The translations under genes and the position numbers were made by a program. A DNA stretch of 64,000 nucleotides from Hypanus sabinus (taxonomy: Eukaryota), in contig NC_082709.1 in NCBI RefSeq assembly GCF_030144855.1, forward strand, positions 128,774,001 to 128,838,000. The letters are read 5' to 3'. This document shows, one piece after another, positions 1 to 64,000 of this stretch (its first letter is position 1; each line of letters begins with the position of its first letter). The notes under the pieces were generated by a model, which was given only the letters and a program-made list of their open reading frames with translations, was not told the DNA's origin and searched no databases.

Positions 1-275
1 TATTAGACATTTTAACACTGCGGAAGAGGTACTGGGCATCCACTCTGTCTATGCTTCTCATAACCTTAAAAGCCTCCATCAGATTTCCCTCGGCCTCTGC
101 CACTCCAGAGAAAACAACCCGAGTTTGTCCAACCTCTTATGCTCTCTAATCCAGACAGCAGCCTGGTAAACCTCTTCTGTACCCTCTCTGAAGTTTCAAC
201 ATCCTTCTTATAATGGGGTGACCAGAATTGTATGTAGTACTCCAGTTGTGACCTAACTAGAGTTTCATAAAGTTC
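1..275 (-). mobile_element. CR1 LINE ORF2 3' fragment (decayed)
   Basis: Reverse complement reads as the CR1 ORF2 C-terminal region (LVRPHLEYC.QFWSP-type segment, tctagttaggtcacaactggagtac). Confidence 0.7.
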
Positions 276-284
276 TTAATGAAG

Positions 285-1150
285 CATGGAATTTGGGAGA
301 TTGGTAGATTGGGAGAGTGGGCAATGAAGTGGCAGATGGAGTATAGTGTAGGAAAGTGTATGGTCATGCGCTTTGGTAGAAGGAATAAAGGTGTACACTA
401 TTTTCTGAACAGAAAATTCAAATATCAGAGGTGCAAAGGGACTTGGGAGTCCTCCTGCAGAATTCCCTCAAGGTTAATTTGCAGGTTGAGTCAGTGGTTA
501 TGAAGGCAAATGCAATGTTAGCATTCATTTCAAGAGGACTAGACTATAAGAGCAATGAGGTAATGCTGAGGCTTTGTAAGGCATTAGTCAAACCACATCT
601 GGCATATTGTGAGAAGTTGTAGGCCTCTTGTTTATGAAGGAATGTGCTAACATCAGAGAGGATCCAGAGGAAGTATCTGAGAAAGATCCAAGGAATGACA
701 GGGTTAACATATGAGGAACATTTGATTGATCTTGGGCTGTACTCGTTGGAGTCTATAAGAGTGATGGGGAATCTTATTGAAACCTATCAAATATTGAAAG
801 GCCTGGATAAAGTGGATAATGGAGGATGTTTCCAAAAGCTGGTGAGCTTAAGACCAGAAGGCACAGCTTCAGAATGGAGAGACGTTAATTTAGATCAAAG
901 CTGAAGAGGAATTTCTTGAGCTAATGGGTATTAAATTTGTGGAATTCATTGCCATAGATGACTGTGGAGGCCAATTCATTGAGTATATCTGAAATGGAGG
1001 TTGATTGGTTCTTGATTAGCCAGAATGTCAAAGGTTTGTGGAGAAGGCACGAGAATGAGATTGAGAGGGATAATAAATCATTCATGATTGAATAGCAGAG
1101 CAGACTCGATGTGCTGAAGGGATTCATTCTGCTCATATCCCTTGTGCTCT
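285..1150 (+). mobile_element. CR1 LINE 3' fragment (ORF2 C-terminus plus 3' UTR), disrupted
   Basis: ORF pieces WAMKWQMEYSVGKCMVMRFGR, QRDLGVL, LVKPHLAYC, LGLYSLE are typical of the CR1 ORF2 tail; stops and frameshifts present. Confidence 0.85.
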
Positions 1151-1529
1151 GACATATGAGGTAAATTTACCCAAAAATAAGAACAGCGTATAATTCATTA
1201 TATTGTTTATACTTTTATGATAAATCTGATGCAGATCAAACAATGAAGTTAGACTTGAGAAGCTACTCTCAGGACTAGGGGCAGTGTGTGTATAGAGTTA
1301 ATTTAGATTTTAGTTTTAAAAAAACCTTTTAGTTAGGTTTTAGCCTATTTGGTTGGCTGGTCAGCAATATTAGATATAAAATAATGCTTAACGAAGGGAA
1401 TCCTACTGTACCACGAAATAAATAAATAGATAATGTGTTGCTGAATATGGGCAGAATGTAGCACCGCAGTTACTGCAACCAAATGAATAACAATTAGTCA
1501 ACTAGTTAACCCAATGGGTCACTATTAAA

Positions 1530-1790
1530 ATGGTGGTGGTATCCGTTGGTCTCGAGAGACCATGGATCTGCGCCTGGAGTTTCCAGGGCACAGGCAGTTG
1601 CCCAAGCTGCAGGCCTTCCCCTCTCCACGCCACCAATGTTGTCCAAGGGAAGGGCATTAGGACCCATGCAACTTGTCACCGGTGACATGTCCTTGCTCAA
1701 GGACACAAACACACTGCCTCAGCTGAGGCTCGAACCAGTGACCTTCAGGTTACTAGTCTGATGCCTTGCCCACAAGGCCATGCGCCAATA
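1530..1790 (-). mobile_element. tRNA-headed SINE with RTE-type 3' tail
   Basis: Minus strand has tRNA-like A/B boxes (tggccttgtgg...ggttcgagcc), a gtgtccttgagcaagg core, and a tail ending atggtctctcgagaccaacgg plus (CCA)n. Confidence 0.55.
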
Positions 1791-4700
1791 CATTGAAATA
1801 ACAAATCTATTATTTAGTTGTGTAAACCTTGCTGAAATGGAGGCTCTTCTTACTAAATGTGCATTCAGCTTGTTGAAAAATAATTTATTGGTTTGCTGAA
1901 GATGTTCCCCATTCAGAGTTACAATAGTTAAGCATATAACTGTAGGAACAATGTAATTGGCTGTAGTTGAGGCAATTCTATTTCATATGACTATCATGCT
2001 GTCTGTTTATTCTTATGCTTTAAATAAAGGAGAGTTCACTTCACTAATATGAAGAGAGGATTTAAATTGCTGTACCACTTGGACCTCCATCTTCTACCTG
2101 TGGGTTACAGTGAGTCAGGAAAACATTATTTGCTTCTTTAGTGATACACCATGGACTAGGCTCTTTCAGCCCTTCGAGCCAAGCTAGTGGTGAGAGATAC
2201 ACTGCCTGAGTGGATGGTGGAGCCATCAACATGTGAAAAAGTTTTCAAGATGAGCACAAAAATCACCAAGGCGTAGCTAAGTATGTTGGTAATTGGTACA
2301 AGTGCAGATGACTACTTGACAGTTAACATTGATGTGGTGGCCTGTTGTTATCCTGTATGATTCCCCACTTCACTGGTATTGAATGGCTATTTGCAGTGGA
2401 CAGGAGGGCTATGCACGAGTAGTTAGAACTTCCCAAAGCATCATTGGTACCACTCTACCCACCATCAAGTTCGTATATACAGAAAGATGTTGGGAAAAGG
2501 CCAGTAATGTCCTGGAAAAGGTCAGCAATGTCTTCAATGTTTACAACTCTTCCCTAGTAGGTGATTATTAACATTTACATAATGAACCTTCTTGACAACA
2601 AAGTGTATAAATCCATTCAATTTGTTACTTTATAATGGCTTTATTTGTTTCAAAGCAGTGCGAGGACACATGGATACTGTCATACAAAGACCAGGTCTAT
2701 AATAAATTAGTAACATTTAAATTTTTTAGTCAATGCAAAGGAGCTTATTAAATAATTGAAGTTGAAAACAAAGCTCTTGTGCAACTACTTTCTTCCATTT
2801 GGTGAAAACGGTAATTAACAAAATTACTTGCGTGTCTCAGCTAGTTCAAATGATTATGGAATGTTTTAAATTTTCTGCATACTTAGAGATAACAAGAGTT
2901 CTTTTCTCACCATTCACAGCAGCTGACATTCTCTCCAAAGTTTAAGGTTTTACTGTATCTTCTGTTATATGAATTTCTGCATTTTGACGAGTTTCTTTGG
3001 AACGCGACCTGTTTGACGACTGGGTGTGAACTGTACAGTGCAGATGTCTTCAAACTATAACATCTGTGGGCATGGAAGCAAGAAGGGGAATGGCTTGATT
3101 GTGTCATTGGGGTTTAAAGATTCATATGACTTATTTAAATTTCAAATCTTTATCATCATACTTCCAATGCGGTATGTCGCTCTGTAATCAAGAATAAGCA
3201 GCTGGCTAACAGATCTGTACTCTGAGTGAAGTCCTGAAGTCCAAAGAGCAGCACCAGCAGACTGATAGTGCCTTTCCTTTCTCTACGGCAGATTTTTTGA
3301 CCTCAGATCCCTTTTATTTTGTACAGTATTTACTTATGCAGGAACACATGGGGCTGGAAATTCTACCCAAGTTTTGTAATGCTCGTCTGCAATACAATAC
3401 AAATTTTTACTGACTACTGACCTCAGTTACTGCTGCATGTTCTCTGGGAAAATGCAGGATTGTTCTCCTTGTGTCGGTGATGGTGTGAGTGAGGAGGCTG
3501 TGGGACGTTCAATGGGCAACATGATTGATGCACATGCTTTGCAGCTTCAATGACATCAGTAATGAGGACAATTACTTAAATAGCACATCCTTAAAATTCA
3601 GGATGTCTGGCAGTTAAATATCTGCACCTCATGGATGAGTCATTACTGCTCTTCTCCCCAGATAGTGGACCTGAATGATGATGCTTCCTTCTGCAGATGC
3701 CCAACATCAGCACTACGTTGCATCAACTATTGAAAAAAGGTGATGCCATCCCATCTGCTGTCCCATGCCAACCCCGTTGTGATTTATAGTTTGAGCTAAA
3801 TTCAATACACATGATGCATTGCACCCTGTGCATATTAGAATATTCTTGCTATCTTACAGCTAGCTATAATTCACATTTTTAGGCTCTAACACATTTGAAG
3901 TTTAATAATTCAGGATAGAATGTTCAGTCATAGAAGCATGAAGAAAAATTACGTGGTTCAGCTGGCCGATTGAACTTCAAGTAAGGTTTTTTAGTACTTA
4001 TATTCTAAAAGCAAGGCTGGAAGTGGACAGAACTTAGATTGAACTGAGCCTAACACTTAAAGGAACTCAATAAGTAGTGGATGATGGGGTCAAAGATGTT
4101 TGTCATATTTCAGGAAGTTGACCACGTCTCAATGAAGATAGTAGAGTTTCATTTACTGAATTTAGAAAGGACTAGAAAATCCTGTGCTTCGATTTTTTTT
4201 TCAAAAAGAGTTTCTGAAATGTTTTAGAGAAAAACCCAAACACTGGGTCTTGGATCTTGTTATTTTTGTTGAGAACCTGAAGGAGCAAACTTTTCATCAA
4301 GACATTGCTTCTCTGGGCTGTGTCCGCAACAAGACCATGTTCAGCAACTTAGCCATTAAACTTTCTTCCATCATGAAAACAAAAGATGAAAATGTTTGCT
4401 GATGCTAACTGCTGTCACAGCTACTTCTGACATGTAGCAAGCCTTATTTATATACAGAATGAGCTAAACAACTTCCAGCCTGATCAGTACCTTCATGCCA
4501 CAAAATTTGCAGGCAATGTCCTTGTTGATTATGCATCACAGCACTTAACCCTTGGTAATGAATAGCGTTGTCATCAACAAGCGTCCCACCATCAATATGC
4601 TGGAGATGCAGTCGCTGACCAGAAACTCAACTCAACTAACTGCATCTGAGCTGAGGATAACTTAGCTCCTGACACTTCAAAGCTTTTCCACCATGTGTGA

Positions 4701-5744
4701 GGCATATATTTTGTAGTGTGATGGCATACTCTCCATTTTCTTATCAAACGTTAACTGTTACAAAATGTAAGAGGTTGGGTATCTTGCAGGGCAGAGCAGC
4801 CTGCTTGATTGCAACGTCATCCACCGTTTAAATATGCTTTGTTTCTCTCACAGTACCTCCCAAATTCCTGTCCTTCCATTATAGGAACACCACCCTGAAT
4901 GTTGCCATTCTGGTTGCACACAATCTTAACTTGACGTATCGCAACGTATCATTGCCAGGTCCAAATCCTGGAACTTCCTCTCCAGCATAACTGTGAGAAT
5001 GTTTTCAGCAGAATGACCTGAGCAGTTCACCACCACCTTCTCAAGGATTACTCCTGGACTTGCCAGAGATGCCTATGTCCTGAAAAATGTATGGTAAACA
5101 TTAAGTGCTGTCGAATGCAATGAAAACCTAGGTGCTGTCAATATATATAGAATGAAATTGGTTAATAGGAAGAAGAATCATAGATTACGATAAGCTGCAA
5201 ACTCCAATGCTAGGTTGACAGGAAAATTTGTGTTAGGAAGCATATAATATATATATGTAGTATGTGTGTATTTTCTCTCTATATCTCTATCTCTATATTT
5301 CTCTGCATCTCTACCTCATTAGTAATGTTTCCAACTGTTGGAATAAGCTTTGATGTTCTATGTAATATCATTGCTGATTTTCGATTGGCAGAGAGATCGA
5401 TCTAATTCTAGTGCCAAACTATCAAGTTATATATTGGGAAGTGATGTCAAACTAAGGATGAGGTTCAGAATGAAAAGTTTTGTTTAGGATGTGTTGGGTT
5501 CTGGTCATGAGAAGAAAAATCCATAGCTATTGAAAAGTATGTGGTTGCTAAGTGGCTTTTAGAATGTCGTCACCCAAAGTTCTCTCCTGATGTGGTTCCA
5601 CTTAATACACTTGTATGTTGGCACTTAGAAGTGAATAAAGGAAAATGTTGTCTTCCTTTGATTGAAACTTTTGTGTAAAGCAATAAAATGAAGTAACTAA
5701 TCATTCCTGGTTAGCAGAGTATACACGTATGTTCCTTTGTTCAT

Positions 5745-6100
5745 GTCGTACCTTGTAGAATGATGTGGGCAATCATGGTCTTTCCAATATCACGATTTTT
5801 CTATAGAAGTGGTTTGCCATTGCCTTTACTGGACAGTGTCTTTACAAGATGGGTGACCCCAGCCATTATTAAACTCTTCAGAGATTGCCTACCTGTCGTC
5901 AATGGTTACATAACCAGAATTTGTGATATTCACCTGCTGCTCCTATGACCATCCACCACCTGCTCCTAATGCTTCACATGACCCTGATCTGGGGATTAAG
6001 CTGATGCTACACCTTGCCCAAGGGTGATCGACAGGCTATCAGAGGGAAGGAAGCACCGTACAGCTCCTTCAGTAGAGAAGTATTTCAACTGCGCCATCCC
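5745..6100 (-). mobile_element. RTE-related short retroelement / SINE
   Basis: Contains agaagtggtttgccattgcctt, an RTE/BovB-like 3' tail motif. Confidence 0.5.
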
Positions 6101-6644
6101 AGAACATATGTATTCTTGTATTTATCATTGGCTTGTTTTCATCTGGTGCTCATTGTAACTGGGTTGTTGCATTACTTATTACCATGTGTTTGAGGAGCTG
6201 GTATTTTCTTACCCCCCCCCCCCCACAAAACTGAGAAGCACTGAGTCACTGCACTGAAATAAAGATGATATTATTGAGGAGCTAAGAGCTGCAGGGTACA
6301 TGACAGCTTGAGGCGGCAGAATGTTACTGACCTGGTTTCATGCTGACTGTCAGCAGATGGGAACAACTCTTTGGAAGCAGATATTGGAAGGCAGTTCAGG
6401 ATTAGATAAACCTGTGGGAGGAAATGACAGCTGGGGATGTGGGGCTTGTCAGCAAAGACGTGACCAGATCTGGACCATATTTGTTTTCCTATTTGTGGTT
6501 ATAAAGTTGGTGGAAGAAAGTGCTTGCATGTCATCAAACTGCTTGCACTTTCGTTCTGCAGAATGAAATATATGTACCCTCAAGGTATTAAAAAAAATGT
6601 AACTGAACTGTTATGATCTGTGTCAGGAAAGAACGTTTTTGCTT

Positions 6645-7030
6645 CAGAATCAGATTTATTATCACTGGCATTTGATGTGAAGTTTGTTTTACAGCAGCAG
6701 TACAGTGCAAAGATATGAACATCTGTAAACTACAAAGTTAAATAACAAAAAAAGGAAATACTGGACCATTTAGAACTTTGATGGCAGAGGGGAAGAAGCT
6801 GTTACTAAATTGCTGAGTGTGGATCTTTAGGCCTCCTTGCTTGATGATAGAATCAAAAAGAGAGCATGTCCCAGATGGTAAAGGTCCTTAATGATGGATG
6901 CTGTTACCTTAAGGCACCACCTCTTAATGGTGGGAAGGTTTGTGCCTGTAATGGAGCTGGTTCATTCTGCTACCCTCTGCAGTCTTTTGCATTTCTCTGC
7001 ATTGGAGCCTCCATTACCAGGCTGTGAGAG
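6645..7030 (-). mobile_element. Rex-Babar-type LINE 3' end
   Basis: agaatcagatttattatcact tail and atggcagaggggaagaagctg segment, also present at 29650-30000. Confidence 0.6.
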
Positions 7031-10000
7031 ACAATGCTGCATTTGCAGTTTGCCATCAGAGGGAGTGAACTCAGAATGGCAATATGGAAGGAGATATTTG
7101 ATCTGTAACCTAAACCTCATAGCATTACTTTTTTCAAAAGCTAAGTTTTTTTTTCCAAAATTTCTGTCTGCTGGGAGCTTCAAAAAGGCAGTTCTCAAGG
7201 GGAACAGCTATTTGAAGTGTTGGATGTTTGATCAACTCACCCAAATTCAATCTCCTGTAGCCACAAGGCACTTTCTCAGAGGTGCAGTTATTTTTTCACA
7301 ACTTGAATTCTTTCATGAAGTTAGCTGACCCACCACTCGTGGTGGAGTGGTGCAGAAATTGCGTACACCTGTTTATTTAATCTATAATACACTGCATTCT
7401 TTTAACCCCCCAAGCATACCTTTGGTTTGCCAAAACAGAGCACCAGCAAAACCTCCACTATTAGTAAGTACAACTGATGGTGTAACATATAAACAATAAT
7501 TGATGTCTGAAGTGTAGCAAATGTTCTTGTATGGTTAAAGATTGTTTTCCACTTACCTATTAGTGATGCTTTGTTTAAAGAGATTTTCTCACTCTCGTTT
7601 TCACTTCAACATTCATTTTTATTGGAGCTTTCATATGAATTTAGTCCTTAAATTGGACTTCTCTTGCCACAAGAAGAACGTTATGTTGACTCAACTTTAC
7701 TTTTTTTTAATGTGGATTATTTTGTAAAAATGGATTCAAACTATGCAAAAAACTCATCACACTATGATTAATTTAAAATTAGAGTAGTTAAGTGATAGTA
7801 ATATTGAAAGTGAGGTCAGAAATCCTTCCATTACTAGGCAAAAGATAACTTTTTAATTGATTAATTCAACCAAGTTAAATTCTTTAACATGATCTGAGCT
7901 TGGGAGTAAAAAAGATATGCTTATACTTTATGAGAAGTGCTTTAAATAATATTAACCATCTGTTAACCTCCAAATTCTGTTGGGAAATTGTGTGCTATTT
8001 ATTGTTTTCAAAATTGCTTAATAGCCAGGATGAACATAATTAATGTTTCAATCTTTTGCAAACAGATGCTGGCTTATCTTCAAATAGACTTTGTATTGAA
8101 TGTAATACATTCCAGCCTGTGGGGCTTTTGTTTATTTACTTCAACTCTCAGGTTTTCACATTCTTCATGCGTCAAATTTTCCTGAGCAGCTTAATTTGCT
8201 GAAAGAAAATTATCATTGAGTTGTGCAGAAAAATATTGCCACTGATATGTTAGAACTCATGTTACATAAAATGTCCCTTATAGGATGGCAGCATTTAACA
8301 AGAGAAAAAAAGTTTCTTTGCACAATTTATTTCAGAACCCAGTTGTATGTATGATGGGTGATTCATATGTTTAAGTCTCTAATTTTGGCATTCTATGTAT
8401 AGTAATTGAAAAGTCTGAATACAATTGCTTCTTATGTGGAAGAATACAATGTATTTTTATATTTGTGATCACTTTTATATTACACTTCATTTTACAATTT
8501 TAAATTACACTTGTGATGATAGATGAACACTATCTTATTTCTTTGCAGTGTTTATTTTGTAATTTGTAGTAAGTTTCTTGTTCTTGCATTTTACTGCTGC
8601 AGCAAAACAGCAAATTTCACAATATTTTGGACAGTGGTAATGCAACTGAATCTGTTTCTTTTGTGTGGTGCTTAAGTATGAAATATGATTTTAAATACAA
8701 TTGACATAGGAAATTGCAGCTTGTTTAAGGCATACATTCCATGGCCAACAAAACCTCTGGGCTTAAACTTCCAGAGTGGCACTTATCTCTGAACATTACC
8801 AGTCAAGTCAAAACAAGGTGTACATGGTGCTGTTCAGATGTGAACTGAGGGCTTGATATCTGATGATGCTTTTACACCAAATGAAATTAAATGAATTTTT
8901 TAAATGTTTTTTTGATAATGTATAATATATATTTACCTCCCTGTGGAAAACATGGATGTGATGAAATACAAAGGATGAGAGGTGACTGATAGCCTTAATT
9001 CTCAGCTCTCTATTACTTTCACCCACACATCTGGGTTTCCATTCAATTCTGAATGGTACATAACACTTTTGATATTGCTATGATATTCAATGTGAGCACA
9101 TCCATTTGCTCAAATGAATACAAAAGTAGCATATGTTCTAAATAGTGTGAGACTATTCAGAGTTGGTTTTCAGCAGGATTGATTTGAGCTGCAAAAAAAT
9201 CCAGTGTTTTAGTACAAGTTTCTATGAGTAAATGGAGCATTGTCCTTGACTGTAGGAAGATTGAATATAAGAGTATAGAAGTCTTGCTGTGAAAGCATGT
9301 GCAAGATAAATCCTGCAGCATTGCAAAGGATTTAGTCTTATTTTTGCAAGGATATAATTGTTTTGGTGGAGAAAATGGAAGTTCATAATATTAATTCCTG
9401 CAATGAGAGTTTTGTTTTTAGAAAGAATTGAGCAAAAGAAGCCTGTGTTCCCCACAGCTCAGGAGAATAATGTGTAATCTCAATGAAACCTGATTCTAAT
9501 CTGCCTTGATGGGGTTAACACTGTGGCATTGTTTCTACTGCAGTACAAGTGCAGAACCATTGTCTTAGGATAAGGAAAAGGTCACTCTAGACTGCGATGA
9601 GATGAACGTTTTGAACTTTGGGAATTCTGTGGATGCTGAGTCACAGTTTAATCATGGCTTCACATTGGTGGATTTCTGAATGTGAGGGAAATAGTTTTGT
9701 GGAGAAAAGACAGCAAAATGGAACTGAGGCAAACCAAAAAGATCAGCAGCTTAAGGGGGTCACATACCTTGTTGCTAAATTGTTGTGTGTTGTATTTTGC
9801 CTCAAAAATTCATTTCATTTCTTTGAGTTTGAGCAAATGCACTGACAAGAGCCTTTTAATTAATTTGTGTGAATTTGAGTGAATTTCTCGGCAATAATTT
9901 AAAACCGTATTTCAATATCATGCCAGAATTATTTTTCTCATTCTAACCTTACATGAAGTTAGGACTCAGTTTTGAATTCCTGATGGCAAAGCCCATGGTC

Positions 10001-10851
10001 TGATTTTCATATTCAAATAATTGATCTGCCTCTGGAGATATGGACAGGATGTTGCATTCAGATCACCAAGAAGTAGGCCAAAATTGTGCCTTGTCCAGGC
10101 CTACCAGTTTGAGAAAGTGTTATTGCCTTTGAGACTGCAACTTGATATTAGCTAAATTTTTACATAACACATTTAAAAATCGATATTCTTATTTCATATT
10201 GTGCATGATTGACTGCAAGCATGTCCAAAGTAATGATACAAAATAATAGGTAACATTTGCAATTTTCTGGACAGTTTTAGTTTAGTTTGCCTACTCTGGG
10301 AAGGGTTGTCATCCTGGAGAGAAAGCAACAGAATTCATTTTCTGTCATCTTTATCTTTGTGCACAATAAAAAAAAATCAGCTTTAAATGATTTGCAAATA
10401 TTCATGTCGTTTTGGACAAGAGACTGAATGACCGAACTGATTGAACAGTTTTAACTGTCCCAAACCTATTACACTTTAAATGGATTGATCAGCGAGGCCT
10501 GACTGTGCTCCAGAGATTGTAGTAGAGATCTTGGAGGAAATGTTGAAGTCTTGTAAGCTAATCTGTGGCAGAGAAGATTGAACATCTGTTTGTTGCTGAC
10601 ATCTTATTTATTTTATAGTTGATCTCTTTATGAAACTTCGTTCTTTCTAGTACAACTCGGGGAAGGGGAGAGGATGCTGCTCTATCACTATGCTTAGAAT
10701 TTTCTGGATCATCAATCATGATCGAAGTGCTTTCCTGGTTGTTTTTGACAATTTTGGGCTGGACAATTAAATGTACTCTTCCCTGCCCACAGCTTTGCTT
10801 AGCTGCAAGCTTGGAACAATCGAAAGTTGGATGTCTCATGTATTGGTCACA

Positions 10852-11634
10852 CAAAGTACACTGCAGATGCTGTGGTCAAAGCAACACGTACAGACAAGCT
10901 GGAGGAACTCAGCAGGTCGGGCAGCATCCATGGAAACGGGCAGTCAATGTTTTGGGCTGAAACCCTTTGTCAGGACTGAAGAAGGAGGGGGCAGGGGCCC
11001 TATACAGAAGGTGGGGGGAGGGTAGAAAGGAGAAGGTTGGTCGGTGCCAGGTGAAAAACTAATCAGAGGGAAGATCAAGGGGTGTGGGAGGGGATAGGCA
11101 GGAAAGGTGAAGAAGGAATGTAAGGGGAAAGCAACATGTGTAGTAGAAGAAGACAGAATCATGAGAGAGGTGATAGGCAGATGGAAGAGGAGGCAGAGTG
11201 AAAGTGGGATGGGGGAAGGGAGAGGGAGCAACACCTCATATAACATCTGGGTAGTCTCCAGCCCCTTGGTACAAATATTGAATTTTCCAACTACTGGTAA
11301 TTCCCACCCTCTCCCTTCCCCCATCCCACTTTCACTGTGCCTCCTCTTCCAGCTGCCTATCACCTCTCTCATGATTCTGCCTTCTACTACCCATAGTGCT
11401 TTCTCCTTACATTCCTTCTTCAGCTCTTCTGCCTATCCCTTCCCTGCTTCCCCTCCACCACCCCTTGATCTTTCCTCTGATTGGTTTTTCACCTGTACCT
11501 TCCCCCTCCCCCCCCACCTTTATAGGGCCCCTACCCCCTCCTTCTTCAGTCCTGATGAAGGGTCTCAGCCTGAAATGGTGACTGCTCGTTTCCATGGATG
11601 CTGCCCAACCTGCTGAGTTCCTCCAGCTTGTTGT
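10852..11634. mobile_element. Penelope-like element (PLE) remnant with inverted pLTR arrangement and 16-bp TSD
   Basis: TSD tcatgtattggtcaca at 10836-10851 and 11635-11650; ~330-bp inverted arms (~10896-11227 and ~11310-11631) around a spacer matching the end of the PLE GIY-YIG ORF; each arm carries a hammerhead-like motif. Confidence 0.85.
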
Positions 11635-12644
11635 TCATGTATTGGTCACATTGGAAATGTAATTTGGTACATTTCTCTCAATTATAGTACGCACATTCCA
11701 ACTCTTTTCATTGTTCTATTACTACATTGAAACCAAATTCCATTTGGATTCCTTGGCTTGAATTTTCTTCATCCACACCTTCTTTTCTATCACTGTCTTT
11801 ACACCAAAGGAGAAACTTCACCAGCTTTTTGGAATTCTGAACCTTCCTTCCAGGAGCTCAAAATGAAGATCCTATGACCAAATGACTTGGTGGATAAAGA
11901 CGTCCAAAAAGCACTGTTTTTCTCTTTGTGAAATGTAGTACAGCCTCAGTCGGTTTGACTGGACTGCTTGTGTCAATTTGTATTTATGCTCTTTGGGGAA
12001 TTCATAATTTTTAATGTTTGCTTTGTACATTTTATAGATTTTTTTTTATTGTGGTCAAGGATCTAGTAAATAGAAATATAAGTCTGGTAGGAGATGAGGT
12101 CAACCCATTTTTTTTTACTAAACCTCCCAGCAATCAATCTGTCATTTCCATGGTCCAAATTATTAACTGCATGGTGATGGAATTAGAGAGAGCAGAAAAG
12201 TGAGTGAAGTGTGTGGGGAGCAGGGCTAGGACAGAGAGGAAACTGAAAAGTTTTGATTGTTGTGTTCACTGCTGCGAGTGGCAAAACTAACAAGTTTAAG
12301 TGAAATTGTAAATCTGTTAAGTCCCAGAAGACATTAATCAGTAATGAATACATTATACAGCTGAAGTAGGAACATAATTGGAAACACACATTGTAATGAG
12401 CAAAATCCAAAAACTTCTATTTCTTTATGTAGAATTGGATATATAACCATTGGAATTACCACTTGTTTACAGCTGTTCTCTGAATTTTAGAACAAATCCT
12501 GCAATGTTGTTGAAGGAAAATGAATCTAGGTCATAATTCTTTGAAAATCCATACTGTTATTGCTTTGATTATTTTGCTAATGAACCAGAACAATTTGAGC
12601 TGTCTCTAATGGATAAATATCCACTCTTGTATCTTACTGAGCAG

Positions 12645-12833
12645 CTCATGGAATCCTCAGTAGAGAAGCCAGCTGGAAGCTCAACAGTGGAAAGCGAAGT
12701 GGACCTGGACAGCTACCAGACTGCACTAGAACTAGTACTGACCTGGCTGCTTTCTGCCGAGGATTCACTACAGGCACAGGGTGCAATCTCGGCTGATGTG
12801 GAGGAAGTCAAGGAGCAGTTTCATGCCCATGAA
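12645..12833 (+). CDS. DMD: Dystrophin exon 10 equivalent (end of hinge 1, start of spectrin repeat R1)
   Basis: cag|CTC...GAA|gtaaat; 189 bp; [63 protein letters not shown] aligns with human dystrophin [31 protein letters not shown]. Confidence 0.93.
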
Positions 12834-13164
12834 GTAAATGAATTACTGAGTTTATATGAGCGTAGGAGACATGCATTGATTGTTAATTATTTATGTACTG
12901 AATGCAGAAGTTCTATACTTTCGATTATTTCTACAGATATATTTTTGGTTCAATGTTCCCTTCGAACTCACTAAAGCATTTCAGAAGGATTTTTGACATA
13001 AATGAGAGAAAGTGAATGCTTTTGTAGATAAGTTTACATTTTTAACTTAAATTAACCTAGTAAGGTTGAAGTTAGTTGTCATCAATGAATTTTGCCTTTA
13101 CAGGTAATGTTTTTAATCTTTGAAACATCAGTTATCTGTTACTTACATTAGTTATTTTTGGCAG

Positions 13165-13346
13165 GGCTTTATGATGGAGTTAACCTCACATCAAGGTAGT
13201 GTGGGTAATATTCTACAGGCTGGGAATCAACTTATTGAAGAGGGAAAATTGTCAGAAGATGAAGAAAATGAAATTCGGGAGCAGATGAACTTGCTGAATT
13301 CCCGATGGGAAACTCTCAGAGTAGCCAGTATGGAGAGACAAAGCAA
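13165..13346 (+). CDS. DMD: Dystrophin exon 11 equivalent
   Basis: cag|GGC...AA|gtaagt; 182 bp; [60 protein letters not shown]. Confidence 0.94.
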
Positions 13347-14844
13347 GTAAGTAAATGGCCTTATCTATTCTGGACAGATTTCTATGTCTTTTAGGTACTC
13401 ACACAGTAATTTGATCATTTGGCTTCAAGCCATTATCAAACATAATTGCAAAATAATTTACAAAATATTGCATTGTGTTTGAATACCAAGTGTAGGCTCA
13501 TTTTGAATTCCATTCCTAATCTTGGTTTATTGTAGTTTACACATGAGACAAAGACTACATTGTACTACATTGAATCATTGGAGCACAATTTCAGTCACAC
13601 TTGATTAATTGAATATGATTTTGATTGCTTTAAATCCCATATTTTGTGCTAACTCTTTTTTGTTTGCTTTGCTGACTCTCAGGCCTTGATTCTTTTCAGG
13701 CTTTAATCCTAACTCTCTTTTCATGTGGGCAGTGATATGTGAGCTCAGAACTTATGAAGTTACCTGCCACATGGGATCCTTAGTACTGTAGTTATTGTGA
13801 TCTCATTGCAATGGACTTATCTGTTCCTTCTTAGGATCTTAACATCTCTATCACAAAGGAAAGATTGGTGTCCCTTTTTTCATAATTATGTGTGCAGATG
13901 CTGGAAAAGTTTTAGAAAAACAATGAAGGCACTTCTATCGTATATACGGTTTTTGCTTGTAAGGTTGGAAAAATTATGAATATATTTTTCTATTATTAAA
14001 TTATCTGTTTACCTTGCATCTGCTGCAAAGAGACTGGCCAAGCTGTTATCAGATTTGCCATGAGGTCCTTGCTGGAATATAGGAGACAAACATCACATCT
14101 TATAGATTATCCTTGTCTTTGTTCATTCTTCATGAACAAGGATGGAATAGAGGAAGATGAAAGAATAACTGTGCTTTCCCATTCCATGCAGTCAATATTA
14201 TTGCAATATTTTCTACAATGAAACAATTACAAAATTTGTCTGCAATATATTGTGTACTCTATTTATTTCCTCCTTCATATGATATGGAAACAACTTTCTT
14301 TTCCACCATATAAATTGTTGACTTACCTTGATTGTTTCATGATAAGAATCCAGTGTTGTTATAGATATTGAAGATATAATGTGGAGCACCTTTTACAGAT
14401 TTCCTGAATGTGTAATCATTGTCAGCGCCTCAAGTCAAGATGAAATGATGCCAGTTGCACCATCAGTTTGGCACATTTGACCAAAGTTGCTCCAAGCTTA
14501 AATGAATTAGTCATTTTACTGAAGCAGTGCAACAGTAGAACATCTGTGAAATACACTGGATGTAAAGAATGCATACCTGATGTGCAGACACTGAATGGAC
14601 CTTGTAAAGTGTGAAAATTCCTTTAGTGACTTCATGGGATGGAATTTGTGATCTTAATGGCAGAAGAACTTCTGTTATTATATTTGTGATAGTGCATTAA
14701 ATGCAGGAAATCTGAAATTGCTGTGAATGATGCTGTAATCCTTCACAGTGTGTTATTAACGGTGTTTGTGCAGCTTTGGTCTCCTGCTGCAGAGCTTCCT
14801 TCCATTCTTTAATACTTTTCCCAGTAGTGTTCAATGTGCTAACA

Positions 14845-14969
14845 ACAACACACACAAAATGCTGGTGGAACACAGCAGGCCAGGCAGCATCTATAGGGAG
14901 AAGCGCTGTTGACGTTTCGGGCCGGGACCCTTCATCAGGACTAACCGAAAGAAAAGATAGTAAGAGATT
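14845..14969 (-). mobile_element. Penelope-like element 3' terminal fragment
   Basis: About 91% identical (11 differences in ~122 nt, manual count) to the reverse complement of the PLE tail at 57199-57320. Confidence 0.85.
14905..14944 (-). ncRNA. Minimal type I hammerhead ribozyme motif (PLE-associated), best-preserved copy in the window
   Basis: Minus strand reads gtc CUGAUGA A GGGU-cccg-GCCC GAAAC GUC; conserved CUGANGA and GAAA boxes, stem II, palindromic ACGU stem III and GUC cleavage triplet; stem I closing pair mismatched. Confidence 0.65.
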
Positions 14970-16278
14970 GGCTTCTTTGCCAAAATTTGCATTTCCATAT
15001 CAGTATTTGGCTGCTTATGTCACAGGCAACAGTTTGTTCTGAAAAGTCTATGGACGTAATTAATTGATATTTGGAAAATTTGAAACTATCCAGTGGAAAC
15101 TAATAAATGTAACTATTTGCTTAAAAAGTGTGAAATGCTAAATAAATGACACCACCACATTACAAGTCCAATACATAGTTATAAAAGTTTATATTTAGAG
15201 AATTTTATAATACAAAGAAAGCCATTCAGTCTAAGGTCCTGTTCATCTCTCAATGTTTTCATTTTGTTTCTTGAATAATTACAAAATAATGAATTAAAAG
15301 CTGTTTTGGCTGTTTGAAGGGCACCCCACACTCTACTTATGCAATGCTACTTCTTTCAATGTTTTGGTGGTGTTAAACAAATGCCCTCTTGGTACTGATA
15401 CAGCAACTGATAGGAATTACTCTTCTCCAACTCAGCCAATGTCCTATCATTGTGGTGACCTCCTGTAGAATCCCTCTTCACCTTTAGCCTCAAATGAATT
15501 GAATCTCTTTACTTAAGTAAAGCCTTCTGTCACCAGAATCAACTTTGCAGATTTCTTTTCAGCCTTTCACATCCTTTTAAAAATTACTAGGTATGGTATT
15601 CTAAGAGTGTTAATCTCCAGCAAGAACAATGAATGATATTAATAAAACCTTGACTGACATTGCTTATTGTCTATGGATAGAATTTTCCTGAATTACATTG
15701 CAATTTGAATCATGACCTGGAAATTTGCCATGGCTAATATTGGCAGGAAAATTATGGGAGATTAATCATGTTCAGTTATTAAATTGCCTTTTTTATAACA
15801 GGTTGCAGACAAACATTAATAATTCTGAGGAAGAAAACAGCCACTACGGTTGACGTTGACTTTCAGGATTCGCTCTGGAGAGCACATTGGCAACAAATGT
15901 TAAACAGAATATGAACTGACTGATTGCTGAACTACACTCTTACCTAGTCAGCAAAAGCTTGATTGTGTCCCCCATTGTCCTCATCTCCTTGAGGAACAAT
16001 TGTCAGCTCACTCATTTCTTCATTATTGGTTGACGATATGACATCAAGATTTACATCATATGGTTACCAGCCATTTGTACTCAGTATTAGCTCATATGAC
16101 CCATAGTAATGTCGCCATGATATCATGTGGCTTGTTTGTCAAACATTTTTGGATGGTGTAAGAACTGGCTACTTTTATCTGTTAGTTATCCATCAATAAA
16201 ACTAACTCTATTTTCATTCCTCCATGAAATTGCTTAACTTGTGGGCATATATCTATATCTCCTCCATATCTATAACTA

Positions 16279-16282
<4 letters not shown>

Positions 16283-16308
<26 letters not shown>
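16283..16308. repeat. (CT)n microsatellite
   Basis: Direct reading. Confidence 0.9.
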
Positions 16309-16309
<1 letters not shown>

Positions 16310-16714
16310 GCAGCAGTCAGATGCTTCTTTACAGTTTATCACCATAGCAACCCCACTCTTACCTTCTCAGAGGTACTTCTTTTGTCCTACCCTTCTCTTC
16401 CCCATCTTCTTTGAACTTAAAACCAGCATTTTCTTTCATACCTTGTTTTGACAAAGGGGCTTTGATCTGAAATATTAACCCTATTTCTCCTTCACAAGAT
16501 TCTCCTGACCTGCTAACTGTTTCCAGCATTTTCTCTTTGAGTACCTGGCTGAGAAACAACTCGTTCTAATTAAGATCGATAAAACAATTCCATTTTCTTT
16601 GGCCTCTGTCACAAGCTACAGTTCCTCACCATAATCTTTTTCATTTTGCTGGCTCCTGCCAGACAATTGGTAACAGTAATGCAATTTGACTCCGAACTTC
16701 GCTGTTTTTCTCTG

Positions 16715-16798
16715 CAGAGGTTCCCAACCTGGGATCCATGGGCATCTTGGTTAATGGTAAGTGTCCATGACATTAAAAAAAGAAGTTGGGAACCCCTA
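16715..16798. mobile_element. Short hAT/Charlie-type MITE
   Basis: Terminal inverted repeats cagaggttcccaacct / aagttgggaaccccta; no clean 8-bp TSD recovered. Confidence 0.5.
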
Positions 16799-17325
16799 CT
16801 CTACAGCCTCCTTATTACAATGATATCAGCTTTAATCTCTGCTATTAGCAATCTTTGTTTCTGCTTTAGCTTATCTGCTGTTTAAATTGTCCTCCATGAT
16901 TAGGTATTGACATTTCCAATATTATCTGAGGCAACCTCTCATCTTTCATCTTAAGTAACTATAAATGGAACCTGAAGCTGATATTTCTTAGATAAATAAT
17001 TATGGAATCATACAGCATGGAAAGAGCCCTTTTGCTGAACGCATCTATGCAGGCCTACCTTTGCTGGTTTGCTTGTGTTTGATGCATACAGTTGAGAGGT
17101 GTGAGGCAAGGTTGTATAATACTATTACAGGGCTGGTGACAGAGACTAGTTGGTTCATTGATCACGTAGGTGCAATTGGGTTTTGGAAACTCATGGGCTG
17201 GAAGGGCCTGTTACTATGCTGAATTTCTTTTTAATAAAAACCTATTAATTTAAAATCGAAATAGATTAAAAAGGACAGGAACCAGAGGAAAGGCTGTTAT
17301 CAGAATTCAGATTTTAACATTGCTA

Positions 17326-17467
17326 ACACGAGGAAATCTGCAGATGCTGGAAATTGAAGCAACGCACACAAAATTCTGGTGGAACGCAGCAGGCCAGGGT
17401 GCATAGCAATGTTAAACACACAAAATGCTGGTGCCTGGCCTGCTGTGTTCCACCAGTATTTTGTGTG
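17326..17467. mobile_element. Short palindromic PLE insertion with 13-bp TSD
   Basis: TSD tttaacattgcta at 17313-17325 and 17468-17480; PLE tail present in both orientations. Confidence 0.85.
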
Positions 17468-18274
17468 TTTAACATTGCTATTTTGGATTAGGCTGAAGAA
17501 ATTAGTCACCAGCAGGTTTTCACTCATCTATTTGCCGAATCATATCTACAAAATTCCAATAGGTTTATTGAACATGATTTTCCATATATAATTATGTATT
17601 GATTAACTAATATTTCACGTGTCCTATTATACTTTATGATGGATTCCAGCATTTTCCTTACTATTGATATTAAACTAAATGGTCTGTAGTCCCCCATTTT
17701 TGCTCTAATTCCTGTTTCTTAGTTGAAATAATTATCTGTAAATTTTCCTATAGTTGCTCCTTGTGTCATTTCCATAGCTGTTTCTTAAGTATTCGGGGAT
17801 GCAGATTATCAGGTCTGGAGGATTTATTGGTTTTCAGTGCCTTTAGTTTCTCCAGCTCTTTTTATTTACTGAATATTAATTCCTTCTTTCCATTAGTCTT
17901 GACTTCAGTGACTTCAGTTAATGTCGAGAGAGGGATTGAGTCAGGCAACAAGAGCCCTCATTTATCAGTATGTTTTTCCTGCGTAGAGACATGCAATTAA
18001 AAATAATCAAATACACCTAGTATTTTATATTTGGTGGCAGCTACAGTTGCTGTTGAAGGACTTAAATACAGTTCTGACCAGGCTCATTGACAGATTGAGC
18101 CCTTGGCCTCTGACATTTCTCCTGAAGTGTTTGCACATATTAGGAATTTGAAGCCAATCTCAAAAAGTTGTCAGAATAGTGCTTGTGTGGACTGGATGCA
18201 GGTCTAGTTGTTAATTTGCTTATGAAATAAACAATATTGCCTGTTTTTAATTTCACGTATTAAAGTCCTCTTCA

Positions 18275-18770
18275 CTTTCTTCCAACATGTTGGTCCATGG
18301 CCTCCTCTTGGGCCACAATGAGGCCACGCTCAGGATGGAGGAGTAACGCCTTATATTTCATCTGGATAGACTCCAACCTGATGGCATGAGTATTAATTTC
18401 TTCTTCTGGTAATTTTTTTTCCATCCCCCTCACCTTTCCTATTCTCTGTCTCTTTCAATTGCTGAATACCTTCCCAGGTTCCCTTCTCCTATGGTCCAGT
18501 TTCCTCACCTATCAGATCCCTCTCTCTCCAGCCCTTTACTTTTCCTACCCTCCTGGCTTCACTCTCACCCTTTAGCTATCCTCCTTCCCCTTCCATCACC
18601 TTTTTCTTCTGGTGTTTCCCCACTTTCCAGCCCTGAGGAAGGGTGTCGGCCCAATACGTCGACTATTTATTCATTTCCGTAGATGCTGCCTGAACTGCTG
18701 AGTTCCTCCAGCATTTTGTGTGTGTTGCTTTGGATTAGACTTCAGTATCTGCAGAATTTGTCATGCTTAT
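18275..18770 (+). mobile_element. Penelope-like element 3' fragment
   Basis: End of GIY-YIG ORF (catggcctcctc...ctccaacctgatggcatg), pyrimidine-rich UTR, degenerate hammerhead at ~18628-18665, and PLE tail. Confidence 0.8.
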
Positions 18771-19145
18771 ACTCTTCACATTGCCCTAAATGAAGGCAAC
18801 ATTTTGCCCTAAGTGCAAAATAACAAGCAAATTATGCTACTGCTTCGGAGTAACCTTGTAGTGTTTTTTTTGTCAAAAGCTCATTGAAATGAGGAACATT
18901 GGCATAGAGTGTACAAACATTAGATGCTGAGAATAGGTCTTTTTGATGTCTTTATACCCGAAACATTGACAATTTGTTTCCTCCCTTAGATGCTGACTAA
19001 CGCACCGAGTTCCGCTAGCAGATTGCTCGTTACTCCAGATCTCAGCATCTGTAGTCTCTTGAATTACCATAGGTCTTTTTGTTCTACTTAAATGTGCAGA
19101 ACCAGTCTTTGTTCAGAATTTTACTGTGTTATGGCACATTCAATT

Positions 19146-19208
19146 GCCAACATGGGCCTGGGTATGACCAAGTAATTATTACTTGGTCATACCCAGGCCC
19201 ATGTTGGC
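19146..19208. repeat. Perfect inverted repeat (31-bp arms, 1-nt spacer)
   Basis: gccaacatgggcctgggtatgaccaagtaat-t-attacttggtcatacccaggcccatgttggc. Confidence 0.97.
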
Positions 19209-20578
19209 GTAAACATTTTCGATACAACCTCATGAACACCAAGAATGGAAAAATTCTGCACTCACTTTAAAAATCTCATCCTGTTTTAAAAGAAGCTGGA
19301 GAAACTATTGATGAGCCACAACCTATGAAGCTATGAATCAAGAACTGAGAAGAGGGATTAACTTTGCTAACTTTGTAACTGTGCTGAATTATTTTATTTA
19401 GTGATTCTCCGAGGAGGACATGAATCTGCCTGATAATTAAAGTCTCTGAAATATATTCTCTTGTCTCGCAATCAATTATTCCTCCTGGAATGTAAGCATA
19501 ATTGCTTGAATGATTTCCCCTGTGAACCCTGAGGTCTTTTGTTCATTTGGCTGCTTCATTGGAAGGATAATAAAATGACATGATTTGAAATATCAAGATT
19601 TTAAACTGCTGTGTCACTCCTTATGACATGTGCAGAGTAATAGAACTTGACAAGCAGAAGACCTTGAGTATGATGTGTGATTTTCAGTTTGTCAGACACA
19701 TTTCTGGCCTCTGTGGGAGATAATAGAAGTGAGCATTGAAGGACAACAACTAACGACTTTCCATTAACTGTTTCAAATGACAGTTCTTTCTCATATGTTT
19801 ATTGAACTGATTGATACAATTTCACAAATATTGTTTAGATTTGGATCAGGTAGAGGTGTTAAGGATATGCTGTTTGGTCTCTTGTATATTATAAATAAAA
19901 ACTTCTGAAAGAAGCAAGACTAAGTAAGTTTAAGTTATCTCTGTCATGTTTGAAAATTTGTGCTTGGAATTGTGTTTAATTGCAGTCATAAACCTTGAAA
20001 AAGTAGTGTGCAAAAGCAAAATAGGGTGAATAGAGCTTTCAGTTCACATTCCAGTCAGATGACAAAGCACGGAGACTTTCAAGGTGTGCTCAGAAATTTA
20101 CTTAGTTTTGTTTAATCTGGATCGGTAGCTTCATAGTGATCATTTTGCTCTTTGTGACTTATGTATGGAAAAGGAAAATTTACATCTTGTTGAGCTGAAT
20201 TGGTTCACCCATTCCTGTAATTTGTGATAAGTGCAGTAAACATACCAGGACTTCTTAAGACTTGTGATTGGGGCATTGCATTTTACTTTTTACCTTATTG
20301 TCATTTTGGAAAAGCAAAATTGAATTAATCTCACTTTAGTAGTGTTCACCGTACTTCAAATATTGTTTGGTAACAATTAATCAAGCAAAATTGCATTAAT
20401 AATTCATTTTATCATCCAAGTCCCTGAATTTTTAAAATGTAGCTTGTACTTTGAGTATGAATTAAATTAAATTAAGCAAAACAAAATATCAGAGTACTTT
20501 GACAGAAATGTAAGTTGCATAGTTATCTCTTCGACTGGATCAATTGTAGACAATGACACCGCTTATTCTTGTTTCCAG

Positions 20579-20729
20579 ATTACACGAGGAGCTTATGGAT
20601 CTTCAGCAGCAGCAGCTGAAACATTTAGCTGATTGGTTAACAAATACAGAGGACAGAATTAACCAAATGGAGGAAATGCCTCTTGGACCAGATCTGGAAG
20701 CTTTAAAACAGCAAGTGGAGGAACATAAA
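20579..20729 (+). CDS. DMD: Dystrophin exon 12 equivalent (R2)
   Basis: ttccag|A...AAA|gtgagt; 151 bp; completes the split Lys codon from exon 11; LHEELMDLQQQQLKHLADWLTNTEDRINQMEEMPLGPDLEALKQQVEEHK, with the dystrophin-type PLGPDLE motif. Confidence 0.94.
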
Positions 20730-20739
20730 GTGAGTACTT

Positions 20740-20850
20740 TTGTAGGTTTTCAACCTGAAATGTCGACAATTCTTTTCTTCCCACAGACGTGCTCGGCCCA
20801 CTGTGTCTCTCCAGCTTCAGATTCTGCCATCTGCTGCCTCTTGTGACTCT
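20740..20850 (+). mobile_element. Decayed PLE tail fragment just downstream of the exon 12 donor
   Basis: ggttttcaacctgaaatgtcgac...ctccagc...catctgc resembles other PLE tails in the window. Confidence 0.5.
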
Positions 20851-23149
20851 TTAAAAGAATATGGAGTTTGCACAAATACTAAATTCATGAAGTTCAAAAT
20901 GCATTTATCATTAAATTATGTATACTTTATATAACCTTGAGATTCATCTCCTTATAGGCAACTGCAAAACAAAGAAACCCAGTGGAACCCATTTGAAACA
21001 ATAGATGGCTGTCAAAAAAAAACAAATAGTGCAAACAATAAAAGCAAGTAAGCAGCATTCAGCCTCAGCCTCAGTCCATCACAGAGATGAGCAAACCCTG
21101 TGGAACAGCGAGCTGAACCGGACCATCCTTCACCTCCGAGCCCCGACACCCTGACTATTTCAATCTGGCCCAGTGCCAAAGTTGTCAAAACATCAGGTCA
21201 TTGCTCGCTCTCTGCCACTTCGATACGCCCTCAAGTTTGGGCTCTGTCGCCTTGATTTAGCCAGTACCCGCCTTTCCATTTTGGCTCGGCTGTTAAATCG
21301 ATGATATCTCGGATATTTTCTCAACTTCCCTTTGCCTCCACTGTATCAAATTACTTCCAAGTCCGCTCCAGCAATTCCGGCCCGTACGTATTGCAACCAT
21401 CCCACTGCTCCAAGACCACAAAAAAATGCCAGGTCATACAGGCAATTCAGCTCAACTCCAACAGGGAAGCCACACTCTGTTTGCAGTGATCATTTACCAG
21501 AAAAAATGTGAATTATAAAGTATTTAGGTGCTTCTAGAATGGATTGAAAGTGAGTGGGTTTATCAATGACATTTAGGACTCTTTTAATGGGAAGAGATAA
21601 AACAAAGTTCCACCCACACTTGCTTCACCATACAGTTTCCACTTATGTTGCTAATTCAAAACTTCATATGGTGTTTCCTTTGTTAAATAAATATGTCAAA
21701 ACTTATCCATGCACCAAATAATTTAATATCAACAACAGAAAAGTTGTGTTATTATTATCATTTGATGTTTTTGCTTAAATAAACTAAAGGGAGAATTCAC
21801 CCAGTCTTGCTCTTCAGATAGCAAGACATAATTTGTTTTTTATTTGGTTTTTGGTTCAGCTGCCATCTTATTATCTTAAATTTCTCCTTCATCAGCCAAC
21901 ATGATGCCATCGCCTAGGCCCATTCTACTCATTTTGACTTGTTTGTCTAACACTTTATCTCAGAGTTTAACTGATTGGTCTTGATAATGAATAATCCACA
22001 ACGGTCCATTAATTTACATCAGAATGTTTCTCGATTCCCATATAAAGATGTGGCCAAAAAATAGCAATTTGAAACATTGAAGGACCAAATTCTGCTCCTA
22101 TTAGCAAAACAGTAGACATTTGGTTTGTGTCCTATAAAGCATGGCTCTTCAGATACCCAACTCTTGTATTCTATTCCTCTCTCAGTAAAGAAGCAAGTAC
22201 ACCAGACGTAGCCTGAAACACATTAACCACCCCACCTACAACTTTCAGGGATTTGTGATTTTGCACTCCCATTCCAAGCTTCCTCTGGATTTGCACCCCA
22301 CCTTCTATTGTTTATTGTCTTGCTTTGTTTACTTTCTGCCAAGGGAATCCCTTTGTCACTCTTGCAATGATCTAACCAGTCCATCGATATCTTCGCATAA
22401 CCTCGAACTAACTTCTTTGCTCTAAAATCACAATTTGCCTATATTTGTATTGTGAGTCAATTTCTAAAAATAAATTGCCATAACATACTACTCTCAAGGA
22501 ACTAAAATTCCTGGCAACCATTATCCATATGCTCCAGAACCAGTTCTTAATGCTACACACCACTTCCCCTTTAAACCCTGGAACATTATCCACAATTAAC
22601 AATGTTATTAAATATACCGACATTTAACAGCTTGGCTTTGACAGAATTGATTCCAGATTTACTTACTGCGTCCTTTAATAAAGCATTCCTGTTTGACTTG
22701 CTCTATGTAGCTCAGTGGTGTTATGGCCAGAATAACTTAATCACTCATAGAAATTACAGCCCCACACCAGCTTCTGGGAGTTCAATGTTTTCAAATCTCC
22801 ATTTTTTATGTTAGCAAAAACATTGAAATGATTCCATTCATATTTGCAAGTGACATGGTTTGCTATTGAGGTTTGGCGGACTGTCTATCCCGCCCCTCTT
22901 CTTTGCTCTAAGATCTTCCTGGAGTCTCCTTTTCTGCCTTTTTATTTGATCAAGCTTTTCAGACACCTTGAAATATGAATTTTCATACATTTAAAAGTGC
23001 AACAAATTGAAATTGTTGCACCGACAGCAGCTCTGCTGGAGTTGCTGACACCAGGAATATTTAGGGAAGTTTTTTTTATTAAGAAGATAAACACTGTTTG
23101 GTTCTCCTCAATTGAACAAGATATAACATGGATTATGCCATGGCACAAA

Positions 23150-23430
23150 TCTATTTATTTATTTATTTATTTATTTATTTGGAAATACAGCGTGGAGTAA
23201 GCCCTTCTGGCCCTTCGAGCTGTGCTGTCCCTGACATCCCTGATTTAACCCTAACCTAATCACGGGACAATCTACATGAACAACTGACCTACCTGGTACA
23301 TCTTTTGACTGTGGGAGGAAACTGGATCACTTGGGGAAAACCCACTCATTCCATCGGAATAACTTTGAACTCCGATGTCTTGAATTGCAATATAGTGTTG
23401 TGCTAACCATTCTGTTACCATGGTGCCCAC
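23150..23430 (-). mobile_element. tRNA-derived V-SINE/HE1-like SINE with (AAAT)n tail
   Basis: Core tgtgggaggaaactgga; tRNA-like head ggcaccatggtaacagaatggttagcac on the minus strand; (attt)n at the 3' end. Confidence 0.7.
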
Positions 23431-24112
23431 ATGGTTGCATCTCATTTTGTTGAAAGAGATCAAGCGGGTCAATTTGTCTTGGAAGCAAAACTATTTTCTG
23501 TTGGTGTGTTTGAAAAGCTTAGTTTTAATCATAAATAGCTCATGAAAAAAATAGCAGTAACCAAGTGGTTTTGCTTGGGAGACAGTTAACTGAATGGATA
23601 ATTTAGTACATCAGGTTCTCTTTTTAGAATCAATAAGACTTTGCATTGTCTCAGCAGTAATGCAGGATGGCGTGATTATTAAATGGAACCTGAGGCATGC
23701 TTTGATAATATTCCTACACAGTCTGCACCACTGGGAGCTCAAATGAGATCTAATAGGAGGTCTCTTTACCTGTTTATGACTTTTGAAAAGCGCTGACTGT
23801 CGATTCTGCCCCTCTTCTAGCTTTGCATGTGGTACTTTCAACTTGCCTGTGTAAAAAAAAAAAAATATGAATCTACAAGTTCTTGAAGAAATTTGTTTTT
23901 AAATCCTTGTCCAGGAAGTTTTTTTTAAAATAAGAAACAAACTCTAAATGTATCACTGAGGTAGAACTGGGGCCAGACTTGGACATGTAAATCTAAAAAT
24001 ACCAAAACTGTGCTTAAGCTATAGTTTATACTATTGTTGCACGTGAGGGAAAGTAGGGACATTTTCATTTTCTAGGAATCGTCTTTATCCTTGATTATTT
24101 GTTTCCATGTAG

Positions 24113-24232
24113 CTTCTTCAAGAGGATCTAGAGCAAGAACAAGTGCGAGTCAACTCTCTGACACACATGGTCGTGGTAGTTGATGAGAGCAATGGAGAAA
24201 GTGCCACTGCTGCTCTGGAAGAAGAGCTTCAG
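24113..24232 (+). CDS. DMD: Dystrophin exon 13 equivalent (not in the ORF track)
   Basis: tag|CTT...CAG|gtgaga; 120 bp; [40 protein letters not shown]. Confidence 0.95.
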
Positions 24233-24929
24233 GTGAGATCTGTAGATATCTTCTGGCCATGTAGTTTTACTTCGAGGATCCAAGGACATTATTGTGCCAC
24301 TAATTAATCTTTGGAAAAATGAAAAGAAAAATTACACTGCTGGAGATTCGAAATAAAAAGAGGTGAAATATTCAACAAAGCAGGAAATATTTGTGGAGAA
24401 ACAGCTGATGTTTAAGTCTGATAGCCTCCCATTGGCAATAAATTTGTCATATATTGCTCAGTTTTTGGCTGGAGTGAAAACTTTTCAATTTGATTTATCC
24501 ATGACGAAGATGTTTGAAGCCTTTATTTAGTTGTGTTAGAAAATACTGTTGGACACACAGAACTGTATTTCTTAGTCCAGCAAAACAAAATGATTGGCCC
24601 ATCCATTCAGGCTTTAGAGGGAATGGGGAGATAGCCAGTGAGATGAAAAGATAAATCTGGAAGTTTAGAATGGTGTACTTAGGTAGAAAAAAATTGAGGG
24701 ATAATTGCATTTTGAAGAAACCTTGATGGAGTTTTGAGGGAGCTTTACACTGTTCTAGAAGCTGCACTTCAGTTGAGATGATAGACCTTGGTGCCATCTT
24801 ATTTTTCAGTTGCTTATAAAAGATTATGTAGCACAATTTTCACAGAATAATAGAAATAGACTGACAAAAAAGGGCCCTTTTGGCTTAACTCATCATTGGC
24901 AATTATGATAACTATCTATGCTAATGTAG

Positions 24930-25935
24930 GTTGATACTTTATTGATCCCAAAGGAAATTACAATGTTATGGTAGCTTTACAAGTGCACAGATATACAAAT
25001 ATACAAGTATTAGAAGAGAAGTAAAAAAGAATAAAAAATAGGTTACCTCAAACTGTCAGGAGAAAGGGGTCATCACTTCCTCATCTATAGCTTAATTCAT
25101 TATAGAGCCTAATACCCTATTAGTGCCCTTTGGAGCGGTGCAGTTGTCTTAGTCTATTATTAAAAGTGCTCCTCTGTTCAGAAAAGGTGGCACACAGAAG
25201 GTGTGAAACATTGTCCAGAATTGCCAGGATTTTCCATGGGGTTTTTTGTTCTACTGCAACCTCCAGTATGTCTAGGTTTTTGACTCCTTCTATGATAGAG
25301 CCAGCCTTCCCAATCAGTTTATCACCCAGGTTTATGCCACTGCCCCAGCACACCACTGCATAGAAGGTAGTACAACAGACTGGTAGAACATGTGAAGGAG
25401 AGACCTATGTAATCCAAAGGACCTCAGTTTCCTCAGGAAGTAGAGGTGAATCTGGTCCTTGCATACAGCCTCTGAGTTGGCGTTCCACTCAAGTCTGTCA
25501 TCCAGGTGCACCCCGAGGTAGTTGGAGGTTCTCACCGCATCCATGTCCTCCCATGAATAGTAACAAGGAGCAGTGCAGGCTGTCTTCCTAAAGTCCATCA
25601 CCATCTCCTTTGTCTTACTGATGTTTAGCTGCAGATGATTCAGCTTGCACCCTTTGACAAAGTACTCCACCACGGCCCTGTATTCATCTTCTCATCCTCC
25701 CTTTATGCACCCAACTATTGCTGAGTCATCAATGAATATCTCCAAATGAGGTGATTCAGTTTTGTATCTATAGTCCATGGTATACACGGACAATGGGAAG
25801 GGAGCCAACACAGTCCCGTGTAGACCCCCTGTGCTGCTTATAGCCATGTCTGACACACAGCTGTGAAGCCACACAAACTGTGGTCTGCCAATCAGGTAGT
25901 CCATTGGCCAGGATGCAATGGAAGTAAAGAACACA
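24930..25935 (-). mobile_element. Rex-Babar-type LINE, 5'-truncated RT and 3' end
   Basis: Translated fragments DYLIGRPQFV, FIDDSAIVGCI, LQLNISKTKEMVMDFRK, YLGVHLDDRLEW, LYFLRKLRSFG. Confidence 0.85.
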
Positions 25936-26974
25936 AGCCATAATATGTTTCATTAGCTGTGAAGTGTCTTGTATCATTCCAAGAGGAATGTGAATAGTAT
26001 CACAATTATTTTTATTGGTTTTAATAAGGAGGAAGAAGGAAGAATGTAAAAGCACTGCTTAAAACAATTAGAGAAAAGCAGGGAGTGCTGAACTTGGCTG
26101 GAAGAAACTGATTTATACTTAACATAGAGTCTTTTGATAACTTTTGATGCTGGCTTGGAAACTGTTAAATTTAATGAGGTTGAGAGTCAATAAGACTTAG
26201 ATAAAAATGGAATCCTGCCAGGAAAATTATTCCATGTCATAAATATTAGTTACAGTGACTGATATAAAAAATGCTTATATGTGCCTTGCCATTGTTCTCT
26301 ACATGGGTGGTAATCTTTGAGAATACTGTTAGTTGCAAGGAAATTTTCCTTCTGTTTACCAGCGGTAGAGTAGAGTGCTTTGCCATTGAATACTATTTGA
26401 AGTGAACCACTGTTTCTGTCCTAGCACTGGTACATTGCAATATAAGAACATGCTGACCTAAACATAGAAACAGGGAAAAGAGGTGATCTGCTTGTTAGAG
26501 GTTGAACTTGCAATGTCTCTTTTAAAGTTCAGGCCCAAGGCAAAGTGCATTAAGTATTGCAATGCTGAGGTTATTCAAATGTTCTCATACTTTGAGGTTG
26601 TGCTTTGGATGTTTCCAAAGTCTTTGATGTGGTCAGTGGTATATCAAAGCAAGAGGAATGCAATTTAAGTCAGAGCCACCGAACTTTCTTTCAAATCATT
26701 GTCCCTCTGACTCAAATTCTATTTGCTTTGTGAGGATTTTTTTTAATGGTTCAGTTTACAAATTAGGAAAGTAAAGGTTGCAATTTTGCACTTGAAATCA
26801 CTGCCAACCTCTCTTAAGCTACCTGCATTGAATATTGCAATATAAAAAAATCCATTGGAATCTTATTGACTCATTTGGCTATATTGAGTGATAGTATATA
26901 GAACATAATTTATTGCATGTGTTAATTACCATGTGTTGCGTGTATTATTATCTGTGAGTTATTATTTATGATTT

Positions 26975-27069
26975 GTGTTCACTTTGGCAGCACTTTTACT
27001 AAAACTGGAGAAGATTACCTTGGTCCCTGCACAAGGATGACATGCAAATATATGAAACATTGCATATTT
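26975..27069 (+). pseudogene. RNU6: U6 snRNA retro-pseudogene
   Basis: gtgttcactttggcagcac...caaggatgacatgcaaat...catattt; about 78/95 identity to U6 by manual alignment; 10-nt deletion removes most of the ACAGAGA box and the AGC triad is mutated. Confidence 0.9.
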
Positions 27070-27330
27070 AGGATGCTATGGCACCATAGCAGTTAGTGCA
27101 ACACTTTAAAGCATTGGCTGTATGATCGGAGTTCAGTTCCTGGCATAGTCTGCAAGGAGTTTGTGCATTCTCCCCACGACCATGTGGTTTCCTCTGGGTG
27201 CTCCAATTTTCTTCTAAACTCCAGAGACATACTGTTTAGGGTTAGTAAGTTGTGGGCATGCTATGTGACTCCAGAAGCTTGGTGACACTTGCAGGCTGCC
27301 CAGCACAATCCTTGCTGATTTGAGTTGATT
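27070..27330 (+). mobile_element. tRNA-derived V-SINE/HE1-like SINE directly abutting the U6 copy
   Basis: Degenerate A/B boxes, then the V-domain-like core gagtttgtgcattctcccc...ggtttcctctgggtgctcc; followed by a CR1 fragment at 27331-27445. Confidence 0.75.
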
Positions 27331-29145
27331 CAGGCCTTATCAGACATTAGCCTGACTGCATTTGGAGTATCAGCAGTTTTGAACCCATTATCTAAGAAAG
27401 GATGTGCTGGTATCGAAGAGGGTCCAGAAGAGGTTCAAGGAAATGAACCTTTTCTTTGCCAGTTCATATTAATTATCAACATTAAAGATATATTGCAGTA
27501 GATATTTAGTGCAAGATAAGTGCATTAAATATTGAAATTTTTCATTTGAGCCTCTTCTGAAATTACTGCTATTGTGAATTTTGCATTTGAGCCCAGCCTT
27601 GGTTAAGACACTGAGATACTTACTCATAACAACACAGTAGATGACTTGGTCCATTGAGCTTTTGGTTATTGGAATAATCCCACTAAGCACTGAGTTCCCT
27701 GTAACATATTCTCTCTCATATGCCCATTGAGTCTCTCTGATTATCCTCCAACTCACTTACTGTACATTTGGAGTCATTTATAGTAGCCAAGTAACCCAAT
27801 AATATATCTTTAGAATGTGGCGAGAAACTTGAATGGGGAAAACACTGCATTGCAAGGAGAACATGCAATCTCCACTCACAGAGATGGTGCCAGAGGCCAG
27901 CACCAGTTGCTGAGATGGTGAAGCAGCAGTATTCTAATTGCTTTTGATTGTAAGGCAATAAACTAAGGATTTAATGCGAAGATTATTCTTCTTCCTTTTT
28001 TACAATCACTGTTAATCACGAAACACATTCACGCATCTACTTTATTACTTGCGTTAAATCTGGAGATTTTGCTTTCTTCACAGCAAAACAAAAGCTTTTG
28101 GTCCATATGTTTTATAAAATTTTAAGTTCAGAATTGGCATTTGTGCATTGGGACTCAGTACATTATAAGACAAATAACACTGGCCATCTACAAAGGTGAC
28201 TCCAACTAGGAAATACAACTGAAGAACACTTTGCTCTTTTGTTTATCCATAACAAGGGATTAAACAGGATCTAATTGAAATTCTTCGACATCTAAAACTG
28301 CACTTAGAAGTGAACTCATTGGATTTGAAAGGGCTAGAAATAATTATGGTGAACCCTTCTAAGTATATTGCTCTGGAATGAAATATTAGTCCCATGCACA
28401 AGGATATAGATGTACTAGACTAATTATCTTACAAAAAATTCTTGATTCACGCTTGGCACTGGCATCACATATTCATCATTTCTAATGGGCAGGAACAAAA
28501 ATGTTTACCTAAAAAAGATTTTTTAAAATGGTTATGCTTGAATTACCTATTCAAAGCCGTGGAAAATGATTGAGTATGTTTCACTTCAGTTAGTTACCTC
28601 TTTAATCAGATCTCTACTCCTTGTTCCACTATGGGGAAGCTATTCAATAGCAAATGATCATCAAGCCTCATTAAACATTTACCAAAAGAAAAGAATGATT
28701 ACAATATCTTAAGTTCCTTCCGTTCATCAGATTGGTTATACAGTTAAAGTAATTGCATAGGGGTCAGAATGAACCATGGCAGCAGTTTCAGAGTTTATTT
28801 GAAGACAAAAGTTTGAATCAAGTTTGAATGCATTTTTAATATAAAAGTTAGGGAAGAGAATGAACACATTGAAGTTGATGTCCTTTTAATGTTTATGTAG
28901 AATAAATTTATATTTCACAGGTAGAACTGAATAGGTACAAGAGTTTCACCTGTAAGGTGTACAATATTCCATTCTTTTGAATTGTTTGGCAGCTAAATAT
29001 GTATTTACATTATTACGTATCTGTGCCATGAAAATTAGTATAACAAAGCTAAATCCGCCAAAGGCCGCTTTCCAGAAATAAGTATTTAAGACTTTGGACA
29101 AGTTCTCGTATGTAGTCTAAGATGTAGCACAGAAAGAAACCCTAA

Positions 29146-29579
29146 AGCCTGATTTATACTTCTGTGTCGTATCTATGGCATAGGTACCACGTACCCTATG
29201 CTGTAGGGTGACATGAATCTCCCAAAAAAAGCAACTCACACGTCATGGCGACGCAGACTGCAACAACTGTGATTGGTCCACTTGGTAGCATCACATTTCC
29301 TCCTACGCATTTCTGGTTGCTTCTTCTCCACCATGTCTATACACCGTTGCAAAATAGATGAACTAAATCGTCAAATCTACCTGCCGACATCCGAAAATGT
29401 TTGAAATGCATTTCCTCATCCATGTCTTTCATGAAGAAACTCAACACAGTGGCATAGAAACTCCACCGCCAACTAGCGTTTTGGCACAGACCAGCGCATG
29501 CTTGCTACGGCATAGAGCCTACGCAGAAGTGAAAATCAGGGCTATGGCGTAGCCCGTATGCACAAGTATAAATCAGCCT
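29146..29579. mobile_element. PIF/Harbinger-type MITE
   Basis: TIRs agcctgatttatacttctgtgt / atgcacaagtataaatcagcct; flanks taa and tca (TNA-type TSD, one mismatch); extra internal TIR-like copy at 29521-29540. Confidence 0.7.
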
Positions 29580-29649
29580 TCAGGCTCGTCAAGTCCACAC
29601 CAAGTTACACTAATCCTATGTAGATCACATTCTTGTTATTCTCCCCATT

Positions 29650-30000
29650 GTCAGAATCAGAATCAGGTTTATTATCACCGGTATGTGACGTGAGATTTGT
29701 TAACTCAGCAGCAGCAGTTCAATGCAATACATAATCTAGCAGAGAGAAAAAAAGTAACAAATAAAATAAAACGTAATAAATGAACAAGTAAATCAATTAC
29801 ATATATTGAATGGATTTTTAAAAATGTGCAAAAACAGAAATAATGTATATTTAAAAAAGTGAGGTAGTGTCAAATCTTCAATGTCGATTTAGGAATCAGA
29901 TGGCAGAGGGGAAGAAGCTGATCCTGAATCACTGAGTGTGTGCCGTTAGGCTTCTGTATCTCCATCCTGATGGTAACAGTGAGAAAAGGGGCATGCCTTT
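29650..30000 (-). mobile_element. Rex-Babar-type LINE 3' end
   Basis: (agaatc)n tail plus atggcagaggggaagaagctg; a related + strand tail lies at ~30080-30350. Confidence 0.6.
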
Positions 30001-32558
30001 TGAAGATTAGTCTCTTGAGTTACCCCAGACTTAACCATTCATCTGCACATTCAAGTAAGTTTACAGTGGACAACCAATGACCATCCCTCTGCTCAGAACT
30101 ACCATCAAGGAAGGAGGCATGTGAGCCTGTAGAGGCAGACTCAGTGTTTTAGGAACAGTTTCATCAAGTTTCTGAACAGTCTCCTACCCAAATGATCACT
30201 TCCTCACTATTTTTGCTTTCTTTTTCCACTACAGATTTATTTTTTCTGCATAGTTCTGTAATTTTAGCATATTTCATGTATTGAACTGTACTCTAGGTCC
30301 AAAACAAGTTTCATGACATGTCACAGTGAGAATAAACCTGATTCTGATGTCTTTGGAAGGTGTGTGGGGTGGGGGGGGGGGGGAGAGAACAGGAGCTCTT
30401 AGTGTGAATGCACATGGTCACAAGGGAAATATGCAAACTTGACAAAAACAGCACCAGAGGTCATGATTGAACCCAGATCTCTGGCACAGTGAGGCAGCCC
30501 CTCTACGAGCTGTGTGACTGAGGAGTAGCACAGATGGGAATTTGAAAGGGCAAAGTTCCACCTTTGGTGATCTCCTGATTGTAGGTGTTGTGAGAAGCCA
30601 TTTTCTACCAGTCTCTGGCTTTGGTGCATTACAGAGAAACAGCTCAAAGCCTGAACAGCCCCGTCCAGCTAGATAATGATAGATAGCCATAAGAAGAGGA
30701 TGTCATGGTTATCTATAGAAAAGATGGCAATTAGGAAGATGAGAAATCTTACCATAGTAACTGTCACAATGATGGTCATTGTGAATTGTGACAAGGTTGG
30801 ATTTGGGTGTATTATAGAATTCAACTCAAAAAACTTGAATTTGACAACAAGTTTTATGTTTTGGTGTATTTAAGAAGCTGCCATGCAAAATTCTTTGTCT
30901 TAGCTAATCTTGGACATGTGGACAGTTAGCAACAACTCTCCCTCATCAGCTTTAGTGTTGCTGAATATGGCCTCCTCGTACATAAATTGAAATTACGTGG
31001 CACAAGGGAATGTTGAGTTAGCCATTTGTACGACACACTTAACTATCCTTTTGGACCTCTCCTATGACTCAACACATGGTTCAAGAACCCATTTTTGGTC
31101 TTTAGTTGATTTCAGCTGAGAGTGGAGTGGAATACTAACATTACCTTGGACCATATTTTTTATCTTTCAATGCCACTAATATTATTGTGTTAATTCAGTT
31201 GTGTAAGTTATGCATAATTAATGTTAACTTAGGTTTACGTTTACCTAAGTTTGTCCTGTTCGTAATGCACAGTGCTGCTGCTGTAAAAAGCCAGCTTTTC
31301 TGGCATTTGTACCCTGGGTATGTAAGCCTGTGACAATAAAGTTGCAAAGCATATGTGAAGCAAGTAGCCCATTTAGGATCCAAAGACAAGGCCTTTGTCC
31401 TTTTACAGAATTGTGCATTCTGTAAATGGGCAATTCTGAACAGGATTTGCTTATGTATTGATAATATATCCATGCCCAAATGGGAAATCAAACCATCTCT
31501 GCACTTAATTGGGGTAACCTAGATAACTTCTTCACAGTTTGCTCATAATACATGTATGATGGAGAGACATCAAAGTCCCTCTACAAAAATGGGCTTGAAC
31601 TTAGATTGTTAATTTGTTGTATATAAGCAAGAAGATGGAGATACAGAAATCAGATCGTTGCAGTTTAAATATCGAATGAAATATGGAATTGGAACCATGA
31701 ATTTGCTTGGCTACAACCCATGCACAAGCTTTGCGAAAGACAGAAGTAATTGGAAATTCAAATTGTGATTCTGGTTGATTGATTTATTTATCGAGATACA
31801 GTGTGGCCCTTCCAGCCCTTTGAGCTGCACCGCCTAGCAATTCCAGTTCAAACCCTTGTCTAATCATGGAACAATTTACAATGACCAGTTAACCCAGGGG
31901 TGGGCAAACTTTTTGACTTGTGGGCCACAAAGGGTTCTAAAATTTGACAGAGGGGCCGGACCAGGAGCAGATGGATGGAGTGTTTTGGTAATACACCTCA
32001 TAAGAGAAAATAAAATATCATGGGATATGTAGAAAACATGTGCTTTAATTTCAATTGAAAATGAACAAATGCATTACAACAAAATATCTGTCTTTGAAGT
32101 CCCATGGTATTTAGCTATTTATTTAAATGACTTTTAAAACACTGAAAATTAAATGAATAAAATACAGCTTTTTTTAATAGTAACAGTTATTATTTTAAAG
32201 CACTGAAAATTCTGTTATCCTTCAAGATATTATCATCATCACTCTCCTCCTGCCTCTCTTTATTTCAAAAACGGTAGGAGATGCAGGTCTACTTTTCCTG
32301 CTCCTTCTTATTCAATTGTCCCCTGTGCCAAAACTCAACAACGACCAGCACAAGGACAGAACAGTGACAGCGCGCCAGTATGCAGAGCGCGTTATTTGAA
32401 CTGGAGCGCATTTTTTTTATTCTGAGAACGTACGTGCACCTGCGCACTACTCATGTCCATCACTTAACAGAAATGACATGTAACATGTAAGGCTTATTGA
32501 AAAAAATATTTTCAAATGCATTTTTTACATAACACAACGAAGAAACTTATTTTTAATT

Positions 32559-32741
32559 TCAGTGGGAACAGTGTTGTTGGTCTCCCTTTTTAGCCAGCGC
32601 ATCAAAGTCTGGATTTAGTTTTGTTGTGGCGATTCTCAGGATGGATCTGAGGTGTTGGTCAGTTAACTTGGATCTGTGGCTGGCTTTGTTGATGTTCATG
32701 ACGCTGAACGACTGTTCACACAAATAGGTCGAGCCGAACAA
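32559..32741 (-). pseudogene. hAT transposase C-terminal dimerization-domain remnant
   Basis: FGSTYLCEQSFSVMNINKASHRSKLTDQHLRSILRI, a Buster/Charlie/GTF2IRD2-type motif. Confidence 0.85.
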
Positions 32742-32793
32742 AGAGTAAAGCGCAAATGTGAAGTAATACGCTGCACCTCAACAAAGGTCAATG

Positions 32794-33029
32794 TGTAGCG
32801 GTGTGCTACATGCAACGCTAAAATTACGACACGGAGTCGGTAACTGCAGTCGAAGAAAAAAACTTTATTCGAAATCCCCAGCCTCACTTTTAAGCCTCCC
32901 TCAACCTGCCCCCCGTGGCGTAGAGGCTCCAAAGCTCTGTGCTCGCAAATCCCCGCAGGCTATCTCCCTTAGCCGGAACGCTGGCTAATTGTGAGCCAGT
33001 TCGGATGTGCCAGGAAATGGGTTGCCACA
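32794..33029 (-). mobile_element. Short solo LTR (236 bp) inside the hAT element
   Basis: Minus-strand termini TGTGGC...GCTACA, internal AATAAA, 4-bp TSD aatg (32790-32793, 33030-33033). Confidence 0.7.
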
Positions 33030-33309
33030 AATGTATATAGAGTGCGTCATCTATTGGGAAAACGCCAGAATTGCGGGGAAAAAACGTTAACAAGGTTTAT
33101 TAATATAATTTCATCAAGTTCTGCAGGCCGGATTAAAAAGCTTAACGGGCCGCATATGGCCCACGGGCTGTAGTTTGCCCATGCCTGAGTTAACCTACCA
33201 AAGGGACATCTTTGTGCTGTGGGAGGAAACTGGAACACCTGGAGGAAACCCATGCGGTCATGGGGAGAACATACAGACTTCTCACAGGCAGCAGTAGGAA
33301 TTGAACCCA

Positions 33310-33515
33310 GAAGAACTCAGCAGGTCAGGCAGCATCCGTGAGAAAAGAGTAGCCAAAGTTTCAGGCCGAGACCCTTCATCAGGATCCTGATGAAGGGTTT
33401 CGGCCCAAAACGTTGGCTACTCTTTTCTCACGGTTGCTGCCTGACCTGCTGAGTTCTTCCAGCGTCATGTACGTATTCTTTGATCCACAGCATCTGCAGT
33501 TGTATTTTTGGGTTG
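33310..33515. mobile_element. Palindromic PLE mini-insertion with two back-to-back hammerhead motifs and 13-bp TSD
   Basis: Near-perfect palindrome centred on ggatcc (33382-33387); TSD ggaattgaaccca at 33297-33309 and 33516-33528. Confidence 0.88.
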
Positions 33516-35019
33516 GGAATTGAACCCATGTCACCTGCACTGTAACCACAATGGTAATGTGTAGTCCTAATAACTGATTAATATTAATTGCTAATAATAT
33601 TAATTGATTAATATTAATTGATCCTAAATAATTGATAATTATGTGTGAATTATCAGTTTATTTATATAAAGTATGATTAATCTGTTGTAATCAAATCCTT
33701 GAATATTTTTTCATAAACTTGGTGAGATATTTGAAGCAGTTTCTTAGGAGAAGATTTATTATGTAAAAGAGAAAAGGGTAATGAGATGGGAAGCCAGGCT
33801 CAGAGAGCCAATGCTCATGTGGTAACCCAAATGCATGAGCCTTGTGCGTTAAAATTCTATGAATCATTAATTGCATGATGTGAATTCATGGGGATCCCTC
33901 AGTAACCAGAGATTAACAAAATTAGTTTATAAATTAAAATGGAATATTGACAGTTTTTGAGAGAAAAAAGTGGAAGTGGGTATTTGTGGTTTGAATTTGG
34001 TGAATTTTATTTTTGTTTAAAACTGAATCCCATCTAGAATGTTGCTTCTCAAACATTCAGAATGTACTTGTCCGTCATTTCTAAATCTCTGCTCATAAGC
34101 ATACAATAGTCCTATTCGTCCAAAAACAAAACATGTTTTGAACACTAAGTTTCCTTGCAGCTTCACATGGATAAAGATTGTATCATGTGACAGTCAGAGG
34201 CTAACTTCTGTTTCACATCATGTTCAGGTCATTTTTGAGCAGATATTTCAGAATTGTTCTTGCAGATTTTGTAGATAACTCAGTCTTCAGGCAATCCAAA
34301 CCATATTCTAGCACTTCTTTGTAATCTGCCCCCCTCCTCAACCACATATGGTGGCAGTTGTTTCTGCTTTCCAAAGCAGGTTAAGCAGCATTTATGAAAA
34401 AAGAAACTGTTACCATTTCAGGTCAAAAATGCTTTGTTGGTTATTTTTAAACACTACATCATTGGGGTTTGAGGATTCCAGTAGCAGGAGTCATATTTGG
34501 AAACGTGCTCATTTACAACTCAAATATAGAAGCCCAGCAAGGACTATTCCCTTTAGGAACGTACTTGTAATTTGTTTAAGAATATCCAGCAGCTAAATGT
34601 ATCCTAATTTCACTGTAAATAATTAACTAGTAATCAGGGCAAAGAGGACCAGACCTTCCCTGGAGGAATTCCAGAGTAACCCAAGTTAATCTCAATTGAG
34701 AGCATCTTTAGTAAATTATTTTACAATTTTAACTGAGAAAATATTTTTTTATACAGTACTTAAGGTCACATGTTTATGTAAAGTACAACTTGACAGTATG
34801 CCTGGATTTTGTTTTAACAGAGTGGCATTCAAGCATTTTGAATGGGAAGGAGAATGGAGATGTCAGAATGTACTTTGCTGTTTCTCAAATCTATTGCTCC
34901 CTTGGTCAAGAGTTTAGAGTACAGAAAAAATAAGTTCACTGACCAGGGCACACAAACTCATCTGCTGAACTTCCCCTCATTTTTTTCCTCCCAAACCAAT
35001 CCACAGGGCCCCCAGCGAG

Positions 35020-36125
35020 TTCTCTCTCTTCATAAACCAAAACTTGATCAAGTTCGAGATAACTTTAGTCTAGAAGTTTTAAGCTTCAAGACCTGCACCT
35101 TGAAAACTCTCTCTGCAGTGAAACTCAGCTTCCTCATCAACTGATCTCAATCAGCAAGATTTGGTAAGAACATCTCCTGCTATCTGATGACCAACAGAGA
35201 TGCACCTCAAAGCTGTATGATTAGACTCACTGTCTATACACACACATAATTGCATCTCTAAGCTTAGCTCCAATGCCATCTTCAAATTTGTTGAACAAAT
35301 GGCAGGTGGCAGTGAGTCAGCGTGAGATAGGACACTTGATTGACTGGTACCACAACAACAATCTCTTGGACAAAATCAGCAAAACCAACTAGTTGATTGT
35401 TGACTTCAGGAAGGGGGAGGAAGGCAAATGTGAACCAGACGACATTGGGTGTTGGCAGCGTAGAGAGTCAGCAGCTTTAAATTCCTAGTCATTAAAGTAC
35501 TGGATGACCTGTCCTGGACCCAGAACATGCATGCATTCATAACAAAAAATCGCCAGTGTCTTTAATTTCTAAGGATGTTGGAGTTTCCCTGTCTTCAGAT
35601 ATCCCAACAAATGTCTTCAGATGTACTTTTGAATGTATCCTGACGAGCTGCATCATGGTGTGGTATGATAAATCGAATGCTCTGAACAATATATCACAAG
35701 CACATCCCTCCCCACCATTAGTAGCATCTACAGGAGACACAGACTCGAGGAAGTAACATCTATCGTCAAAGAGCCCCATCATCCAGGCCATGCAGCTGCC
35801 ATCGGACAGGAGGTATGGAAGCATGAAGCCTCACATCACTGAGTTCAAAAACAGCAACTTTCCTTCAGTCAACTGGGAAAACTCCGATCACTACCACGGT
35901 ATAGCAACACTGTGATCACTTTTCACGAAAATGGAACTTTTAATTTTTGTTCCAATTGAGTTCATTCTTGTAAGGATTGCCTATGATTTACATTTAATTT
36001 GTTTTTTCTTGTGAATGATGCTTATCTGATACTATGTTCTGGTGATGCTGCCGCAAGTACTGTATGCTTGCCACTCCAACAATGCATTCATGTTCCTGTG
36101 CATATGACAATAAACTTACTTTGAC
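35020..36125 (+). mobile_element. Decayed Rex-Babar-type LINE fragment
   Basis: ttgattgttgacttcaggaag and agctttaaattccta motifs; tail catatgacaataaac. Confidence 0.6.
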
Positions 36126-36376
36126 CTTATGTTGATGGTCAGGGACTGTTGAAGTGTTTTTCAGGATTCAAATCTACAGTCAGTGGGAGAGACACAGTTC
36201 GAAAATACCTTTTTTTCTGACAATGAGAACAGGTTGTTATCGACTGCTTGATTTATTGTGATTTTCTGGATCCACACAGCAGTATGAGTTAGTGGTGTCA
36301 GATCCATTCATTCTGATCAGTTTTCACAAATTTACTTTAGTCTCTCTAGTTTCTTCTCAATTTGACTCCTTAAAAT

Positions 36377-36586
36377 TGTCAAATGATGCAAGCTGAATCA
36401 TCTATCGCTCATCATCAGTAAGACAAAGGAGATGGTGACAGACTTTGGGCAGATTAAGCCTTCTCTACTTCCTGTTAATATTGATGGTGGGGTTGTGGAT
36501 GTGATGAGGACCTACAACTACTTGGGGGTGCATCTGGATGACAGACTTGAGTGGAGCACCAACACAGGGCTGTGACTCTTGCTTCT
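36377..36586 (+). mobile_element. Rex-Babar-type LINE, left half (interrupted by CR1)
   Basis: Matches the reverse complement of ~25450-25660 (catctggatgacagacttgagtgg); continues at ~44921. Confidence 0.8.
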
Positions 36587-39500
36587 GCAATTCTGTGGAC
36601 ACAGGAAAGAAACATGGATGGTTATTTGCCTCCCAGGTGCCAGGGTCCGGAATGCTTCTGATCGTGTCCATGATATCTTGAGGTGGAAAGGTGAACAGCC
36701 AGATGTCCCGAAAGCAGACTACACAGAGTTAGGAAAGAAGCTGAGAAGCAGGACCACAACGGTAGTAACCTCGGGATTACTGCCTGTGCCACGTGACAGT
36801 GAGTATAGGAGTAGAGTTAGATGGAGGATAAACGTGTGGCTGAGGGATAGGAGCAAGGGACAGGGATTCAGATTTCTGGATCATTGAGAGCTCTTTTGGG
36901 GCAGGTATGACCTGCACAAAAAGGACGGGTTGCACTTGAATCCGAGAGGGCCAATATCCTGGCAGGGAGGTTTGCTAAGGCAATTGGGGAGAGTTTAAAC
37001 TAGAATGGCTGGGGGGTGGGAACCGCACTGAAGAGACGGAGGAAGGGGCGATTGGCACACAAATAGAGGAAGCTTGTAGGCAGTGTGGGAAGGAGGACAG
37101 GCAAGTGATAGAGACGAGATGCACTCGGACTGATGGTTTGAGATTTGTCTATTTTAATGCAAGGATGAGAGAGTGTGGATCAGTACTTGGAGCTATGATG
37201 TTGTGGCTATTACAGAGACTTGGATGGCTCAGGAGCAGGAATGGCTACTTCGAGTGCCAGTCTTTAGATGTTTCAGAAAGGACAGGGAGGGAGGCAAAAG
37301 AGGTGGGGGGGGGGGCGTAGCACTGCTGGTCAGAGATAGTGTCACGGCTGCAGAAAAGGAGGAAGTCATGGAGGGGTTGTCTATGGTGTCTCTGTAGGTG
37401 GAAGTTAGGAATAGGAAGGGATCAATAACTCTACTGGGTGTTTTTGTAGACCACCCAATAGTAACAGGGACATCTAGCGGCAGATAGGGAGACAGATTCT
37501 GGAGCGGTGCAATAATAACAGGGTTGTCGTGATGGGAGATTTTTATTTCCCCAGTGTTGATTGGCATCTCCTTAAAGCAACGGGTTTAGATTGGGTAGAG
37601 TTTGGTAGGTGTGTTCAGGAAGGTTTCCTGACACAATATGTAGACAAGCCTACAAGAGAAGAGGCTGTTCTTGATCTGGTATTGGGAAATGAACCTGGTC
37701 AGGTGTCAGGTCTCTCAGTGGGAGAGCATTTTGCATTTTGGAGACAGTGAACTTTATCTCCTTTACCATAGCGTTGGAGAGAGGTAGGAGCAGACAAGTC
37801 AGGAAAACGTTTAATTGAAGTAGGGAGAAATATGAAGCTATCAGGCAGGAACTTGGAAGCATAAATTGGGAGCAGACATTCTCAGGGAACATATGGCAGA
37901 AATGTGGTAAATATTCAGGGGATATTTGCGTGGCATTCTGCATAGGTACGTTCCAATCACACAGGGAATGGATGGTAGGGTAAAGGAACCATGGTGTACA
38001 AAGGCTATTGAAAATCTAGTCAAGAAGAAAAGAAAAGCTTACAAAAGGTTCAAAAAAACTAGGTAATGATAGAGATCTAGAAAATCATAAGGCTAGCAGG
38101 AAGGAGCTTAAGAATGAAATTATGAGAGCCAGTAAGGGCCATGAGAAGGCCTTGGTGAGCAGGATTAAGGAAAACCCCAAGGCATTCTACAAGTAGGTGA
38201 AGTGCAAGAGGATAAGATGTGAGAGAATAGAACCATTTAAGTGCAACAGTGGAAAAGTGTATGGAACCAGAGGAGGTAGTGGAGGTACATAATGAATACT
38301 TTGCTTCAGTATTCACTATGGAAAAGGACCTTGGCGAATGCAGGGCTGACTTATAGTGGACTGAAAAGCTTGAGCATATAGATATTAAGAAAGAGGATGT
38401 GCTGGGGCTTCTGGGAAGCATCAAGTTGGATAAGTCACTGGGACTGGATGAGATGTACCCCAGGCTACTGTGGGAGGTGAGGAAGGAGATTGCTGAGCCT
38501 CTGGCAATGATCTTTGCATCATCAATGGGGATGGAAGAGTTTCTGGAGGATTGAAGGGTTGCAAATGTTGATCCTTTTATTCAAGAAATGGAGCAGAGAT
38601 AGCCCAGGAAATTATAGACCAATAAGTCTTACTTCAGCATGGCTTCATCAAAGACTTTACGAGCCTGATTGAATTTTTTGAGGATGTGATTTAACACACT
38701 GATGAAGGTAGAGCTGTAGATGAAGGTAGATGTAGTGTATATGGATTTCAGCAAGGCATTTAATAAGGTACCCCATGCTAAGCTTATTGAGAAAGTAAGG
38801 AGGCATGGGATCTAAGGGGACCTTACTTAGTGGATCCAGAATTGGCTTGCACACAAAAGGCAATGTGTGGTTGTAGACAGGTCATATTTTGCATGGAGGT
38901 CAGTGACCAGTTGTGAGCCTCAGGGATCTGCTCTGGGACCCCTTCTCTTTGTGATTTTTATAAATGACTTGGATGAACAAGTGGAGGGATGGGTTTGTAA
39001 ATTTGCTGATGACACAAAGGTTGGGGGTGTTGTGGATAGTGTGGAGGGCTGTCGGAGGTTACAGTGGGACATCAATAGGATGCAAAACTGGGCTGAGAAG
39101 TGGCAGATGGAGTTCAACCCAGATAAGCGTGAGGCGATTCATTTTGGTAGATCAAATATGATGACAGAATATAGCATTAATGGTAAGACTCTTGGCAATG
39201 TGAAGGATCAGAGGAATCTTGGGGTCTAAGTCCATAGGACACCCAAAGCTGCTGCGCAGGTTGATTCTGTGGTTAAGAAAGCAGATGGTGCATTGGCCTT
39301 CATCAACCATGGGTTTGACTTCAAAAGCCGAGAGGTAATGTTACAGCTATATAGGACCCTGTTCAGACCACAGTTGGAGTACTGTGTTCAGTTCTGGTCA
39401 CCTCACTATAGGAAACTATAGAAATGGTGCAGAGAATATTTACAAGGATGTTGCCTTATGAGAATAGGTTGAGTGAACTTGGCCTTTCCTCCTTGGAGCA

Positions 39501-39909
39501 ATGGAGGATGAGAGATGACCTCATAGAGGTGTATAAGATGATGAGAGGCCTTGATACTGTGGATTATCACAGGCTTTTTCCCAGGACTGAAATGGCTGAC
39601 ATGAGAGCGCACAGTTTTAAAGTGCTTCAAAGTAGGTTGAGAGGAGATTTCAAGGGTAAGTTTTTTACGCAGAGTGTGGTGAGTGCATGGAATGGGCCTC
39701 CAGCAACGGTGGAGGCAGATACATTAGGGTCTTTTAAAAGATTCTTGGATAGGTACATGGTATTTAGAAAAAAAGAGGGCTCTTTTTCCTCGGTAATTTC
39801 TTGGTAATTAAAATGAAAACCCTCGGTAATTTCTAAAGTAGGTACATGCTCGGCACAGCATTGTGGGCCAAAGGGCCTGTATTGTGCTGTAGGTTTTCCG
39901 TGTTTCTTT
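36587..39909 (+). mobile_element. CR1 LINE, 5'-truncated: ORF1 esterase end plus ORF2 APE/RT, pseudogenised
   Basis: ICLPGARVRNASDR (CR1 ORF1 SGNH-like), YDVVAITETW and MGDFYFP (APE), PQGSALGPLLFVIFIND and KFADDTK (RT); many stops; 3' tail tgtgctgtaggttttc interrupted by LTR element 1. Confidence 0.92.
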
Positions 39910-41608
39910 TGTTACGTATCCCGTAACTGGATAACGTGCCAGCAAAGACAGAGAGGTCCGTTGAAGTCTGATGTCACTATTTTCAAACGTTTTTATTTAT
40001 AAAGGGACACAAAAGTAGGGTTAATACATACATTCAGATAGTGCACTTCGTCAACACTAAATCTAAAGCGCGGGTATAGTAATAATCATCATTAAGAAGT
40101 GAGCTCTACGGTTGTCTAGGGGTTAGTAGATTGTCCGTTGGGAATATAAAAGTCACTGAGAAGGCTGCAGGCCTCAGCCCTTTGAAAATCGCTGGGTTTT
40201 ACGTGGGGCGACAAAGAGAGAGAGAGATTGGGGGAGAAGAGGAAGAACTTGCCGAGTCTTGATGAGGCTTCCGTGAAATTGGGGGGGGTGGGGAGCGTTG
40301 GTTTCCTCTCCCCGATGTTAGTTAAAAGCGGTTTTCTGTGATTCCAGCCACAGATTCCAATCCCGGAATCTAACGCACGTGGCTTCCTTCAGAATGGCTT
40401 CCCGCTGCTGCGGGAACACTCTCTCGTGTCTTCTTGGTGCGTCTGAGGGGGCTGTCCCCCTGAGACTCTCCTTTATACTTCCTCATGGGGTCGCAGGTGT
40501 CAATCAGGTTGTGATGATGCAATCTCTCTCTCAACCAGCCCACCTTGCCCAAGGGCTTCTCACGTGGTCTCCATGAGACAATCGTCGCTGTCGTCTTATT
40601 CTGTATCCTGGGTGGGACGTGCAATTTGGCACATTTCTTTCTCTCTCTCTCCTACTGGGTCTACTGACCCCCCCCCCCCCTTCGACGGGTGCTGTTGCGA
40701 TTCTCACAAAGGAGGGGGCTGGGATCATAACACCTCCCCTCTTAAAACGTTTTTACCAGCGGTTAAAACGGAGTGGTCCACAGTCTTACAGGAGTTTTGA
40801 ATCTAACACAATACACAAGTTTTTCTTTTCACAGAATACTACCGTTATACATTCAAGTCAGTATCTAAATAGTTAACGATTACAGTGTCCCTTTCTTTAA
40901 TAACATTGCGAACCGTACATCAGACTTCAATTCAATAACCACCTATTTATTTTTTTTCTTAAGCAACAAAACTAAGGAGGTGTGACCTTAGCTTAGGTGC
41001 ATTTACAAAAGTTTACGCGAATACTAATCGTTTCAGTCATTTAACTTAACCGGCAGGTCTCCAAAGGGCTGCCTTTATTATTCACAGGCTTTGGCGCAAA
41101 CCCGTTCAACCTGCTTGGCTGTCTAACAATGGCATCTCCATTAACCGTCACCTCTTTTTCGGTGAGCCCCCCCGTGGGGAACTTGAGTAGTTTTGCGTAG
41201 TGAACTCCCGCCCGCCCCGTTCATCGGGGTTATTTTAGCAACACCATGCCCCAGACTTAAACCAACGCCACCCAATTCTTTGATTTCACCCAGGTGGCTG
41301 GCCCTTTTATCAGTCCCCTTCAGGCTATTGGTGTTTGATTCTAACTCTTCGCTCAAGTAGCATGTCGAAGGCGGCCTCTTCACACCCCATCCTGGCATAA
41401 CAATAGAGTGGGGGGCCCCGCTATTCCCCGGCTCACTCTGTGAGCGATCTGCCAGGTTTAAGGTTTCTTCCTTCGATTTGGAAACTACAGACTTTCCGTT
41501 TCCTTCACTAACAATCCTCACCCCCCCCATTCTTAAATTCTGCGTTAACTTTGAACCCACCTTCGAGTACAAACACCGGGGAACTCACACTTCCCCCGGT
41601 TACCAAGG

Positions 41609-43977
41609 TTAACCCTTTTCCCACTGAACCAAGTCTATCTGACCCACAAGGACGGCTGCCCCGTTCCACTGAATCAAATACCTCAGACTTCTTCTGAGCT
41701 CCGTTACCAGGTTCAGCACCTCGTGCATCCCCATCTCAGACACACTCAAACGGGACATTTGCCTCTTCCAGGCTTTCAACACCCGTACCTTTTTCAAATT
41801 TGAACTTCCCCTGATTCTCCCAGTTTCTCTCTGGGCAGCTCCCACCCGGGAAGGCGCAACCCTGCGAGCTGAAACAACCTCCTCGGCCCTTTCAGCAGAC
41901 TCCTTCGAGGCAAGGGTACCCTTTCCATCTCGGACTGCCCTCACCTCATTATTGGGAACACCTTTAGAACTCTCAAGTTCTTCAAACAATTCTGCCAAAC
42001 CAGACAGATCATCCATGTCCAACTCTGGACCTTTTAACAGCTTTATCTGTTTCTCATCTTTATTTCCTACCTTTAGGACCTTTCTCTTCGCTAAGGGCAG
42101 ATCTATCTCCTCTCCCTTACCCCCTTTCACTTTACTACTCTTCATCTTACCACCCTCTAAACCCTCATGGCACAGGGTTATCAAAGACGTCTCGGCCAAA
42201 TCAAAACTGGCCAGATTTAAACTGCTCTCGTTCTCAGCTGTCTCTCTCGACATGCTGCGAGTGACTGCGCCGGCAAGATGGTTCTTGTGCGCAAGGGGTG
42301 GGGCCACCACACTCGCCGGTCGCCAGGTTGGCAGCATGGCTGACCAAACCTTACCCCCTGCTAAGTCGTTCCCCAGCAGGATGTCCACGTCAGCTCTCAG
42401 GAATTCTGAGGGCACCCCTATTTCAACTGATCCATACACCAGCTCACAATCCAGAATGACCTTATATAAGGGCACCATTTCTATCAGTTTATTTATTCCT
42501 TCCACCTTTACCATGCCCGTTTCCCGACCAAATTCTAGTACCTTATGGCTAACCAGGGATAGTTCAGCTCCCGTGTCTCTCCAGATTCGTACGGGAACTG
42601 GTGTGTCTCCCTCCGTCACAGACATGGTTCCGTGTGACAGACAACTCCCAGAGCCTTCTTGTACTCTGTCTACCCTCGGCTCTCTGGTCGATTTGCTGAT
42701 TACCACGGCACACCTGATAGGGAGGGCGGCTTTCCCTCTTCCTATCTCCTTTCTCGGAGCAAAGCATCGAGATGCAATGTGCCCCTCCTTTCCACAATTA
42801 AAACAGGTCAAACCCGGAACCTTCTGGCCGTCATGCCTTTCCCCCTCAACCTTACCGCTAGCTCCCGGTGGGACCTGTGCCTCACTCGTTGGACTTTCTC
42901 CATCGTTCCCACGGTCTCTCTGGGGACCTTTATTTGAGGAAGTCTTTGTCTTGTGAGTTAGGACATATTCGTCCGCAAACCTAGCAAATTCTGACATGGA
43001 CTTATCCGGCTTCTCATTCAAATACATCCGGATCTCCTCCGGAAAACAACTTTTAAATTCCTCGATCAAAAGTAACTCCCTGAGACGCCCATAATCCTCG
43101 TCCACCCTTTCCGCGGTGCACCAACGGTCCAAGAGCACCCCCTTCTCATGGGCTAGCTCGGTATACGTTTGATTCCACCCTTTTCTTAAATTTCTAAACT
43201 TTTGTCTATAGGCCTCAGGTCCCAATTCATAAGTCCGGAGAATGGCCTTCTTTACCTCATCATAATTCTCCGCTCCTCCCTCCCCCAGGGACAACGCCGC
43301 ATATGCTCGTTGGGCTTTCCCCTTTAACACACTTTGTAACAACGCCACCCACTGCTCTTTTGGCTGCCTATGATTTACTGCCACCTTTTCAAAAAGCAAG
43401 AAATAACTATCGACATCTGTCTCCTCGAACGGGGGCACCAATCTCAACTCCCTACTAACATTAAACTGCTCCGCTTGGTCTAACCCTTGATCTCTTTGCT
43501 CATTCATCATCTTCTCAATTTCCCGGTCATGTTGCCTCTGTTTCTCTTTCTCGGCCCATTCCTTCTCTTTCTCGGCCCGTTCCCTCTCTTTCTCCTGCTT
43601 CTAGCTTCTTTAGGTGAATTTCATGCTGTCTTTGCCTTTCCCTCTCTCTCTCTTGCCTTTCCCTCTCTCTCTCAACCCTTTCTCTCTCTCTCTCAGCCGC
43701 TTCCAGCTCTTTTAACTTAATTTCACATTCCAACTTCAATTTCTCCACCTCTAACTGAACCGTCCCACTTGATGGTACCTTTTCAGGGATATCTCTCAAT
43801 ACCTCAGCTTCAAACACCTTCTTCCCAATGTAATACTGGGTTTCGTACCTCCCGCTTTTTCATGGACGACCTCACTTCTGTGAGGTTCAACCCCTTCGCT
43901 AAATTTAACAAGTCTGATTTGGTGGCCGCCTCTAGTGCCCCCACCTTCGGGTTTTCCATAAATTCACCCACGTCCAT
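41609..43977 (-). pseudogene. gag: Gag (coiled coil, SCAN-like capsid, CCHC knuckle) plus aspartic protease of copy 1; N-terminus frameshifted
   Basis: ATG at 43977; 633-aa ORF 41609-43510 contains YELGPEAYRQKFR...LRELLLIEEFK (SCAN-like), CFNCGKEGHIASRC, IWRDTGAELSL and ILLGNDL; no YxDD or integrase motifs recognised. Confidence 0.88.
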
Positions 43978-44067
43978 CTTTGCTGGTTTCCCGTCTGGCT
44001 ACCCGCATAACCAGATTCAAGTTTTGGACTACAAGCCTGATTCACTGGCCTCCCAATTTGGTGTCAG

Positions 44068-44088
44068 ATCCCGAGACGAGAAACCCCA
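44068..44088 (-). promoter_or_regulatory. Primer-binding site, degenerate tRNA-Pro type
   Basis: TGGGGTTTCTCGTCTCGGGAT 3 nt inside the 5' LTR, versus the canonical tRNA-Pro PBS TGGGGGCTCGTCCGGGAT. Confidence 0.75.
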
Positions 44089-44914
44089 AGTTGTTACGTA
44101 TCCCATAACTGGAGAACTTACCAGTAAAGATAGAGAGGTCCGTTGAAGTCTGATGTCACTATTTTCAAACGTTTTTATTTATAAAGGGGCACAAAAGTAA
44201 GATTAATACATACATTCAGATAGTGCACATCGTCAACACTCAATCTGAAGCGTGGGTATATTAATAATCATCATTAAGAAGTGAGCTCTACGGTTGTCTA
44301 GGGGTTAATAGATTGTCTGTTGGGAATATAAAAGTCACTCAGAAGTCTGCAGGCCTCAGCACTTTGAAAATCGCTGGGTTTCATGTGGGGCGACCGAGAG
44401 AGAGAGATTGGGGAGAAGAGAAAGAACTTGCCAAATCTTGATGAGGCTTCTGTGAAATCGAGGGGGAGCATTGGTTTCCTCTCCCCGATGTTAGTTAAAA
44501 GCAGTTTTCTGTGATTCCAGCCACAAATTCCAATCCCGGAATCTAACACAAGTGGCTTCCTTCAGAATGGCTTCCCGCTGCTGCGGGATCACTCTCTCGT
44601 GTCTTCTTGGTGCGTCTGAGGGGGCTGTCCCCCTGAGACTCTCCTTTATACTTCCTCACGGGGTCGCAGGTGTCAATCAGGTTGGGATGATGCAATCTCT
44701 CTCTCAACCAGCCCACCTTGCCCGAGGGCTTTTCAAGTGGTCTCCATGAGACAATAGTCACTGTCGTCTTATTCTGTATCCTGGGTGGGACGTGCAATTT
44801 GGCACATTTCTCTCTCTCTCTCTCTCTTACTGGGTCTACTGACCACCCCCCCCCCCCCTTCGACGGGTGCTCTTGCGATTCTCACAAAGGAGGGGGCTGG
44901 GATCATAACACTTT

Positions 44915-45470
44915 GTTTCTACTTCCTCTGGAGAATGAAGTCCTTTGAAGTATGCTGCCCTATTCCTTCCCATGTCCTGCCAGTCTGTTGTTGCCAGTAC
45001 AATCTTCTATGTGGTGGTGTGCTGGTGCAATGGCATCTATACAGGTGATGCCAACAGGATCAATAAACTGCTTAGAAAGGCTGGCTGTATTATAGGAGTC
45101 ATCCTGGACACACTGGAGGCTGTGGTAGAACAAAGGATGCTGTGGAAAATCCTGGCAATTCTGGACAATGTTTCTCACCCTCTGCATGCCACCTTGGCTG
45201 ACCAGAGGAGCACTTTCTGTAATAGACTAAGACAGTTGTGCTGCTTCAAAGAGCGTTATATGATGTCACTCTTACCCTCGACCATTAGGCTCTATAATGA
45301 GTCAACCTGTAGCTGAGGAAGTAATGACCTTGCCTGTTAAACTGTTTGTGGTAACTTATTTTTTTTATTTCTTTCTTGCTTCTCTTTTAATATTTATATA
45401 TTTCTACATCTGTGACTTGTATTGCTACTGTGATGCTGTAATTTACTTTGGTAGCAATAAAGTATCTTTC
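44915..45470 (+). mobile_element. Rex-Babar-type LINE, right half and 3' UTR (preceded by the last bases of the CR1 tail)
   Basis: ctacttcctctggagaatgaagtcctttg... is collinear with the 24930-25935 copy; ORF 44945-45316 (LEAVVEQRMLWKILAILDNVSHPLH). Confidence 0.85.
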
Positions 45471-47537
45471 TAGAGCAGTATATGGGACTGATTTTGGTGT
45501 GCACTGTCATCTGATATGAATTGTACCGTGCACCCTGCTGTGTCAATGGAGCTGCTTTCAAACATATTGCCATAACTTTCCAACAATGTTTTAAGGTCTG
45601 ACTGAAATTTCTTTGCTAATGTTGTCTGAGGAGTTTAATGTTGATTGCAGGCATTAAGAATGAAGGGATCATTGTTTTACCTGCCTCCTGATCAGTTGAA
45701 TCAGTTGAATTTTTCTTTTCATCAAGCAGAAAGGTTAAAAAATGCGACATAGGTGTCACCAGTAAGGAATAGGAAACATTGTTTTGTTATCTTGCAATGG
45801 TTTATGCCAACAGTTTTAAAAGCCAGTTCTGTCTGAAATTTACTCCGTTTAAAACATCTCACACAAGTAGCTCTTCTTGATTGTAAACAAAGGTAGAAAG
45901 TGAGCAATAATCGATGACAACAGTCAAGGTCAGCCCATGACTGCTGAAGAGTTACCATGGCTACTTGTTTCGAATAATTGAATGCCATTATGTTCAATTT
46001 TCTAGCACCAGTGATTCCAGTGTTTTCACGATCACAATTTGTTAACAATTCTGATTTCCTTTGAAAACTGGAACTCAAAAGCCTTGCTGATGCAGAAACA
46101 AGTTTTTAAATCGTCTTTGGTATATCTCGAGCTTTTTCTAAATTTAGTTTTTAATGTATGGAGGGTATAAGTCCTTGAGGTTTATTCTGCCCACCATTAT
46201 CACGATTATTACCCTTTGAGAATGTAGTGGGATCCTATCTCTGCTGTTTGCCCTTTTTGTTTAAACCTTTTCTGCCTCTGACTCTGCCTTTAAAGCACCA
46301 AAAATTTAATCTAAATGGGTTACAAATTGCTGACAATGAGAATATCAACAACACAAGACTAATCAATGAAAGTATATAAACAAATTAGATAAATAATTGG
46401 CTTCTGACCTCAAAATGGAACTCTATTTTGTATTCTTTGGATGCTGGTACTGTTTACCACAATCTTCGCTGATGGTATAAATCTTTTCTATCACATTGTC
46501 AGTTATCAAACGTCTTCTATTAGAACACCCAAATTCCAAATGACTTAGCAATTGAATGCATCTCCCATTGTACATTCTGCCCATTTGACCTACCCCCATC
46601 ATACATACTGGTCGCTCATTGTTCGTCATATTTGTGGATGAACCTTCAAAGACCAAACTTCAGAGCAATACCCAGTTGATTGATGAAGTCACCATTTTGC
46701 ATCTTGACAATATCTTTTCAAGGACATAATTAATTTCCCTGATTTTTCTCATAAGTATTCTGGAGTGGGATTCGCTTTGTGAGGTAAAATGTATATTTTA
46801 GGCATGAACTATCATATTCCACATTGTGTTCAAGGTGCATGTAGAATGAGACTGGAGTGGTTACAAACAGACGTAAAAGGAATGCACAAGGGTTTCCCTG
46901 AACCCAGTACCATTGTATAATTATGTAAAACCTCACTTTGCTCTACATTTGCATGGTAGTCTGTGAAAAACTCCAGCCTTTTGAATTCAGGTATTCTGAT
47001 TGATGAGAGTTAAGCAGAGGTAGCTGAGATAGCCACTTGATTTGTTCAATGATCCAAATTTAAAAGGATTTTTCTCATCCATATTCTATGATGGCTGTCA
47101 GACTGTGCAGTGATCCAGGATAAAAGTAGTGTGAACTCTGATTCAGTATTCAACTTTTATAGGTTGCCATCTATTTAGGGTAGGTTTGTGTTGTTTTCTT
47201 TCAGCTTTGTGCTCCTGTCAGAGATGTTTCAAAACACACAGGATTTTATTCATGAAAAGTGTTACTTATGTTTTGTTGTTTGTATTTTTCTAGAGTTGTT
47301 GTCATTCTCATTTCAATGAGAGATCCATCATTTAGGCTATGAGATTTTTGCACATCAGTGTACATACAAATAATGCGATCTTGCTTGTATGTCGAAGACA
47401 AGGTTTATGTTATCCCTTCGGCTACTCAGACAAGTAAATGTTGAGCAGTGCAAGAGTCACTTGTGGAATTTGCTTGGATTAACTCATGGGGGCAAAAAAC
47501 ATCATTGAATCAAAATGTTAGAACTTTTTGTGGATAG

Positions 47538-50500
47538 TGTTACGAATCCCGTAACTGGAGAACTTACCAGCAAAGATAGAGAGGTCCGTTGAAGTCTGAT
47601 GTCACTATTTTCAAACGTTTTTATTTATAAAGGGACACAAAAGTAGGGTTAATACATACATTCAGATAGTGTACATCGTCAACACTCAATCTAAAGCGCG
47701 GGTATAGTAATAATCATCATTAAGTGAGCTCTGCTGTTGTCAAGGGGTTAATAGATTGTCCGTTGGAAATATAAAAGTCACTCAGAAAGTCTGCAGGCCT
47801 CAGCCCCTTTGAAAATCGCTGGGTTTCACGTGGGGGGACCGAGAGAGAGAGATTGGGGGAGAAGAGAAAGAACTTGCCGAGTCTTGATGAAGCTTCCGTG
47901 AAATCGGGGGAGCGTTGATTTCCTCTCCCCGATGTTAGTTAAAAGCGGTTTTCTGTGATTCCAGCCACAAATTCCAATCCCGGAATCTAACGCACGTGGC
48001 TTCCTTCAGAATGGCTTCCCACTGCTGCGGGATCACTCTCTCATGTCTTCTTGGTGCGTCCGAGGGGGCTGTCCCCCTGAGACTCTCCTTTATACTTCCT
48101 CATGGGGTCGCAGGTGTCAATCAGGTTGGGATGATACAATCTCTCTCTCAACCAGCCCACCTTGCCTGAGGGCTTTTCATGTGATCTCCATGAGACAATA
48201 GTCATTGTCATCTTATTCTGTATCCTGGGTGGGACGTGCAATTTGGCACGTTTCTCTCTCTCTCTCACTTCCTGGGTCTACTGACCCCCCCCCCCCCCAA
48301 ACGGGTGCTCTTGCGATTCTCACAAAGGAGGGGGCTGGGATCATAACACCTCCCCTCTTAAAACGTTTTTACCAGCGGTTAAAACGGAGTGGTCCACAGT
48401 CTTACAGGGGTTTTGAATCTAACACAATGCACAAGTTTTTCTTTTCACCAAGTACTACATTCAAGTCAGTATCTAAATAGTTAACGATTACAGTGTCCCT
48501 TTCTTTAATATCTTAACATTGCGAACCGTACATCAGACTTCAATTCAATAACCACCTATTTATTTTTTTCTCTTAAGCAACAAAACTAAGGAGGTCTGAC
48601 CTTAGCTTAGGTGCATTTACAAAAGTTTATGCGAATACTAATCGTTTCAGTCGTTTAACTTAACCGGCAGGTCTCCAAAGGGCTGTCTTTATCATTCACA
48701 GGCTTTGGCGCAAACCCGTTCAACCTGCTTGGCTGTCTAACAATGGCATCTCCATTAACCGTCGCCTCTTTTTCGGCGAGCCCCCCCGTGGGGAACTTGA
48801 GTAGTTTTGCGTGGTGAACTCCCACCCGCCCCGTTCATCGGAGTTATTTTAGCAACACCATGCCCCAGACTTAGACCATCTCCACCCAATTCTTTGATTT
48901 CACCCAGGTGGCTGGCCCTTTTATCAGTCCCCTTCAGGCTATTGGTGTTTGATTCTAACTCTTCGCTCAAGTAGCATGTCGAAGGCGGCCTTTTCACACC
49001 CCATCCTGGCATAACAATAGAGTGGGGGGCCCCGCTATTCCCCGGCTCACTCTGTGAGCGATCTGCCAGGTTTAAGGTTTCTTCCTTCGATTTCGAAACT
49101 ACAGACTTTCCGTTTCCTTCACTAACAATCCTCATCCCCCCCCATTCTTAAATTCTGCGTTAACTTTGAACCCACCTTCGAGTACAAACACCGGGGAACT
49201 CACACTTCCCCGGTTACCAAGGTTAACCCTTTTCCCTCTGAACCAAGTCCAGCCGACCCACAAGGACAGCTGCCCCGTTCCACTGAATCAGATACCTCAG
49301 ACTTCTTCTGAGCTCCGTTACCAGGTTCAGCACCTCGGGCATCCCCATCTCGGACACACTCAAACGGGACATTGGCCTCCTCCAGGCTTTCAACACCCGT
49401 ACCTTTTTCAAACTCCCTAACTTTTTCTGATTCTCCCAGTTACTCTCTGGGCAGCTCCCACCCGGGGAAGGCACAACCCTGCGAGCTGAAACAACCTCCT
49501 CGGCCCTTTCAGCAGACTCCTTCGAGGCAAGGGTACCCTTTCCATCTAGGACTGCCCTCACCTCATTATCGGGAACACCTTTAGAACTCTCAAGTTCTTA
49601 AAACAATTCTGCCAAACCAGACAGATCATCCATGTCCAACTCTGGACCTTTTAACAGCTTTATCTGTTTCTCATCTTTATTTCCTACCTTTAGGACCTTT
49701 CTCTTCGCTAAAGGCAGATCTATCTCCTTTCCTTTACGCCCTTTTACTTTACTACTCTTCGTCTTACCACCCTCTAAACCCTCATGGCACAGGGTCAGCA
49801 AAGACATCTCGGCCAAATCAAAACTGGCCAGATTTAAATTGCTCTCGTTCACAGCTCTCTCTCTCGACAAGCTGCGAGTGACCACGCCGGCGAGATGGTC
49901 CTTGGGCGCTAGGGACGGGGCCACCTTACTCGCCGGTCGCCAGTTCAGCAGCATGGCTGACCAAACCTTACCCCCTGCTAAGTCGTTCCCCAGCAGGATG
50001 TCCACGTCAGCTCTTGGGAATTCTGAGGGCACCCCTATTTCAACTGATCTATACACCAGCTCACAATCCAGAATGACCTTATATAAGGGCACCATTTCTA
50101 TCCATTTATTTATTCCTTCCACCTTTACCATGCCCGTTTCCCGACCAAATTCTAGTACCTTACGGCTAACCAGGGATAGTTCAGCGCCCGTATCACTCCA
50201 GATTCGTACGGGAACTGGTATGTCTCCCTCCGTCACAGACACGGTTCCGTGTGACAGACAACGCTCAGAGCCTTCTCGTACTCTGTCTACTCTCGGCTCT
50301 CTGGTCGATTTGCTGATTACCACGGCACACCTGATAGGGACGGCGGCTTTCCCTCTTCCTATCTCCTTCCTTGGAGCAAAGCATCGAGATTCAATGTGCC
50401 CCTCCTTTCCACAATTAAAACAGGTGAAACCCGGAACCCTCTGGCCGTCTTGCCTTTCCCCCTCAACCTTACCGCTAGCTCCCCGTGGAACCTCTGCCTC

Positions 50501-51362
50501 ACTCGTCGGACTTTCTCCATCGTTCCCACGGTCTCTCTGGGGACCTTTATTCGAGGAAGTCTTTGTCTTGTGGGTTAGGACATATTCGTCCGCAAACCTA
50601 GCAAATTCTGACATGGACTTATCCAGTTTCTCATTCAAATACATCCGGATCTCCTCCAGAACACAACTTTTAAATTCCTCGATCAAAAGTAACTCCCTGA
50701 GACGCCCATAATCCTCGTCCACCCTTTCCGCGGTGCACCAACGGTCCAAGAGCACCCCCTTTTCATGGGCTAGCTCGGTATACGTTTGATTCCACCCTTT
50801 CCTTAAATTTCTAAACTTTTGTCTATAGGCCTCAGGTCCCAATTCGTAAATCCGGAGAATGGCCTTCTTTACCTCATCATAATTCTCCACTCCTCCCTCC
50901 TCCAGGGACAACGCCGCATATGCTCGTTGGGCTTTCCCCTTTAACACACTTTGTAACAATGCCACCCACTGCTCTTTTGGCCACTTCTGACTTACTGCCA
51001 CCTTTTCAAAAAGCAAGAAATAACTATCGACATCTGTCTCCTCGAACGGGGGCACCAATCTCAACTCCCTACTAACATTAAACCGCTCCGCTTGGTCTAA
51101 TCCTTGATCTCTTCGCTCGTTCCTCATCTTCTCAATTTCCCGGTCATGTTGCCTCTGTTTCTCTTTCTCATCCCGTTCCCTCTCTTTCTCGGCCCGTTCG
51201 CTCTCTTTCTCGGCCCGTTCCCTCTTTTTCTCGGCCCTTTCCCTCTCTTTCTTGGCCCGTTCCCTCTCTTTCTCTTCTGCTTCTAGCTTCTTTAGGTGAA
51301 TTTCATGCTGTCTTTGCCTTTCCCTCTCTCTCTCTTGCCTTTCCCTCTCTCTCTCAACCCTT

Positions 51363-51399
<37 letters not shown>

Positions 51400-52615
51400 C
51401 GCTTCCAGCTCTTTTAACTTAATTTCACGTTCCAACTTTAATTTCTCCACCTCTAACTGAACCGTCCCACTTGATGATACTTTGTGAGGGATATCTTCCA
51501 ATACCTCATCTTCAAACACATTCTTCTTAACATAATACTGAGCTATGGCCCTTCGTACCTCCCGCTTTTTCATGGACGACCTCACTTCTGTGAGGTTCAA
51601 CCCCTTCGCTAAATTTAACAAGTCTGATTTTGTGGCAGCCTCTAGCGCCCCCACCGTCGGGTTTTCCATAAATTCACCAACGTCCATCTTTGCTGGTTTC
51701 TCGTCTGGCTACCCGCGTAACCAGATTCAAGGTTTTGATTTACAAGCCCGATTCACTGGCCTCCCAATTTGGTGTCAAATCCCGAGACGAGAACCCCAAC
51801 TGCTACGAATCCCATAACTGGAGAACTTACCAGCAAAGATAGAGAGGTCCTTTGAAGTCTGATGTCACTATTTTCAAACGTTTTTATTGATAAAGGGACA
51901 CAAAAGTAGGGTTAATACATACATTCAGATAGTGTACATCGTCAACACTCAATCTGAAGCGTGGGTATAGTAATACTCATCATTAAGTGAGCTCTGCTGT
52001 TGTCAAGGGGTTAATACATTGTCCGTTGGAAATATAAAAGTCACTCAGAAAGTCTGCCGGCCTCAGCCCCTTTGAAAATCGCTGGGTTTCACGTGGGGGG
52101 ACTGAGAGAGAGAGATTGGGGGAGAAGAGAAAGAACTTGCCGAGTCTTGATGAAGCTTCCGTGAAATCGGGGGAGCGTTGGTTTCCTCTCCCTGATGTTA
52201 GTTAAAAGTGGTTTTCTGTGATTCCAGCCACAAATTCCAATCCCGGAATCTAACGCACGTGGCTTCCTTCAGAATGGCTTCCCGCTGCTGCGGGAACACT
52301 CTCACGTGTCTTCTTGGTGCGTCTGAGGGGGCTGTCCCCCTGAGACTCTCCTTTATACTTCCTCATGGGGTCGCAGGTGTCAATCAGGTTGGGATGATGC
52401 AATCTCTCTCTCAACCAGCCCACTTTGCACGAGGGCTTTTCATGTGATCTCCATGAGACAATAGTCGCTGTCGTCTTATTCTGTATCCCGGGTGGGACGT
52501 GCAATTTGGCACGTTTCGTTCTCCCTCTCACTTCCTGGGTCTAATGACCCCCCCCCCCCGCCCCTCAACGGGTGCTCTTGCGATTCTCACAAAGGAGGGG
52601 GCTGGGATCATAACA
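47538..52615 (-). mobile_element. LTR retroelement copy 2 (same gag-protease-only family)
   Basis: LTRs 47538-48348 and 51801-52615; 4-bp TSD atag; PBS 51779-51798; PPT 48349-48359. Confidence 0.95.
49598..51687 (-). pseudogene. gag: Gag-protease of copy 2; one frameshift in a (GA)n tract and a premature TAA
   Basis: ORFs 51292-51687 and 49598-51127 join across the microsatellite at ~51366-51396; same SCAN-like, CCHC and DTG motifs; stop at 49598-49600 is GAA in copy 1. Confidence 0.88.
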
Positions 52616-52849
52616 ATAGAAACCCATTAGCATGTTCAAGAAAGTTATAGGGTATGTGAGCATCATACAGAATCCTGTGCAGTGACCAGTTTCAAAATGA
52701 AAGGTTGGCTTCTTATACTGCTTTCCAAGATCACTAACATTCATTGAAATAGGCCCATTGAGTCTTCTCCTTCATTCAAATTGATTACAGCCAATCCTTT
52801 ATCACAGTACCATATTCTCACTCAACTCCTCATAGCTCTTGGTGTCTTC

Positions 52850-53000
52850 TGTCTTGGCAACACAGTAGTGCAGCAGTTAGCATTCTCTCACACCCAGGGA
52901 CTGCAATTCAAGTCTGACCTCTGCTGCTGTCTGTGTAGGGTTTATGTGTTTTTCCTGTACACGGCATGGTTATCTAGTTGATTCCTGAATCCCGATGATG
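52850..53000 (+). mobile_element. Decayed HE1-like SINE
   Basis: ggcaacacagtagtgcagcagttagca...caattcaagtctgacc...gctgtctgtgtagggttt. Confidence 0.55.
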
Positions 53001-53179
53001 TATTTTAGTTATTTAGTTGCTGTAAAATGAACAAAGAGGGGTTGATGGGCATCTGAGCCATTAATAGTTTGCAGGGCACCAGGGAGAGGGATTCATACCT
53101 GGTTAGAGCACTGTCTTGGGAACGAGCATCGCTTGAACATTTTCTTTCTGTGTCATATCAAGTAGCAAGTAACTATCAC

Positions 53180-53530
53180 CTCAAATTTTACTTCCCAGCC
53201 TATTCCAGTGGAGAATTCCACACGTTCAGTTCCCTTTCTGTCAAGAAATTTACACTTGTATCAGTCATAAAAGTCTTGTTCAGTATTCTGAGACTACAGT
53301 CCATAATTCTTGAATTCCTGCATTCAAGGCGTGTTAGAATTTTGTACAATTCAATGATGTTACCTCTCATTTTTCTGAACTCTTGTGAATGCAGGCATGG
53401 TTGACTCGATTGCTCCTCATATGACAATCCTGCTGTCTCAGGCATAATTAGAGAGAACCTTCATGACACTAAACTCTCTACAACTGTATGTGAGCAGCTG
53501 CAGCACATTTTCTAATTGGGACGAGACATT
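53180..53530 (-). mobile_element. Decayed CR1 3' fragment
   Basis: ORF 53200-53445 GLSYEE...EFRKMRGNIIELYKIL...NVWNS. Confidence 0.7.
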
Positions 53531-54699
53531 TAATATAACTCCAATAATTTTCTTCAATCTCTGTGGCTTATCTCTCCATGAATTATTCTGCATTCATTAG
53601 TAGTCACAGTGTAACTGTACTTGATTAGCCTCTGCAGAATATCTCCCAGAAGGCTTAATAGCACTTGAATGCCATGGTGACTTTTCTTTTTGAGTTTGCC
53701 ACTGAATGTTTGAAGCAAATGCCAATGTACCTCTGAATGTGTCATCTCTTGGTGTGAAGACCTATCAGTTGGGATGTACAAGGTCAGCATGGAGAAATGT
53801 TTTTCATATCCCCAGCTGCCACTCAGTGCCAATTGTAAACCTGCATGGGACAGATGTAATTATATATGTTCACAGAAGGATCTCTGGGATATTCTGAGGT
53901 GACTTTGAAAGTGTCTTGGTTTTTATTTTCTGTGAGAAGCTGACAGGCCAATTTTACTAAGTGTTGAGCATCTGTGAGCTGCTGATGCTGCTGTGCATGC
54001 AGTGCCGGGATTGAACCAGGAGAGGTATTGGTTTGTACAGCTTAATATCAGAAGCAGACAATGCAGATAGTTATCTGCTGAAACTGCGTAATATCTAAAT
54101 GGATTCATCATTGATTCATGTTGATGTTGCTTAAAGCAAGAATGATGACAGTATTCAATGCAAGAGGCTATAATATTTTCTACTCAGGGTACCACGATCT
54201 CTAACTCTCCCTGCTTTGTATTCACTTGGTGAGGAAAGATCTTATTTCAGAAATTAAGATTCAGGATTATTTTGCATTGACAGTCTTCGTTGACACACTG
54301 TTTCAGACCCATGCTCTTATGCACGCACACTGTGTGCTTTACTTGTTGTTGAATCTGAACACCTCTGCAAGATGGACCTCCGGCAGTTGAACGCACCAAT
54401 TTCTGTGAATTTGTTCACAAACTGAGTTTCAGCATGAAGCACCAGTGAGCTGGAGCGTTAATTTAGGCAGATTTTTGAGAGTGCAATGGCGGTAGCCCTG
54501 GAAGCTAACTTGTATTTCTCAGCATGTTCACTGGCTACCAATCAGATGAAGGAATCTGGCTAACTAACTATCATATTTTGCCTGAATTCACTTGAGATGA
54601 GGGAGTAGTTTTAAGAGTGTACTGCTCCTTATACTTTGCTCCTGTTATTGGTTTCCGTCAGTACAAAAGTGGATTCCAAGTACTTTGAAGTATTATTTA

Positions 54700-55260
54700 G
54701 GCTGGATTGAAGAAGTCTCTGCCCCAACTAGTATCACCGTATCACCTGCAATACTAGAGGACACACTTGACCAACTATCCTACTACCAACAATCATAGCT
54801 ACCTCACCCGCACTTTTGCAAATCCAACCTCCTGGCTGTGCTGCTTCTACCTGCACACGGTCAAAGAATAAAGAGCACAGCGTTGGCAAAGGGAACTAAG
54901 AAGAGCTGGATGGCAGATGTGGATGAGGAAATTCAGGACTGGACATGTTCAAGAATTTGTCAGATCACCTCGATGAACATACCACAGTGATCACTGTCTT
55001 ACTAGGGCTGTGTGCTTGAATAGGTATCCACAAAAATATTTTGTGTCTTCCCCAAACAGAAACCATGTTTGAACCAGGGCACTCATAATCTCCTGAGGGC
55101 TAGATCTGTGGCAATTAGGGCAGGTAATTTAGGATCATATAAGAAGTCCAGGTATGACCTCTAGAAGAGCATTGCGAATGCGTAGGGCCAATTTCAGACT
55201 AAACTGGATCACAGATAGACACTTGACGGCCGTGGCAAGGCTTGCAACCAGTTTCTACAG
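54700..55260 (+). mobile_element. Decayed Rex-Babar-type LINE internal fragment
   Basis: acacacttgacca..., tcttccccaaacagaaaccatg (FPNQKPW-like) and aagaagtccaggtatgacct segments. Confidence 0.55.
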
Positions 55261-55630
55261 GAATTCCCAGAGCTAATAACAAAACCTGCTGCACCCTGTT
55301 TTTTTTTGTAGGAGTTCCCTTTTGTTTTTCCAGGTTCTCTTTCTCCAATGCATCTATTTTGATGAATCCATCTTCCACACCAGTGCATCCTTGTGTATAT
55401 TCTTTTTGATTATTTTAAACTGCAGATTCCCTGAACTCTGACTGACTCTTCAACCAATGTCATTTCCTGTGCATCTCCACATCTCCCAGAAAAAGGAAAG
55501 AATTTTTCTTGACCACACCTTTCTCGGTTGAGACCTTTCAGCTGCACAAGACATTAGACAGGCCATATGTTCTGGTCACTACACTGTAGAAAGGATGGAG
55601 CAGAGCTAGAAAGAATGGAGAAGTTATTAC

Positions 55631-57318
55631 CACTACCAAGCACATCTTTCCCTCTCCCCCCTTTCTGCTTTCCGCAGGGATCACTCCCTACGCAACTCCC
55701 TTGTCCGTTCATCCCCCCCATCCCTTCCCACCGATCTCCCTCCTGGCACTTATCCTTGCAAGTGGAACAAGTGCTACACCTGCCCTTACACCCTCCCTCA
55801 CCACCATTCAGGTCCTTCCAGGTGAGGCGACACTTCACCTGTGAGTTGGCTGGTGTGGTATACTGCGTCCGGTGCTCCCGGTGTGGCCTTTTATATATTG
55901 GTGAGACCCGACGCAGACTGGGAGACCGTTTCGCTGAACACCTACGCTCTGTCCACCAGAGAAAGCAGGATCTCCCAGTGGCCACACATTTTAATTCCAC
56001 GTCCCATTCCCATTCTGATATGTTTATCCATGGCCTCCTCTACTGTTAAGATGAAGCCACACTCAGTTTGGAGGAACAACACCTTATATACCGGCTGGGT
56101 AGCCTCCAGCCTGATGGCATGAACATTGACTTCTCTACCTTCTGTTAATGCCCCTCCTCCCCTTCTTACCCCATCCCTGACATATTTAGCTGTTTGCCTG
56201 TTCTCCATCTCCCTCTGGTGCTCCCCCCCCCCACCCTTTCTTTCTCCTGAGGCCTCCCTGTCCCATGATCCTTTCCCTTCTCTAGCTCTGTATCCCTTTT
56301 GCCAATCACCTGTCTGGCTCTCAGCTTCACTCCACCCCCTCCAGTCTCCTATTGTTATGAAAGTACCACAGCTCTGAGGGGCCGAAGGGTGCGGGGTAGC
56401 CCCCTCCTTTGTGAGAATCGCAAGATCACTATTGATTTGGGTCAGGAGACCCAGGAAATGAGAGAGAGACGTGCGGAATGTCTTGTTCCCCCAGCAATAT
56501 AAAGCTAAGGGAAACAACCATTGTCTCTTGGAGACGAACTTGTGTATTGCAATACTGTGCTACGTGGAAGCCCTCAGGCAAAGTGGGCTGGTTGAGGGAG
56601 GGATTGCATCAACCCAACCTGATTGACATCTGAGACCCTGTGAGTCAGGGTAAAAGAGGGTCTGTGGGAACAGCCCCTCAGACACACCAGAAGAAATGCT
56701 AGCGATCCCGTAATAGCGGAAGCCGGTGGGGAGGCCACGTGCGTTCGGTTCCATTTGCCCCAGAACCGGTGCCCTTACCACGGAAAAACGGCTTTTAGCT
56801 ATCAACGGGGAAACCAACTCCCAACGACTCGAAGGATTGGCATCATAAAAGAACTGGGCAAGTTTTAACCTGTCTTTCTCTCAAACCCAAAATGCTGCAG
56901 CTTGAACCAACTAACAGTGACTTTTATATTTCCATCCAACAATACATTATCCCCTAGACAACGATAGAGCTATTTCTTATTGATTATTATTATACCCACG
57001 CTTTTAGATTTACTGTTGACGACGTATATTATCTGTATGTTTGCATTGATCTTATTTTTGTGTATCTTTATCAATAAATACTGTTAAAAATAGTACCATC
57101 AGACTTCAACGGACCTCTCTGTCTTTGCTGGTAAGTGACCCAGTTACGAGGTTCATAACACTATCATTTCACATTTTCCCCTCCCTCTCCTACTATCAAA
57201 TCTCTTACTATCTTTCCTTTCAGTTAGTCCTGACGAAGGGTCTCGGCCCGTAATGTCGACAGCACTTCTCCCTGTAAATGCTGCCTGGCCTGCTGCGTTC
57301 CACCAGCATTTTGTGTGT
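55631..57318 (+). mobile_element. Penelope-like element 3' part (GIY-YIG endonuclease plus tail), inside a CR1 fragment and interrupted by a solo LTR
   Basis: FTCELAGVVYCVRCSRCGLLYIGETRRRLGDRFAEH...PVATHFN (PLE GIY-YIG); hammerhead-like motif ~57225-57262; CR1 sequence stops at ~55630 and resumes at ~57319 (caccaggatattgcctgga). Confidence 0.88.
56353..57160 (+). mobile_element. Solo LTR related to the LTRs of copies 1 and 2 (different subfamily)
   Basis: TGTTA...TAACA; 4-bp TSD ctat; 3' part catcagacttcaacggacctctct is the reverse complement of the copy 1/2 LTR sequence; AATAAA at 57073-57078. Confidence 0.92.
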
Positions 57319-57790
57319 GTCACCAGGATATTGCCTGGAATAAAGACTTCAGTTTTAAAGAACCGATTGGATAAGCTGGTAGTGGTCTCATTGGAGAGCA
57401 GGAGGGCTCAGGGGTGACTTTATCAAAGTTTATAAAATTATGGGGGGGGGGGGGGAGATACAGATAGGGTAGATAGTCACAGTCAATTCCAAAAGTATGG
57501 AGTCTAAAACTAGGGTACATAGGTTTAAGGTGAGAAATGTGTGCAGGAGAACTGAGGAGCAAGTCTTTCTAGTAAGTGGTGGTGGATAAATGGAACAAGC
57601 TACTGGAGGAGGTCATAGGATTAGGTACAATCCAAATGTTTTAAAATGCATTTCAAAAGATATATGGATAGGAGAGGAATAGAGTGATGCAGGTCAAATG
57701 CAGAAGAAAAGGATTAATGTAGATTAACACCTCAGTCAGCATGGGCGAGTCAGATCCAATGGCCTGTTTCTGTCTTGTGTGACCCTGAGT
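57319..57790 (+). mobile_element. CR1 3' fragment (right half of the split element)
   Basis: ggagagcaggagggctcaggggtgactttatcaaagtttataaaattatg and tail ggcctgtttctgtcttgtgtgac. Confidence 0.7.
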
Positions 57791-59966
57791 TAGAAATCAT
57801 AGACTGATGTACTATTTTGTTAATCATTAACATGACAAATATAGTTAATGTGAGGCCCTAAGTGGACCAACTTTCAACCAAATTCAATCTTATAATTTGT
57901 ATCATGCTGTCTTTTTCATTACTTGTTATCTTTCTGAGGAAGTTATTTTTGCATCAGACAGGAGTCTATGTTCCCAAATGTCCGTGTCTATCTCCTTTAA
58001 ACCATTGAAATATTAGCAATGTAATCTCATAAATGAAGTAAATACTGTCATGGTGATTTGCATCAATACTCAATTACCTGTGTAATTTTTTTAAATGGAG
58101 CACTTGGTTTGACATTAGGATGCTAAACTTCAAAATACAAACTCATGAAATACAAAAAGTGAGTTCAGCATTTGATGGAATTACCAAGAAATTACCTTTC
58201 TCTAATAGATTTTAGTTTAACTAAAAGCTCACAAATATTTCCAGACATGAATATTTGAATTTCATTCAGCTTTACATTATTTTCAAAACACTTTTTATCA
58301 AAATAGAATCTGTTTCTCCCCCCCCCCCAACCACCACACACCCATTTAAGCCTGAAGGTATTAACAACTGAGAGGATTAAAAAAAAACATCCATAGTTGT
58401 AACAGTGTACTTTTCCATGTGTTGTATGTGTGCATGAGCACACATATCTCTCACTGATCCAACAGGGTTAGGGCAAGGGCTCTGAACACTTGAAATTGTA
58501 TTGGCGTTATCTGTTGTGAAATTTATAATGATGTGATTAATGGAGGCAAATTGTATTTAAATACCTTCTTTTTACATCTTTAATGTCCAGCTTCAGATTC
58601 TGGCTAATATTTTCTTTGATCCCATTCCTATTCCCAATCCTTGTCCTGATCACCAACTTGCTACATTATGGATCTTGTACATTGCTAGTGATCAAGTGGT
58701 CTTTGTAACCAAAACGCTGTATGTGAAAGGCCATTTTGAAATGAAGCCAGTGAAAGCTCCAAACCCGGATTCTTTCCTTCAGTCTCTTCTACTGTGTAGG
58801 TGGACTTGTAATGTCAAACAAGGTCCTTGAATTCATCCGTATAATTCTAATAGAAATTTTAAAAAAAAGTTATTGAGGGTCTTGCACTAACTGAAAGTTG
58901 TTTAGATTTTCCAAATGCTGAGGAAAAGCAGCCACCAAAAAGGGCTTGCAAATGTAGGCAGAGCATGCAGAAACAAGAACAAGTAGAAGGCTAGATAGAT
59001 AACTGATTATAATTCAGGAGAGCAAAGAGTAAATGCTGATTCTTCAATGGCAGGAGCTGCAAAGTGGGATCATGGTAGAATTAGTGTTGTTCATCATTTA
59101 CATGAGCAATTAACTTGCAATATCAAATGCATTTTACTAATTAGTGGATTGCATTGAATTGAAGTGGTGGTTTGTAATTGATGAATCTTAGAACTAAAGA
59201 CATTAAATACAGTGGAGGAGGAAAGGCATTTGGATTCAAGTGCACAAGTTAACATGACCCTGAATAAAAACAACCAAATAGTGAGGTTGATTTCAAAAGG
59301 GGGTGAATTCGTAGAGGAAATTAGATGTGAAACATGATGTTTCTGCTCTAAGCACAATGTACTGCTTTGGTTGCTATTTTATGAAAAGGATGCAGAAGCT
59401 CCAGAGTTGATGCAGAAATAATATGTAAGGACAGTACTAGAAATGCAAGATGAAGCTATTATGAAGTGATAAATGATAAGGTCTCCTTTGTCTTAGGAGG
59501 AAGGAAAGGGTTGAACTTTAACTAAAAAGAGTAAATGAAGTGAAAGATTTTGAATGATGGACACAGAGAAAAATGTTTTGACTTGTGAGGAAGATTGAAG
59601 TTACAAAACTCTCAATATCAGATGGTCACCAAGGAATCAAATAATAAGGAAGCACTTTTCCCAGAAAATGCTAGCCTGTTTTGATCAAAGAAACTGTTTG
59701 AGGTCACTTTTAAGCACAATAAACTGATAAAGGTGATAACAAAGAAGCTCTTGTAAGGAAGTGCTGGGTCAGATGAGATTTTTCTGTGTTGTGATCTTCA
59801 TCTAAACAGAGTGTCCTTCATCCCTGGACTACAGCCGAAGTTGGGAATCCCTATAGGATACCAGAACAAAATTGAAGCAAAGCAATGTTTTAACTGGGAA
59901 TAATTTGAAACTGTGGAGTCTGCCTTCTGTAAACAAAATCTTGTTTTAATTCTTTTTGTGTTGCAG

Positions 59967-60068
59967 ATTCTTGGAGCGAGATGGGCGGCCATTTGTAAAT
60001 GGACTGAGGAACGCTGGGTCCTATTGCAGGAGATCCTTTTTAAGTGGCAATATTTCACTGAGGAACAG
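59967..60068 (+). CDS. DMD: Dystrophin exon 14 equivalent
   Basis: ttgcag|ATT...CAG|gtatct; 102 bp; [34 protein letters not shown], closer to dystrophin RWVLLQDILLKWQ than to utrophin. Confidence 0.94.
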
Positions 60069-60189
60069 GTATCTCACCACCAATTACCTTTATCACATAT
60101 AATCTCTGTTCATCCTGAAGTAGATTACTGGTATTTCAGAATGATGCCATTTGATCTTGATATTTGGGTCTACCACTAGCCAGCCATAA

Positions 60190-60475
60190 TTCAGCAATTG
60201 CTCCTGGGTCTCCTCCTTCCCTTTCTCCTCCTACTGTCCAGTCTCCTCTCCTATCAGCTTCTTTCTTCTCTAACCCTTGACCTTTCCCACCCACCTAGCT
60301 TCACGAATCACCTTCCAGCTAGCATCTTTCCCCTCCCACTACCTTTTTATTTGGGCATCTTCCCCCTTCCTTCTCAGTCCTGAAGAAGGATCTTGGCCCG
60401 AAATGTCACCTGTTTACTCTTTTCCATAGATGCTGCCTAATCTGCTGAGTTCTGGCATTCAGAGTGTGTTGATTT
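60190..60475 (+). mobile_element. PLE 3' fragment in intron 14
   Basis: Pyrimidine-rich UTR, cagtcCTGAAGAaggatcttggcccGAAAtgtc motif, PLE tail. Confidence 0.75.
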
Positions 60476-61493
60476 GGTAGCGTTATTTATATTCCTTGCT
60501 CATTTATCCTCCTTTCCTAAATGCACCTCAATGCATCCAAGGAGTTCTTAAAACTATTTGTTTCCTTCCAGGTGATTCTAACAGAAATACAGGTTGGTGG
60601 AAGGAGATTTGAAGGATTACTGAGTAGATTTTAACATAGAATAGTGAAATCAATATCTATTTTAGAATGATATTGACTAATATTAGAGATCCTTGTAGCA
60701 CATCGTGACGATGAATGGGAATCTATGGTCATCCTGGCCAAAATTCCAAGTCCATCTATTTCAACAGATGATCTGGTCATGCATCTGAGTGAACTTTGTG
60801 CAACCTTGGTGGATAGGTAGGTTACCTAAATGAAGGTGGAACTATTTTGAGCTATTTTAGATGGGTGTAGTAAACTATTCTATATTTTATTCTTTGTCCT
60901 AAGGAAAAATAAAAAAAAACAAGCTATTCTCTGAATAAAGGTGTAAGGATACTTAGAGATGTGTAGAAAAAGCAACTTAAACAGTTATAGTTTACAATAC
61001 TGTATGATTTTACACTGATAGCAAAGCAATGCCAATCAGTTGTAAATTCATGGTATTTGGAGAAACTGCAATTACTCTTGTCTGTGACATCATTAGTGTT
61101 TCATTGTGGACAAATAAACAAAACCATTGGTAATTTATAACTATTTAGCATTGCTTCCCAGTCTTAGCTGTCAAAATCAGTTTTCTACTTTCCAGCTATA
61201 AGGCTGCAAATGAAAACCTCTGAACAGTATGATTCACCTTTGCTTGTCACCTCTTCTGAGCAGCTGGTTGAACCTTGAAAGCTAGCACGTGACAACTTAA
61301 GTGTAGAAACTTGAATCATCAGCACTGCTTAATTGGACAATGGTTGAATTTCTTAATTTACATGACATGTTGAGTGTTTGTGACAAAAATATGAGAACCA
61401 GGCACTAAGATATCTGGGCAAATAATAACATATATGATTGATTATTTTAGTTCATCTTCTTTAATGTTTTAATGCAAATGTTCTTCCTCTCAG

Positions 61494-61601
61494 TGCCTAT
61501 TTGATAAATGGTTGGCGGAGAAGGAAAAATCAGTGAGTAAGATTCAAACATCTGGTTTTGAAGATCAGAATGAGATGCTCACTAATCTGAGGAAATTAGC
61601 G
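61494..61601 (+). CDS. DMD: Dystrophin exon 15 equivalent (not in the ORF track)
   Basis: ctctcag|TGC...GCG|gtgagt; 108 bp; CLFDKWLAEKEKSVSKIQTSGFEDQNEMLTNLRKLA. Confidence 0.94.
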
Positions 61602-61999
61602 GTGAGTGCAATAATTATTGAAAGATGCTTCCATTCAGTGATGGTTTAATAATCATAATATCAAGTACCTGCAAGTTATTTTATCGAGTGGTTATGTCAA
61701 TTTTTCTTTTAGTTTGGGCAACCAAAACCACTGAATGTTGCTTTCTAGTCATTGAATAAATAAATTCTCAATTGTTGTTTGTTGTCAGTGGTAGATTTTT
61801 AACCCATTTATCATTATTTTCTTATTATAATACATCAAGGATAGATCTACAGTCCAATTTTATACCTCCATTCTGGTTACTTCATCCACTGATGACAGTC
61901 AGCTCCATTCCACCAATGCCTTTACTATCTTTACTAGTCTATATCCACTCTATAAATGGTCAGACTGCTCAGTTAATGTCCAGTTCCTAGATAAGTACA

Positions 62000-62624
62000 A
62001 AGGTTTCAAAGGTACATTTAATGTCAGAGAAATGTATACAATATACAACCTGAAATACTTTTTCTTCGCTACCATCCATGAAAACAGAGGAGTGCCCCAA
62101 AGAATGACTGACAGTTAAATGTTAGAACCTCAAATACTCCCCCCCCCAGCTTCCCCCCGCACATAAGCAGCAGCAAAGCAATGATCCCCCCCCCTCCCGT
62201 AAATAAAAAGCATCGGCACCCCCCACCAAACACTTAAGCGTACAGCAAAGCAACAGTAAAGAAACAGATTTTCAGTAACCCGAAGACTATTTGTTCACCA
62301 GGTAATTCGACATACCACAGGCTCTCTCTCTCTCTCCCTAATAAGGGAAAAGAGATGTCTCCGTTTCACAGCGAGAAGAGTGACATAACAAACAACTCGC
62401 TGATTTACAATGTTAAAAGTCAGTTGTGTTGCTTTTTTCAAGCTCTGTGTCAAAGAACTCGGGTCTCTGGGCACACAGCCAGAGATCTTCCGTCTCCCAC
62501 AACACACCGATTTTCTGCAGAGGCACTGACCTTTAGTCCGCCCACCTCCAGAGCCACGAAATCTCGAAACTCCAAAGGAAAGCTAATCTTCTCAGCCGCG
62601 TCCTTGGTATATCAAATAATGGCC
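62000..62624 (-). mobile_element. Interspersed repeat (LINE-tail-like), probably interrupted by the L1
   Basis: ttcaaaggtacatttaatgtcagag...atatacaacctga tail similar to the repeat starting at ~20890. Confidence 0.4.
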
Positions 62625-64000
62625 TTTCTTTTTTTTTCAATCTTTTTATTGAATTTCATATATATAAAAAAACATAACATAATAATGAATAGGTTATAAA
62701 TGCATTAGACTTGAAATTGAATTAATAATAGGATAACAATATCCTATTAAAATATCAACAGGAAAACATAGTACGTTATCAATCAAGCCTATAATAATTA
62801 TATGAAAAAAAATAAGAATAATCATCAAAAGAAAAAGAAAAAATTGTAAAAATACAAGCAAAAAATATATATTGAGAAAAAAAATGCTAAACTAAACTAA
62901 CAATGGGCAATAATAACAGTTTATTTGTATATGATAGTGCCAAAAACTCCGGAACTCCATACCAGAACAAGAATAAACAGAGAAAAGGTCTGGGAGAGGT
63001 CAAGTTAATTCATATGAAAATGTCGAATGAACGGTCCCCAAGTTTCTTCAAATTTAACTGATGAGTCAGAAATAGTGCTTCTAATTTTTTCCAAGCTCAG
63101 ATAAGAAATAGTTTGAGAGAGCCACTGAAATGTGGTAGGAGGATTAACCTCTTTTAAATTTTGCAATATAGACCTTCTGGCCATTAATGTTACAAAAGCA
63201 ATCATTCGTCTAATTGAAGGGGAAAATTGATTACCATCCTCATTTGGTATACCAAAAATTGCAGTAATAAAATGAGGTTGTAAATCGATATTCCAAATTG
63301 AGGAAATGGTTGCAAATATGTCCTTCCAATAATTATATAAGGTGGGACATGACCAAAACATATGGGTCAATGAAGCCACATCTGAATGACATCTGTCACA
63401 TTGAGGGTTAATATGACAGTTGAATCGAGCAAGTTTATCTTTAGACATATGAGCTCTATGTACAATTTTAAATTGTATTAAAGCATGTTTAGCACATATA
63501 GAAGAAGAATTAACCATTTGTAAAATTTTTTCCCATTTTTCTATTGATATATTATATTGAATTTCTTTTTCCCATTCTTGTTTTATTCTACCTGATATTT
63601 CTGGTTGTATCTTCATAATCATTTTATAAATAAAAGCCACTAATCCCTTCTGATAGGGATTTAAAGTAAAAATCATACCTAAAAAGTCCATTGAAGTTGA
63701 GTTGGGGAAGGATAGTAGAACTTTATGTAAAACATTTCTGATTTGTAGATATCTAAAAAAGTTAGATTTAGGTAATTCAAATTTGTTGGAAAGTTGGTCG
63801 AAAGGCATCAATCTACCTTCAAAAAAGAGATCACGAAAACATTTTATACCTTTCCTTTTCCATATGCTAAAAGCTTGATCTGTCAAAGAAGGTTTGAAAA
63901 AAAAAATTAAGTAAGATAGGGCTATCAAGAGCAAAGTTTTTCAGAGTAAAAAATTTACGAAATTGAAACCAAATTCGTAATGTATGTTTGACAACAGGGT
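62625..64000 (-). mobile_element. L1-clade LINE 3' end (ORF2 C-terminus with CCHC zinc-binding domain), running off the window
   Basis: 309-aa ORF 63005-63934 with FFRYLQIR, QFKIVHR, CDRC...LTHMFWSCP; AATAAA and poly(A) tail at 62625-62650 on the minus strand. Confidence 0.88.

What the first reader, a model, noticed from the sequence alone, without database searches (positions are those of the whole stretch)
39910..52615. A mobile gag-protease-only LTR retroelement family (TR-GAG-like) in a vertebrate
Seen: two ~5.0 kb elements, each with paired LTRs, PBS, PPT and its own TSD (CTTT, ATAG), with element-specific LTR variants (taagaagtgagctctacgg in both LTRs of copy 1, taagtgagctctgctg in both LTRs of copy 2). 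They are therefore independent insertions, not a segmental duplication. Both encode SCAN-like Gag, a CCHC knuckle and a DTG protease, and both lack RT, RNase H and integrase with the same internal structure. Established: Gmr1-like Gypsy elements carry SCAN-homologous capsids and normally encode pol; gag-only non-autonomous elements (TR-GAG) are described mainly in plants. Inference: the pol-less form transposed as a family, keeping its own capsid and protease while borrowing RT/IN in trans. It could be a parasite of an autonomous partner or a source of domesticable SCAN/capsid genes.
Basis: partly seen in the sequence, partly recalled or inferred. Interest (0 to 1): 0.72.

Follow-up and report, generated by a model that had tools for sequence, protein, structure and literature searches.

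The report
Pol-less Gmr1-like retrotransposon copies, stingray-type
Two old, now-broken copies of a stingray "jumping gene" family keep their own capsid and protease genes but have lost the enzymes needed to copy and insert themselves, so they must have spread using another element's enzymes; this type is well known in plants but I found no description of it in this vertebrate lineage.

Summary
Two LTR elements of 5.0 and 5.1 kb lie on the minus strand. Each has TG…CA LTRs, its own 4-bp target-site duplication (CTTT, ATAG), a TGG-start PBS-like site and a polypurine tract. LTR site patterns show two independent integrations. Both encode a SCAN-type capsid, a CCHC knuckle and a DTGA protease with a confident retropepsin fold. 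No RT, RNase H or integrase core is detectable. At least 19 gene models in two stingray genera, plus one uninterrupted 904-aa ORF, share the same junction after the protease, so this is a real pol-less family.

Three corrections apply:
- The elements are not "gag-protease only". The original ORF was about 900–950 aa. After about 30 aa of integrase N-terminus it continues into a roughly 290-aa degenerate second capsid-end/protease-like module that lacks the catalytic Asp.
- Both window copies are dead (frameshifts, one stop, LTRs 4–6% diverged).
- No autonomous partner was found. The nearest integrase-bearing relative is only 51% identical, so use of another element's enzymes remains an inference.

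I rate it a new variant of a known kind, of moderate interest.

The parts
44092..44910 (-). Copy 1, 5' LTR (819 bp, TG...CA; TATA-like motif at 44643-44650, AATAAA at 44174-44179)
44067..44088 (-). Copy 1, PBS-like site (starts with TGG, 3 nt after the 5' LTR); primer tRNA not identified
43601..43977 (-). Copy 1, Gag N-terminal domain (starts MDVGEF at 43977) and ER/EK-rich coiled-coil repeat; the reading frame changes near 43840 and within about 43600-43700
42950..43219 (-). Copy 1, capsid C-terminal domain matching Pfam SCAN (E 1.6e-11)
42764..42805 (-). Copy 1, CCHC zinc knuckle (nucleocapsid)
42359..42643 (-). Copy 1, retropepsin-fold protease (DTGA at 42566-42577, LLGND at 42365-42379)
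42008..42100 (-). Copy 1, junction: a ~30-aa stub (LPLAKRK...) homologous to the start of the integrase N-terminal extension of Gmr1-like polyproteins; all further integrase, RT and RNase H are absent
41144..42007 (-). Copy 1, module 2: degenerate second capsid-end / linker / protease-like segment without the catalytic Asp, ending HRKRGDG-stop at 41144; split over three frames (changes near 41860 and 41540)
40733..40743 (-). Copy 1, polypurine tract AAGAGGGGAGG abutting the 3' LTR
39910..40732 (-). Copy 1, 3' LTR (823 bp); TSD CTTT at 39906-39909 and 44911-44914
51801..52615 (-). Copy 2, 5' LTR (815 bp); TSD ATAG at 47534-47537 and 52616-52619
51778..51798 (-). Copy 2, PBS-like site (starts with TGG, 2 nt after the 5' LTR)
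49625..51687 (-). Copy 2, Gag (N-terminal domain, coiled coil, SCAN 50567-50836, CCHC 50381-50422), protease (DTGA 50183-50194, LLGND 49982-49996) and integrase stub (49625-49717); the frame changes inside the repeat region (about 51160-51400)
48758..49624 (-). Copy 2, module 2 (degenerate capsid-end / protease-like tail); in-frame stop at 49598-49600 and frame changes near 49416, 49220 and 49140
48349..48359 (-). Copy 2, polypurine tract AAGAGGGGAGG
47538..48348 (-). Copy 2, 3' LTR (811 bp)
56353..57160 (+). Solo LTR of a related but distinct family (~70% identity overall, 79% over the last 140 nt), TG...CA ends, TSD CTAT (56349-56352 and 57161-57164), no PBS after it

Best explanation
These are two old, independently integrated and now defective copies of a non-autonomous Gmr1-like LTR retrotransposon family. 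Gmr1-like elements are Ty3/mdg4-related and have a SCAN-type capsid. This family is found in dasyatid stingrays.

Shown here:
- Each copy has complete cis signals for reverse transcription and integration: LTRs with TG...CA ends, a TGG-start PBS-like site, a polypurine tract and a 4-bp TSD.
- Each copy carries one formerly continuous ORF of about 900-950 aa.
- That ORF encodes, in order: an N-terminal domain, a coiled coil, a capsid (SCAN), a CCHC nucleocapsid, a retropepsin protease, a linker, about 30 aa of the integrase N-terminal extension, and a degenerate second 'capsid-end / linker / protease-like' module that has lost the catalytic Asp.
- The integrase core, RT and RNase H are absent.
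- The same junction occurs in many loci of two stingray genera, so the pol-less form itself was copied repeatedly.

Inferred:
- Its RNA was packaged and reverse-transcribed in particles built at least partly from its own Gag, processed by its own protease.
- RT, RNase H and integrase were supplied by an autonomous Gmr1-like element that recognises the same PBS and LTR ends.
- The composite ORF arose by template switching or recombination during reverse transcription. This removed IN-RT-RH and joined on a second Gag-PR segment.
- It is unresolved whether that segment came from another lineage or from an old internal duplication.
For: Independent insertions:
- The TSDs CTTT and ATAG are exact.
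- 14 sites and 4 indel events group the LTRs by element, against 3 and 3 sites for the alternatives.
- LTR K2P distance is 0.058 within copy 1 and 0.041 within copy 2, and 0.058-0.069 between copies.
- The copies are collinear over their whole length.

No pol:
- Pfam at E<=10 on 20 sense-strand pieces gives only SCAN and zf-CCHC.
- tblastn of the full-length Gmr1-like polyproteins P0210 and P0223 and the IN-bearing P0016 matches the window only through Gag-PR.

Gmr1-like identity:
- Pfam SCAN hit, E 1.6e-11.
- P0016 has the same Gag-PR, then LPLARR, then an integrase zinc finger.
- The PR-IN-RT/RH order is confirmed on P0210, P0223 and P0225 and in bioRxiv 10.1101/2025.03.03.638093.

Protease:
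- D33, G35, G101 and D103 are invariant in 121 relatives.
- pLDDT is 85-95 over residues 11-105.
- All top PDB fold hits are retropepsins.

Family:
- 20 protein models carry a contiguous PR-to-tail junction: 12 from Hypanus sabinus, 7 from Hemitrygon akajei and 1 from ENA.
- The 19 stingray models each sit on a different chromosome or scaffold.
- P0010 is one uninterrupted 904-aa ORF with the same layout.

Module 2:
- The tail HMM hits the capsid end and the protease N-terminal half collinearly in 40 of 229 non-family proteins at >=12 bits. The best of 762 shuffles is 7.6 bits.
- The Mobula Gag P0182 hits each window copy twice.
Against: - No autonomous partner was identified. The closest IN-bearing relative (P0016) is only 51% identical in Gag-PR, and its gene model has no RT.
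LTRs, TSDs and PBS of other family members are therefore unseen. The copy census rests on gene models, which may be spliced or corrected.
- The primer tRNA for the PBS is unidentified, and there is no tRNA gene in the window.
- dN/dS between the two window copies is 0.57 (binomial p 0.03), only weak evidence of constraint.
- hhalign statistics for module 2 against the family's own Gag-PR are not significant, although the alignment is collinear (E 0.38).
Confidence: 0.8

Rival explanations
1. One pol-deleted element was copied at the DNA level (tandem or segmental duplication), so there is no transposing pol-less family.
For: The two copies lie only 2.6 kb apart in the same orientation. Divergence between copies (about 6%) is close to divergence between the two LTRs within a copy (4-6%).
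Against: - The TSDs and flanking sequences differ.
- 14 sites and 4 indels are shared by both LTRs of one copy but not the other. Only 3 sites show the left-with-left, right-with-right pattern that a duplication predicts.
- The same junction is present in at least 19 loci on different chromosomes in two genera.
Confidence: 0.03
2. The pol-less genomes are not a self-propagating lineage. They are produced again and again from an autonomous parent by the same template-switch deletion, like defective genomes of retroviruses.
For: Template switching is the likely origin of the junction. No separate partner was identified, so a close parent cannot be excluded.
Against: - Family members with the same junction differ by 25-45% at the protein level across subfamilies and genera. 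The nearest IN-bearing relative is 49% different.
- The junction and the composite tail are therefore old and inherited through many replication cycles.
- The two window copies come from sources that differed by about 1.7% and already shared the structure.
Confidence: 0.07
3. The stingray proteins are a host gene family domesticated from Gag-PR (like PEG10/RTL or SCAN-domain genes), and the window copies are pseudogenes of it.
For: NCBI annotates many intact ORFs as 'uncharacterized protein LOC...'. The tail keeps its reading frame and stop position across diverged members.
Against: - The window copies carry full retrotransposon signals: paired LTRs, TSD, PBS-like site and PPT.
- The copies are dispersed over many chromosomes.
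- Both window copies are decaying.
- A few individual loci could still be co-opted; this was not tested.
Confidence: 0.05
4. Pol is present but too degenerate to detect, which would make the copies ordinary decayed autonomous elements.
For: The first ~30-60 tail residues align with the integrase N-terminal extension.
Against: - The internal region is only about 3.35 kb, whereas IN-RT-RH needs about 3 kb on its own.
- There are no Pfam hits at E<=10 and no tblastn hits from pol of three relatives.
- hhalign of the tail against integrase finds nothing beyond residue ~60.
- The rest of the tail is instead homologous to capsid-end and protease segments.
Confidence: 0.02

Closest known systems
Gmr1-like LTR retrotransposons (Ty3/mdg4-related; source of the vertebrate SCAN domain)
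   Same: - The capsid C-terminal domain matches Pfam SCAN, followed by a CCHC knuckle and a DTG protease.
- The protease is followed directly by the integrase N-terminal extension, the unusual PR-IN-RT/RH order.
- The Gag N-terminal 'MDVxxF' domain is shared with many relatives.
   Different: - The integrase core, RT and RNase H are missing.
- A second degenerate capsid-end/protease-like module takes their place.
Plant GAG/PROT-only non-autonomous LTR retrotransposons and TR-GAG elements (Coffea, Arabidopsis, sugar beet; PMC13570524)
   Same: - LTRs, PBS and PPT are kept.
- The ORF is limited to structural protein(s), with or without protease, and there is no RT or IN.
- The elements amplified as families and are presumed to use another element's enzymes.
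   Different: - This is an animal (cartilaginous fish) host and a different lineage (Gmr1-like).
- The element is 5 kb and keeps an enzyme, so it is not TR-GAG in the strict sense.
- It carries an extra degenerate Gag-PR module.
Wheat RLG_Quinta (non-autonomous) / RLG_Cereba (autonomous) pair (PMC11302176)
   Same: The non-autonomous member encodes GAG plus an extra domain of unknown function and lacks RT and INT. It is thought to contribute Gag while using the partner's enzymes.
   Different: - There the partner is identified by identical PBS and LTR termini. Here no partner is known.
- Here the extra domain can be traced to capsid-end/protease sequence.
Non-autonomous LTR elements described in animals (TRIMs in ants and Echinococcus; PMC3532108, PMC4558846)
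   Same: They are LTR elements in animals that are described as non-autonomous (titles and abstracts listed).
   Different: Those are miniature elements (TRIMs). This family keeps a long Gag-PR ORF.

Membership tests
LTR retrotransposon (structural definition) | Paired direct LTRs with TG...CA termini | tested here: met
   Four LTRs of 811-823 bp, all TG...CA.
LTR retrotransposon (structural definition) | Target-site duplication flanking each element | tested here: met
   CTTT/CTTT and ATAG/ATAG for the two copies; CTAT/CTAT for the solo LTR.
LTR retrotransposon (structural definition) | Primer-binding site complementary to a tRNA 3' end, next to the 5' LTR | tested here: inconclusive
   A TGG-start 21-22 nt site lies 1-3 nt after the 5' LTR in both copies. 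No tRNA gene is in the window, so complementarity could not be tested.
LTR retrotransposon (structural definition) | Polypurine tract abutting the 3' LTR | tested here: met
   AAGAGGGGAGG lies directly before the TG of the 3' LTR in both copies.
Gmr1-like lineage | Capsid C-terminal domain homologous to SCAN | tested here: met
   Pfam SCAN at 44.3 bits (cut-off 27) in copy 1 and 39.2 bits in copy 2.
Gmr1-like lineage | Integrase placed between protease and RT (PR-IN-RT/RH order) | tested here: inconclusive
   The protease linker is followed by ~30 aa homologous to the integrase N-terminal extension, as in P0016 and the full-length relatives. The rest of IN and all of RT are absent, so the order itself cannot be seen in these copies.
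Gmr1-like lineage | Placement in the Gmr1 clade by RT phylogeny | not testable with these tools
   The elements have no RT. Assignment rests on Gag-PR homology to proteins with the Gmr1-like domain order.
TR-GAG (strict sense) | Retains a GAG ORF | tested here: met
TR-GAG (strict sense) | Lacks all enzymes | tested here: not met
   A retropepsin-fold protease with intact DTGA and LLGND motifs is present. The definition used is the one quoted in PMC13570524.
Non-autonomous, gag-retaining LTR family (GAG/PROT class) | No RT, RNase H or integrase core | tested here: met
Non-autonomous, gag-retaining LTR family (GAG/PROT class) | Several independent copies share the same deleted structure | tested here: met
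   Two independent insertions in the window, 19 stingray gene models and one ENA ORF with the same junction. Other copies were checked at protein level only.
Non-autonomous, gag-retaining LTR family (GAG/PROT class) | An autonomous partner with matching LTR termini, PBS and PPT | not testable with these tools
Protein searches found only P0016 as an IN-bearing stingray relative.
Retropepsin (aspartic protease family A2) | D-T/S-G active-site triad and downstream hhGxD motif on a retropepsin fold | tested here: met
   The motifs are invariant columns in 121 relatives. The model has pLDDT 85-95. Foldseek top hits are HIV, SIV, EIAV, M-PMV, HTLV and foamy virus proteases and DDI1/2. Pfam models miss this protease even in full-length relatives. 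Catalytic activity was not tested.
Domesticated SCAN / Gag-derived host gene | LTR-free locus maintained by the host | tested here: not met
   The window copies have LTRs, TSDs, a PBS-like site and a PPT, and both are decaying.

The most novel reading that the evidence does not exclude
The pol-less lineage may be more than a stripped-down parasite. It could be a long-lived 'double capsid-protease' element whose second, catalytically dead Gag-PR-like module is a functional, selected protein part, for example one that modulates particle assembly or protease activation. On this reading the lineage outnumbers its autonomous helper in stingray genomes. It would be an animal counterpart of the plant Quinta/Cereba type of partnership and a standing pool of SCAN-type capsid genes in cartilaginous fishes.
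Probability: 0.25. Interest if true: 0.6.

Novelty: new variant of a known kind. Interest (0 to 1): 0.45.

Why it matters
Non-autonomous LTR retrotransposons that keep gag, with or without protease, are well documented in plants. In the papers I searched I found none described for animals, and a review notes that non-autonomous LTR types are not prominent in animal genomes. This family shows that a vertebrate Gmr1-like lineage took the same route and persisted across at least two stingray genera.

It offers a natural system for asking what a helper-dependent element gains by keeping its own capsid and protease. It also shows how composite ORFs arise by recombination during reverse transcription.

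In practical terms, these ORFs are currently annotated as dozens of 'uncharacterized protein' genes in ray genomes, some fused to host genes. They should be recognised as transposon-derived.

Tried and rejected
- Pfam does not detect the protease, but it also misses it in full-length Gmr1-like polyproteins. That negative result is therefore uninformative.
- phmmer of the protease region against PDB sequences found nothing. The family profile found only nucleocapsid knuckles.
- AlphaFold of the 817-aa relative P0001 with a 16-row alignment was too poor to use (mean pLDDT 29).
- I tested the idea that the tail is a degenerate integrase and rejected it. hhalign aligns only residues 1-60, at E 0.36.
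- hhalign of module 2 against the family's own Gag-PR gave a collinear but non-significant alignment (E 0.38). Significance came instead from HMMER scores against shuffled controls.
- A word search with the linker region of P0182 found no other relative, so a donor lineage for module 2 could not be established.
- No tRNA gene is in the window, so the PBS could not be matched to a primer. From memory alone it resembles a tRNA-Pro-type PBS; this was not tested.
- dN/dS between the two window copies is only weakly informative, because most of the differences arose after insertion.
- No contig that I took for human was met.
The consensus lines that the alignment tools print were not used.

Full report
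**1. What is there**

The region holds two LTR elements on the minus strand.
- Copy 1 runs 39910-44910 (5001 bp), with its 3' LTR at 39910-40732 and its 5' LTR at 44092-44910.
- Copy 2 runs 47538-52615 (5078 bp), with its 3' LTR at 47538-48348 and its 5' LTR at 51801-52615.
- All four LTRs begin TG and end CA.
- Each element is flanked by its own exact 4-bp duplication: CTTT for copy 1 and ATAG for copy 2.
- On the sense strand, a TGG-start PBS-like site follows the 5' LTR after 1-3 nt.
- The purine run AAGAGGGGAGG abuts the 3' LTR in both copies.
- Each LTR carries a TATA-like motif near sense position 260 and an AATAAA near position 730. These are motif matches only.

**2. Independent insertions, not a DNA duplication**

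- In a four-way LTR alignment, 14 substitution sites and 4 indel events are shared by the two LTRs of one element and differ from the other element.
- Only 3 sites support each of the two alternative groupings.
- K2P distance is 0.058 between the LTRs of copy 1, 0.041 for copy 2, and 0.058-0.069 between elements.
- This fits two integrations from source copies that differed by about 1.7% (14 of ~810 sites), followed by roughly equal decay.
- The two elements are collinear over their whole length at about 92% identity. Their shared internal structure therefore predates both insertions.
- The insertions are old. No substitution rate for rays was available to me, so I give no date.

**3. Coding content**

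- Pfam finds SCAN (E 1.6e-11 and 6e-10) and zf-CCHC in the main ORF of both copies.
- The protease claim was tested separately, because Pfam reports no aspartic-protease model even in bona fide full-length relatives.
  - In an alignment of the region with 120 relatives, the only invariant columns are D33 and G35 (the DTG triad) and G101 and D103 (LLGND).
  - AlphaFold2 with that alignment gives pLDDT 85-95 over residues 11-105.
  - Foldseek against the PDB returns only retroviral proteases (HIV-1/2, SIV, EIAV, M-PMV, HTLV-1, foamy virus PR-RT) and the DDI1/DDI2 retropepsin-like domain at the top.
  - The protease is therefore real in fold and motifs. Activity is untested.

**4. Absence of pol**

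- I scanned 20 stop-to-stop sense-strand pieces of the two internal regions against Pfam at E<=10. Only SCAN and zf-CCHC were found.
- I then ran tblastn with two full-length Gmr1-like polyproteins against the whole 64-kb window. These were P0210 (1585 aa) and P0223 (1551 aa); both have SCAN, Integrase_H2C2, rve, SH3, RVT_1 and RT_RNaseH, and P0210 also zf-CCHC. I did the same with the integrase-bearing Hypanus protein P0016.
- Only the Gag-PR parts of these proteins match.
- The only RVT_1 hit near the elements lies at 38867-39229 on the plus strand. It is outside copy 1's LTR and sits next to an APE endonuclease fragment, so it belongs to a non-LTR LINE.

**5. Lineage and the junction**

- The closest relatives are stingray proteins: Hemitrygon akajei and Hypanus sabinus at up to 74% identity over 87% of the query and up to 92% over shorter stretches, followed by Mobula.
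- P0016 from Hypanus sabinus has the same Gag-PR at 51% identity. After 'LPLARR' it runs straight into the integrase zinc finger and core.
- This is the PR-IN-RT/RH order that defines Gmr1-like elements. I confirmed it on three full-length polyproteins, and it is stated in bioRxiv 10.1101/2025.03.03.638093.
- The window elements keep the linker and about 30 aa of the integrase N-terminal extension (LPLAKRK..., 42008-42100 in copy 1). They then depart from integrase.
- A profile comparison of the tail with integrase finds nothing beyond about 60 residues.

**6.

- The stingray proteins P0001, P0002 and P0007 continue for about 340 aa past the junction and end '...RKRGEG'. In both window copies the same sequence continues in other reading frames, down to 41144 in copy 1 and 48758 in copy 2.
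- The original ORF therefore had about 900-950 aa, not 633.
- I built an HMM from this tail and scored it against Gmr1-type proteins outside the family. It gives two collinear matches:
  - profile positions 17-62 match the last helices of the SCAN/capsid domain and the 'LDEK..L..AA.LADE.VLTHK' motif;
  - positions ~117-183 match the N-terminal half of the protease.
- In the tail the 'RIWRDTGA' segment is gapped or replaced, so the catalytic Asp is gone.
- 40 of 229 non-family proteins score >=12 bits, against a maximum of 7.6 bits in 762 composition-matched shuffles. An earlier, narrower test gave 7 real segments at >=10 bits against none of 2940 shuffles.
- In the window itself, the Mobula hypostoma Gag P0182 hits each element twice by tblastn: once in the true capsid and once in the tail (41601-41846 in copy 1, 49418-49627 in copy 2).
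- The family's own first modules score only about 5 bits against the tail profile, while P0182 scores 82 bits. A recent self-duplication is therefore unlikely.
- P0182's linker has no other detectable relative. Whether module 2 came from a second lineage by recombination or from an old internal duplication stays open.

**7. Is it a family?**

- Among the best 120 hits, 20 protein models carry the contiguous protease-to-tail junction. Twelve are from Hypanus sabinus, seven from Hemitrygon akajei and one from an ENA contig. The 19 stingray models each lie on a different chromosome or scaffold.
- P0010, from a 3.6-kb ENA contig, is one uninterrupted 904-aa ORF. It has the N-terminal domain, Gag, PR, junction and tail, and is 47-55% identical to the window copies.
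- Members differ by 25-45% in protein sequence yet keep the same junction, reading frame and stop position. This argues that the composite ORF was maintained while the lineage was active. It is an inference from protein models, some of which may be spliced or corrected.
- Mobula proteins keep a longer piece of the integrase N-terminal extension and then also lack any pol domain. I did not resolve what they are.

**8. State of the two window copies**

Both are defective.
- Copy 1 changes reading frame near 43840, within about 43600-43700, near 41860 and near 41540.
- Copy 2 changes frame within about 51160-51400 and near 49416, 49220 and 49140. It also has an in-frame stop at 49598-49600.
- dN/dS between the copies over 551 aligned codons is 0.57 (26 synonymous and 52 non-synonymous differences; binomial p 0.03). 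This is what one expects if a minority of the differences arose under constraint before insertion and the rest arose neutrally afterwards.

**9. The partner question**

- In the annotated proteomes, P0016 is the only stingray model among the best 120 integrase hits.
- The all-length search found long Gmr1-like polyproteins only at 34-40% identity.
- A helper element is thus plausible, since an IN-bearing relative exists in Hypanus. But no close, complete partner is documented.
- A solo LTR of a related family lies 3.7 kb from copy 2 (56353-57160, TSD CTAT). It shares the LTR termini and 79% of the last 140 nt, but only about 49% of a middle stretch. Such a pattern would be expected if end signals are shared between related families. 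Whether this LTR family belongs to an autonomous element is unknown.

**10. Comparison with what is known, and verdict**

- Gag-retaining non-autonomous LTR elements are well described in plants:
  - TR-GAG elements;
  - the GAG/PROT-only families, 28 of 115 families in sugar beet (PMC13570524);
  - wheat RLG_Quinta, which encodes GAG plus a domain of unknown function and is mobilised by RLG_Cereba (PMC11302176).
- A review notes that non-autonomous LTR types are not prominent in animal genomes (PMC5718144).
- My searches found no description of a pol-less Gmr1-like family.
- The finding is therefore a new variant of a known kind. It works like the plant GAG/PROT-only elements. It is a member of the Gmr1-like lineage by Gag-PR homology. 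It fails the strict TR-GAG definition because it keeps a protease.
- The distinctive feature is the composite ORF with a second, catalytically dead capsid-protease-like module.
- Interest is moderate (0.45): solid and tidy, useful for annotating ray genomes and for studying helper-dependent retroelements, but not a surprise to a specialist.

Noticed in passing
window 56353-57160 (+): Solo LTR of a related but distinct family, about 70% identical to the LTRs of the two elements. It has TG...CA ends and TSD CTAT on both sides, with no PBS after it. Its U5 end is far better conserved (79%) than its middle (about 49%).
   Followed up: yes
window 26975-27071 (+): Full-length match to the U6 spliceosomal RNA model (63 bits, gathering score 44). 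It could be a gene or a retropseudogene; this was not examined.
   Followed up: no
window 37173-39229 (+): Fragments of a non-LTR LINE lie directly beside copy 1 on the opposite strand: Exo_endo_phos at 37173-37397 and RVT_1 at 38867-39229. This RT is not part of the LTR element. The strong positive GC skew at 36-40 kb coincides with it.
   Followed up: partly
window 55567-56049 (+) and 63005-63934 (-): More transposon debris: an ORF with a weak GIY-YIG hit (20 bits, below the cut-off) and a 309-aa ORF with a zf-RVT hit (26.2 bits, just below the 27.5 cut-off). The whole neighbourhood is rich in transposable elements.
   Followed up: partly
window 43484-43694 and 51101-51376 (-): An ER/EK-rich tandem repeat in the Gag coiled-coil region differs between the two copies by 20-nt and 65-nt length changes.
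   Followed up: partly
proteins P0017, P0029, P0033, P0043 (stingray and Mobula gene models): Several public gene models fuse pieces of this retroelement ORF to host gene names (abtb1, MACC1, phosphatidylserine decarboxylase, GPN-loop GTPase 1). These are probably annotation chimeras.
   Followed up: no
proteins P0023, P0025, P0026, P0027, P0029 (Mobula): The Mobula relatives keep Gag-PR and a longer piece of the integrase N-terminal extension. They then diverge without any integrase core or RT domain, so they may be a second, independently truncated family.
   Followed up: partly
(annotated stingray proteomes): At least 19 pol-less models but only one integrase-bearing relative (P0016) appear among the top hits. 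The non-autonomous form may outnumber any helper, or annotation bias may explain the ratio.
   Followed up: partly
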